Source: Bigelowiella natans CCMP2755 (taxonomy: Eukaryota; Protista; Cercozoa). Taken from it: a DNA stretch of 64,000 nucleotides. Made by a program: the position numbers and the translations under genes. The notes beneath the pieces were generated by a model. That model saw only the letters and a list, made by a program, of their open reading frames with translations, searched no databases and was not told where the DNA came from. Positions 1-64,000 of the stretch are shown one piece after another; positions within the stretch are counted from its first letter, which is position 1; each line of letters begins with the position of its first letter. The stretch is taken from positions 33,079-97,078 of the forward strand of contig ADNK01000966.1 of the NCBI GenBank assembly GCA_000320545.1. Reading direction: 5' to 3'.

Positions 1-620
1 GTGCTACAGGCTGTAGTGGCCTCGTCGCTGTGCACAGCCTGTTGGCAGAAAGCCCCGCTCCCATCACAATGCAGAGAATGAGTTACTAATTAGCTTGCGA
101 CAGCGCATATAATAGCTGCGTCTATTATACTGCCTGCTTGCATGCTAGAGCACTAGAATAGCCGTATCGCACAGGCCTAAGGTACATGTATGCATATATA
201 AGGACAGCATTCGCGGCCGCCAGCTACATGCACACTATGGTTTTGTGGCGAATAGTTTCTATAGGTAGGTTTCGATCTGCCCATTATATATAATGGATGA
301 TATTAGTGGATGACAATTGAAAAAATGTAAGCATTTCATTACAGCTAAGATTGACTTGCGATGAGAAGGAAACACAGCACTTATCTAATCTAGTCATATT
401 GTATATACGAGCGAGCGATAAGTATAGCAGGAATTACCAGATATATGCGACACGTGCACTGATACAAGCTATATATGTAATAATAATGATGCAATGCAGG
501 ATGATTGTAACTTATACGCGCGCCGCCAACAGCATATATCCAGATATGTAACTAGCGTGTGAGCATGATATCAGTATGCAGCATAAACACATAAAAGTAG
601 AAGCAAGCAAGTGCATTTTT
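1..620. other. CTAG/CATG/TGCA-rich 3'-flank island
   Basis: Dense palindromic tetramers and purine-pyrimidine alternation downstream of gene 717-1796. Confidence 0.5.
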
Positions 621-716
621 ACCCCGACTTCTTCCGGTCGGCCTCGCTTACGCCGCATGTTGATATTGCTTACATGTCCATTAATTAGTCCTAGTTGCTT
701 CAGCCGGTTTGGTATT

Positions 717-1796
717 CTAGCCATTGCTGTGATTATTCACTCCATCATCCATATGCGTTGCAAAAGCTCTGTTTTCATCGGCGTGGTCGTTATCTTCTTC
801 GTTTGAAAGAGCGTGCAACGGAGGTGGTGCTGGAGGCTCCTCATCGTCATCATCCATGTTCGGATACGTTTTCTGACTTTTTTGGTGTGCTGATTTGGGA
901 GGGGGGCCCGGAGGCCAAATTCCTGTCTCAGCATCTTTCATATCGGCTTCACGCAGATGCTCTGTGGGGGGGGGTACTTGGTCCCTCCCCCCCACCTCAG
1001 CTTCGCGGCGTTCAAGTCGATTGTCCAAGCTCTGAACCCGGGCATAGAGCTTATCCCAAACGATGCGAACAGCGTGGTCAATTTTCTGGAAGATCTCGTC
1101 TACCTCTTCGGGAGAGCGCATTTCGTCTATGTCAAGGCCTCTGCAGCGACGGAGCCAGAGCTTGGCGTTCTCAATTCGTTCCTCCGTCTGCGAGATCCGC
1201 TCGGACCAGTACATCTTTTCCACGTCAAGCTTGTTCAGGTCGTATCTCCTTTCATTATGCTCCAAGCGCACCTTCTGCTCCAAGGTAGCGACCTTAATTT
1301 CAAGGTCATCCTTCTCGGTCTGGAGCTTCTTTGCCAGTTTCTTACAGATCTCGTATTGGCGTGTGATTTCCTCTTCCTCCCCCTGTTCGTTTTCGCTTTC
1401 GTCCCGCTCTCTAAAGCTCTTGTCCCTCGAGTTGTCGCGGTCACGATGTCTAGAATGTCGCCGATGAATTCTCCCTCCAGAAATTTTCTGGCGGCTGGAG
1501 CTGCGGCTGCGCCTGTAACGCTTCTTACTCGACCTAGCTCTAGCACCACCTCCCTCCAAACTCTTTAAGTCCCGGAAAGAGTCCTTCCGCAGTGCGATTT
1601 GATCTACCCTCCGGTGACTATCTATGGTCGGGTCCGACAGGGATGGGTGACAGTATAGAGATCTTTCTTGCATAATTGAGCAACCGACGAGTGCGCGGGC
1701 CTTCTCCGATTTCACAGAGGTTATTGTCGCTATCACAAGTACTGCGCTCACCACCACGCCAATGGCGGCCAGTGCATACCGTTTCGCAGGTCTCAT
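717..1796 (-). CDS. Single-exon 359-aa hypothetical protein: N-terminal hydrophobic signal/anchor, Arg/Ser-rich basic tract, coiled coil, acidic C-terminus
   Basis: Uninterrupted ATG-started ORF. Hydrophobic segment ALAAIGVVVSAVLVIATI, basic tract RRSRSSSRQK, heptad-like KKLAKKLQTEKDDLEIKVATLEQK, D/E-rich tail. No family recognised. Confidence 0.75.
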   Translation of the reverse strand: MRPAKRYALAAIGVVVSAVLVIATITSVKSEKARALVGCSIMQERSLYCHPSLSDPTIDSHRRVDQIALRKDSFRDLKSLEGGGARARSSKKRYRRSRSSSRQKISGGRIHRRHSRHRDRDNSRDKSFRERDESENEQGEEEEITRQYEICKKLAKKLQTEKDDLEIKVATLEQKVRLEHNERRYDLNKLDVEKMYWSERISQTEERIENAKLWLRRCRGLDIDEMRSPEEVDEIFQKIDHAVRIVWDKLYARVQSLDNRLERREAEVGGRDQVPPPTEHLREADMKDAETGIWPPGPPPKSAHQKSQKTYPNMDDDDEEPPAPPPLHALSNEEDNDHADENRAFATHMDDGVNNHSNG

Positions 1797-1886
1797 GGTG
1801 CATTGTGGGGGGTTAGGGGTTGGATTTTCTCTCCATCGCCATTTTACTACGCCCAGTTGCTGCTGCTCCCCCGATACGATCTACAA

Positions 1887-2740
1887 TCAAGGGGCGGAGC
1901 TCTCCCCCTCGCTCATCATCGTTAAGATCAGGTTCTGAATCTGAGAGAAGGTCTTGATTTCAGCTTGCGACGGTTTGGTCTGCGGTCTATCGCTATAATC
2001 GCATGGGTATTCATATCTGCGACATGATATTATCATCTGACGCAGGCCCGACATCCCATGTTCAGCCGAACGACTTTCCTCGATCTTGATTCCTCGCGGC
2101 TCTTCCTCCGAGCCGAGAGTCTCCTGTCGTCTCGGCACCGGGCGGCCTTTTTAGGGCAAGAAGGGGCCTGTGATTTGGATGTTTCCGGGTAAATAAGGGT
2201 GATTTTATCTTTGCGACACGATAATTTGATGCAAAAAAAGCGGACATTCTCCAGCGTATACGTCGTTTGTCACGCACCCCCTCCTAGACGGCTTATTGGA
2301 TTCGGAAAGGTAAAGAGCGAGAGAACGAAAAAATTCTTCCCACAAGTGTGTGTGTCTGCAGCCTTGTCAATGGGGCCCATCATTGTTTCTTGTACGGATT
2401 TAGTAGCATCCTTGGCCATCGTGCTGCATCTATGTGTGTACAGCCAAAAAGAGACAACGGCTACACCTGCCAACGACAATTCTTTGATTGTTTAATGGCG
2501 TCTAAATGTATTCATCTTTTATCATAGAATGACCTCGCACGTACGCGCTCTGATTTTCAGGTACAAAGATTTTTTTTTGAGTCAGTTACTTTGCACTAAA
2601 TCCAGTTATCTTGTATCAGCATTGCGCTGAATTTCGTTATGGCTTCGGTACTGATCGCCATGACATTCATGGTTGCTTCCCCATCGGCATACATTGGAGC
2701 TCCAAGTTCATGTACGAACGCTTCCGACTCAGCGTCCATT
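1887..2740 (-). CDS. Possible small multi-exon hypothetical gene, head-to-head with TPI
   Basis: Several short coding-like segments with GT/AG boundaries (MDAESEAFVHELGAP; CSTMAKDATKSVQETMMGP; QTKPSQAEIKTFSQIQNLILTMMSEGESSAP*). A full model could not be closed. Confidence 0.3.
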
Positions 2741-2851
2741 TTCCTGATAACCCATCACTAAAGCCTGAAGCATAAATATATACATGTACATGCATATACG
2801 CATATATTATACCCATCATTAGTAACCCGAGGTTCGACAAATCGATCGAAT

Positions 2852-4198
<1,347 letters not shown>

Positions 4199-4259
4199 GA
4201 AACGTTGAGATTAACTTGTACAAATTGCGTCATTATTCTGTGCAGTACCCATTTATGAT

Positions 4260-4720
4260 CGCTGCGCTTGTTTATGCTATATTTGTTCATGCTGTGCGCG
4301 GCGTACGCCTGCTCGCTCCGCGCGCTGTACGAAACCGATCGTCGGCTATATATTGCCATGCTAGCATGTTGCGTTGTGATAACATTAAAATTTTGCATGG
4401 TAACCATATAGCTAGATAGCTAGATAGGGTCGGCGCCGTACATACATGTTTCAATATTTCCCTCACTGTGATCATCAGAGCGGCACCTCTAGACGACCTG
4501 CTAACAAATGACTCACACGGCACTAGCTAGATGGCGGCGTGCAGAAGCACACATGAAATGTGCAGGCAAAGATGCAGAAGCGTGTACACACACGAGGGTG
4601 GAGTAGTCTCGTGCATGATAGCGAGCACGTCGTAAGCTCATGAGCTAGCTACGTGTGTGTGTATGTACTTACAATTTGTGGACACTTCGTGATTACGTAG
4701 GATCACATTGAATGTGAAGT
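4260..4720. other. CTAG/CATG/TGCA-rich island between convergent TPI and SPATA4-like genes
   Basis: e.g. gctagatagctagatag, cactagctagatgg, gagctagctacgtg. Confidence 0.6.
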
Positions 4721-4781
4721 TTCAGGCTTACTAATCAAAACTTTTAGAGAAAGATTGCTTGCACTTCTGCACGGAGAGTTA

Positions 4782-7163
4782 TCACACTTTCGTTTTCAAA
4801 CGCTCCATTAATATTTTAAGGTTACTAGAGTTGTATCTGTCAGGCTCAGCCGATTCAAAATTCTTAATCAGATTGTAAATATCCTTGTACAATTGCTCCT
4901 TATTCTCAATGAGTTTCATTAAGAAGCCCTGGACGGCCTCCTTGCATTCAGAAGGGCTCTCAGGAAATACCATCTTTAAAAATCCAAAGAACTTTGGAGC
5001 CTTTTGTGAGCCCTCCGTCTTCCGCAATAGTGCGGCACATGCTATATCGCATGTAGTTTCGTCGAGGAAAAACCGCTCTAATACTGATGATGCCCATTGA
5101 CACCTTTGAACATCTAGAAACTCTACCAGGACGTATCTGATCAATCCCTGAAGAACAGAGCTCCAATCGTTCTTGGATGATTCTTCGAACTTGCGAACCT
5201 TTAAGATACTTGCACTTAGGAGCTGGACATGCACTTCGTCGAGATTTTTATTCTTGTTCTCTAGGAGATCCGCGACAACGGCGTTGGCAATGCCTAATGC
5301 TCTCTGGACCGGGAATGATCCGAGACCCGCTACGGCGCTGTCAGGCTGGCCTGTCCCACACAAATACTTTTGTATATCCTCCGACACAAGCTTCATTTGT
5401 GACATGAACATCGCGATAATCCAGGATGCGTTCGCTTTCTTTCCGGGCAGGCAATCTGCCATCCAGTATATGCAACCCCGAAGAACCATTGGCGATGCCT
5501 TCTTCAAAATTCCTTCCATTATCTCCTGAAGCTGGGCCTTTTGTTCCTCTTGTTGAATAGAAGTTATCGACGCGCACATTACGTGGAAGATTCCTGCTTG
5601 GATTCCCCACCAAGGGTCCTCTAACAATTTTTGGAGCTCCCCCAACATGTTGAGCGATAGATTTGGAGACTCTTTGCACAAGCTCGCCAGAATTAACAAC
5701 GCATGAGTGCGCAACTGTTTTGAGGGAGAACGAAGCCCAAAAGTCACATAAAAGAAGTACACGTCTTGCAGCTCCTTTGAGTGGTATGCGGTTCGATTGG
5801 ACAAGAGAGCAAAACATTGAACTAATGCCGCATTTTCCAAATCCTCTTTCAGAATTTTTAACAGGGCAAGCATATCAGAATTCGAGAAGCAGAACGAAGT
5901 CATTATATCTACTATATCTTCCCTTTTGTTCGGCAAGGTTTTGAAAAGTATGATGACTTTCGGTAACATGTAGTCTTGGAACAGAGTGGCAGTTTCGCCT
6001 AATTTAAGAAACAAAACAAATAGGATTCAGTTCTACGACCAATTTCGACATTATCAGCATCAAAATTTACCTGAATCAATGTCACCACATTTTCTTGCGA
6101 AAGTTGTAGTAAAATCTAACACGAAACTCGTGGCTTTCGAAGGAGCTCCAGCATATGCCTTGCAGAGAATTCCACTTAATTTCCAAAACTGCTTCGGTTC
6201 TTCCATGGCAATCGACACACACTGGTCTAGCGCACTATCCAATGCGCTAAAAACTTCGATTACTTCTTTGGGTTTTTTACTCGAGATCGCGTCGCAGAAT
6301 TCGATAAACGTCATTGATTGTTTCTCTTCCATATTCAATACTTTGTGGACGATCGGATCAAGGACTTTCGGTATCGTAACTTTGACACCCGTATTGGATA
6401 TGTCAGAGGTTATTGTCGAAGCCTTCCGAAGTGCCGAGGATCCTGTGTTCGACACGTTGGCCATTCTTTGAGTTCCTCCTCTCAATTGCGCCATTCCTTC
6501 AGTAATGGGTTTCACGTTTACAGTTTTTAAGAACTGAATTTGTGGTTGCTTAAAGTCATCATGCTGAACTTGCCGGGTCGCAACACGTAACATTCGTTGT
6601 GCCATCATCCTATGTTTTGATGTGTGTGTGTATCTTTCTCTATCTTTCATCCGGTCTTGTCGCAGCTGCATTTGGTGCTGGTCCAGCGCATCTTTCGCGT
6701 ATCCGGTGTTCGTCAGCTGGTCGTTTTCTTCGGTTGCCACAGGACCCTTCATTGTATCTTTAACAATCCTACTTGCGGTTGGCTTTGCATAGGCTGGGGT
6801 GTCTTCAATCAGCGTTTCAGTAGGTGCAATACTTCGTTTGGTGAGATGAGCATACAGTTTCTCAATCATCTGTACAGCTGCCATAGCCTGGCAATGCAGG
6901 ACGGCATGGGCGAGATCTTCAAGTATAGGGATTTCTCGTTTCTTGAAAATTTTCAATAGCTGCTGCCAATTGTCTTTCCGCCTTGAAATTGCCGTCCCGT
7001 TGTCGAAGGAGTGCATGTTTATCTCATTCGTGTATTCCTTAAAGCGAGAGAGAATTTCTGCAACAAGAAATCCATTTGCGAAATCCCTTCTGACGTTCCG
7101 GACGGAATAGGTTAGATCCAAACTCTGGATCCATCTGAGGATCTCCCTGGACGGTACGCTCAT
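4782..7163 (-). CDS. SPATA4/SPEF1-like calponin-homology (CH_2) microtubule-binding protein with long helical C-terminal region, ~769 aa, 2 exons
   Basis: N-terminus REILRWIQSLDLTYSVRNVRRDFANGFLVAEILSR...DNWQQL matches the SPATA4/SPEF1 CH domain. One phase-1 GT-AG intron (5999-6070) joins ORFs 6060..7163 and 4782..6014. Confidence 0.85.
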
Positions 7164-8315
7164 GTCTTTCTGTCCTCTCGCCGTCGGGCTGTGATTCCTT
7201 GCAGGTCGGGGGGGGATACGAAGTTGGGATGTGTTATGTACAGATATATTGTTGATGTTTTGCCGATATATTCTTGTCTATCTTGTCACGTTTCAGAGTC
7301 TCTGCAGTAGATAATCGGGTAAGAAGCGTTACTTTAGTAACAACGGCGATGATGAGCCTGACAACAACCTCTACCGTTTTCCTGTCTGCGTTCTTTCTCG
7401 GCATTATTGGCTATTTTTTTTTGCGTGCAATGAAAAACGACTTTCTCTGTTTGTTGTCGCAGTTTATAACTATCCTACGATTCTTCCCACTTCTTTTGCG
7501 AAATCGCAAGATGAATTAAATGATTGTCGCAGAAGCTAAATCTCAAATGTTTCGTAACAAATGCCTCCGTTCCCATCTCTGCGCCAGCTTGGCAGATAAA
7601 GCAGCGCGTCCCATGATCCTTTCAACCGCTCCAACGAGACACTTTTTTCTTTCTTTCTTTCTGATGGCCGCAATTTTTTTCCCCCATCGTGTCCGATGAT
7701 CTCTCCAACCAGCCAATTATTATAGACAACGTAATACACATCATAGTATACATAATGTGTCACGCACTGTGTGTCCATTGCAATGATCCATTGGAATCAC
7801 TTCGTAATTTCACTTTGCTGGTCAATATTTCACGCCCGCCGCCGCTGCTCACTTGTGTTATGCTCGTTGTGCAGCTGATATCACCAGCTAAACGGAGCAT
7901 GCACCACAAGTCTCCTTTTATTGTGCATGTCTGTGTTTGTCAAACAAATGAGCTTGGTGAAAGAGCACATAGCTTGAGCCTGCAGGCTGTACGCTCACTG
8001 CATGGGCACGCAGTCGCAATTCGTTCGCATTGTGCAACATACACCATTCTAGCACAAAGCGATAGCATCATTGCGATGCACTCGGCTGTCAGTCGCACAT
8101 GCACGACATGGCCGATAATCATCGCCAAGCTAGCTTCATCTACTTATGCTATTTCCACTTCACCCATTACATGCTTAAAATTGTCATCTATAACTAAACA
8201 CAATTTCGACGCCTAGTTATTTATTATGAAGAAAGGTCATATCATTTTTAACTTCCTCCTTCAAATCACTAGAACAAATCCCACATGGTCAGACTCACTA
8301 GATCACTCAATGCCA

Positions 8316-9404
8316 TCATTGCTTCTTCTCATAAACGGAATCTACCACAATTGTCGTGAATTTTTCTTGCCGATCACGAGCTGAATCGTACAAAATTTCC
8401 AATTCTCGAACGATCTCCGCGAAAACAGGTCGCTCGAAAGGGGACATATGCCAGCACCTTTCAATAAGCTTGGCGTATTTTTGCACCTGAAGAACACAGA
8501 CACTGTACGTGACGGATCCTACCAAACCATTCAATAGCTTCTATGACATCATCCATTCGAAACACAAGTACCATCGACGGCATAACACAGGTATTTTTTG
8601 TAAGTGCGGCCACTTTGACTTTATGGTATTACTTCCAAATTCGGGTGCGATAGGGGAAGGTTTGGTCGATGGTTGGACAGGACAGCCTCTCGAATATCCG
8701 CACTCCTCATTCCATGGTAAGGCATCTTCCGTGTCAGGATCTCCCACATCACATAGCCAAAGCTGAATACATCTACCGCAAAGCCGTACATGCTCAGCTT
8801 TCGCTGTGGCCGTCTCTTTGCATCTGCTGCTGCGCCTGTGCGCGGCTTGATCAGACTTTGGAGTAGTTCCGGAGCCTGTAATTGTTGTTGTTGTTGTTCT
8901 TGATGATGATGATGATAATGCTGGTGAGGTTGATGGGGATAATTATGGGGAGAAACTATCAGAGAAGTCATGTCGCTATTCAGAAAGACTGCTTGCTGCT
9001 AGTGCTACTGCTGCCTTCTGTGGTACCATGTATGCGATGGTGCCAACAACGCCTGTCAACATCGAGTCATCATCCTCCTTTTTCAATGAAGAGGAAAACG
9101 ATTGTATTAATCACCAGAAAGGTCGAAAATTCAGCTGTAATAACTGTATTTTATTGTGCCATCAAATATCTTCCATTTAGGTCATGGTCAACAACTATTG
9201 GCTGCACGAAGGTGGTGGCTTCGGAAAGAAACAGATGAATGAAATCGCTACTATTGTATGTGTAGTAACGTGTGTGTGGATAGGTCGTATTACCGGCAAA
9301 ACGTCTTGCTCAAAAGCGTGGAAGCATTGATTACCCATCAGCAATCGAGATGATCCAAAATCACATACCTGTGGAAGGTAGCAGAATATGGTCTCTCTCT
9401 ATCT

Positions 9405-9456
<52 letters not shown>

Positions 9457-9481
9457 AATAAATAATTCATTTTATGTGTGC

Positions 9482-9516
<35 letters not shown>

Positions 9517-10537
9517 CGTAGTCATACAGTCCGACAGCACTTCCAAACAAAATACTGTCTCACCATCACCATCGTCATCAAAATATCTCTCCTTTTAGCA
9601 TAATAATGTGTGACCTTGACGATGTATTCCGACTTCGACTTGTGAACGAGGAGATTCATGGTCTTGAGGTCTCTATGAAGTATGTTCTGCTCGTGTGCAA
9701 AGCACATTCCACGAGCCGCGTCCAATGCGAACTAAGATGAGAATAAACAGATGATGATGATAACGAAAGCGATTATGGTAACGGTACTACAGTAAAACTA
9801 GCAAACAAATGCTATCCTCCTGGGATGTATTGCTTGACAGAAACGAGAATCATAAGCTTTCCTCTCCCCGTCTCTCATTTTTTGCTTTTGGCCGTGTTCA
9901 TCATTCGTTCGCTCCGGTAAGTGCGCCCTCTTCCCCAACCCTTGAGCAACGGAAAATCTACTCCCCAGTGTCATCATCGCGACGGCGATCAATGAGAATA
10001 TAATGTATATATATATATATATATATATTATCAATATGTATACATATATCGCCGACAATATCAACCCTGAAACCCCATCAAAACAACATTCGCAGCTTTT
10101 TACTGCTCGTACTAATACTTTCAGCCTTGTCGCCCAAGAGAGATCCACAGATTTTGACTTGAGGACGTGCAAGAGGGACTATCAATATCACCATACCGAA
10201 AACAAGCCACAGAACAAAACAGAAATGCGGTCAACATTTCTTCATATAGTGCCCGATGCATGCATGTATCTGCCAGTAGTATGGGGGTCGCGTCCATTGG
10301 GGGGGGGGGGGGGGGTTAGGAAAAGAAAAAAGAGAACGAATGCAAATGAGATATACCTTATGATTACAATATTCGAACACGATGAAGAAGTCTGGAGGGG
10401 AGAGGCACACGCCAAGAAATTTGACAATATTCGGGTGGTGTAGCTGACAGTAGAGAAAAGCTTCCTTGCTGTGTAGGTTGGGAGGGAGTGGGAGGGTGGG
10501 GAGGGTGGGGGCAGTTGAATGTTGGTTGAAAAGAACG

Positions 10538-10595
<58 letters not shown>

Positions 10596-13345
10596 GAGCA
10601 CAATAGTAATCTAACGATAGAGAATAGCATATGAAGCCTCTTCTCAGCTAGACGTTTGCTACCTGAAATCCAGCACCGTTTCGAGGGTGAAAGGTTTCAA
10701 ATCATAGCTTTTCAGTACTACTGGCGTCCCTCGGTACGAAGTCCGGAATATGCGTGATGTGGCCCTGAGATAGTTCATGCACGACGCATGGATGCTGAGA
10801 GATCAATCATTTACTTGTTCGAGCTACAAAGCAACACAAAAGTCACACCGTCTCTGCATCGATGGGGGCAGCGCTACACTACACAACAGGTCTTATCAAC
10901 AGTCGGCACCAACGTATATACGCGTCGGCGGGATACAACAACTTGTGGAGGAGGGAAAAGGGGGCATTCCGATGATGATCTGCGTTGGTGGTACCGACCC
11001 TGATGCTACGGCGAAGTGCCTTTGGTCTAAAGAGGTGAAGTCGAGAATGGGGACTTGAGCACGCAGAGCCCCGTGGATTTCAGCTTGTGTCGCGTTCGGC
11101 ATGAAGTTCAAGAACGACTCCTTCCTCCGCCCGAGCCTACGAGATCAAAGACATGAAGCGGAAGAACGGAGATTATTGCGAAACCCAGCCTACAAAAGTA
11201 CAGCGCGAAATGTACTGCTACTGTTACTGCGTCAGCAGTAGCAGCAGCAGCAACAGAAGAAGACGGAGCATCACAAAACACCCACTGACCCTTTGATTTG
11301 GTCCCCAATCGTCCGCCAAAATTGAGAATCAGATAAGAGCACAAAGTACAGCAAAAACGGGAATACGAGGAAATACACGCCGTCTGCTAGCCAACGTATC
11401 ATGAATATTGTCGTAGGGCCGCTGCTGGTGGTGGTACTGCTGTCGATTCCCAGCTCTCGGTTCATCATCTCCTCCCTTTCGGATAAGATGTAAAGGATCT
11501 GCTGCATGATCAGATACCCTAGAATGGAGCAGATGGCGGAGATAAAGAAGAAAGAAGAGAGGAAAGGAGACGAAAGAAAAAAACAATAAATCAACGGGAT
11601 CGTTTGAGATCTGAAGAACGGATATTCGTTAGCAGCTCCATGAAACACTATGGGTCATCATCGCATATTGCTACGCTTTATATCACCATACCCATGAATA
11701 CGGCGAAAGCGACCCCAAATCTGCCTGAGATTTTACGCGAGGAGAGCAAAGCATACAGGCAAATGACGATCCACACTGCGGTGAGGAATATGTCCGTCCC
11801 CGCGATGAACACAATGGCCCATCTGTAGCTGGAGAAGTAATAGCAACACCGCGAGAAGACAACCACCACGCCGAGAAACAACGACCCGAACATGGATCTT
11901 GCGAATGCTGCATAACCCATTTCCCACTGAAAGAATTTTTGTATTTTGATGACGATACCAATCAGCAATTGAATGATGTGAATACGCAAAAAATGAAGTG
12001 GTTATTAGATTAAGGTGATACACACCCAAACACATCCCTTGTTTCATCAACATAATCACATGATCGCGTATGATATTACCTGCACCAAGTAGAGGGATAC
12101 AAAACCGCACAGGAAGACACGGAAACCCGCAGTTCCCGCTACAAGAGACAGCCGCAGCCAAAAAGCACAAGAAGCGATGATAGGCTGATAACAGAGAAAA
12201 AGTTACATATTTCAAGCATTTTTGGGAAATTCTCGCATTAACATAGAACGCATATTGGGATCAACAATCACCAGGACCGTATCATGATTAATGCTGGAGT
12301 CTTATTCATTCATACGTAGCTGCAGCAACTACCTGGCCATCGCTAAAATTCGACGCACAAAAGAGCGCGAGTACGAATTCCAAGAAATAAGCAACAAGAA
12401 CCCCGTACATGAAGTTGCGGTATGTCGGTAATGTCACCCATTTTGCTGCTGCATTCCGGTTCCTTCTTTGGCTGTTCGGGGAGACGTCTCCATCATTTCC
12501 ATTGCTACCTATTGAGGGCCTCCTACTCTGGCGTGCTACTACCGTTTCGAAACCGAGGATGCAAGCCATAAGAATCACCGGGATGAAGGCGAACGGACGC
12601 CATCGCCTGACACAAACACACACGCACGCACGCACACGCACGCACATGATCAGTTGTTTTTGCATTTTTCGCGGTCCATGCCCATATAGAACCTACCCGT
12701 GTGATCGCCACTTCCGGTGTGTCATTTCCGCAATGACTCTCTTGGACGCCGTTTCCTCCTCGACGCACGTTGACCTTTAGTGTTGCGTAAATATGCCTTT
12801 TATTCGAGTCATTTCTGAATTTGGAATTCACCCGTGGAACATGTTCTTACAAATCCTTATTCCTCGTCTTCTTACCGTGTTGTCGATGTGGAAGATTTGG
12901 AGGAGCATTTTCGGGTCGCCGGGGGAGGTGAACGAATGAACGCTGTAAATATGCGCCACCCCTTAGTTTTGTGTTTACGAGGAGAACCTGACAACGATGG
13001 TTCGGATGCTGCAAGGTCTACTGTCCCGTTCTTCTTCGTCGTCGCCCTGGTGGTTGTTGTCTCGTTGAGGCGGGAGTTTCTCCAAGAATCCGTATACTCA
13101 TCTGCCATGCGGCTGAATTTGAAAATCCCCCTCAGCATATGGGCACGATTTGCGCTTCCGTCCATGGGCAAGATGGAAGTGGTGATCAGTGATACCTAAA
13201 CATTTGATATGTTTACCAACCCATGCAGATTCGACGGAGGACACAAAAGTTTGCTCACCAGCAGCACGCTGACCACAGGGAGGCATCTTTGGCGAAGGGC
13301 GCTCACAGAGGCACGCGAATGGATGAGGGGTGTAGTCGCCATCAT
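8316..13345 (-). CDS. Signal peptide + seven-transmembrane domain + tyrosine-kinase-like (TKL) kinase fusion, multi-exon
   Basis: Hand splicing gives signal peptide MMATTP...LPVVSVLL|VSLITTSILP, an S/T-rich ectodomain and seven hydrophobic helices ending LLYFVLLSDSQFWR. The kinase follows: VASG|ATSRIF, TPVVLK, LHHPNIVKFLGVC, HRDLKTMN, CDFG, GTIAYM|APE, DVFSFG, CWHMSPFERP. Confidence 0.88.
9392..9520. repeat. Compound intronic microsatellite (CT)n(CA)n...(GT)n
   Basis: Directly visible, inside a kinase-domain intron of the 7TM-TKL gene. Confidence 0.95.
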
Positions 13346-14516
13346 CTACGCGTGCTCCAGCAGCAGTTGCTCGGAGCTCCTCCTTCCCCCTTTCGGTTGT
13401 GCTGTGTGGGTTGTTGATCCGGCTGGTAATTCAGACGACAGTCGTCGTCCTCCCCGTCATACTCTAGTTGGGATCTATCTACTGGGGAATACTTCTGCTT
13501 CTATCGGGTCAATTCGGGCCCAAATTCGACCTATTTCTCACAAATTAGTCATCATCTTTTGGAATTTCGCCGAAGGCAGCAGCCCGGTGGAAGTTCCATC
13601 GCTTCTTTTCCAAAAAAGCAGAGGAAATCCGGGTCGGCGGCTTGGAGCTGAGCAGCTGGTTTGAGAAAGATCAGTCCTTCTCGGCTTTTTGGTAGTCCTT
13701 CTCGGCTACATAGAGGCACATCATCATGACACTCACTGATTTCGTAGCATTTTAGGGTTCTCATTTTCAGACCCAGTTTTGAAACTAAAAGAAATCTTGG
13801 GCAGGGGATCCATACTGAAAAAACGTTGAAGAGGCATTATAATTAGTTTAATGCATGACAATTCTAATGATCTTTGTACGGTGAATCTCTTTTGAAGGAT
13901 GGGACTCGAGTTTTGTTTTGTTGTGCGTGAAATTAATTTTAAGTCGTAAGGGAGAAATATACTCTATTTTTGAGTTTGAGGGACCTTCCCGCTCCCACTT
14001 TTAGTGAAGGTCTCCCGTCTCCCACCAAAATTGTCGCGCGGTTCTTCTTTCTTCTCAGCATCTCTCCCCATCCATCCTCTGATCAAATCAACTCGACAAA
14101 GGACGTATTTCAATTATTTTTAACTTTAGGAAGGGATTGAGGGAGAAGGACGGGCGATTTTCGCTTTTGAGGCCTGAGTGCTTTGCTTACACTGCAAATC
14201 TTTCTGAAGAAGACCACGATTGCGTGATCCAAGAAAATTTGAGATTCTCCCCTTTTAGTTAAAGCTTCATCTGCCGCGCGACGAGTGCGAGGTAGTCTAT
14301 GAAAATAATTAGTTCCGTAGTGATAATAGGATCCATATTGTGACTAATTATGTGAAAATGAACGAAAGAGGTTATGGTTGAATGGTCTTCGGAAAGAAAT
14401 TCATCCTTAATATGCAAGTGTCTTCCCATTGCATTCTTCCTCCTCTATAGCCTAGCGAGACCCGTCTCCTTTTACTTACGACCTTTGTATCCCATCCTAC
14501 TTATTCAGAAGCTTGC

Positions 14517-16586
14517 ATGACCTCGGATAAGGTTGCAGACCGGGAAGTGGACATATCTCTTGTGGCAAATCGATTTGCTTGCGTCTACTATGAGGAACTC
14601 CATAAAGACCCGAAGAGAACTCATCAGTTTTACACGAGTGATTCAAGGTTCACAAGGAGGACTGAGAATGAGGATTTGAAGATCGCCAAGGGGCAGAAGG
14701 TGATGCATTTACAAACTAGAATTTGGAAGCATCGGTCTTCAGAGGCGTTTCTCATTTTTGTCTTGTTCGCACCAAAATCATAACATGGGAATCTGTTGTA
14801 GGAGATTTACAAGATCCTAGAGACTACCAGGTTTGTACACACATAAAAATCACGAAAACGATAATTGTGACGAAAACGATAATTGTGGTTTTTTTTAACC
14901 GAAATCACTTCGACGGCTTACATGAATCATTAAAAAAAATTCTCATTTATTTGGACGATTCTCTCAGTTACGACAAGATTCATGTCGACCATGTTGATTC
15001 TCAAGAGGCGCCTAACAATGGAGTGCTGATTATTGTGACCGGTACTTCCAATTGTTCAAGTTGTCTGAATTAATTACTGAGATCTGCTAATTTTTATGTG
15101 ACAGGTCAAATGAAACGGAGAGAATGCCCGTACATGGAGGATTTCGTACAGACATTCTTCCTCGGCTCTCAGGAAAGACTGAATGATGGTAAGACTGAAT
15201 GATGGCAGTGCCTTACATATGTACTTAAATACGTACTAGAGACACTTTAGTGGAGCTGCGGACGATTTAGTAAAGAGCAAAATGAGGAGAATTACTTTGA
15301 AGAACTCAGGGATGTTATGAATGGTATTTCAGGTAAACCAAGGTTCTATGTCTGCAACGATATGCTGCAATTTATCTCTCGCGAGAAGCACAGTGTGAAG
15401 AAACCTTCCCAGGAAGTCAAGGAGCTTGCCTCTGGCAAAACCAATGAAGCAACGCAAAAGAAGGCTAGCAGCGCCCCTGAAGTTGCTCCAAAGGCGGAAA
15501 ATACTGAACCCAAGAAGGAGCAGCAACAGCAAGCGCATCAGGTGGAGCTCGAATATAAGGTGAAAGCCGAGGTCGTAGCTAATGAAAAGAAGGGACCACA
15601 AGTGAAGCGCAGTGCAGTCAAGAACAAGAAAGGGAAGAAAGCAGCAAAAGGAGCATCTGAAGAAAATTCTGTGCCATCTGAGAGCACACCCGAAGTGAAC
15701 AAGAGTACTGAAACTTCCACCGTGAAGAAGAATGCTCAGAAAGTTCAGAATATCACTTCCAACGGCCATGCAGAGGAATCTGGAACTGAAGTTGGTGCAG
15801 GGGAATCAAAGGCAGCAAACGAGGTTTCAGCACCAGGCAAAGGAGCTGGCTGGAAAACTTGGGCTGAACGTTTTAAATCTGCCGTGCCTCAGATTGAACC
15901 ATCTGCTGCTGCTCTCCAGGATGGGCAAACGAAAGCGAGTGCCTCGGAAAAAACAACAAAAACTTCAGACAAACAGAACAACGAAGCAAGAAAACTTGAA
16001 GAAAGCGGTGTGAGTCCAGCGGAGGGACAATCTGGGCCTTCGATCGCAACAAGAGGTAGAGGCAAAAAAGGTGGCCGTGGCGGGAAATCAGGGCGCTATA
16101 TTTACAACGATCCCGAGCAGATTGCTAAGACTTTGTACGTCAACAATCTTCCTTCGTGCGACAAAGCTGATATTGAGGCGAAATTCGGCGAGTTTGGAAA
16201 AATCGTGAGCATTGAGCGTCCTCATCTTGTTTACTGCTTCGTGCACTACCAGGAGAGAGAAGCTGTGGAGGCTGCTCTCAAGGCACGGCCTATCAAACTC
16301 GGCGGAGAGGAACTCAAAGTGGATAAGAGGAGACCAAGTAACAGAAATAAGGGGCCTGACGCAAGCCGATCCCGTGGTGGCAGAGCAAGAGGCGGGAGGT
16401 ATCGTCATGCTGGAAGGGGTGGCGACCCAAAGGTCCGATAAGAAATATTTTGCACCTGATTCAAATATCACTAAAAAGCAGATTATTTTTCAAAATCTGA
16501 AGTACTTAAATCTGTTGTTGTTGTAGCGCTCGGACTCTGGCGTAAAGCGTGGGGGCAAAGGAAGGGGTGGGAGAGCTCATATGTGA
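14517..16586 (+). CDS. G3BP/Rasputin-like stress-granule protein (NTF2-like domain, acidic/low-complexity linker, RRM, RGG tail)
   Basis: NTF2-like VANRFACVYYEELHKDP...HQFYTSDS, HVDSQ...GVLIIVTG, FVQTFFL, FYVCNDML; RRM LYVNNLP...YCFVHY; RGG boxes. A 29-nt exon lies at 14802-14830. A last exon after an intron near 16433-16526 adds RSDSGVKRGGKGRGGRAHM*. Probable 5'-UTR intron at about 14292-14450. Confidence 0.9.
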
Positions 16587-16739
16587 TGCAGTATAAAATC
16601 TTCAAATAATTATTCGTTCCGACAGGAAGAATTATACAGTGAATAGATAGACAAGTATGTACGAGATTCTAGAACGACATGTTTCATGGTCATGACAATT
16701 ACTTGCCAGTTGACCTGCACTTGTTTCCGATAGTTAATT

Positions 16740-17360
16740 ACTAAACACGTAGCGTGCAAAACGTGTGGATCTATTTTTAATTGTTTGTTGCCAGTGACGT
16801 GCAGAAACATGTGCACGTGATGCGCGCGCGCGATGTTGTTGCAGTCATTGAAAACTTCCGCCTCGGCACGCTAGCATGCAGAGACAAATTTGGGAAAAAG
16901 AATTGTGTGAAAATTCCGTCTGGCTAGCTGGAATCGAACCCGCAAACCCGCCACATGCGCGCGGTTTGAACTAGCTGTGTAATTGGCATGTCTGTTATTT
17001 TGGACGCGATACGACGAGCATCTAGGCGTGCTAGCGTGCGGTATCGCAGCGCAATTAATGTTGGGATGTAATGCATCCAACGTGCGATACGTTGCATGCA
17101 AGTGTTGGCGCTGGTGCGCGGCTCGATGCAGACGACAACGCAATGTTGTGAATAATTGCCTCGACATGTCAACCATGTGCATTGTATGCGAGACGCATGA
17201 CTTTGAATTGCATGGATGTCATCATTCATCCACGCACCTGGTTGCATGCCTAGAGTCATCGATCCATCTAAAATTCATGTCGTCCATTGCACGTACAGCT
17301 GCTTCGATCATTCTTTATTTGCTAAACAATTTGTTGTTTGACTGTGCATAGTGCATTTCA
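16740..17360. other. CTAG/CATG/TGCA-rich island between convergent G3BP-like and PDZ-ankyrin genes
   Basis: e.g. acatgtgcacgtgatgcgcgcgcgcg, gctagcatgcag, gttgcatgcctag. Confidence 0.6.
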
Positions 17361-17400
17361 CATTTCACAATTTACTCCCGCTCAATAAAATATAGGTTCG

Positions 17401-18729
17401 TTATCTAGTGCCTCCACGTTTCCTAGCGTACCTAAAAACAAACATTAAGATATCTTTCAGGAGATGGCGGTAAAGAGGACATTCACAGCGACTTAGTCGT
17501 GTAATATTCAACACTCCAGAATCTTACTGCGAAACAATAGCAACTTACTTTGCGACATCATTATAGCTAAACTTCATGGCGTAGAACAAACCTAAAACAT
17601 TTTATTTTAAATCTACAATGCAGAACGAATTTCTGTAAACTGTAGTCCTGATGTAATTGTCTACGCACCACTGTTCGCGTGCTGATTGCGATGGTTGATA
17701 TTGGCACCTAATATCCGATATTCCACATTGTTGATTATAAGGTTTAATTCTTTTCTCTCTTATCTATCCAAATGCAGATCGAAGCGTTTCATTTAGTCTT
17801 TGAGTGGATTTTCGTTGAAGTTGTAACATGCGCAATGCCAACACATAAAGATATCGTGTTGTGTGTGTATATGTGTGTGTTCGAATTCTCAGCATTCGCA
17901 CCAGCTTCCACTAGGGCCTCCGCAACCTATTGGCATTTAGAATTGACGGTTAAATAAAATGTCATCTCCCATGGTTGGGTGGGAGAACCCCAAGATGATC
18001 TCTCAACTACCTTCTTGTGTCCATTTTGGCACGCGAGAATGAATGCACTGTTTCCAGTCGCATCTTCAGAGTCTACATCCACCTTCATTAGGAAAGCAAA
18101 CATCCCATTAGATTAAAACAGAAAATCATTTGCGGCGAAACAAGGTCAACCGTGCCACTCTTCAGAATCTTCCTGATCTCCTTGATTCTTCCATGCCTGT
18201 AACAACAACAACAACCACAACAGACGAACCCTTCATGCTACCAGTAGAAATAGGAAAACGGATACAACAACAACAACAACAACAACAAAGAAGCTACCGT
18301 GCATATGAGAGAAACTGTTCAATTTGAGACTCGTCCTCATGCAGCGGTTGCACTTTCCGCACTTTGTTGATTTTGGATTTACGCTTCGTAGAGCTTCGAC
18401 TCGACTGCGCAGAACAACGACACCAACATCACAACATGAACACCATCATCATCAACAACAACAACAGCGACAGAAGAGCGAGACTATTTCATATTCCTTC
18501 GCCTAGTGCCATCATCCGCGCGGAACCACATGATCATTGTCACCATAACTCGCAATGCGTCATCAAAGCATCTGCCATCAGGCCTGCTAGAGATTAGCTA
18601 CCAATGAGTAGACTATGACCTTCTTCTCCCCTCTCCTCCTACTTGCTGCCAGAACCTTCCTTCGGAAGCTCTGATGGGGGTACGCATGGATGGTGATAAG
18701 AGATATTGCTTTGTGATACTCATTTACAA

Positions 18730-18767
<38 letters not shown>

Positions 18768-20481
18768 AATGGTGATCATTCGATTAAAGACCCTCGCAGT
18801 AGCCTGGGAGGGGTAAGCAGGCCCGAGGTCATCTGAGTCGTCATTGTTGTTATCACGGCTCTGGTGATTTCTCTTTACTTCACTTTTCGGGCTCTTGGTT
18901 AAAGGTCTCCGGAAACGATTGCTGCTTCTCCCTACTACGGCGTGCCTGCTGCTGCTGCTGCTCTCCCTTCCCGAGGCCGGTTTCTGAATTATTTCAAACA
19001 AACTGTTACAACAAGACAACCTGTTCGCCGTGCTTGGATTGTAGGAAAATGATTCCTCTCTCCTTCTTCTTCTTCTCCTTCTTCTTCTTCTTTTTCGAAC
19101 GCCACCTACCTGCTGCATCCTTAGTAGCTTGCTGTTCCGTTTCTCCAGTCTTCTCTTGGGGGTGACCTGTTTCTTTGTTTTTCTCTTGGGGGTGAACTGC
19201 TTCTTCTTCTTCTTCTGCAGTGTCGGAGAGTCTTTACGTGGCGGAGACCGCATCTTGGGGCCGCTTGGACGAGGCTCTGAGGGGGGGACCGGGACGATCG
19301 TGGGCTTCTCTACCCCCCCTTGATTTGTCAAGTTTTCTTCTTGTTGGACAGGGAGAGGAGCTGGGCTACTACTGGCTCTTGGAGTCAAGAATGAGTTCAG
19401 CACCTGCTTTATATTTCACGAATCAGGCCTTCTTGGAACGGATTGTTCGTAGAACACGACATCTTGGGGAATCGACGACCTTCCATGTTCTCCCAAAGAA
19501 GCTATTCGTTTGGGCATCTTCATCCTCCTCCTTCACCCTATCAGGTGGGGAGGAGAACGGTATTGGCGTCCCCCCCCCAACCACTACGGTAGCCTGTACA
19601 TTCTTGTCCGCAGCACCAGATGAAGGTGGCCTGATATTAACCCCTTTTAAGTTATTCTCAGGAGGATGAAGACAAGTGTTGGTCTTTGGGGAAGGATGAG
19701 AACGTTATCATCACGTACTGTAATGCAGAGGTAGTGGACTCCGAAGGGCCTCCTGAGCATTCATACAACAACTAGCAATGAGTCGTGCGCATATGCCAAC
19801 GAACGCTCCGCCCCACCATTTCAGCAAATTTACTTTTCATACGCCAAGGCGTACTGCTGAATTAACTAGAATTTCACATCCGGGGTTGGTTGTAATTTAT
19901 AACACATTGCCAACGCGTCCCCGCACAATTCCCAAATATGAAAATCCAATCACAAATGCAGCTCGACGATGTTGTCGCTAATGGAAAGTTCTTCTGATTT
20001 GTACCACCTGGGAGAGCAGCTTTTGGATCACCTATCGTACTCACTCTCTGCCAGGATATCATCACAGCATTATTTCGCAATACTAGTCTTCATTCACTCT
20101 GGTTGACAAAGATCGCAATTTTTCATGGTTGGAACCCCCCCCCCCCTCTCTCTTTCGAATTATAGCAGTAACATTCAGAAAGGAAAACAATTACCATTAC
20201 AGACTCAGTCTGCCAGCTATTTCGATCGTGGCGACGATTCTGATCTCTACGACCATTCTCATTACCGGATGCTACCTGTGCAGATATGAAGAGAATTTGA
20301 TACACTATTAGCAGCAGTGATGCGTGTGACAGGTGTCGTTGTCTTCCAAGGAGACCTCGAAGGTCATTTGAAACGTCGGCCCTGCCTTCCTAGCCTTCGT
20401 CAGGAGAGTTCGCAGCGACTTGGAGTCAGTGACGGCCTTCGTTGGAAAGCGCGGTTAATTGAATGGCCAAGCAAGAATGAT

Positions 20482-20512
<31 letters not shown>

Positions 20513-21088
20513 TTTTCATGAACGGTGCAACATCTCTGTGAGTAGTCTGATGCGGTCTCTTCTTCTTCATCATCATCTTCTTCTTCTTCTTCCTCCTCCT
20601 CCTCCTCCTTCCTACTACCGTGTCGTTAATGCTCAAGAACCTCCATCCTATTTGAGCGCCACTCTTGTAGGCCTGGGGGATAGATATATGCAGAAAAGCA
20701 ACAAGGAGCAGCGATGATTTCATACGAAACCCGAATCTTCTGGGCAAGAGGACACCATAGAATTCTCTTTCTTACCATTCCGTTCCTGGAAAGCTTTGTG
20801 ATGACAAGACTCTTATGATTGACTCCTAATGGGCTGCAATTCACAGTAAAATGTCATTTCCTTCATTAGAAGCGACGTACATGACAGTCAAATGGTTGGG
20901 TCACCACCCTTGAGAATCCATGACGATCGTCTTCTCTTCCTGATTAAAACATCGAGTCGAATGACGACGGGAATTGGTGGACGTTTGTGCTATGATATCT
21001 GCAGGCGCTGTCGCTGTCAGTTCTATTACCTTTACTTTTTGAGCCTCCCTACTCTCGTCCTTGTTGCCTTTACTGAAATAGTCAACAC

Positions 21089-21120
<32 letters not shown>

Positions 21121-21263
21121 CCATCATCATCGGCCTTCTCCGAGGAAAAAGGTCGGAACCTTCCCCATTGTACTCGAAGAAGATGGTGCAACAACCATTA
21201 CCTATCATCATCGTCACCATCTTCTTGATCATCGTCTTTGACGATCTGCCCTCCGTCCTCCAT
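17401..21263 (-). CDS. PDZ-domain and C-terminal ankyrin-repeat protein with a basic, Pro-rich low-complexity middle; 5' end uncertain
   Basis: Spliced PDZ: PLGVNHKSLVITKLSRNGM|AYKSGAQIGWRFLSINDT|AVTDSKSLRTLL (about 20360-20840). Ankyrin repeats: FLSYAR|HGRIKEIRKILKSGT|VDVDSEDATGNSAFILACQNGHKK|VAEALVEA..GANINHRN (about 17400-18330). Stop at 17401-17403. Confidence 0.7.
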
Positions 21264-21689
21264 GATAACCCCGAAAACCTGTTCGGATGACGGAGGCACC
21301 AAAAACAATGCCGCATGAGACGGAGAATCTTGGCACTCTGAACTGGGCACATATACCGGCATGCGAAGCTGGTTTGCCGCCTAAGTTTGCAAACACAGCA
21401 CAGCACAGCACACGCACGGGGGTCAAGGGAACGATCGGAAGAGCTATACTCGCGTATCAGAGGACGTTCAAATGTGCACAACATATTCGGAGGGGCTTCT
21501 CTTTAACGATGCCGTCGAGTGGTTGGTTCAGCACAGCATGAACCGACGAATTAAAATGCTGTTCTGCACACGGTAGCCTGTAGTCTCGTAGATCAATGCA
21601 ACTGCTGCTGCTGCTTGCTAAAGCTGCTGCCATGCAGAACAGTGTACTACCTGATCCGAGCGCTCCAGTCGCAACATGTGTTTCGTGAG

Positions 21690-22384
21690 AGAGATGCCGG
21701 AATATAGCTCATAGTCTGCAGGCGCTGTCAATAGGCGATCCGCAACAAACAATCACTGAGTTAGCGAACGCGCACCAAACACCCGAAGCCGTCCACGTGT
21801 TGATCACGAATGCTCTCCAGGGAACACTCTCCCCATCCACACTTTCTCTCTGCTGCTGCCCCTGCCAGCTACCACCTCTACTATTACTACCACTACTATT
21901 ACTACAACAACAACAACAACAACAACTACTGCTACTACTAGTGCTACTGCTACTGCTAACAGGTTCAACAGCTTTGCACGCGTGAATTATGTCAACAACA
22001 AAGCAGACTACTGCGCACTTCGTGAGGTAGCGAAACCCTTTGATAACTGGCCTGATAAAATACATCGAGTGATCAGGTTGGTTGCCGCTAGCAGTTTGAG
22101 TTCTTGCCTCGAAGTGAATTACCGTCAATGTACACGTGGAAGAATGCGCCATTGCCATTCATACGTATACCTGCAAAAGGTACATAGTTCCGGTCACGGC
22201 TTCACCTTCAACAGCTGCGCTGGAGGCTTGATTAAGACACAATGGCTCTTTACCGATTCTATGGGTGTTCTTGAATGAGCAGCCGAAGGCAGCACGAGTT
22301 TCCTGCACCAGCGTCTTTCCAGGCTTCCAAAATCAGAATATATCGTTATTTGATGATCGCATTAGGGCACTTAGTAATGCATGA
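21690..22384 (+). CDS. Possible small spliced hypothetical gene
   Basis: Intron-like low-complexity tract ending in branch point/acceptor ctaacag (about 21955-21962), flanked by coding-like segments. No complete model. Confidence 0.25.
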
Positions 22385-22643
22385 GGAGGAGGAGGTGGAG
22401 AAAGAGTATCAATGATGTTCGCCGCGGGAGCGACATCTAGACGTGCTGCCAGGAGGCACATCGTTGTCATTTCTCAGCAGTCCTGCTACCTAGAAGATTG
22501 CTACTGCGCTCTACTGTTTGTGTGTAGCATGACGTATGGGGTTGGGTTTGATGCGTGCTAAGCCGTACGGAAGGAACACCAGCACCAAGCGCTACTGAAG
22601 CTATGGCGGAAATGAAAAAGCATCCATTGATTCGGGGGTTTTC

Positions 22644-24134
22644 TCACGGCACGGTGAAGGGCCCCGTCTTCACCGTGACGCGACCGTGACCCGATGGTGT
22701 TTTTAAACTACGATCGTGATTCTGTACCGCGCCCCCATACATACCTTGTGAACATGAGGCGAATAGTACGAGAGATGTGCTGCGGGCAGCACTTTGAGGG
22801 TGGGGTCGTAGGAAGCCCAGAAGGCCTGAGCACAGCAGCAAACGGTGTGATTGCGTGTTCTTCTCGGAGAAACGGGTGGTGTCATGTGGCCAGTCGAAAT
22901 CAACCTTTCTTTTGGAGCTTTGGTACGTATCACGGGCATCATGCTGCTGCTGCTGCTGCTGCTGCTGCCGATGATGATGATGATGATGAATATCTCTAGT
23001 AGTAGGTTGCACGATGCCGATGTGCTCTATTGCCGTGTCCTTTAGCTCAACATGAACGGTGCTTTCGTTCGGAGCAATATCTTGGTTTCGTGGCCCATAC
23101 TTAGCCTCCCCTACTACCAGAACGAAACGCCATGCATCCTTAGGTCAGCGGTGGTGTTCCATGTGCGAAGAGATCTTAAGTCAATACTACCGTGCTTTCC
23201 GTCCAGTCCGTGTGCACCTTCGTCGTCGTCCACCGCATGTCTCTACACATACGTGGGTTGGTAGCAGGAGGAAGAATAGTAATGATGGCAGTTCAAGGAA
23301 TGGAAGAGTTTAAAAAAAAAATCGTTTCAGCGATGTTGAAATCGTTTATCGAAATGGCAGAGACACCCTTCATTAAAATTACTGTTGGCCGCTCTGCACA
23401 TATTCTCCCGCCCCTTCTCCCCCTCTTTTCATAGGCGGTAACGATTTCTTATAGTTTATATATAATATGTTCTCTGCACATCATTACGGTAATGTTCAAC
23501 TGACATGAAGCTGCTTATGGACGACGTATGTTTGATTGGCATCTGGTGTTCCCCATGCTACTATTCTAGCTGATGGGGATTTCAGATGCAGGCCTTGATT
23601 ATTTGCAGCTCTACTGGAGATTTCGTCGTCCTCCTCCCCCTCATCATCATTATCATCATCGTTCAGTCCTTCTACTTCAGCATAAACGGATGCAGCAGTG
23701 ATAGTATTTGATTGAGCGAGAGAGGTCACAGTAGTAGTCTCTATAGGATGCACCGCCACGACCTGATATCAATGATATTTGTGTGTGTGTGTGTGTGTGT
23801 GTGTTTATGTAGTGTTGCTACTTTTCCACATGTGCAAGCATAGTTGCGGATTACTTGTTGGAGATGGGCAGCATCATCCTCATCTTCATCATCGTCGGAC
23901 GATGTGATTTGAATTGTCGTGGCCACTACATTACCAGCCCCCCCATCGCCAGCCGCCTCCATATCTTCAGATTCATCCTCAGTGGCAGATGCAGTACTGC
24001 TGTCGCTAGAAATAGCTGCTCTTACGTCATTGTACTTCTGAGAATCATCTGCGCGTGTTTCTTTAGCTTCAATGTCAACCCTCGATATTTGTTGCACTTG
24101 ATATAGTTGGCTCGCTTGTGCATCGACCCGTGCG

Positions 24135-24168
<34 letters not shown>

Positions 24169-26578
24169 TTGCTTGTACAGCCATAGCAGCTTGGTTAAGT
24201 TCTTCCTCCAGAGAAAGTCCCAGGCCGTTTACTCTCGCGCCCTCCACTGGCCTCCCCCCCCCCTCTTTCCGGTCCTTCTCCATCGTTGATTCGTCCCCGT
24301 TGCCTCCTTCCACGCCTTCTCCTCTATGGCCAGTGTGAACTGCAGCAGCAGCGATCATGTTAACTTCTGTGGATGATGGAGAAAGTGCCTCTCTATCCTG
24401 AACTTCTCTGCTGTCGTGTGTACTCGTGGCTCTGCTTCCATTGTCTTCGGTTGTTGCCACTATCTCTTCGGGCTGCGCGGAGCCATCATTTCTTGCTTCG
24501 GACTTGGTTTTTGAGGGGGATATCGCTCCTTGAGAAGTTGCTCCCGCATTCTTCGTCTCCACCCCTGTTTCATTCTCCTCCTCCTCCTCCTCCTCCCCCT
24601 CCTCCTCCTCCTCCCTGCGATCAACATTTTCCTTACAAGCCTTAGCCTCAGGAGGACCTACTGTATCTTTCGAGGGTAGTTGTGACTCTGGTTCATTTGT
24701 GTTTGGGGTTTCTGTAGTCGCCGCCTCTGCACGGCTGTCACCCTAGATTGTGGCAGGATTATTTTGCTCGTGTGTGGTATGTGATGGTGGATGCTCGCAA
24801 GAAACGTGGAAATTCAACATTTATATATTGATACATATCTATATATATATTTAAATATATGTAAAACCTTCTCGGCTGGGATGATTTCTTGCGCCAAGCG
24901 AATTTTCCCCGTTTCTTCCTGAATATCGTCACAAGGGATTGCAATTGTTCATTTCATCACGATTTACCCTCATAGCATAGCAAAAACCTTGCTCCTTGTT
25001 AAAACAGTCTGCAGTTCTTGCTCAGTATCTCGCAGCGCCTTCTCGATGTTCATTCGGCTTGACTAATGATGCAGGATAGTTCTTAAGTCACACTGGCATG
25101 AACATATCGCATCATCAAAATATTCTGGAACACCTCATTGTATCGAAGATTCTTAGAAAGTTCCATATTTTTCTCTGTAGCCTCAGCAGCTGTTTGATTG
25201 GCAGCGCTAAGTCTGGCCTCAAGCTTCTCTGCCAATTTCCGCAACTTGGTAATTTCAACGTCCTTTTCTCCAACGAGGGATGCCTGAGTATTAGAGGGAA
25301 TCAAATAAAAGGAGCCAAAATGTAGTGGCTGTAGATTGTGCACAAACATGATCACCAACAACATCATCACCATCATCATCATCGTCGTCGTCTTCGTCGT
25401 TGTCACATACATTTTGTTCAAGCTTGTGAACGAGGTCTTTTTTGCAGTCTTGTTCGATCTCAAGCTGCTTCATTCGCGATTCCAAAATTTGGTTCCGCTG
25501 CATAAGCTCCCCAATTATTTCGTGTGCCTCATCCTTTGCGACACGACAAATATCGACGGATAGTACGCAAATCATCCAGGTTCAACGAAGCATTCTTTAT
25601 TATTCTACTACCGTGTCATCAGCGCGGAGAATCTTAGGAGAAAATCCCATCCCGTGATCATCCTTGTCTTCATCTTTGGAATCAGTGTCGGAAGATATTG
25701 TATCCTTTCGAGCATTTCCACCGATCTCATCATTGGCATTGTTATCTGCTTCCAATGAAAATCGATCTATCCGAGGTGATGGAAGAAAGTCGTCTCTTCG
25801 AGGCGATTGCTCTGGCGATAATGGCAGCTCTCGCGAATGCTGAGAATCTATTCGCGGGACGAGTGCATTTGTATCCTAAAAAATACCAGCATCCAAAGTA
25901 TCAACTAAAGCAGCCGATTTGCACTGTTTGTGGTTTGGTGGGGAACCGAGGAAAGGCGCCTTTCGCGAGGTTGAAATTCATTCTCTGACACCGATTCTGC
26001 GAATATGAACCCAATTTATTTTAATTTTAGAAAATCAAACAGTCCTCAAAATTTCCCAACAACCTCTTCGAACTCGCTTGGTCTCAATAGTCTCACTAGT
26101 CTCTGAAGGCCTACAGGCAGAAACCGGTCTCAGGAAACATAATCTTTGATTGGTTTTTGTAGCTGCCTCTTGGGATGTGTTGGATCATTTTCAAGTGTGT
26201 TTCTCCTTACCGGTTGCCGCCACTGTTACTATCTTCGGATTCTTCATCGTCGTATTCGCTATCATCTCTCAGACTCTCTGCAAAAGCCTCGAAATTTTTC
26301 CGAAAGTCCTCGAAATTCACTCGGCCTTCGCCACTGCTATCGAGCGTCTGAACCACCTAAGAATAATCGAGGCTCGGACAGATCTCAGCAAACAATAAAA
26401 AGTTGCTTACTCGATCTAGCTGTACAAGACTCGCCCCGTGAATATGTTGACTGAGGTCTTGCGCGGTGAAGAAGCCTTGCCCTTTACTGTCCAGGGATGA
26501 AAATATTGCGGTGATTTTTTCGATATGATCAAGTTCCGATTGGGCGGGATCCGTCGAGACTTCGCCCCTAGATTCCAT
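22644..26578 (-). CDS. Large multi-exon protein with N-terminal EF-hand-like motif, coiled coils and acidic low-complexity region; 3' end approximate
   Basis: MESRGEV...ITAIFSSLDSKGQGFFTAQDL is EF-hand-like. Coiled-coil exons EIIGELMQRNQILESRMKQLE and EITKLRKLAEKLEARLSAAN. Acidic exon at 23741-24562. Confidence 0.6.
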
Positions 26579-27173
26579 TGTGGACCCGTCCGTCACTACC
26601 GGTGCAGAGGGCCCCTCTGCTCAGACACCCCCTCTACCCTGTTACAGCTTTAGGAAAGCTCAGCGTTCTCATTCAGGGAGGTCACCCGATGACGCCGGTT
26701 ACCAGATCAGTCGGTCCGATATTGCCGGGATTCGAGTTTAAAACTACCGGGATTCCCTTGCGGTGCAGAATTGCAGACTCGTTGTCGCTCCACATTGTTC
26801 ATCGGGCATCCCCCTCCCGAAATTTAAAACCACAAAAAAATTAATTATGCGCGAAGTTGGTTTTTGGTTAGCAGCTCATTTTTGGTCACAGTCAGGGGAC
26901 AGAGAGAGAAATAGAGAAGATAAAGGAAGGCAAAGAGACCATCTGCGGTTTAGTACTGGGTAAAAACACCTAAAAAGGACAGGAGGTAATATTTTACAGA
27001 CGACATGGAGAGAAAGACGAAGAGACACCCATCTCAGGCGCAAGCATAGTAACAAGGAGGGAAAGGATGGAATGAAAACACAGTTTTTTTCCTGACTTGG
27101 ACTTGTGAACCTGAGAGAGTCTGGCTTTCCTTAGAGCGATTCAGCCACCTTTCTTCTCAATCGCAAACCAATT

Positions 27174-28806
27174 ATGTATCGAAGCGATGGTCGAATTTGT
27201 GGTAGAGGCCGCAGGAAACCAAAGCGAGAGCTCCTAGTTAGTAGCAAAACATCAACTAAAAACCGCACCAGCTCCAGTACCGGGAGGACAAAACCACTTG
27301 CTCGTGGGACCAGAGTACGACCTGCTGCTCGTTCACTTACAGGAAACACATCCTCTACAAGAGGTCTCCATCGTCGCTTGGCCAACATGGGACTCGGTAT
27401 GACCAATACAAAATGGTGTATCTAGATTACTTATCTCTCGTTTGCACAGGTGATGAGGGAAAATCCCAAGGGAGCCGTAGCAGGCAAAAGGAGCGAAGTA
27501 GTGACAACAATAAGGAAATCCAATACACTGCAAACTCTATTATAGGAAAAGGCTCATTTGGAGTCGTTTACAAAGGTGGTACTCTTCGATCAGAAACTTG
27601 AAATGATATAATTTTACAAAATTTTATTCTCAGCAACTGTAACTCACACCGGAGAGATAGTTGCAATAAAGAAAGTCCTGCAAGACCGGAGATTCAAGGT
27701 TTTTAGAAAATTGAAATCACTTGAAACATTCAATAATTATATTTTTTTACAGAATCGAGAGCTTCAAATCATGAGATTGATGAAGCACTGCAATGTCGTA
27801 GAATTGAAACACAGTTTCTACGCGAAAGGGGACAAGGTTATTCCAGAAACCTATATATTTTCAGTCATTAATGTAACTTATTTCGAATTATTTTCAGGAC
27901 GAAATTTATCTGAATCTTGTCATGGAATATGTCCCCATTACTGTTCACCATCATCTGAAATCCTACTTCAAGATGAAGAAAAGCATCCCAATATTCCTAG
28001 TGAAACTTTACATGTACCAAATCAGTCGTGCACTAGCTTACATACATTCGCTAGAAATATGCCATCGAGATATAAAACCACATAACCTGTTAATGGATCC
28101 AAAGAGCCATGTCTGCAAGCTCATAGATTTCGGAAGCGCCAAAAAGCTGGTCGCGAAGCAACCAAACGTTTCATACATTTGCTCACGGTATTACCGGGCT
28201 CCAGAATTGGTTTTTGAGGCTACTGAGTATACAACAGCGATAGATGTTTGGTCGATGGGTTGTGTCATGGCAGAATTGTTCCTCGGTAAACCCATTTTCA
28301 TGGGCCAAACCCGTGATCATCAGCTCATTGAGATTGTGAAAATCTTGGGCACTCCTACAAGAACGCAGATAAAACAGATGAATCCCAACCATAAAATGTA
28401 CAAGTTTGCTCAAATAAAGGGACACTCATGGGCTACGGTAGAAACTCAGACTTACTTTTTTTGGATATCAACATGAACATGTATATTTTCCGCAGATTTT
28501 CCGAGGGAAGGTGGGCTCTTCAGCAGTAGACTTAATAGGTCAAATTTTGCAGTATGTACCCTCGAAGAGAATCACTGCTTTCGAAGCTATGTCCCACCCG
28601 TTCTTCGATGACCTGCGTAAATGCGATGCGTGTCTTGCTGACGGAAAGTCTCTACCTCCCTTGTTCAACTTCACTGATGCAGGTTTTCATAATTTACTTA
28701 ACTTTTTATTTATAGAAGATTAATTTTCATTTATTGAAAAACAGAGATGAAACAAGCAAGGTCATTGGGTTTGCTGGATAAGATGACACCTGAGGACCCT
28801 TCATGA
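27174..28806 (+). CDS. GSK3: Glycogen synthase kinase 3 / shaggy-like kinase with a basic N-terminal extension (start may be at 27005)
   Basis: [11 protein letters not shown]|[18 protein letters not shown]|[50 protein letters not shown]. Short GT-AG introns. Stop TGA at 28804-28806. Confidence 0.96.
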
Positions 28807-29119
28807 TATAGAAACCACCACCATTATTCGCTCAGAGTCCATTGTTCACTCAGAGATTGGTGTGTTGATGTTTGCTGGAAAAAGTCAAGTGGATTAAAGC
28901 CTATAAATGTGAAGTTGCGTGGTACCTTATTTGATGTTAGCAGTCTATCAAAATGCAAGACATTCAAAATCTGTTTGGTTAGGATGTTGCATATGATCAA
29001 AAATATGATTCGAACGAGATATTTGTTTGATTTGTCCAGCGTTTACTTCTGTGCAACTGTACACTTGCCTTCAATCTATATCCAGTACGCTATTGAAGTC
29101 ATTTTGCGTGCAACAATTT

Positions 29120-30070
29120 GCATGTGTGTAGTACTGATATGACACACACACACATATGGACAAGCACATTGTGTACGCGCGGCTCTCGTGTGTGTATGAT
29201 CACTGCTAGACTGTACTACTCTAGTTCTCTGTACTTGTGCTGCACACATCTAGACATGTGTGTACTTAAGTACAGTATATAAGTAAGTACGCAATAAATC
29301 AGCGCAATGTGATGTGCTTGCTACGTGTCGCGTGTACTTCGCTAGTTCGAACCAACGCAGCAGATCTTATGTGCCCTGACCCCAGTTTTTAATTCCCAAC
29401 TACAATCGCGTACATAGCTAGATAGGAGAATCGAATCGAAATCTAGAAATGCCGCAAAATTTCTAAATTCACAACCCAAAACATCACCTACGTACTGCAG
29501 ACCTACTGCTGAACTATGAGCTAGCGTCTATAGTATAAGCTAGAATGACATGCATGGCAAAAATCATAGGCACAGCACATGTCTTACATTCATCAAAGTC
29601 AAAATGATCTTTGTTGAAATGGTCATGCATGGCAAAAGAAGCGCCATCTCCAGAACATCGCGCCATTCTAGCATTACAATTGCCAATGCATGTCGTCGCA
29701 CAAATTTCCAAGCTAGCCATGAATTTGCTTTTCTTTTTCTGCGTTGGAACATTTAGAACCGCCGGCGTATCATGTGCAGGCAAGCGATCATGCATCAGAT
29801 CATTTCGCTATCATCATACAGATTGTCTAAAATCCAACGTCTTATTGCAAACGTTCTGTACGCCCTCAATCATTTCTGTAGCAAATACACACAATTAGCC
29901 CACGGAGGCTATATTTTTTAGATTTCATTTCTCAAAGCCACATGTGTGGCCAAATCTTAGTAGGCATGCATGCACAGAAATGTCGCAACAAGCACACGAA
30001 CACACACACGCACACACACGAACACAGACAGACACACTCAGATGTACACATGTACATACATTCACATCGC
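29120..30070. other. CTAG/CATG/TGCA-rich island between convergent GSK3 and Ubl genes
   Basis: e.g. atctagacatgtg, gagctagcgtctatagtataagctagaatgacatgcatgg. Confidence 0.6.
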
Positions 30071-30247
30071 CGCATCGCTGGGTGATGATGATAGGGTCAA
30101 ACACAGAAGCCTTTACTTTTCTATTAAAGTCAATGTTATCTAACTGGATGATGATTTTAGATCTTGGTCTTCTTTGCCCAACTTCACCCGTCCAGATACT
30201 TAGGCAGTTGAGGTATACTATGCTGGTGATTACACCAACATTAACTG

Positions 30248-30691
30248 TTACGTGGAAAAATCGAAACCACCAACAGTAAATTTATGTATGAAAAGTGTTG
30301 CACCACAGTACAATCCGATCTCTTCACAAGTGTTATATTTATTTCTCAACTGATTTCCGAACATGATCGAGTCGGATTCTACACCGAATTGCTCATACAG
30401 CTTTGCTTGGACCTCCCGGATAGTGTCTTCTAAGAGAACGCTTATGTCCAATTTTCGCCCATCTTGAAGACATATCTTCACACTCAATGAGTTTGATTTT
30501 GCCTTGCTTCTCTTTTGCTTGCTCTCATCACCGTTACGTTGTTGGGATGGTTGTTCAAACTCACCACGAATCCTTTTTCTTCCAATTTTACTGCCTAGAT
30601 GCAGTTTCTTTTCGAAGGAATTCTTAAGATCCCCCTCTGTGAGAGCTTGCGGTGACAGTGGACGTACGGTGGTATTTGATGGAACCTTCAT
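30248..30691 (-). CDS. 147-aa ubiquitin-like protein: basic N-terminal extension, Ubl fold, GG followed by a 5-aa tail
   Basis: ATG-started ORF. LSVKICLQDGRKLDISVLLEDTIREVQAKLYEQFGVESDSIMFGNQL...ATLFIHKFTVGG-FDFST* aligns by eye to ubiquitin. Confidence 0.7.
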   Translation of the reverse strand: MKVPSNTTVRPLSPQALTEGDLKNSFEKKLHLGSKIGRKRIRGEFEQPSQQRNGDESKQKRSKAKSNSLSVKICLQDGRKLDISVLLEDTIREVQAKLYEQFGVESDSIMFGNQLRNKYNTCEEIGLYCGATLFIHKFTVGGFDFST

Positions 30692-31079
30692 TTGTCGAAA
30701 AGTAGCTCAGGCCTTTCCCCCTTGTTTGCCACCATCAACAAACAGCATGGCAAAGTAAGTTTTCTGTTAGAAATGGACGGTTTTCTTCTTGCTTGGCGAT
30801 TGTGTGCTTGTCTCGATGGGGTATCGAAGAATCTTGGGTGTGGGAAATGCTCAGCAGTCCCTCCCCATCCAGTCAGAAGGATTATGGGGTGGATCGAACT
30901 CTGGACCGCTCTCCCGATATTAGAATCTCGGAAGGGACTCGAGAGATACCTTATCTGTCCCATACTTAAGAGACTCCCGAGATTCTCAGAGATGATGCAC
31001 TCTCCGACCTTCGACTCAAAATTCCAATTCGGGCGGGAATGTGTTCGAGAGAATAATGGGCGTTTGAGCGAATCATGAG

Positions 31080-31734
31080 ATGAATGGATCTTCGCACAGC
31101 ATGGCCGACTCACCAGGAGGTTTATAGTCGTCGTCGTCATCGTCGTCGTCAAATACGATATAGTTTATTCACAGCAAGAGGAAGACAGCGAAGAGCTTCA
31201 TGAGTGCTCAAATCCAGCCAATCCTTTTTTTTTCAGATGTCTCGCTATTGCCGGAAATCTTTGCTCGAGCAGCGAGGATGCACGAGGGCGTGGCAGGAGG
31301 CAAAATCAGATTCCCAGCGGTAGGATAAATCCCTGAAGATTTAAATAAACTTAAAATTCGTTTTTTCAACGCCCTCCTCCTGTTCTTTTCTTCTTTAGAT
31401 CCTGCAGGCGTATCGCGAGGTTTTGCTTGAGAGGGGCTTGAACCCACAGGAGGACCGCCTTCACATCAAATATCTTTTAGAGTTGAAACTAAGTGCAGGA
31501 AATGACTGGTGGGAAAAGCTTTCTCGTGTGTCTGGATTCAAGCAGGGTGTGAAGGATGCTACGCCACTGGGAACACCCCCCAATGCCACCTTGGAGGTGC
31601 AGTCTTTAAAATTAATGACGACAAAGGAATTAGGGAAAGGGGAGGGCTGACGATTTTATGCTTACAATATGTCTACAGTCCCCTGCTTCTAATTGGAATG
31701 CATTTGTACATCGACATGTACATGCAAGCACGCC

Positions 31735-31771
<37 letters not shown>

Positions 31772-31823
31772 GAGAGTGAGTGAGTGAATGAGTGAGTGGG
31801 TGGGTCGGTGGGTGGGTGCTTAA

Positions 31824-31892
<69 letters not shown>

Positions 31893-33558
31893 GGGAGGGG
31901 GGGGGGGGGGGGGTGTATGTTTGTTGTGATGTATTTGAAGATTATTGTACGATATCGGTCAGATGAAGCAGTCCCGATCAGATGATACCCCCTCTTCTGC
32001 AAGCGGTTTGCCAAACGGTTACTCTACGAATCATAGCGGCAGTCTCGAAGGCGAATTTTCAGCGATAATGCATTGGAACCGAAATGCTACTCGGAGGGCT
32101 GTTGCTGCTTGGAGAGACTGGACAAAGACGCAGCAGGCGTGGAAGAGGGAGAAGGACCACAACTACGTTAAAATGCACATCGTCCGGATTCGTTCAGTCG
32201 TTCGCGCTTGGAAGGCGCTAGGCCGCTCCAGACTAGGGAGAGAGTTGAAGGCTACGACCCAATCTAAGACGACGAAGCTTCGTGCAGCCTTCGGCGCGAT
32301 GAGAACCATGTTGAATTCTCGAGAGAAACAGCGCGATTTGGTCGCCTTGGTTGATAAACGGTATGAGAGACTAAATCGGAAAAAACTACTCGCAGCATGG
32401 AGACTCGCACGAGTTCATGCCGTGCGAATCCGCGAATTCAAGGGCAAATGGGCAACTCCGAAACTGCTGCGGTTGTCATGGGGCCGTTGGCTGACAGCTT
32501 GCAGCCAAATGGATACGATGCGGTCTCTTGCCGACAGTCATCGCAGCAGGCGGGCACAGGCATCCTCAATAGCAGCTTGGAGGGTGCTGCTCCAGGCATG
32601 CTGCAAAGGCCGTCGCAGTCGTGTGAAGCGATGGGTCCGTCTCTGGCGCCACGCAGCGACGACAGCTGCAGCCAGAAGAAGAACGAGAACGAAGTCCTGT
32701 GATAGTAGGAGGTTGCCAGCAGGGGGGGTAATCACAACATCAACAACTCGGAGGAGGAGGAGGAGGACTATGAAAAGACATCTGCCGGCGACGACTATTC
32801 GACAACAACAACAACAACAACCACAGCAACCCCTTCCTGGGCAATTTATAGCGTGCGTGTTCGCATGGGTCTCGAGGAGCTTCGAAGCCGATTCAAACCC
32901 CCAATTGCTACTTCATGCGGCTCAGAGGTACCTCCTGGTCCCAACCGACACTAGCAGCCACGCAGCGCTCGTCAAGGCTGCTGGTGGAATACGCTGGAAG
33001 GCATCCTGCGCCGAGGACTTGAAAGTCTCCTGCGAAAGGCACACGCAATGGCAGCTAGGCCATGTGCTCCGACGCTGGGGCCGCGTTGTGCGACTTCAGC
33101 GCTGTCACCGAATGGTGATCTATCGCAAAATGCGACGAGTCTTTATCGTCCGTAAGGTCGCGGAGGCTTCAGCGATCGTTCACTGCAATAGGGAGCTCTC
33201 GCGCCGCGCATTTGCGCAATGGGTGCGAAGGTTCAAGACCCGCTGTGCCGCGCGGCAGCTTGGAAGACTACAGGAGAGAAGGAAGAAACACGTGAGCTTC
33301 CAGATCTGGCGGGTTTGCTTCATGGTACAGCACAATCATTCCAAGATCAAGCAACGTGCTGTGCTACGGCGATTGGCGGCGAACAGCAGGCAGAGGCGAC
33401 AGGCGCGAATGATGCTGCAGGAGGCGAAGAGAGTAAATGTGCAACTTGCCATTCGACAAGCGATAGGGAAGCTCAGAGTCAACATGGTCACCAATCGCCT
33501 CAAAGGCTTTCTCACGTATAAATCCCGCCAGCGTAAGCTCCGGTAGTAAGCATCATTG

Positions 33559-33593
<35 letters not shown>

Positions 33594-33670
33594 GTGATGA
33601 CGAAAGAACAGATACATGACACATATATAAATAATAAATAAATGGTATTTGTGTGCGTGATTGTGTTTGC

Positions 33671-33745
<75 letters not shown>

Positions 33746-34330
33746 GCATATATGTAGTATACTTATATCACGTTGACAAGAAGGTCATTATCACCACAAC
33801 TCGTGACTATTCTTCTCTGCGTGCATAGATTCGTATGCTCACCAATCCTGAGGGAATGGAGCGACCTGCTAGCAACCCGACGGCAGCAGAACATTCTCGA
33901 GGCCCGATTACGCTCGTTGGCATGCCACAGAGCCCTCAAAACATGGAGGACCAACGCTCAAAGCCTTCACCTCGAGCAAGCTGTAAGGATGGAAATTATG
34001 GAGAGCAGACGGCTCCGAATTCTCGACTCTGTGTTGCAAGGGTGGAGGTCGACCATGGCCCTCAGAAACAAGGCGCGGCTGATACGTGAATCGGCAGAGG
34101 CCAACCTCCAGCGGCGCGTGATGCTCGAATGGGTTGGGTACCACAGCTCGCGTGTGTCTGCCGAGCGCCGTTCGCTACGGGAACTATGGGAAAGACGGAG
34201 GAAGCCATCCATCTCTAAGGTGACCCCCTCCAACGGTCTACACATAGACAGACGATATCAGCATTATCACCCTCCCTCGACGTCATGATGTTTGTTTTTA
34301 TGTGTTTCGCACACGCACACACACACACGC

Positions 34331-34370
<40 letters not shown>

Positions 34371-36596
34371 GTATCATCCGCCATCTCCAGGCCTTCTCGC
34401 AATGGGTGGCCGCTCTGGCGCGGCGGAGGGAGTTGCGGGACCGTGCGGACGCGCACTACAAGGCAGCGACTTTGTCCTATGCCCGACGCAGTATCAAAAG
34501 CTGGGAAAGCGTGGCAATTCGATGCCGCAAGGTGAGGCGGGCCTTGGAGATATACCGACATTCATGGGCGCGAAACCAACGGGCGAGGTTCCTCCAAAAC
34601 CTGAGGGGGTTACAGGAAAAGGAAAGATTGCTCTCGGAGAGGTTGTTGCAGCAGCAGCGGAGCCTCCCCACGGGCTACTATCGTAGGCTGCTCGATGGCT
34701 GCTTGAGGGGGTGGCAGCACGCAGCGGCAGCGAGGAGAAGAGACTGGGAAGAGCGCCTGCAGCTCTCAACGGCCAGGCTCGACTACAGGAGGATCAGCCG
34801 GGCGTTCCAAACGCTCTCCCGCGCGGCAGCGCTCACTCGCTCAAGGCGCGCGGTTGAGCACGTGCGAATTGGGCGGCACCTCGGATGGTGGAGGTCGTGG
34901 TCGCAGCTCACCCGCCTTGAGAAGATGCGAGAGCAGAGCGTGGGGCTGCATCGTAGGTGGACCTCCTCGCTGCGGCAATCTCTTCTGTTTAGCTCCTGGA
35001 GAGCGATGGCGACGAGCAGAAGAACAGCAAGGGGTCGCATCGACGCCATGCTCCGCATATCCCGCTGCTCTCGCCTGCGAGCTGCAATAGGCGCGCTGCG
35101 CGAGGAGGTCAACGCTTGCAGAATGGCGCAGCAGCTCCGGCAGAAGGCGACGGCGCATCAAGCCACCAACCTCCAGCGACGAGCATTGTGCCAATGGCGC
35201 GGGATGTTCGCCTTGGAGGTACGCGTGCAGGTGTTCAGCAAGAAATGGGTCCTCCAGAACAGCCACGATGTCTTCATGCAATGGTTTCGGATGGCCCTGG
35301 TCAAATCTGCACGGCGACGGGTCGTAGAGGCGAGCAACCGAAGGATCAAGGAGCTCAGAACCCATGGAATCTGCAGGCGGGCGCTGGCAGCTTGGGTGCG
35401 AATCTCTCGCCGCATCGTCTCTGGGCGCAGGGATGCGTCCCTCTGGAGGCAGTCACGCATAGCCTCGGCGTGGAGAACTCTAGTGACCTCACGGCAACAG
35501 TTCAAGGAAAGCGAGGAGAGTGCTACGCTCCTCAGCGCTGCAGCACGAGTTAGATCTGCCATCGCATTTCTTCGCTCTCGCGTGGCCCTGCGAAAGGGCG
35601 CGTTGCTCGCTGCATCACGAGCCTTGGCCTTCCGCAGGCAGTTCGCCTGCCAACGGGCGCTGCACCGGCTAACCGAATCTGCCACTTCGGGAAGGCGAGT
35701 TGCGCAGCTCCGCACAAGCACCCATCATCGACGAATGCGCCAAGCCTTTGCCATTTGGGTTGCGGAGAATGACGGGAGAAGGCGGATTGCGAGTGCAAGG
35801 AGGAGATTCAGGGTCACCAGATGCAAAGAGGCCATAAAAGCTTGGCGGAAAACCACCGAAATTGGCCTCAGAGAGCGTCATCGAGTGCGCAAACTGCAGG
35901 ACCTCCTAAAGAGGCTACAATTGCGCGAGTTCGTCCGAAAGTTAAGGGAGTTAGTTCTGGAGGACCGGAGAGTTGTAGATGCAGGGAGGGCTGTGAGCCG
36001 ACGATTCTTGACGCTCAAGTGCTGGGTTCCGTGGAGAGCAAGCGCACGTGCATGTCTCATAGGTGTTGACCACACATAAAAATCCACACACACACACACA
36101 CACACATGTCAAGATTTATATGCATAATCTATCATCCACTCAATCTTTATTTGGATCTGAAACCCCCGTCCTGCTCTTCCTCTTCCTCTTCTTCTTCCTC
36201 CTCACCCATCCTCTTCTTCAAGGTAAAAAAGCGACCCTTCGGAAGGGAAAAACAGCTCTTCAGCGTGTGTGGACGGCGTGGAGAACTATAGGGGAAGAGG
36301 CTCTGATGGTTGCAGCGTATGAGAAGCAGGCCCGGAAGAAGCTCTTTCTACGTGTTTGGAGGAAAACACTTGAACGCAATAACCGTCTCTCTGCTCTTTC
36401 TGCCACTCTAAGCAGGGAGAGAAGAGGCAAGATGGCGCTGAGAGCCCTGCTGCAATGGCAGGGTGTCAAGCATCGAGTCGAAGCAGACCGATATCGTCAG
36501 AACGCAATCTATGTGCAAGTGCGGGCAAGCCTCCGGTTCTGGCTTCAAGAATCTCGGATCTCCTCGCTGGTAAGATGATGATGATGGTGATGATGA

Positions 36597-36628
<32 letters not shown>

Positions 36629-38180
36629 ATAAGATGACCAGATACATGTGAGCAGCCATCATCGATTCTGTGGTCTCTAAGCTCGCATCGCAGCTGACTG
36701 TGCCGGTAATTTGTAACCTGTTGCCTAGGCAAACGGAGCGCAAGCATTGTCGAACCGGGCGAGAGTCGTGAGCGTGCTGCATGGATGGCGCTGCTTTTCC
36801 CGCGAGAGGAGAATCGGGAACCTAGCCAACGCCGTCATGATGAAGAAGGTGCAAAAGTTCTTACGACACCAAAATATAAGCTACTGGAGACTGGTGGCGA
36901 AGGAGAGAAAATTGCGCCGTTCGTCGGCTGTGCGTTCGGTGCTCTCCGCGTTGAAAAGGTGGCAGAGTCGAGGGAAGAGCAGGAAGGAGCTCATTGCTGT
37001 GCATAACCAGAGGCAAGTAAGGCATGCATGGCAGAGCTGGCGGGCCACATCACAACGGAATGAGGCAGCCACGTCCCTGCTCTTTGCACACCGCGCGGGA
37101 TCCGCTTTCTCTGCATGGCTGGAAGCCTCTGCCCCAGCGCGCCGTGCCGCGGCGAAGATGCAGCTGATCGGGGAACAGCTTTCCGCGGACAGCCGGGGGT
37201 TGCGGATGGCGTGGCGGACGTGGAGGCGGCGGTTGATGCGACGGCAGAGGTTCATCGAGAGCGCGAATGCTGTGGCAGAGAGGGTCAGGGAGTTGGACCC
37301 GCAGGCGAGAGAATGGGTGCATGATCGGCTGGCGAGTTTGATTCCGTCCCGAAGGCTAAAATCAGCTTTCACGGCCCTCCGTCAGCATACCCGCGACATG
37401 AAGGAGGAGGGCCGCCTAGGGGCCATTGCAGACGCGCACTATCGTCGCAGCAACATAATACGGTTTTTAGTGGGAAGGCTGGGGGATCGACGCTGCCGTA
37501 CTAGGGAGACCGTCCAAGCTCTCCGACACTGGGCGAAAGGCACTGCTGCGAGGGCTGTCCAGACTTGGCAGGCAAGGTGCAGGATGTACCGGGCATTGGA
37601 GGAGGCCAAGACGGGGGTAGTTGATGCTCGTATCCAAAGGATATTGGAGAATGTGCTCAACCAGTGGCATCGTCGCTTCAAGGGCCGCAGAGCACGTCGC
37701 GTGGTCTTTGCGCGGGCAAGCAATATGTACCTTGGAAACGTGGCTCAGAAGGCCATCAACGTATGGCGGCTGCAGCTCGCTGTGAAGCAAAAGTACAAAC
37801 CTATCATCATAAGGCTGCACCGGGTGAGAGAGGTCCATCTCCGCGCAACGGTGATGGCTAAGTGGTGGGAGCGCGCCAAAGCGAAAATTGAACGTCGTAG
37901 GATGCTCCAACAGGCGATGAAGGACGTTAGGCGAGACATATTGAAGAAAGCGTTTAAGGGTTGGACCATGATTGCTGAAGATGGCCGAGAGCAGCGGAAC
38001 CGACAGCTAATATTTCGTTGCTACTCGACATGGAAACTCAGAGCGCGGGCCATATCCCTCCAGCGACTATCGGTTTTTAACAATGCTGAACAGGAGATGG
38101 GTGGCTCCGCACGACTCCCGGAGGGTTTCCTACACTTTAAGGAAGGCGTACGAAGACATTATGTCGCAAAACATTTTTAA
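31080..38180 (+). CDS. SFI1: Sfi1-like centrin-binding repeat protein, ~1,900 aa, 9 exons
   Basis: Dozens of Trp-anchored basic helical repeats (RRAFAQWVRR, RALKTWRT, RRALAAWVR, KKAFKGWT). N-terminal ILQAYREVLLERGLNPQEDRLHIKYLLEL resembles the fungal Sfi1 head. Phase-consistent introns: 31120-31236, 31320-31398, 31597-31678, 31718-31962, 33543-33828, 34220-34390, 36063-36222, 36571-36728. Confidence 0.85.
31736..31915. repeat. Compound intronic microsatellite (CA)n, (GAGT)n, (GT)n(GA)n, poly-G
   Basis: Directly visible, inside Sfi1-like intron 31718-31962. Confidence 0.95.
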
Positions 38181-38949
38181 ATTAAGATTGGTGCTGAAAT
38201 TGCTTAATTTTGCATGTGCAATGCTAGAATATGTGCGCGCAAATCACACGGCACGCATGCAGCGAACATGCACATGACGCATGCTAGCATGGCAACAGCA
38301 ATGGGAACGTCGATCTGATGCGGTCATCTGTTCTCTTACATTTCATGCAACAGTCTTGAACATGAACATGATGAAATTAGCATCGATGCAGCCACTGTAG
38401 CGCAATCACTAATGATGAACGAATAATGAACAAATTGTTTTCAATGTGCAAATGCTTGAGTGTCTCGAATGTGGCAAGCTAGCAAGCCAGTAGCCCAGCA
38501 GCTCTGGAGCTCTGAGTTAGCCAGCAGCACCACTTGATGAATGAATGAGTAAATGAATGAATGAATGAAATAATCCAGTGGTTAAGCTGAGACACATTGG
38601 ATGTGCTAACCCCTCGACTTCCTCCTCAATCAAGAAGACCGCCATGAACACGTGGAGGGTTCGTTTCACGTCCGCCGGCCACGCTACGAGCACTCAGACA
38701 GATGACTTCCAGAGACAGGCCCCACGCAAGGTGACCAGCTAGCGTCGTACGTTCCCCTCCACATGCAACCAAAGCTTGAAGCGCACCAAAGACGTCCATT
38801 GCTACATGCAGACACAGTGATGGGTGCCACAACGCGAGCAAAGTGCCATTGTTGGGCTCGGCGTCGTCGATCTGCCCGAACTGTTTTAGATGAAATCGCG
38901 TGTATTTTTGGTCTGCGACAATGGAAATTACAGCATCCGATCTTTTTTC

Positions 38950-41900
38950 GGGATGCTGGCTGTGGAGATAACCGAACCGACCCTCTGGGGAGGGATGATG
39001 ATGATGATGATGCAGCAGATGATGATCTTAAGAATGCTACTGATGAGGACCAGAGAGTTCTACTAGGCCACGGTTCGGGTGCTGTAGTCCCTTAGGAGGC
39101 TTGTTTATCTGCTGTAGAAGGTTCTCCTTCTGTGGCGGCTCCTTGCAAAGCATCATCCTCATCGGAACAGTCTCTACCTGCTGCCATGTAGGGCCTTATT
39201 ATCACCTTCCGAAATCCTGAGCGTGTTTTTAATGTGCATATATGTCTGTCTATGTAATTACATGCAATATAAAGTACACACACACACACACACTTGTGTA
39301 TGTGTGTTTGCGAGAGAGTATTTATTTTGTTTTTTTATTTATTGTCCTTCGCTCTAGGCAAAGAACAAAGACAAGAAAGCGACGGGATAAAGGATCGCCT
39401 AGTAAACTCAAAATATTATCGAAAGGAAGCTGTTTGGTTTGACAATGACTACTTTTCACACAGGCAAGAAAAAGAACTTAAATACAGGGCGCGAAACTAG
39501 CCACTCTCGCGCATTACAGCTAAGAATTCTGCACAGCTCTTCTCACGGTACTACCAACCACTCAGCATGCCTACACTTCATCATAACCCCCTCCCTCCCC
39601 TAAAATCACGTAGAGATAGGCTGGGGGCCGGAAAATGTAATCAATCGTAGCCAGAACAGCTGGAGGTAGTAGAGACTATACAGAATAAATCCTCGAAATT
39701 TGTTGATCTTTTGAATATTGTAAAGATCAGAGAGGTTCTGCCGATATCCACAGGAGCTCATCATACGTAAGCAGCACTTATCATCTACACCGCTACCAGA
39801 TACCATCATGACGAAATTGATGATGAAAGATTCTTATACAGAATGCGAGGAAGTTTGCGATGTTTCGAGCATCCAAATTGAAGGTACGATTTAATGGGCA
39901 GATGATCCGGCACGGTCGTTTTGCGAGGGGAGTTTTCATGCGAACACCCCAAAAAATACAGTATTCCTGCACATTGCAAGGAAAGATCGTGTAGGCCCTG
40001 TTGTTGCAGCAAACACAGATTTCAGATATGAGTTCCAATCTTAAAAAGACGTGGCTTGCCGCGATGAAAGGCCATGCAATAACCACCTCTCTTCCCTGAC
40101 TGATATCTCAATTAAACTAGTTCCTTCGATGCGAGCTCCTAGGAAGATCGACGTGTACGCTAGTCAATCGATACCACGGCCAGGTAAGTCATAAACATAT
40201 ATCTTCTTCTTCCTCTTCTTCTTCTTCTCTGCGGTCAATCGAAGCTAAGCTTACTCGAGAGCTGTTACCACCGATTGTATTCTGCTATGATCACTACACT
40301 TTAAAATATCCTTCTTCGCACCCTTTCATTGTAGGAAGCAACGGTGAGTATTACTACCGTGCAGCAGACAAGCTACGAAGGGGTGGGAAAGCAAAAGAAG
40401 GAAGAAGGTCCCCCATCCACATCTGCAGGTAGGTTAACTGCTGCCTCTCTTTCTGATGGTGGCGGTGATGATAATGAGGAAGTGGACGGGGGGGGGGATC
40501 TAATGGTTATCCAACTAATCGAGTAATGGTTATTTAGCCTTGAATTCAAAGACCTGGCGGGCAGTAGAACGATGACGATGAGAAACAAGAAAACAGTAAT
40601 TGTAGCCGTTAACATATACATCCCACATGCCCTATGCTGCCATCTTTGAGCATTGATATAATAATATGTTATATATATATCAGCATGGGTTCTTCCACGT
40701 CACATCCTTTCATTTCCATAAGTAGTGCCATTGTACCGCAGCGTTATTTTGATAGCTACACTAACGCTGCCGACAACATTTGCGAATTGCAGTCTATGTT
40801 AAGAGTGGCAATTGACGTGTGTCCCTTCTTCTTCTTCTTCTTCTTCTTCTTCTTCTTCTCCTTCTCCTTATTTTCTTTCAATTATTCTCCCGCATGTGCT
40901 GCTTCACAGCCCTCGCACAAGCAAGTAGTGAAATGCAAGCAGCTTGGAACAAAAGTGGACGATCCTCAGGCAAAGTATCTGCTCGTCGTTGTCTACGAGT
41001 GCTACTCGAATATGCCGAATCAGTATGATCAGGTGGAATCTATCCGATTTAATTTTCCATGTATATGTTGTTGTATGTGTTGTGAATGGCTCGTGAGCCG
41101 AGTGACTTGCCGATGCGATTGCTACAACCCGCCCCTCCCCACCAGAAATTCGACAAATAATGCTGAGTTATCTGCTGTGAGGCGGAGGAGGCCAATCCAA
41201 CCATGCTGTTTTTCATCCCCCCCCCGCCCCTCTCCCAATCAGGTGCAAATCAATGCATTAGAAATTTTTGGCCGCACTGGTAGAAGCCACCATCCTGCTC
41301 CTAACGAGAAACCGAATAAGGTACGTGTTAGAGGGGTGGTTCGGTGTTTCAGAGATAAAGTACTGATGTTTCTTTCAATATGCATTTCGCAAAAAGGCAA
41401 CATTCGTAGAGTTGGTGCTTTCTTAATACTATCAACACTCAGGAGCCGCATATTCGAGGTGGTGTCACTAGCCCTCTCTCCCACGCTAAGCAGCCTCCTC
41501 CTTCTGCTGCCGCCGTAGATGATATTCTAATGCAACTTGGCATGCCAACGCAAACGAAACAGGTCTCTTCCAAACACCAAAAACATTTTGCAGAGGGAAG
41601 AACGTGATCCCTAAAAAGCCTAGAAATAGAGGATCATACGCTGCCAGAGTTACATTGAATGAGCTGTATAATCATGTGGAGTGATAAATCCACAGAATTT
41701 GACTCGGCAGCACGCATTCCTTAAGGAATACCTCGATTCACTGAAGCAACGACGAGAAAGGTGCGAAAAAAACGGCTAGGTTCCCGAATTTCACCCCCTT
41801 CTGAAATCTCCATCATCGTAGCTCTACACCATCGTCATCACCACCTTGATCTCATCTGCAGCATTGTGGGCTTCGCAGGTGCTCCGAATTGAAGCTGTAC

Positions 41901-43247
41901 GAAGAAGCACAATTGCTGACTTCGGGTAGTACTTTTTCCGTTGGAAGATTGGTTGAGGCTGCAGAGACCCTACTGCAGCCAGCACATAGTTAGAATTCAT
42001 GCAGAGTATGATGTTGACAATTCGTGTCTTCATCTGTTTTCAGGCATTGTCAAGCTGGATCGAGCCCTCCACACAGTGAATATGCTAAGCTATCAGACCG
42101 AAGCTACACTTGCAGAGGTGGTATTTGCCATGCTGCACTCACAACTCGTGTCGTGTTGCTGACTGTGGGATGCGTGCACGAATGTATTTTGTGCAAAAAG
42201 GAAAAATTCACGCACGCGGCTGAGCTGCGCGACAAAGTGCGCTCGGTGATCGCTGATGCGGTAAGTATATGCACGCACACTTGGGCGACATAAACTGTTG
42301 CCTTCGATCATCACAAACGAGCGAGCGTACACGCTAACATCCGATAGTGGATAATCAACTCGTTTGTTGTAGAAGGACACCTGGGAGGACGCCTCTCGAT
42401 ATGACCCCAACACCCTACTGCGGAGCGAAACAGGAGGATCGGGGCGAGAGGCGAGCGAGGGAAAGTGGCATGATTTGCTTAAACTAAGACGGATTGAAGA
42501 GAATGATGACGTATTGAAGATCGCAACACGGTATTACGTGGACTTGTTAATTCTGTGCATCTCTAGATTAGGAAACCCTTGAGTCCTTTCGAGACGACGA
42601 CGTGGAAGAATTATTGACTGACAGGAAGTATGATCCTTGATAGATTCCCCAAGACTGGGATCTATAGCTTCTGTTCTGTATTTCTTTTCTCCTCACCCTC
42701 CTCCTCCTCCTCCTCCTCCTCCTCCTCCTCCTCTTGTCTTTGCTTTTCCTTAAAATCAGAATGCGCTTTGCGGACGATACGGAGGACAGCCTAGATTCGT
42801 TGGACAAGGATGTATGCATGTGTGTATGAATGTAGTGGTGTGTGAGTAGCAGCAGCAGCAGCAGCAGCAGTATTATTATTATTAATAGCAGCGATGTGGC
42901 TTTAGTCTATTCCAGCAATGTTGATGAAGATGATGATGATGATGATGATGACGACGACGAGAGATTTTGGATATATGCTGCCACCCGTTCATACAACTTT
43001 AGCTGGAAGGTTTGGGCTTTTGCGGCATGCCGACGAACCATGAATTATGATGGTGGTGATGAACGATCATGCGCTCACGTCAACAGGTAAAACTGGACAA
43101 TGCCGTCGCTCTTTCTCTCTCGGAGCTTTTTGGCTTGAGCACACTCCAAGATTTATACAACAAGCGCTGGAAAGACCGCCTAAATGCCCTACGCATGGTT
43201 AGAGAGGAAACTTGGACTTTTCTGTTTTCTCCCCATATAGTATACAC

Positions 43248-43307
<60 letters not shown>

Positions 43308-43574
43308 ATCTGAGACGACAAAGAAGTAGATTCTCGTAGTAGAAATTACAACACGCTGGAATCGAGCGGTATGGATTGCACAGAATTTGAGTTTTTCAGC
43401 GACCTCAAAATAAGATCAAATTGACCTTTGTGCTTTGCAGCGACTCTTCATCGAGTTTTGGAACCATCTTGAGCTTATCCTCCGAGAATGCACACGAATT
43501 GACATATGTGTCAATATATACTCGATTGAACCAATTAGGTGAAAGGAAAACTGAAGCTTCTCTTCCGCAGAAGG

Positions 43575-43615
<41 letters not shown>

Positions 43616-44350
43616 ATAAAGTGTCATGCCACCCTTTACACAAACAGCTCATTAATGCTATTTCACTCTTCCCTCATCGGCTTCAAACCCTGCTCACTTT
43701 CCTGCCTGGTTCTGTTTCTTGATTTGCTGCACGTGCGTGCACGCACTGCTCGAAGATGGTACCCGGAGGAATTCGTAGTCCAAGCCGCAGCATATTTATG
43801 CGATCATCTGTTCCAAGATTCGGCCCTGCAGGTGGGGCGACGAAAGAGCTCTGTTTCCTTGTGTTGCTGTCTAAAGGACTCAAAACATGAGCGACAAGGA
43901 GTGTGTGCTGGGAATCTTCTGAGTCGCTTTCCCCTCCCAAAACCCGATTTGTTAGGTGTATTTGGGAGCGCTCTCTCTGCTGGACAGCCTCACATTCCAT
44001 CTCCAGTTACTACGCCTTTCTATGAATTTCTAAACCATATGCATTTTTTGAGAAGATTCGAAGAAAACAGGGAATGCGAGGGGGGAGGGGGGGGGGGGAG
44101 GGTTAGATGTAATATACATCCACTTTTGTCATCATTAACGCTTTTCCACAGATTTGAAGGCAGCAAGATCCCCAGAGCTTCCTGGCTTACAGACAGCTCC
44201 AAGGCTAAGGAAAGTTCTTCTCGGGCCGCCCTCGAACATCTCGCCAAGCGTGTTGCGGTTTGCTGTGCGCACAAGGATGGAAATGTGAGGAAGGTACTTT
44301 GTCCGACGTAAAGGACAGTGTGTATCTGTATGTGTGTATGCGTGTGTGAG

Positions 44351-44406
<56 letters not shown>

Positions 44407-45271
44407 TCATAGGACGGTTTTCTTTTTTGAATTTATTCGTCCATTGCTCTCACCTGGAAGAACTCGCTAAGTAATCCTTCCTCGTATTTGGTCTTCTTCG
44501 ATTCAGCTCTCCGAGAAGAGCCTGATGGCGTTAGGCCGCTTGATCAAGCCTCATCGTATTGCACGGATTCTGCAGCAAATGGGACCAGATAGCAAAGACG
44601 AGGTCTGTTGTTGCTTTATTTTTGTGCTGAGACGCGATACGGCGCCAGGTTCGGGTCGATGCGATTATTTCGTATCTGCACATTAGGAGGTTATGAAAGC
44701 ACGGCTACGCGTGCTGACGAGAACTTGTCCGCTTAGTGTCCCGGTTGGAGAAATAGAAGGAAACAAAAAAAAGGGAAAAATGGGAACTTCATTCTCATCC
44801 CATCAACCGGCAGCGACAAATGAAGCAGTATTTGTTGGAGGAGAAGAAGGGGGGGGGGGGGGGGCAGAGACAACACAGCCATCTTCATTCCTTTCCCCGG
44901 TTTGAACAATCATTTCAATAGTAAAAACGAAGTCTTTCAGAGGAGCTAGCTAAGAAAGCCTTTTTTCAACACACTTTTGTGCAAATGCTGCTACGGGTGT
45001 ATCACGACAAATAGTGTCATCTCTCTTTGCACGTGTACAGAATGTACAATGACGCCACAACAATTGCAACAATAACAACAACAACAACAATCATCACAGG
45101 AGCGCTTGGTCGGGTATGGGATGAAGTGGGCTTCCAGTCCCAGTGCTCAGATCCGTAAACATGCGATGGGACTCGTGTGGGAGGTGATATTTTACGTGCA
45201 CAACACACAATTTCTCTCTGGCAATAAATTACATCAACATACACACGCACACACACATATGTGCTTAAATA

Positions 45272-45311
<40 letters not shown>

Positions 45312-45509
45312 TATGTGATATGTGTGATCTCTAGCCCTAACAAAACCACACATCTGTATGAATTTAAGGTATTGCAACACGCACCCCACCTCCGTGAAAC
45401 GGTACTTGAAGAAGGAAAGAAGGTAGTGCCATCGCTACGAAGTGACGGGGACACCGACGAGCGTGAGCAGTCCTCTCTGGACATTGAGAACCTTAAGCTG
45501 GAAGAGTGA
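38950..45509 (+). CDS. CEP104/FAP256-like centriolar/ciliary-tip protein (jelly-roll domain, coiled coil with UVR-like motif, TOG/HEAT domain); 5' end uncertain
   Basis: Spliced GWGPENVINRSQNSWR|SERFCRYPQELII and AKYLLVVVYECYSNMPNQYDQ|VQINALEIFG match the CEP104 N-terminal domain. KEKFTHAAELRDKV is UVR-like. HEAT-like segments LYNKRWKDRLNAL, CCAHKDGNVRK, WASSPSAQIRKHAMGLVWE. Confidence 0.72.
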
Positions 45510-45519
45510 GAATGGCGAT

Positions 45520-46220
45520 CGATTTGCACGCTACGTGCGCTGCAACGATACACAGCTGCTGTCTAAGCCACGCATGGTGATAGGTTTCCACAAGTTACGG
45601 TGACACTTCGCCTTCAACTAGTCGTTCGATCATCTGCGTAGCTATATGCCCCTAGCGTTTGCAGTGCATCGTCGGGATGCGGTATATACAATGTGTAGGA
45701 GTAAGGTAGAGCAGATTACGTTATTATTCTACACCTATGCGGAGCTAAGGCATGATGTAAATGAACAATAAAAATTCGATCAGCCAAGTATAAGACGCAG
45801 CAGCCTGGTGATCATACTATCGTACATGCATGCATGTCGTTCAGACATGGCATGAAATCTATCTGGCTGGTGCTGGCGAGCGCAAGCAATCAATGGCATA
45901 TTATCATTATCGATTTGAAACTAGGTAAAGACGGTATTGCCGCTGTACTTAGTAACTAGATATTTAGCCACGTATGTGGTGGTACAGCATGCCATGGCGC
46001 CCGTCCTCCTATGCAGAGATGCGATGATTCATGCACAAGCGTAGTGTGCAGATGAAAAGATGGCGCCCTCGCGCGTTGTATATGTGCCATGGATGCATGG
46101 ATGCAGATGCATCGTCATGTGTCCATGCACGCATGCTAGCATGATCGGCTCGGAGCGACCTAACTAGATCTAGCACATTGCTTAGTAGCGGAGCAAATCC
46201 TTGGTAATGGTACATGACAC
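45520..46220. other. CTAG/CATG/TGCA-rich island between convergent CEP104-like and Treslin-like genes
   Basis: e.g. catgcacgcatgctagcatgatc, aactagatctagcac. Confidence 0.6.
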
Positions 46221-46262
46221 TTGGCATTCATATACTTTTTTATTAGTCCGCACCCACCGCCG

Positions 46263-46570
46263 CTACCGCGAATTCTGCGAGTTCCGAGTACGCAGGGGGG
46301 ATTCAGGAATTTGGACAGAAGACCCGATCTTTCCCCGCCTTCTCTTGATGACTTGAGGAGATGTGCGAAAAGTTCTAATCTTCTTAGGCTGGCTTGCTGG
46401 GGAGCGGGGAATCAGTAGTCTCTTTGCTGATTTCAAGCTCGTCGCATTCTGAGGCAGCAATGACGTCTTCTTTGCCATTGAGGCCAGACGTTGGCGCTTT
46501 TTCGTTGCCGTATTGTTTTGATTTGCTGAAAGGGATCTTGAACCGTTCTTGAAGCTGTTTTTTGCCTATT

Positions 46571-46637
<67 letters not shown>

Positions 46638-46641
46638 GAAA

Positions 46642-46676
<35 letters not shown>

Positions 46677-46790
46677 ATGTAGTAGTTTTCCCCGTGTGTT
46701 TGCACGTGTCTCAATTCATAAACCCATTGATATAGGGGGGAATCCTTGATGCGAAATTGAGTGAGGCAATATCGATCCCAAAGCAGCAGC

Positions 46791-46828
<38 letters not shown>

Positions 46829-47891
46829 CATGTCTTCTCCACGTTTACTTACTTTGAATGCGGCTGCATCACTCACTTCCGTGTTGCTGTCCAGTGATAC
46901 CACCACCCTAAATTTCTGCGGCTGAAAGACGTTCCCCATGGTTCGCATGGCGTGGGGGGCGAGGCTGACCCCCTCCGGTTTCTTAAACTTTCCTTTGGTG
47001 CTCTTCCAAAGCTTCTTCTTTTCTGTAAGCCCGTTGAGTTTGCCTCCTTTTCTATCCTCCTTCCTACCACCGCCACCACCACCACCGCTACTACTGCTAC
47101 TACTGGTACTACTACTCCTCCTGGCTCTCGTCAACCTGTTCTTCTTTCCGGCGGTCGTCGGCAGATTCTTCATGTGCCAAGAATCCCTTCCCCTCGTCCC
47201 TGCTTGCTGCTGCTCGTCCAGGGGGGAGGGCTGCGTTTTGCTTTGCAGAAGGTGAAGGCCTTTGCGCGAATTTGACTTGTTGCGATTTAGGTGGTTGCTG
47301 TTGATCGGTAAGGTGCGCTCGGAGAGAGAAGAAGAAGAAGAGTCTTTCCGGTGGGGCTGACGAGGAGGAGAAGGAGGAGGAGGAGGAGGAGGACACTCAC
47401 GACGACGATGGTGATTTGGGGACTTGTCGGCAGGGCGGACTTCTCCATCATCGCCGCCACCGAGTAGCAGCTTGTCGTCGTTATTCTTCCGTGCAAATTA
47501 CACAACATACATACAAACACAGTTTAGTTTATATCATGATATGTTATCATATTGATACAAGTATATTCCTTTCTGGCGAAAGAGAGGGGGGGGGGGGGGG
47601 GGAGCGGGAACCTGATACCTTCCAATTTTCGGCCACATCACCGAATTTCTTGTTGATCTTCCTGAAGGGTTTTGGGAAGTGTTTGCGGGGGGGGGCCTAT
47701 AATCTCGGTGACCAAGGCTTTCCGCGTTTTCCCTTGACGCAGACCTAGCTGGAACAGGCAGTGCTTTATCGTCTTCATCTTTATCACCAAAGCACAACAT
47801 TCGTCAAGATGGGCATTTGATTAAGGATTTCAACTTTTCTGTTGTGCTGTTTTCGTGAACATAAACACACGCACATACGCACACACATACG

Positions 47892-47947
<56 letters not shown>

Positions 47948-48012
47948 TTATTTACAGACATATGTAAGTCAGTATTTTTCCTGGTGTGCAGAAAATGAAG
48001 AGGAAACGAGAG

Positions 48013-48057
<45 letters not shown>

Positions 48058-48991
48058 AAAGTGAGGAGTAGGAGGAGGAGGAGGAGGAGGAGACCGACTT
48101 TGAACCACTTGATCATCATTGCTTAGAACTAGCAACGTACTAACGTACCATATCTTCTTCTTCTTCTTCTTCTTCTTCTTCTTTTCACGACGACGACGAC
48201 GACTACTACTACTACTACTACTACTACCTGTGACTTATGGATGGGATCCTTGGCCTTCTTGGGCGGGGAAAGCTTAAGCGCCCACTTAGTATACTCCAGC
48301 CGCAGGACGACCTGCAAGGCGAACAAGTGGACGCGGTCCTTCCCGTCTTCGGTGCGCTCCTCCATCATTTGGTGGGCATCCTTCAAGACGTTTGCTTCAG
48401 TGAGAAGCTCGCAGATGTCGGCGGGTCGGAGTGTTGATTCGTCAGCGCTGGAAAGCCTGTCCAACGCGCTGTAGAGCAGGCTGAATTTGGCTTGTTTCTT
48501 CAGTACCTTCTCGTAGGTATTGAGCATATCCAGCGCCAGCTGCTTACTGCTGCTGCTACTGATTCCACCGCTACTACGGCTGCCCTTGACACTATCGTTC
48601 TTATCACACCCTGCATACCCATTGCTTTGACTGCTACTATTGTTACTACTTCCACCACCACCACCACTTTGCTGCTGCAGCAGGGGCTGTTCGTCACCCA
48701 GGTGATGCGGATGCTGCTGCTCCTGCTCGTGTGTCTTTCGTGTTAGCCTGGTGGATGGGGAGGATATCTTAGTTACTGCCGGCAGTATCTCTGCTTCTTC
48801 CTTGAAATCGTGCTGTCTGATTCTCTGTCTCATCCCTGCCCACCGGCCACCATCGGTCACATCACTTTCTGCCGTGACGATGAGCCTCTCGAGCGGCAAA
48901 GGAAAGCTAGAATCTTCGTCTTCCGCTCTTTCTTCTCCAGTGACGTTGTTGTTGTCGCATGTAGTAGTACCCTTACGGTTACTACTACTAT

Positions 48992-49030
<39 letters not shown>

Positions 49031-50489
49031 AATATCTACTGCTACTACTGCGAACACTGTTGCTACTACAGCCTGAAGAACCTAGCGCTGAGAGCCAACC
49101 GTTCTGTATGATGTTGTTTGTATTCGAGCCCTCATGCACGGTGAGTGACTGCCAAAGGCGCAGGGAACTGGGAGCATCCTGATACCGGCGGTGGCGGCGT
49201 CGCTTCTCGGTCTTTTTCTCAAGAAATTTCCGCTTCCTCAGCGGAAATGCACCCCCCCCTCCCTCCGCAACAAGAAGCACAGCGAGGTGTGTTGTCAGTG
49301 GCTGCAGGATGCACTTTATCGCAGCAACCGCGGGGGGAGGGTCTTCATCGCTTGAGGACTTCGTCTGCGGTAGAAGGATCTCTACGCCTATCAGATTTCC
49401 ATCCCGTGCACATCCTGAAAATATCAAAGCCATGTCGCCCCACTCCCTACTGCCAGCCTTGCCGGATTCCTTCTTGTTGGGGGAGAGGGCACATAGGTAT
49501 GGTGAGGCAGAACTACACCAACTCGGGGGAGCGCGACTCAGTGTGCCTTTGATCATGAGCTCCGGCAGAAGCGAAGGCGATCCTCTATCTGTGTGAGTGG
49601 CACTCTTTCGAGTCGTCGAAGGCCACGGTGGTTGAAGAGCAAAAAGCTCAATATCACATGCATTTGAATTGCTGAGTAGCTTTGCATCGCAGCCCCAGAG
49701 CCAGCGTTGGTGCATAGACTTGCCCGTGTCCTGCGTTCCCGGGCATACCACCACGGAAGGTGGTACGTGCTGAAACCCAAACCGCAATCCTGCCATTCTT
49801 ATAACTGAAATGCTGGAAGGCAAGTAATATGATTCCCCTTCATCTAGCGCCTGCTTCTTCTTCGTATTGTTGTTGTCGTATCCTTTAGTAGCACAACTGC
49901 TGGCTTCATTGCTCGGAATGGGAACCCACTTGAGGCTGATACCTTTCATATTGGAGGACGTAAGAAGGCCGCGATGGTCTTCACTGCCCTTGCTGCAGGT
50001 CATGAAAGGAGTAAGAACGAAGAGTTGGCGCCAGTTCTTTCTCGTGGCACTTGGGTGTATGGAATGAGAAATATCATTAAGGCTAAGCAGGTCTTCACTC
50101 CAATCGTAGCTGCTCACAGCATCTCCAAGAGCCTAAGTGAGATAAAAAATATTCTGATGATGCACAACAACAGTCGCGTGGGTTATGAACAATGGAACTG
50201 CAAACTGTTATCGTTTTTGATCTGGACGAAATAAAAAAGCCATCTTGAAGGTAATACCCTCTTCACATTTTGAAAGTGGTCGTTATGAGTCATCTTGGTA
50301 TCTCCCATGGTTAGGCCTGAAGACTTTTCTCCCCTCTCACGAATAGCTGCGACGTACTCTGAGGCTCGCATCGGCTGCGCGAAGCCGTGCACACGATACG
50401 AATCACTAATATTTCAACACCAGACAGATAGCGTGGAGAGAACCAGCACATGAAAATCATGAGAAATCTATCACTGCATTCCAAGGAAG

Positions 50490-50527
<38 letters not shown>

Positions 50528-50766
50528 TAAATCATGGGAGGCGGGCACGCCTGGCACGTGTTCCATATTTTCCCACTGTTTCTGGAAACACATATAATTG
50601 CGCACCCAGTTCTGGAGTCGAAGCAGTGGAGTGCAACCTCAAGTCCATCCGCTCGCCCCTCACAAATTGCGATGTCTATGCATCCAGTTAGAATTGACCG
50701 AAGGCAGATTTCCAGGCAGTCAAGCTCCAAAGCAAATGGCACGTCCACCGCCAAGAGCACTTTCAT
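46263..50766 (-). CDS. Probable Treslin/TICRR (Sld3) DNA-replication initiation factor
   Basis: N-terminal MKVLLAVD...CLRSILT...LHCFDSRTG parallels the Treslin vWA start (KVMLLLD...ALRLLT...FKFFDSQG). VLKDAHQMMEERTEDGKDRVHLFALQVVLRLE parallels the Sld3/Treslin-domain motif DKVRECQLQVFLRLE. C-terminal CDK-type SP sites include IPESPLR. Confidence 0.62.
46571..46676. repeat. Compound microsatellite (CA)n(TA)n...(TG)n(AG)n
   Basis: Directly visible, inside a Treslin-like gene intron. Confidence 0.95.
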
Positions 50767-52146
50767 CTATCACCTGTTTATTGGGATATCCTCTTCCTCC
50801 TCCTTCTAATCATCATCATCATTATCATCATCATCATATCATCGTAGTGATGTTCTATGTCGGTCTTGTGGCATGTGATTTGGCGCGAAAGCCTTTCTGG
50901 TTTTGTGGTCGATCACTCAAAACACATGGGGTTTTTAGTCTACGACATTATAAAATTTTGTCGCAGTACACTAATGCACACGTCTTTCTTTGCCTAAACC
51001 CTCCCAAAGCGAGAGTTCTTTGTCATGCTCAGTGATCATGTCATGCTCCAGATTAGCCCTCCCTAGATTTAGCTCGAGGCATTGCATTTCGTACTTTGCA
51101 AACATCTTGTCATGTTTTGGAAATGAATTTTTCATTAAATTCTTGTTCTTGTTCTTGTTCTCATTGTTCTTCCAGCTGAGAAATTTGCTCCAATTGATGT
51201 TCTCCCCTCCAATTGTTCCCCTCTTGCTGGAATGTTCAATTTTGGGGGGTCCTTCAACCAATTGTGAGTTCCAGCTCACCAATCTCCGTGCCTAGCGGTC
51301 GTCTAGATTGGACCCGCTGCACGTGAACACAGCAGCGGGCGGGTGTTCAAGCAAAGTGCAGCCGCAGTGTCGCAGCGAACGTGCGAAGCAGCGTCTCCCA
51401 CCTTCACTGCCGACGCACGATCCTGCAGTGGTGGTTCATGCAGCACACTGGAATGACTGGAAGCACGTGCATCGTCCCACTTGCTAGCTTGCCTCAATGT
51501 CTAGATGTCAGTGCGTCCTTTTCCACCAGCACGCGATCTAGACGATGCTCGCTCGCTGCTCGCTGCGCGCGCACCACTTGCCTCGCCATGCATGCACAGT
51601 GCACAGATCTTGCTAGCTCTATCCTCAAGCTAGCAAGAGAAACAGCAGACAATTTTTCCTTTTCAATGCGTTGAAAAAAAAGAAGTGTGCAAGCGGTGCG
51701 TACGTTGGTTGCGATTTGGCGAACTGCTGGCGACTACTCTAGCTAGCTAGTACTAGACTGCACATGCGATGCGATGCACGTTGCTGCACATCGCAGTTGC
51801 CCACTATGCATGTTGCATAGATCGTGAAACTTCTGCCCGTTACACTCATCAGACTAAGCTGCGCTAACGTGTGTCGCACGACGACGTCAATACGTCTTAG
51901 ACATGCACAGATGCACACAGTGAATTGATCAAGTTGCGAACACACAAATTTTCCTCTTCATGCACCCTTAATGCCCATAATGTATAACCAAACGAAATCT
52001 TAATAAAAAATCGAATTCGATGATGCATAGATAATAATATGACGACTTCATATCCGCTATCATAGAAGAACAGAACGAATTTTCTTCCACAGTTTCCATG
52101 CTCTCCTGCTAGTATATTCGGCACCATCGCCCTTCTTCGCACGAAC

Positions 52147-52382
52147 TCAAATCAGGGTGCATCTAGACCTTTTTGGGGGGGCTTCCTTATTCAGTTGAAC
52201 CCTCACGGCATCATCGAATACTTCCTTCACGTTGTGCTGCAAAGTCACATTCAAAATTTCCGAAATGAATAAGCCAGATAAAGATTTCAAAAAAATAGCT
52301 ATTTTCTCATGGTCAGTAATTTACATTTTTGTGCAACTTTTGTTGGAATTTAGCAGTAGCAAGTATTGTGATGATGTGATTA

Positions 52383-52428
<46 letters not shown>

Positions 52429-52459
52429 CATTGTCACATGTTTATAATATCTAAATACA

Positions 52460-52490
<31 letters not shown>

Positions 52491-53404
52491 TTATATCGTT
52501 GTGCATGAGTTCAAAAACACAAATTGAGAATGTATATGTTACCTGTGTGCAAGCTGAGCACTCTACATATTTCTTCATTCCCAACTCTTTAGCCAGAGCC
52601 TCTCCTTGCTGCGGCGTAATGGGCTTCTGACCCTTATTGCTCAACTCAGCTAAAAAATCGGAATCCTCTCTTAAGTCATGCTTGGTGCCAACTAGGATCA
52701 TAGGAACGCTGTAATAATATATTGGAATTCGCAAAATTAAGATCACAGATATACCTTTTACGAAAACCTTCAAGATAAATGCGTAATCACAAACAAAATT
52801 TTGCACCATACTTTGGGCAGTGGTGCTTGACTTCCTCAACCCATTTCTCCTTCACGTTATCGAAAGAATCTGGATTGACGACAGAGAAACACACTAGGAA
52901 GACATCGGTATCCCTGTAGCTTAGAGGACGCAATCGATCCTAGTGAAGTTGAATACAAGAATGAGTTACGGTCAGGGTTGGCAACTTGGCAGCCATCAAG
53001 TTGCGGTGTTCACGTTTTGAAGGCAGCACCTCCCCTCCCCTTAGAAAAGAATACAATTATGGAAATGCGCTGTGAAATGAATAACTCACATAGTCTGCCT
53101 GGCCCGCTGTGTCCCAAAGACCAAGATGCACTAATTTACTATCGACGATGACATCGGCAGTGTACTGATATTACAGAAAAAGGAACAATTTTAGGCTTCA
53201 ATCATTCTATGAGATCAGGGAATGCTCATTCAGACGATAGTTGTTCCAGAGTTTCATACATTTACTTTGTGCTAAGGAATAAGTACGTACATTGTCGAAT
53301 ACGGTTGGGATGTACTCCTTTGAGAATCGGTTTGTTGTGTACGAGATCAAAAGGCAGGTTTTCCCAATAGATCCGTCTCCCACCACGACGCACTTGATAT
53401 CCAT
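52147..53404 (-). CDS. RAC: Rac/Rho-family small GTPase, 5 exons, C-terminal CAAX (CTLI)
   Basis: [31 protein letters not shown]|[11 protein letters not shown]|[33 protein letters not shown]. Confidence 0.96.
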
Positions 53405-53838
53405 GTTGACAACCTCTTAATGTTATCTATGTTTCTTAGAAAATCTTATTTCTAGCCGCAGATGAGGCAGAGAAACCAAATTGCGGGGCTATCTTCTTGG
53501 TAAATCGATATCCTGAAGATTAGGTAGCAATCCCACGAGAAGTTCAAAGTTGTTGAGTGACAGATTTAACTTGCTTAGTCCAACTTAAAAATGCAAGGAA
53601 CATTAGCTTCCTCGGAAGGATACACTCTACTCACTTCTTTGTGCTTTCAATTCCAAACAAAAATAATAGATCGCAGTGTTACTCAGCTCAGATCGAAAGG
53701 GAGGGGAGGAAATCCAACGAACCTAGCGCAGATGATTTTATTAGCAGAACATTCCCCTTGTCGCATATTCGATGTTCAATGTATCTAAGCTATGCGACAA
53801 CCCCGCTACTGAAAATGGAATTTGCGTAGCACATTTCA

Positions 53839-55280
53839 ATGGAAGGGACTGCAAATCTTCGGATGCGTCAGACAGAACTGGAAGATTTTGGGGAGCTTAC
53901 AGGCTGCCTCGAGGTAGTGTGCCAGCTACCGCCTTTTTTTCCGGTGTTTTTCCTAAAAACCGGTGGTGTGTTTTAGGCCCGCGACTCGTGCTGCTCTTCA
54001 GCTGTTTCGTGCACGTTCTCCTCTTCTGTCTCCCTGCGCGACAAACGGAACTCTCGAATCTCAGCTACAAGACGTCGAGAATAGCTGTCATAGTTCGTGA
54101 AAGAAAAAATCGGCCTGCAACCCAGTGATTCATCAAGTCGCGCTCTCAAGAGGTCAGATGGGCAGTCGCACGTCACCGAAGCCCCGCCCCCAAAAAATCG
54201 TCGCACATGGAAATCTTACCTCGCCGGCTCCATTCGTAAGCTGAATAGCAATGGGCGATAGCGGAACGATCCAGGTCTGTGCGCTGTAGATGCTCTTCGT
54301 GATACCGGAATGAGAGAATGTTTTTCATGTTCAGGTGCATGCGTGGGTCTCGGAAGTGTACAACGTGGTGGTCGACGCAGCCATGCATGGGAAAGTGCAG
54401 GACCTAATTCATCAAATTGAGGACATGTTTTCCGAGGGGTTGCAGCTGGACTTTAAGATTCTTGCTCTCCAGGATCCCAATCACAACGATCTGCCACCGA
54501 CCTGCAAAGTGAATCTTGTGTTAAAGTCGGTAACTCCTGTATCTGATAGTTGTGATCCTTTTACTTGTGCTAAATTTCAAGGAGACAAAATCGAATTACT
54601 TCTACTTTGCCTTAATGGATTGTGTTGTTCATGCTTCTGTGCAGAAATTTGGATAAGGTCTTCGTGGTTGTGCATCCAAATTCTCTTCATGTTCCAGCTG
54701 CACAGTCCTTCAGAAAGCGACGAAGACGACGACGTCTATTCACCCATGCCTTCGGTGAAAAGAATAATGAAAATAATCTGTCCGAAAGCAAGAAACGGAG
54801 TAGTGGGAGTCAAGATGTTGCTGCTTGTTTCACAAACTACTTCAAGCTCCGTGAGATGCTGAGCAGACCCCGCTCTGTTACGACTCTGATAAAAAGCTTC
54901 CGTCAAAGCCAAAACCGAAGCAACAAGGCAAAATTTATTGAGGACCAGCTGATCCTCACACGTATCCGGATAATTTCGGAAGAGGTCTGTCTTTTGCGCA
55001 ATTCATTTGAATTTCTTTAATTTGGTATATCCATTCAGTTGGAGGACAAGCACTCGGATGGGGAATCGTCATCACAGGGACTCAGTGAGATCGTTGACCG
55101 CCTTCCTCATGGCTTTGAATACATGCTCTGCAGGTTAGAACGATAAGAGGTTATTCGAAGAAGTAGCTGTCTCATTCTTTCCACATCTAATCCCTTTAGT
55201 GTCGGGCGAAGTATTATACAAGAGATTCTGAATTCAAGAATGAAATAGTGAGAGGGGCTTGTCTCCTATCCGGGAAATAG
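53839..55280 (+). CDS. Multi-exon hypothetical protein, head-to-head with Rac; 5' structure unresolved
   Basis: Coding-like exons VHAWVSEVYNVVVDAAMHGKVQDLIHQIEDMF and CFTNYFKLREMLSRPRSVTTLIKSF...RIISEE|LEDKH...EYMLCR|CRAKYY...LSGK*, with GT-AG introns. Confidence 0.5.
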
Positions 55281-55589
55281 ATCTTTGCTTTGGAGACAGA
55301 ACTTCGAATTCAGGAATGTAAAGAGACTGTTCATCACACAAGCATTCAAGAGTTCTTATAGATGTGCTGAGACAAACGGTTTAAATTTTGACGTTGCAAT
55401 GAAAAATTGATCAAGTTCACTTATTCGAGAGATGTACAGTTAATAACCAGAATTAACATTGAAAATTGTTCGTACAGGGGTTAGAATTAGCTACTTTGGT
55501 ATGATTTATCGCGAAGAGAATCGCTGCCAGAACAAATTACACATTAGCGCTTATTATTTTTATATTCTATTCTGTATTAATTGTCCAGC

Positions 55590-56320
55590 TTAGATGTACA
55601 CGTACAGCATGCACGAGGCAGCTTTTATCTAGTCCAGATAGTAAATATATCGCATCGCAGCCGCTGAGGTAGCAAATCGTCTGGCTATATTACCTACTAG
55701 AATGCGATATGCCCTAGCTGGGTGACAGGAAGTGCGTACATGCAATGCGTGCTTTCGATGCGGCGATACGATACGACACGGCTGATATCAAGATATAATA
55801 TGATCTAGCGATGCATTCGTTTTGCGCCATGATTGCATCGTAGCATATCGCTGGCGCACTCGTTGGCGGAAAACATATATCAGACATCCACCAGGACGTA
55901 GATGCAAGCACGCTGCTCTATATGCTCTAGCTAGCTAGCTAGTACTATACTAGTATAGCCTAACTAGCTAAAGCTGACCAGCTGACCACACATGTGCAGA
56001 TCTAGAGATGTCTGCTGTTACAGTGCGCAGCTGAGTAGCTAGCTAGCTAAATTGTATACACAAAGCTGTTTTGGTGTGATCGATATGTGACAGATAGACC
56101 ACCTGCATCGTAGCGACAGTATGACCATCGCAACGATACTGCAATTGCAACACTTGCGTACTTTGCTGGTGCATATAATACTCCATGTCTGTAATGTATA
56201 AATGCATATGTACCGTTGAGAAACAGCGCACAATACAACGCAACATCCAGTGTGTGCGGCACGCATCGCATGCATGACTCTATATGACTGACGCGTCGAT
56301 CACGCGCGCTAGTGATAACG
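55590..56320. other. CTAG/AGCT-rich island between convergent hypothetical and CTDNEP1-like genes
   Basis: e.g. ctctagctagctagctagtactatactagtatagcc, gtagctagctagctaa. Confidence 0.65.
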
Positions 56321-56409
56321 TAATGGGGGAAATAATTTTATCTTGATTCACATCATTGGACTACACAATTTCTTTCTCAACATGTTATTAATTATAGCAA
56401 TTCTTGGGG

Positions 56410-57276
56410 TTAACTCTTTGCTGCACGTCGACGAAGTAGAAAGCGGACATCTTCCATGGAGCGAAGAGCTATTAAGAATGGAATGCAAGTAAGGAGCTCG
56501 TTGTCGCTCGGATCATCGTAGTAAGGCTTTATCGGTATTGCATTATCTGCGATAGCAAAGACATCAATTTAGTTGCAGATAAGATATTCGTTCAAACTAT
56601 TACCTACCTTTGTTCATGGAGTATGCAACAGGACTATTATCGATTATAACTGTGGATTCAAGCTTTGACGTCACCCTCGACAAATCCTTTACGAAGGACC
56701 CATTCCTATCTATACAACTAGATCTGAAGTATCTCCTCCGGACGCACCGATGTGGATCCAAAATATCAATCAGAGGATCAGCGTAATGTCGAACACTAGC
56801 CGTGAATATCACTATTTCATAGTAATTACTTATGAGTGATAGGAATTCTGTCAGGTATGGCCTCTTATAAACAAAAAAAGCCCTACAATCTCTATTATTA
56901 AATATTTCAAGACGGCAATCTGCATTTCCCTTTCCCGCCCATCTTGTAGTGTGCACGAGAGTCTCGTCGAGATCCAGAATCAACGTATACTTTTTCTTCC
57001 CATCAAAAGACAGAGTGGACTTCGGAAGACTACTTATAGATTGTGGATAAGGCTGAGGCTCTTGAGGGGGAACGGTATTATCTGGCCTGATCCGGAGGCG
57101 AAGTAGTAGAGCAACGGCTTGTGGCAAGAAGTCCGTTGTGACGGCAGCGTCTGCGAGGCAAAAAGGCTACCAGTTAGTAGTTGAAACAAGGGCTGGTGTC
57201 GGAGAGACACATGAGCACACATACATATTCGGACGAAGATAGGTGGTAACCACAGGAAAGACCAAGCGCTCCCCAT
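56410..57276 (-). CDS. CTDNEP1/Dullard/Nem1-like HAD (FCP/SCP family) phosphatase with hydrophobic N-terminus, 3 exons
   Basis: DLDETLVH catalytic DxDxT motif, VYKRPY, IFTAS, FVKDL, IIDNSP, DNAIPIKPYYDDPSDNELL...ALRSMEDVR. N-terminus MGSAWSFLWLPPIFVRI|YAAV. Confidence 0.88.
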
Positions 57277-57657
57277 TGACGCACGGGCCCGCGATAATCG
57301 GGCTGATGATGGGTGATGCCAATCTACGGGTGATGCCAATCTATCTAAAGAAGCGGGAGGAGGAGGATTGTGAGAGAAGGGTCAGAGTTCGCATATTCAC
57401 GGGGAGATCTCGGATCTATCAAACATCCGTGATCCCGGAAATCCTGCCGGGGATAATGGAGAAAAATCCGAGCTTGTTCTTCTCCGGGAGTCTCTGGAGA
57501 GACACCGACTATGAGATAAGTCCAGGAGAATCCATAACTGTGATGGCTGCTCCCCTGCAGACGTTCGGGAATGGGGAAGAGAATGGAGGCTGAAAACAAC
57601 ACCACCGTTTCCAATCCATTCTAATTCGGAGAATTCTAAACTTCCGCATCTACTAAG

Positions 57658-58830
57658 ATGGATTCCCGCGCAATCAGAGTCCTGATACGGATTCGACCTC
57701 GCCTGGCATTTGAGGGGCAAGAACCTTGCTACAATAACCTAGTCGTGAACCCCCAGGGAAAGCACAATGTTATCCAGTAATCAAGTTTCTCTCTCACTCT
57801 AGAAATCAGTTTTTCCCTGGAAAGCAAGCTTTGACATGCCATTTTCACAGGGTTTTGATACCGAGCAAGAACGCAGACTATCTAAGGAAGGAGCGCCGAG
57901 AGTTCGACAAAAACATGATCACTCATGAGGTTGTATTCGTCTCGACGGCATCTGATATTTTCTGATGACTCTGGTTTTTTGTATCCAAGTTTTCTTTTGA
58001 TCACGTCCTTGGAGAGGCTGTCAAGCAGGATGATGTATGTAGAAGATGCGGGGTGGACGCCATTGTGGAGTCTCTGCTGGGAGGGTAATGTTTGTAGTAC
58101 TTTCGAATTTCCTCTTCCTCCATTCCCACCATCGAAACCCTTCCACAACCTATGATTATGGATTGAGGACTATGATGGAGAGATCCTCTTTCTAGATTCT
58201 ATTCATTTTAATTGAATTCATTTCTACGACGTACATCCACGTTGCTAGTGAGGCTGCAACAAAAAATTGTTTACTGCGCGCTAATTCAGATGTGACCATG
58301 CACAAACATCAGGTACAATGCCACGATATTCGCGTACGGCCAGACGGGCTCGGGGAAGACGTTCACTATGGACGGATTGCAATACGTCCTGGAGGAGCGG
58401 AAGGTGGGAAAGCGCACGAAAAGAACGCACACGGTTAAGATCGATCAGGCACAGGATGTTGGGATCGTGTTCCGTTGCATCGACAAGATCTTCGAAAAGA
58501 TTCGGCTTGTGGAGCATGAGCAGGAGGAGGGACAAGACCCCAATACAGACCGAGTCTACTCGATAAAGTGCTCTTTTCTCCAAATATACAACGAACACGT
58601 TCACGACCTGCTGGCACCTCTAGAGTCGCGGAAGAAGAATAAAGTTGGGCTTAAGATCCGATGGGCCAAGCGCGAGGGCTTCTTCGTTGAAAATTTGTAT
58701 AAGGTCGATTTCAGCGAGTGCTTCATTTGAATGCATGCGTATAAGGGCCTTTTTGAAGGCACTTAGATCATCCAAACATCTTCTCAGCGAGTTTTCCGTG
58801 GTGGTAAGTGTGGGAAAAGATGCTGCGTTT

Positions 58831-58885
<55 letters not shown>

Positions 58886-58899
58886 AGTGGTTATGTATA

Positions 58900-58942
<43 letters not shown>

Positions 58943-59308
58943 ATGTGACTCTGTTTCTGTTATCGTGCAGAATGAGTGCGACAATCCAGGAATGTGCAAG
59001 AAATACTTCATCACCGGAGTTTCGAACCGTGCAGTGGCTTCCCACGCAATGAATACGAGATCATCCCGCTCGCATTCCATCTTCACTGTGTATCTCACAT
59101 CAGCTCCGAAGGTTTGGTGAACATTTAGGGGTGGGTGACTGGTGGAGAGGATGAAGAAGAAGAAGAAGATGATGATGATGATGATGGTCTCATGGTAAAA
59201 CATGGTAGTTAGCCAGGAGAAAGATATGATGACAAAAGGGCTCCGCACCATCATTTGCTGAAACACGTCTCGCTAAAAAGCTAGCTCTATCGTGACGACT
59301 GGGAATTG

Positions 59309-59339
<31 letters not shown>

Positions 59340-60215
59340 GCCTCAGACAAACCCGGAGATGGAGGTTGTGTCCAAGCTACACCTGGTAGACCTCGCAGGC
59401 TCCGAGCGCATCCGTGACACCGGTGCCACGGGGAAGCTGCTAAAGCAAAGCATAGGCATCAACCGCTCGCTCTTCGTGCTGCGGAAGGTGATCAAGGCCC
59501 TCAGCGTCATCAACCGAAAGCAAGCGCAATTCGCTAGGATGTCCGCGCAGATGCCGCAGAAGGAGCGATCAGAGGCCCGGCAAGGACTGAGCGCCATGAA
59601 GCGACTGGTGCCGTACCGCGATTCATCGCTCACGCGCCTGCTCAAAGACGCTCTTGGCGGGAACAGCATAACTGTCATGGTAGAAGCGCCAGTCAGGCTA
59701 ATACTTTGCTGACGCTGATGAACACCAAATGCTGTATCATCTGTCATGTCTGTGTCTCTTACCTACCTTATACATCTCCTCCTCCTCCTCCTCCTCCTCC
59801 TCCTTTTACTAAAACTAATACTACGACGGTCATACTACAGATTGCATGCTTGGGTCCCCGCGACTCAGCTTGCGAAGAGAACTGCCAGACGTTACGGTAA
59901 TCATGCCTAACTCTGGATGGCAGCAGCTGCTCTCCCTCTAACCTGTGCGTTTTAAGTTCTTTTGGGACATATATAAAACCTGTTGTTGATTTGTCATAAA
60001 TCAGATATGCGTCTCTGGCGAAGAGCATATCGAATAGGGTCGTGGTCAATGCGGATCCTAGGACACAGCTCATCCAAAAACTGCAGGCCGAGGTTCAACC
60101 ACCTTTGATGTACCTCATGCACATGTAGCCATCCCGATGTCTGTCAAATATGGCCACCGGAGATAGATCTCCTCAATCGTCATGCACAAATTGTCCCCCC
60201 CCCCCCCTCTCCCTC

Positions 60216-60256
<41 letters not shown>

Positions 60257-60501
60257 CCTACCCCCGCCCCCGTAATCTTTGACATATAATTTGTAGCACG
60301 TTGAGGTCACAAAGAACTGGGGCAAACGGTGCTTCCTCTGGACGGAAACCATGGGCGGCGCGACAGCGAAAATCTCCCAAAGTGAAGAGATCTACCAAAA
60401 CCTCAAGCAAAATGCCACTGGACGATCTAAAGCAAGAAGCTACGATTCCTATGGTCGAGCTGGCAAAATTGTTTGAGGAGAGATCAATGATGTCCCAATA
60501 G
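57658..60501 (+). CDS. N-terminal-motor kinesin, KIF12/kinesin-16-like, apparently short tail; 3' end approximate
   Basis: [53 protein letters not shown] (KIF12-like), [37 protein letters not shown]|[15 protein letters not shown]. Confidence 0.9.
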
Positions 60502-60539
60502 TGACAAGTAGTCGCACACAGGATGTGCTGTGAGCATTC

Positions 60540-61150
60540 AAGGAACATGTCCTGGAGCCACAGAGATGCGCATCAATCCGCTAGAAATTAACGATAAGAC
60601 AAGATCATTATAATCCAATGTGTCTAGATATCTACGTACTGCGCATGTCTACATGTCTACACATGCATGTGGCGTCCTCTGTCTGCACAGCACAACCTTG
60701 GAATCACTCATCAGCTCACAACTATCTGTGCATGGTTTGTGCAAACTAGCAAACCCCAGTCGAGACAGGGTTTGACGGAGTTGTGCGGTGTCACGCGCAT
60801 CACGTGCAGCACATCCAGATCCAGAGATCTGCGCAGGCGTACCACGCTAGAACGGCAAGAGCTAGAGATGTGGAGAGATGTGTGTGCACATCGATCACAT
60901 TATGCACACAAACTTGAACCACACCAGCACATGTGTGCACTAGTGCAGTCTAGGCAGTCTAGCAGTGTCCATCTACTAGTCTAGTAATGCGCTCGATCGA
61001 GCCGAGCTCACAGCAAGTTGCATTGCTAGATTGCGCAAGCAATGTGTTGTCCACCACACAAGCATTGGGCGCGATGTTTTTGTTTCGGGATGATGCCCAG
61101 TGGTGAATTTGGTTGAGCATGAAGAATGTAACACCATGCATCATGTTGAA
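60540..61150. other. CTAG/CATG/TGCA-rich island between convergent kinesin and UBE2K genes
   Basis: e.g. gcatgtctacatgtctacacatgcatgt, gtgcactagtgcagtctaggcagtctagc. Confidence 0.6.
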
Positions 61151-61171
61151 AGATGAACCTAAGTGTTTTAA

Positions 61172-62115
<944 letters not shown>

Positions 62116-62814
62116 ATGTTGGAAGACAAGTACCATTATCCATGGCGGGTCTACTTTTCTTGAATTTGGAAGATAGGCTCACAGCCCCGCACACGCAAGA
62201 AGTACATGGATGAACAAACGCGCCAAGTGCAAACCATTTACGAACCGATGTAAGCGTGCCCGCACAATTACATGCACATTATTACATGTGATAAACAATT
62301 ACAATCCATTTCCCCCATGTGCCCGCCCAACCCTGCTGCTAGTACACGCGAAAAATAACGTATCCGGAGGCCTGTACCTTCCGCACCCTGTTAAGATTTT
62401 GCATGGTGAGGATGAGATTAGGTGGTGCTGCTGGCAGTGGCGGTATGTTCCTGCTTCTCCTGCGAAATGGGTGTGGGGGTGGGGGTGGGGGTGGGGGTGG
62501 GATGGATGTATCCGAGAGCTTTCTGTGGAACAGGGGGCGGGTTGTGGCGATGATGACACAAATGATCAGCCGAGCCAATTACGACTACTACTACCGAGAA
62601 AGAACCGAAAATGCTTGTCGCTCTGTTGACCCATAGGCGATTATTCTTATACGACAAAGAAACGAAGCTGCGACGACTGCGACAACGGAAGCTCCACTCT
62701 CCAAAGCTACCAAAACAAAAAAGATAGGAAGGACGACGAACGGGGGGGTGAGCTGGCTGGCGGAGCTAATTCAGGATTTATTCGTTGGTACGGAATCTCT
62801 CGAGGAAGAAGCGG

Positions 62815-64000
<1,186 letters not shown>

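Follow-up and report, generated by a model that had tools for sequence, protein, structure and literature searches.

Closest to the gene described here are the GPCR-TKL proteins of oomycetes, in which seven helices are likewise followed by a TKL kinase. Phytophthora infestans encodes 17 of these GPCR-TKL bigrams, 8 of them with a DEP domain, and examples in the available parts of PMC5784254, PMC6033456, and PMC3019232 are PITG_07217, PITG_02457, and SDRG_14605 of Saprolegnia. A preliminary description of our locus regarded 7TM-enzyme fusions as known mainly from oomycetes, but the accessible literature also reports 7TM-kinase fusions from amoebozoans, ciliates, choanoflagellates, and sponges. 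Dictyostelium 7TMK1 and 7TMK2 combine seven helices with a kinase, which for 7TMK1 is a TKL (PMC1420674, in part), while a 7TM-then-kinase layout is found in choanoflagellate GPCR-TKL/K and choanoflagellate or sponge GPCR-TK proteins (PMC12716839) and in GPCR-type kinases of ciliates and amoebae (PMC10463195). As far as the available sections of the latter two papers go, these choanoflagellate, sponge, ciliate, and amoebal membrane domains do not cluster with those of oomycetes and are read as convergent. The accessible text of PMC12716839 lists no GPCR-kinase fusion as functionally characterised, and that of PMC6033456 calls an enzyme directly controlled by its own seven-helix domain unprecedented. 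A further case of this known architecture is therefore of limited surprise, but signalling by 7TM-kinase fusions is an open question on which the gene presented below bears.

This gene, 7TM-TKL, lies in a window of 64,000 nucleotides (the whole stretch of DNA that was analysed) from the chlorarachniophyte Bigelowiella natans. We consider it likely, with a probability of roughly 0.55, that 7TM-TKL represents the oomycete-type GPCR-TKL family in a chlorarachniophyte and would act as a one-piece receptor kinase. The proposal that canonical GT-AG splicing joins the fragmentary open reading frames into one chain was borne out: 16 exons on the minus strand (13345 to 8316), separated by introns that are GT-AG in 15 of 15 cases, give a coding frame of 2397 nt (798 aa) with a single stop, and all motifs named beforehand lie at their expected coordinates in this one frame (Table 1). 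Spliced frame and expression are both documented by contigs from public runs, none of which is recorded as RNA; splicing is evident from the exon joints themselves. RNA-like contigs with joints of the gene came from 7 of 7 contig runs, and 13 of the 15 introns are present among the joints listed. For introns 3 and 14, which are not among these, removal follows from two contig pieces whose lengths (1891 and 790 nt) agree with the spliced model to the nucleotide, and intron 14 is further supported by a loose contig end at 9026 reading into exon 15. All 7 contig runs contain the joint across intron 1 as well as the one across intron 7, which links the TM7 exon to the first kinase exon with 138 nt on its shorter side. 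Together with a database protein from a 2581-nt contig (P0006) that is 100% identical to aa 175-798, these joints support the single transcript from 13345 to 8316 that had been postulated. The raw-read run X21 contributed 36 reads, which cover the 3' end of the gene only. Within the 5' UTR there is one upstream ORF (9 codons, at 13460), and the start codon is directly preceded by an in-frame stop.

Table 1. Features of the 7TM-TKL gene (positions in the window).
Feature	Residues	Position	Strand	Basis or remark
5' UTR		13346..13530	-	contig pieces; transcribed to at least 13466-13530
Exons 1-8		13345-13259, 13195-12876, 12774-12697, 12606-12333, 12184-12080, 11926-11692, 11518-11290, 11136-10999	-	
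Exons 9-16		10764-10663, 10468-10357, 10178-10119, 9731-9615, 9368-9294, 9077-9027, 8875-8633, 8486-8316	-	
Start codon and likely signal peptide/signal anchor (exon 1, start of exon 2)	1-44	13151..13345	-	hydropathy; hydrophobic core aa 21-39
Low-complexity stalk (exons 2-4)	45-165	12597..13150	-	composition
Seven-helix membrane domain (exons 4-7)	167-428	11334..12593	-	hydropathy, homology, family fold
TM1		12593-12537	-	
TM2		12413-12357	-	
TM3		about 12151-12080	-	
TM4		11911-11852	-	
TM5		11815-11747	-	
TM6		11719-11484	-	spans intron 6
TM7		11396-11334	-	
Post-TM7 motif SDSQFWRT and linker (across intron 7)	429-472	11049..11333	-	conservation in relatives
TKL kinase (exons 8-16)	473-775	8388..11048	-	Pfam, structure matches
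K507		10712-10710	-	
E525 (alphaC Glu)		10464-10462	-	
HRDLKTMN		9677-9654	-	
DFG		9362-9354	-	
TGVVGT		9056-9039	-	
APE		8875-8867	-	
Intron 11		9732..10118	-	387 nt, longest intron; 3' part seen as side contig
Stop codon (8318-8316) and 3' UTR		8204..8318	-	contig pieces; poly(A)-like loose end at 8217

The host is not an oomycete, so the architecture reaches another lineage, as had been suggested for that case. Amorphochlora has an orthologue (P0002) with 48% identity overall, 33% in the membrane domain (shuffle z = 31.7) and 66% in linker and kinase, and a paralogue pair was identified besides. Among the proteins found by our searches, the paralogues in this lineage are apparently two, ancient, and without expansion. 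Within the window, tblastn detected no paralogue, the sole match being a GSK3-like kinase. Beyond these close relatives, 29 of 32 metagenome loci encode 7TM-kinase proteins with this membrane domain, and profile comparisons show the domain of 7TM-TKL to be homologous to that wider family. A profile of 19 metagenome membrane domains scored 17.9 bits against aa 213-438 (best shuffle 6.2, 294 of 300 scored), and hhalign matched the domain to the family over 193 columns with 97.0% and E 9.6e-11, although its alignment A4 contains P0010, a protein 44% identical to 7TM-TKL. With the TM7 motif removed from the profile, 7TM-TKL falls to 4.1 bits, under the best shuffle (6.7), and only its relatives P0003 (15.1) and P0010 (14.4) exceed it. 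This motif is the best-conserved part of the membrane domain among metagenome loci that were themselves selected on it. Exon 7 alone as query retrieved no homologue and no Atlas match, and the membrane domain of P0002 retrieved only itself and one Atlas cluster at 0.75. In a tree of 18 rows the four chlorarachniophyte proteins share one branch, but this quick-method, midpoint-rooted tree, which carries a long-branch warning, includes 13 of 29 family-like loci, and omits oomycete and outgroup rows, is uninformative on origin.

The preliminary description had noted a shared layout with oomycete GPCR-TKLs, and the kinship now appears to go further: the membrane domains themselves look homologous, judged by computation for the metagenome family and, for the named oomycete rows available in PMC5784254 (Table S3b), by motifs that both this family and 7TM-TKL share with them by eye. 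TM2 starts with AARKIILP in oomycetes, AAAKWVTLP in 7TM-TKL, and MAARQILLP in P0003; the end of TM3 has a motif common to oomycete rows and 7TM-TKL; TM7 ends in ADTEYWRG or EDTKFWRG in oomycetes, SDSQFWRT in 7TM-TKL, and EDTWFWRG in the Amorphochlora orthologue; and the N-lobe of the kinase reads FTEETVAEFSQEA in oomycetes and FTLETVLDFSKEA in 7TM-TKL. In the first 400 residues of the Dictyostelium 7TMK1 and 7TMK2 rows of the same table, only the end of TM7 is faintly alike by eye, and the TM2 and TM3 motifs are not evident. The choanoflagellate, sponge, ciliate, and amoebal fusions, compared through their partly available descriptions only, have the same layout. Overall identity between 7TM-TKL and oomycete GPCR-TKLs is low, and unlike these the B. 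natans protein has a rhizarian host, a signal segment with a 120-aa stalk, and 15 introns; it also has no DEP domain, unlike the 8 of 17 P. infestans proteins that the available sources describe with one.

The apparent homology of the membrane domains speaks against convergence and favours either a fusion of long standing or a transfer. This shifts the origin of the family from an oomycete speciality to the SAR ancestor or to transfer between protists. It is possible, though we hold it only tentatively, that the GPCR-TKLs of oomycetes form a single branch within an ancient family that stems from the SAR ancestor, is spread over stramenopiles, rhizarians, and many aquatic protists, and drives its kinase through a continuous TM7 helix from a seven-helix domain of its own without a Pfam family, as a G-protein-free mode of eukaryotic 7TM signalling. 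Our literature search found no report of this GPCR-TKL family in Rhizaria, and rhizarian names are absent from the available supplements of PMC10463195. Compared with the expanded family of oomycetes, this homologue from a free-living alga offers a simpler test case: its paralogues seem few, and its TM7-kinase motif is conserved.

Hydropathy peaks lie at aa 21-39, 167-185, 227-245, 255-288, 294-312, 326-344, 360-378, and 410-428, so that seven peaks follow the signal segment and match the helices listed earlier. The N-terminus is predicted to be outside and the kinase in the cytosol, the side implied before, and the charge distribution fits: loop 1, loop 5, and the post-TM7 tail contain 8, 3, and 5 Lys/Arg residues in 7TM-TKL and 9, 6, and 5 in P0002. 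In the full-length model the membrane part has low confidence (pLDDT mostly 35-50), and a fold search with it returned kinases only. The model of a distant family member, L023 (pLDDT 90.3, pTM 0.88), is confident and gives the family fold as a seven-helix bundle as near to microbial rhodopsins (Z 12-14.6) as to GPCRs (Z 10-12); helical bundles commonly reach Z values of about 13-14. The label "GPCR-like" holds for a generic seven-helix fold and for nothing beyond that level. A specific link to TPRA1/CAND2 found no support in Pfam scans, whose filters drop weak matches, and a sequence search of the membrane domain against solved structures gave 0 matches.

If 7TM-TKL were nevertheless a true G-protein-coupled receptor, the attached kinase would either be activated by G proteins or provide feedback or desensitisation from within the receptor. 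Models of this kind figure in the available parts of PMC6033456 and PMC5784254, and since B. natans is described, in the part of the source available, with over 30 G-alpha subunits (besides 39 RGS proteins), such coupling is plausible in the lineage; the seven-helix family fold also has GPCR matches at Z 10-12. Yet the DRY, CWxP, and NPxxY motifs are missing from the membrane domain, which excludes class A only; no Pfam GPCR family, nor any consistent Pfam family, appeared in scans of 4 + 20 membrane domains; inner loops 2 and 3 have no more than about 5 and 9 residues; and in the L023 model the last helix continues straight through the post-TM7 motif with no turn into helix 8. We accordingly regard a GPCR as unlikely, if the strongest of the alternatives.

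As a one-piece receptor kinase, 7TM-TKL would pass an outside signal directly to its own kinase within one polypeptide. Since the outer stalk is unconserved and missing from most relatives, the helix bundle itself may be what a small ligand or membrane cue acts on. The TM7 helix would run on past the membrane, through the conserved D-x-x-[FY]-W-R motif and into the linker; motion of this helix, or altered pairing of two receptors, could switch on the attached kinase, which would phosphorylate itself and cytosolic targets with no need for a G protein. The segments ahead of the bundle agree with what had been described: the hydropathy peak at aa 21-39 coincides with the proposed signal segment and points to a likely signal peptide or signal anchor, and the stalk is rich in S/T (27%, with 21% K/R) and contains sequons at N73 and N85. 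Against the orthologue this stalk scores z = -0.17 in a shuffle test and is unconserved. Counting against the receptor-kinase reading, the stretch ahead of TM1 has a strongly basic character that segments on the outside do not usually show.

The same segments could instead suit a protein whose helix bundle senses no ligand but anchors or scaffolds the kinase at an internal membrane such as that of the ER, Golgi, or endosome or the outer one of the plastid. In both 7TM-TKL and P0002 a hydrophobic stretch is followed by a basic, S/T-rich one, a combination that we take to resemble chlorarachniophyte plastid-targeting leaders. There is also no conserved outer ligand domain, and several seven-helix families reside in the lysosome or Golgi (PMC12716839, in part). 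However, distant lineages keep the entire bundle and the post-TM7 motif where one helix would be enough for anchoring, and the leader is missing from P0009, from P0011, and from the aligned metagenome members. An anchor seems slightly less probable still than a GPCR.

The kinase belongs, by its sequence, to the TKL group, with Pfam PF07714 (E 7.7e-44) ahead of PF00069 (E 2.1e-38). Its best sequence and fold matches are Raf-like TKL kinases, with Arabidopsis CTR1 as the best solved relative (E 1.4e-33) and MLK, ZAK, and DLK as others. CTR1, MLK, and ZAK are soluble kinases, and CTR1 is under the control of a separate membrane receptor, whereas 7TM-TKL has its membrane domain on the same chain. 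Ser/Thr specificity is predicted because of HRDLKxxN and of Thr657, which occupies the position of PKA T201; 7TMK1, which has no Ser/Thr at this position, is predicted to accept tyrosine (PMC1420674, in part). The claim that all catalytic motifs are intact stands for K507, E525, D601, K603, N606, D622, and APE, which P0001 and P0002 also retain. The ATP loop (ASGATSRI), however, is degenerate and keeps 1 of the 3 glycines of GxGxxG, and VAIK reads VVLK. In keeping with these deviations, the kinase could be weak or inactive and the protein could signal as a scaffold. Frequent retention of intron 11 is suggested by a side piece that 6 of 7 contig runs contain, at 9702-9993 or, in one run, at 9702-9877, and the retained form conceptually translates into a 686-aa product that terminates ahead of HRD and would add a kinase-dead version. 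Given the catalytic set and the similarly degenerate ATP loops of relatives, however, we consider such a scaffold improbable.

A light-gated rhodopsin-kinase is still more improbable: the family model has its closest structural matches among microbial rhodopsins (Z 14.6, rmsd 3.6, 216 aligned; Foldseek TM 0.60 at E 0.04, with nothing at E <= 0.001), but identity to rhodopsins is about 10%, such Z scores are commonplace for helical bundles, and the retinal lysine is absent from TM7 of 7TM-TKL, P0002, P0003, and P0009. Two adjoining genes or a mis-join are scarcely credible, for although contigs are assemblies rather than single molecules and the raw reads reach only the 3' end, the TM7-kinase joint recurs in every contig run and P0006, P0002, P0003, P0009, and P0011 are each one fused protein.

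The receptor-kinase reading is also in keeping with a second strain, whose 8 listed amino-acid changes are confined to the stalk, the end of TM1, and the last outer loop.

In the 7TM-kinase gene, 15 introns with GT-AG ends (63-387 nt, mean 176) split the coding sequence into 16 exons, and joining the exons by coordinates yields 2397 nt encoding 798 aa with one single stop; a TAG immediately 5' of the start codon makes an upstream frame extension impossible. Transcript evidence came from assembled contigs of public sequencing runs presumed, by guess, to be RNA. Twenty public runs contain 28-50% of the gene-region words, roughly the exon share, and eight runs (seven as contigs, one as raw reads) were aligned to the gene. 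Thirteen of the 15 introns were seen as joints in run contigs: the 12 covered in both alignments were joined in all seven contig runs, and intron 15 in all three aligned across it. Introns 3 and 14 had no listed joint; the main contigs of run X1 (1891 and 790 nt) match the model-predicted lengths exactly, and a loose end at 9026 by intron 14 continues into exon 15 in runs X9 and X15. The 1891-nt contig spans the 5' UTR and all seven helices and reaches into the kinase, and a database protein from a 2581-nt contig (P0006) is identical to aa 175-798. The gene is real and expressed in these presumed-RNA contigs, and the splicing of the fragments into one chain anticipated by the preliminary description is borne out, with assemblies that join helices to kinase.

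Some contigs read into introns (see table). In six of the seven contig runs a side contig over intron 11, the longest, reaches a sizeable fraction of the main depth. Its retention would stop the protein at 686 aa, upstream of HRD and DFG, and database fragments P0004 and P0005 begin at M589 and M605, as expected from intron-11-retaining transcripts. Since B. natans splicing is described as noisy (PMC6142364), this may be splicing noise or a kinase-dead form. An X7 contig also hints at retention of intron 6.

Hydropathy places a signal-type segment at aa 21-39 and seven further segments between aa 167 and 428, separated by a stalk (aa 45-165; 27% Ser/Thr, 21% Lys/Arg, two sequons), as originally described. 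Basic loops 1 and 5 and a basic post-TM7 tail, in this protein and in its Amorphochlora amoebiformis orthologue P0002, fit a predicted outside N-terminus and cytosolic kinase; the basic stretch immediately before TM1 agrees less well. The kinase domain matches PF07714 (E 7.7e-44), with CTR1 as nearest solved structure (E 1.4e-33), and retains its catalytic motifs as claimed (K507, E525, HRDLKTMN, DFG, TGVVGT, APE), with one of three glycines kept in the ATP loop. By the criterion in PMC1420674, Ser/Thr specificity is predicted from Thr657 and the HRDLK type of motif. No DEP or other additional domain was found in this protein.

An exon 15 search returned 3 proteins out of 139 candidates: P0001 (94% identity over 344 aa), the Chlorarachnion reptans protein P0003, and P0002 (721 aa), which is 48% identical over aa 204-798. 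A membrane-region profile gave four matches in 1.84 billion, namely P0002, P0009 (another A. amoebiformis protein, which lies close to P0003), the fragment P0010, and P0011 (684 aa, E 5.8e-4). These relatives make a chlorarachniophyte the most likely host; intron size and GC content agree with Bigelowiella natans. P0002 shares 33% identity with this protein in the membrane domain versus 66% in linker and kinase, and no detectable similarity in the stalk. P0003 and P0009 represent a second paralogue in chlorarachniophytes, whose kinase activation segment carries a long insert and which has an additional hydrophobic stretch upstream of TM7; P0009 lacks a signal segment. A weak comparison with a second strain (one run, one contig) lists 15 differences, of which 7 are silent (expected share 0.24, p = 0.045); the remaining 8 map to the stalk, to the end of TM1 or to the last outer loop.

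A single scan of metagenome contigs with the TM7-end motif of P0011 found 32 loci, with the peptide in frame in 31, of which 2 are 17-aa chance matches; 29 of the 32, some duplicates, are family-like, and 9 reading frames extend as far as HRD. These 7TM-TKL genes come from aquatic metagenomes, are often intron-free (GC 0.27-0.77), have no Pfam family in their membrane domain, and would extend the family well beyond oomycetes if their lineages are confirmed. A profile of 19 distinct metagenome membrane domains, containing zero chlorarachniophyte sequences, aligns in order with aa 213-438 of this protein at 17.9 bits (best shuffle 6.2). With the selected motif removed, this protein scores 4.1 bits (best shuffle 6.7), and P0003 and P0010 retain 15.1 and 14.4 bits. 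Profile-profile comparison gave 97.0% (E 9.6e-11, 193 columns), with the reservation that the second alignment included P0010.

By eye, the oomycete GPCR-TKLs in Table S3 of PMC5784254 have the same landmarks: the file holds ADTEYWRG 37, ADTEFWRG 8 and QKSVS 74 times. Because some proteins appear twice and long cells are cut, these counts describe a single large subgroup rather than all rows. Saprolegnia SDRG_14605 there has EDTKFWRG where P0002 has EDTWFWRG.

The P0006 model (7 aligned rows) was good for the kinase and poor for the membrane part. For the membrane domain of metagenome member L023 (20 rows), the model reached pLDDT 90.3 and pTM 0.88, with seven long helices, the last running on through the conserved motif. 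Foldseek with this family model gave no match at E <= 0.001 (best rows: xanthorhodopsin TM 0.60, GPCRs 0.42-0.55), and in a wide structure search microbial rhodopsins came out on top (Z 14.6, rmsd 3.6, 216 aligned), with GPCRs at Z 10-12, values that, for Z, the search tool calls common for helical bundles. This protein shows no class A motif in its membrane domain and no lysine in TM7, and a Pfam scan of the membrane domains found no family. The modelled domain thus shows a generic seven-helix arrangement, and the GPCR-like fold first proposed holds at that level.

We infer that the protein is a receptor kinase in one piece. Because its outside stalk lacks conservation and is absent from most relatives, any sensing would fall to the helix bundle itself. 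Direct coupling of the bundle to the kinase would require a conserved TM7-linker junction, and this is the best-conserved part of the membrane domain; inner loops 2 and 3 are also very short. G-protein coupling of the receptor remains a serious rival, given the many G-alpha and RGS genes of B. natans (PMC5784254 and PMC3971589). An anchor role on an inner membrane is a third reading.

Such fusions had been described as known mainly from oomycetes. Published cases come from Dictyostelium (PMC1420674), oomycetes and amoebozoans (PMC6033456, PMC5784254), ciliates (PMC10463195), and choanoflagellates and sponges (PMC12716839). PMC5784254 confines GPCR-TKL evidence to oomycetes and amoebozoans; for B. 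natans, its Table S1 has two GPCR-PIPKs and zero GPCR-TKL. Our literature search, which covered few subscription papers, found no rhizarian 7TM-kinase report. What is new is this rhizarian occurrence, the kind of fusion being already known and functionally uncharacterised. Since transferred "red" genes are reported from chlorarachniophytes (PMC4074131), the family may have been acquired from a stramenopile.

Features of the 7TM-kinase gene and its surroundings (window positions)
Feature	Position	Strand	Remark
7TM-kinase gene	13345-8316	-
Upstream ORF	13460-13431		9 codons, within 5' UTR
Exon 7 extension into intron 6	11519-11596		X7 contig
Intron 11	9732-10118; with its side contig, 9702-10118		side contig
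Low-complexity intron stretches	9560-9600, 11233-11258		attract unrelated contigs; false joint 9580-11236
CH_2 ORF and HEAT/adaptin-like ORF	4785-7163	-	downstream; CH_2 is sperm-protein-type calponin homology
RRM gene with RGG tail	14451-16441	+	upstream, divergent
Kinase gene	27877-28476	+	sole other kinase match within the window

The low-complexity intron stretches are likely a dispersed simple repeat. There was no sign of a functional link between the neighbours and the 7TM-kinase gene. The upstream RRM/RGG gene presumably resembles G3BP, and the other kinase gene we take, by its motifs, to be GSK3-like.
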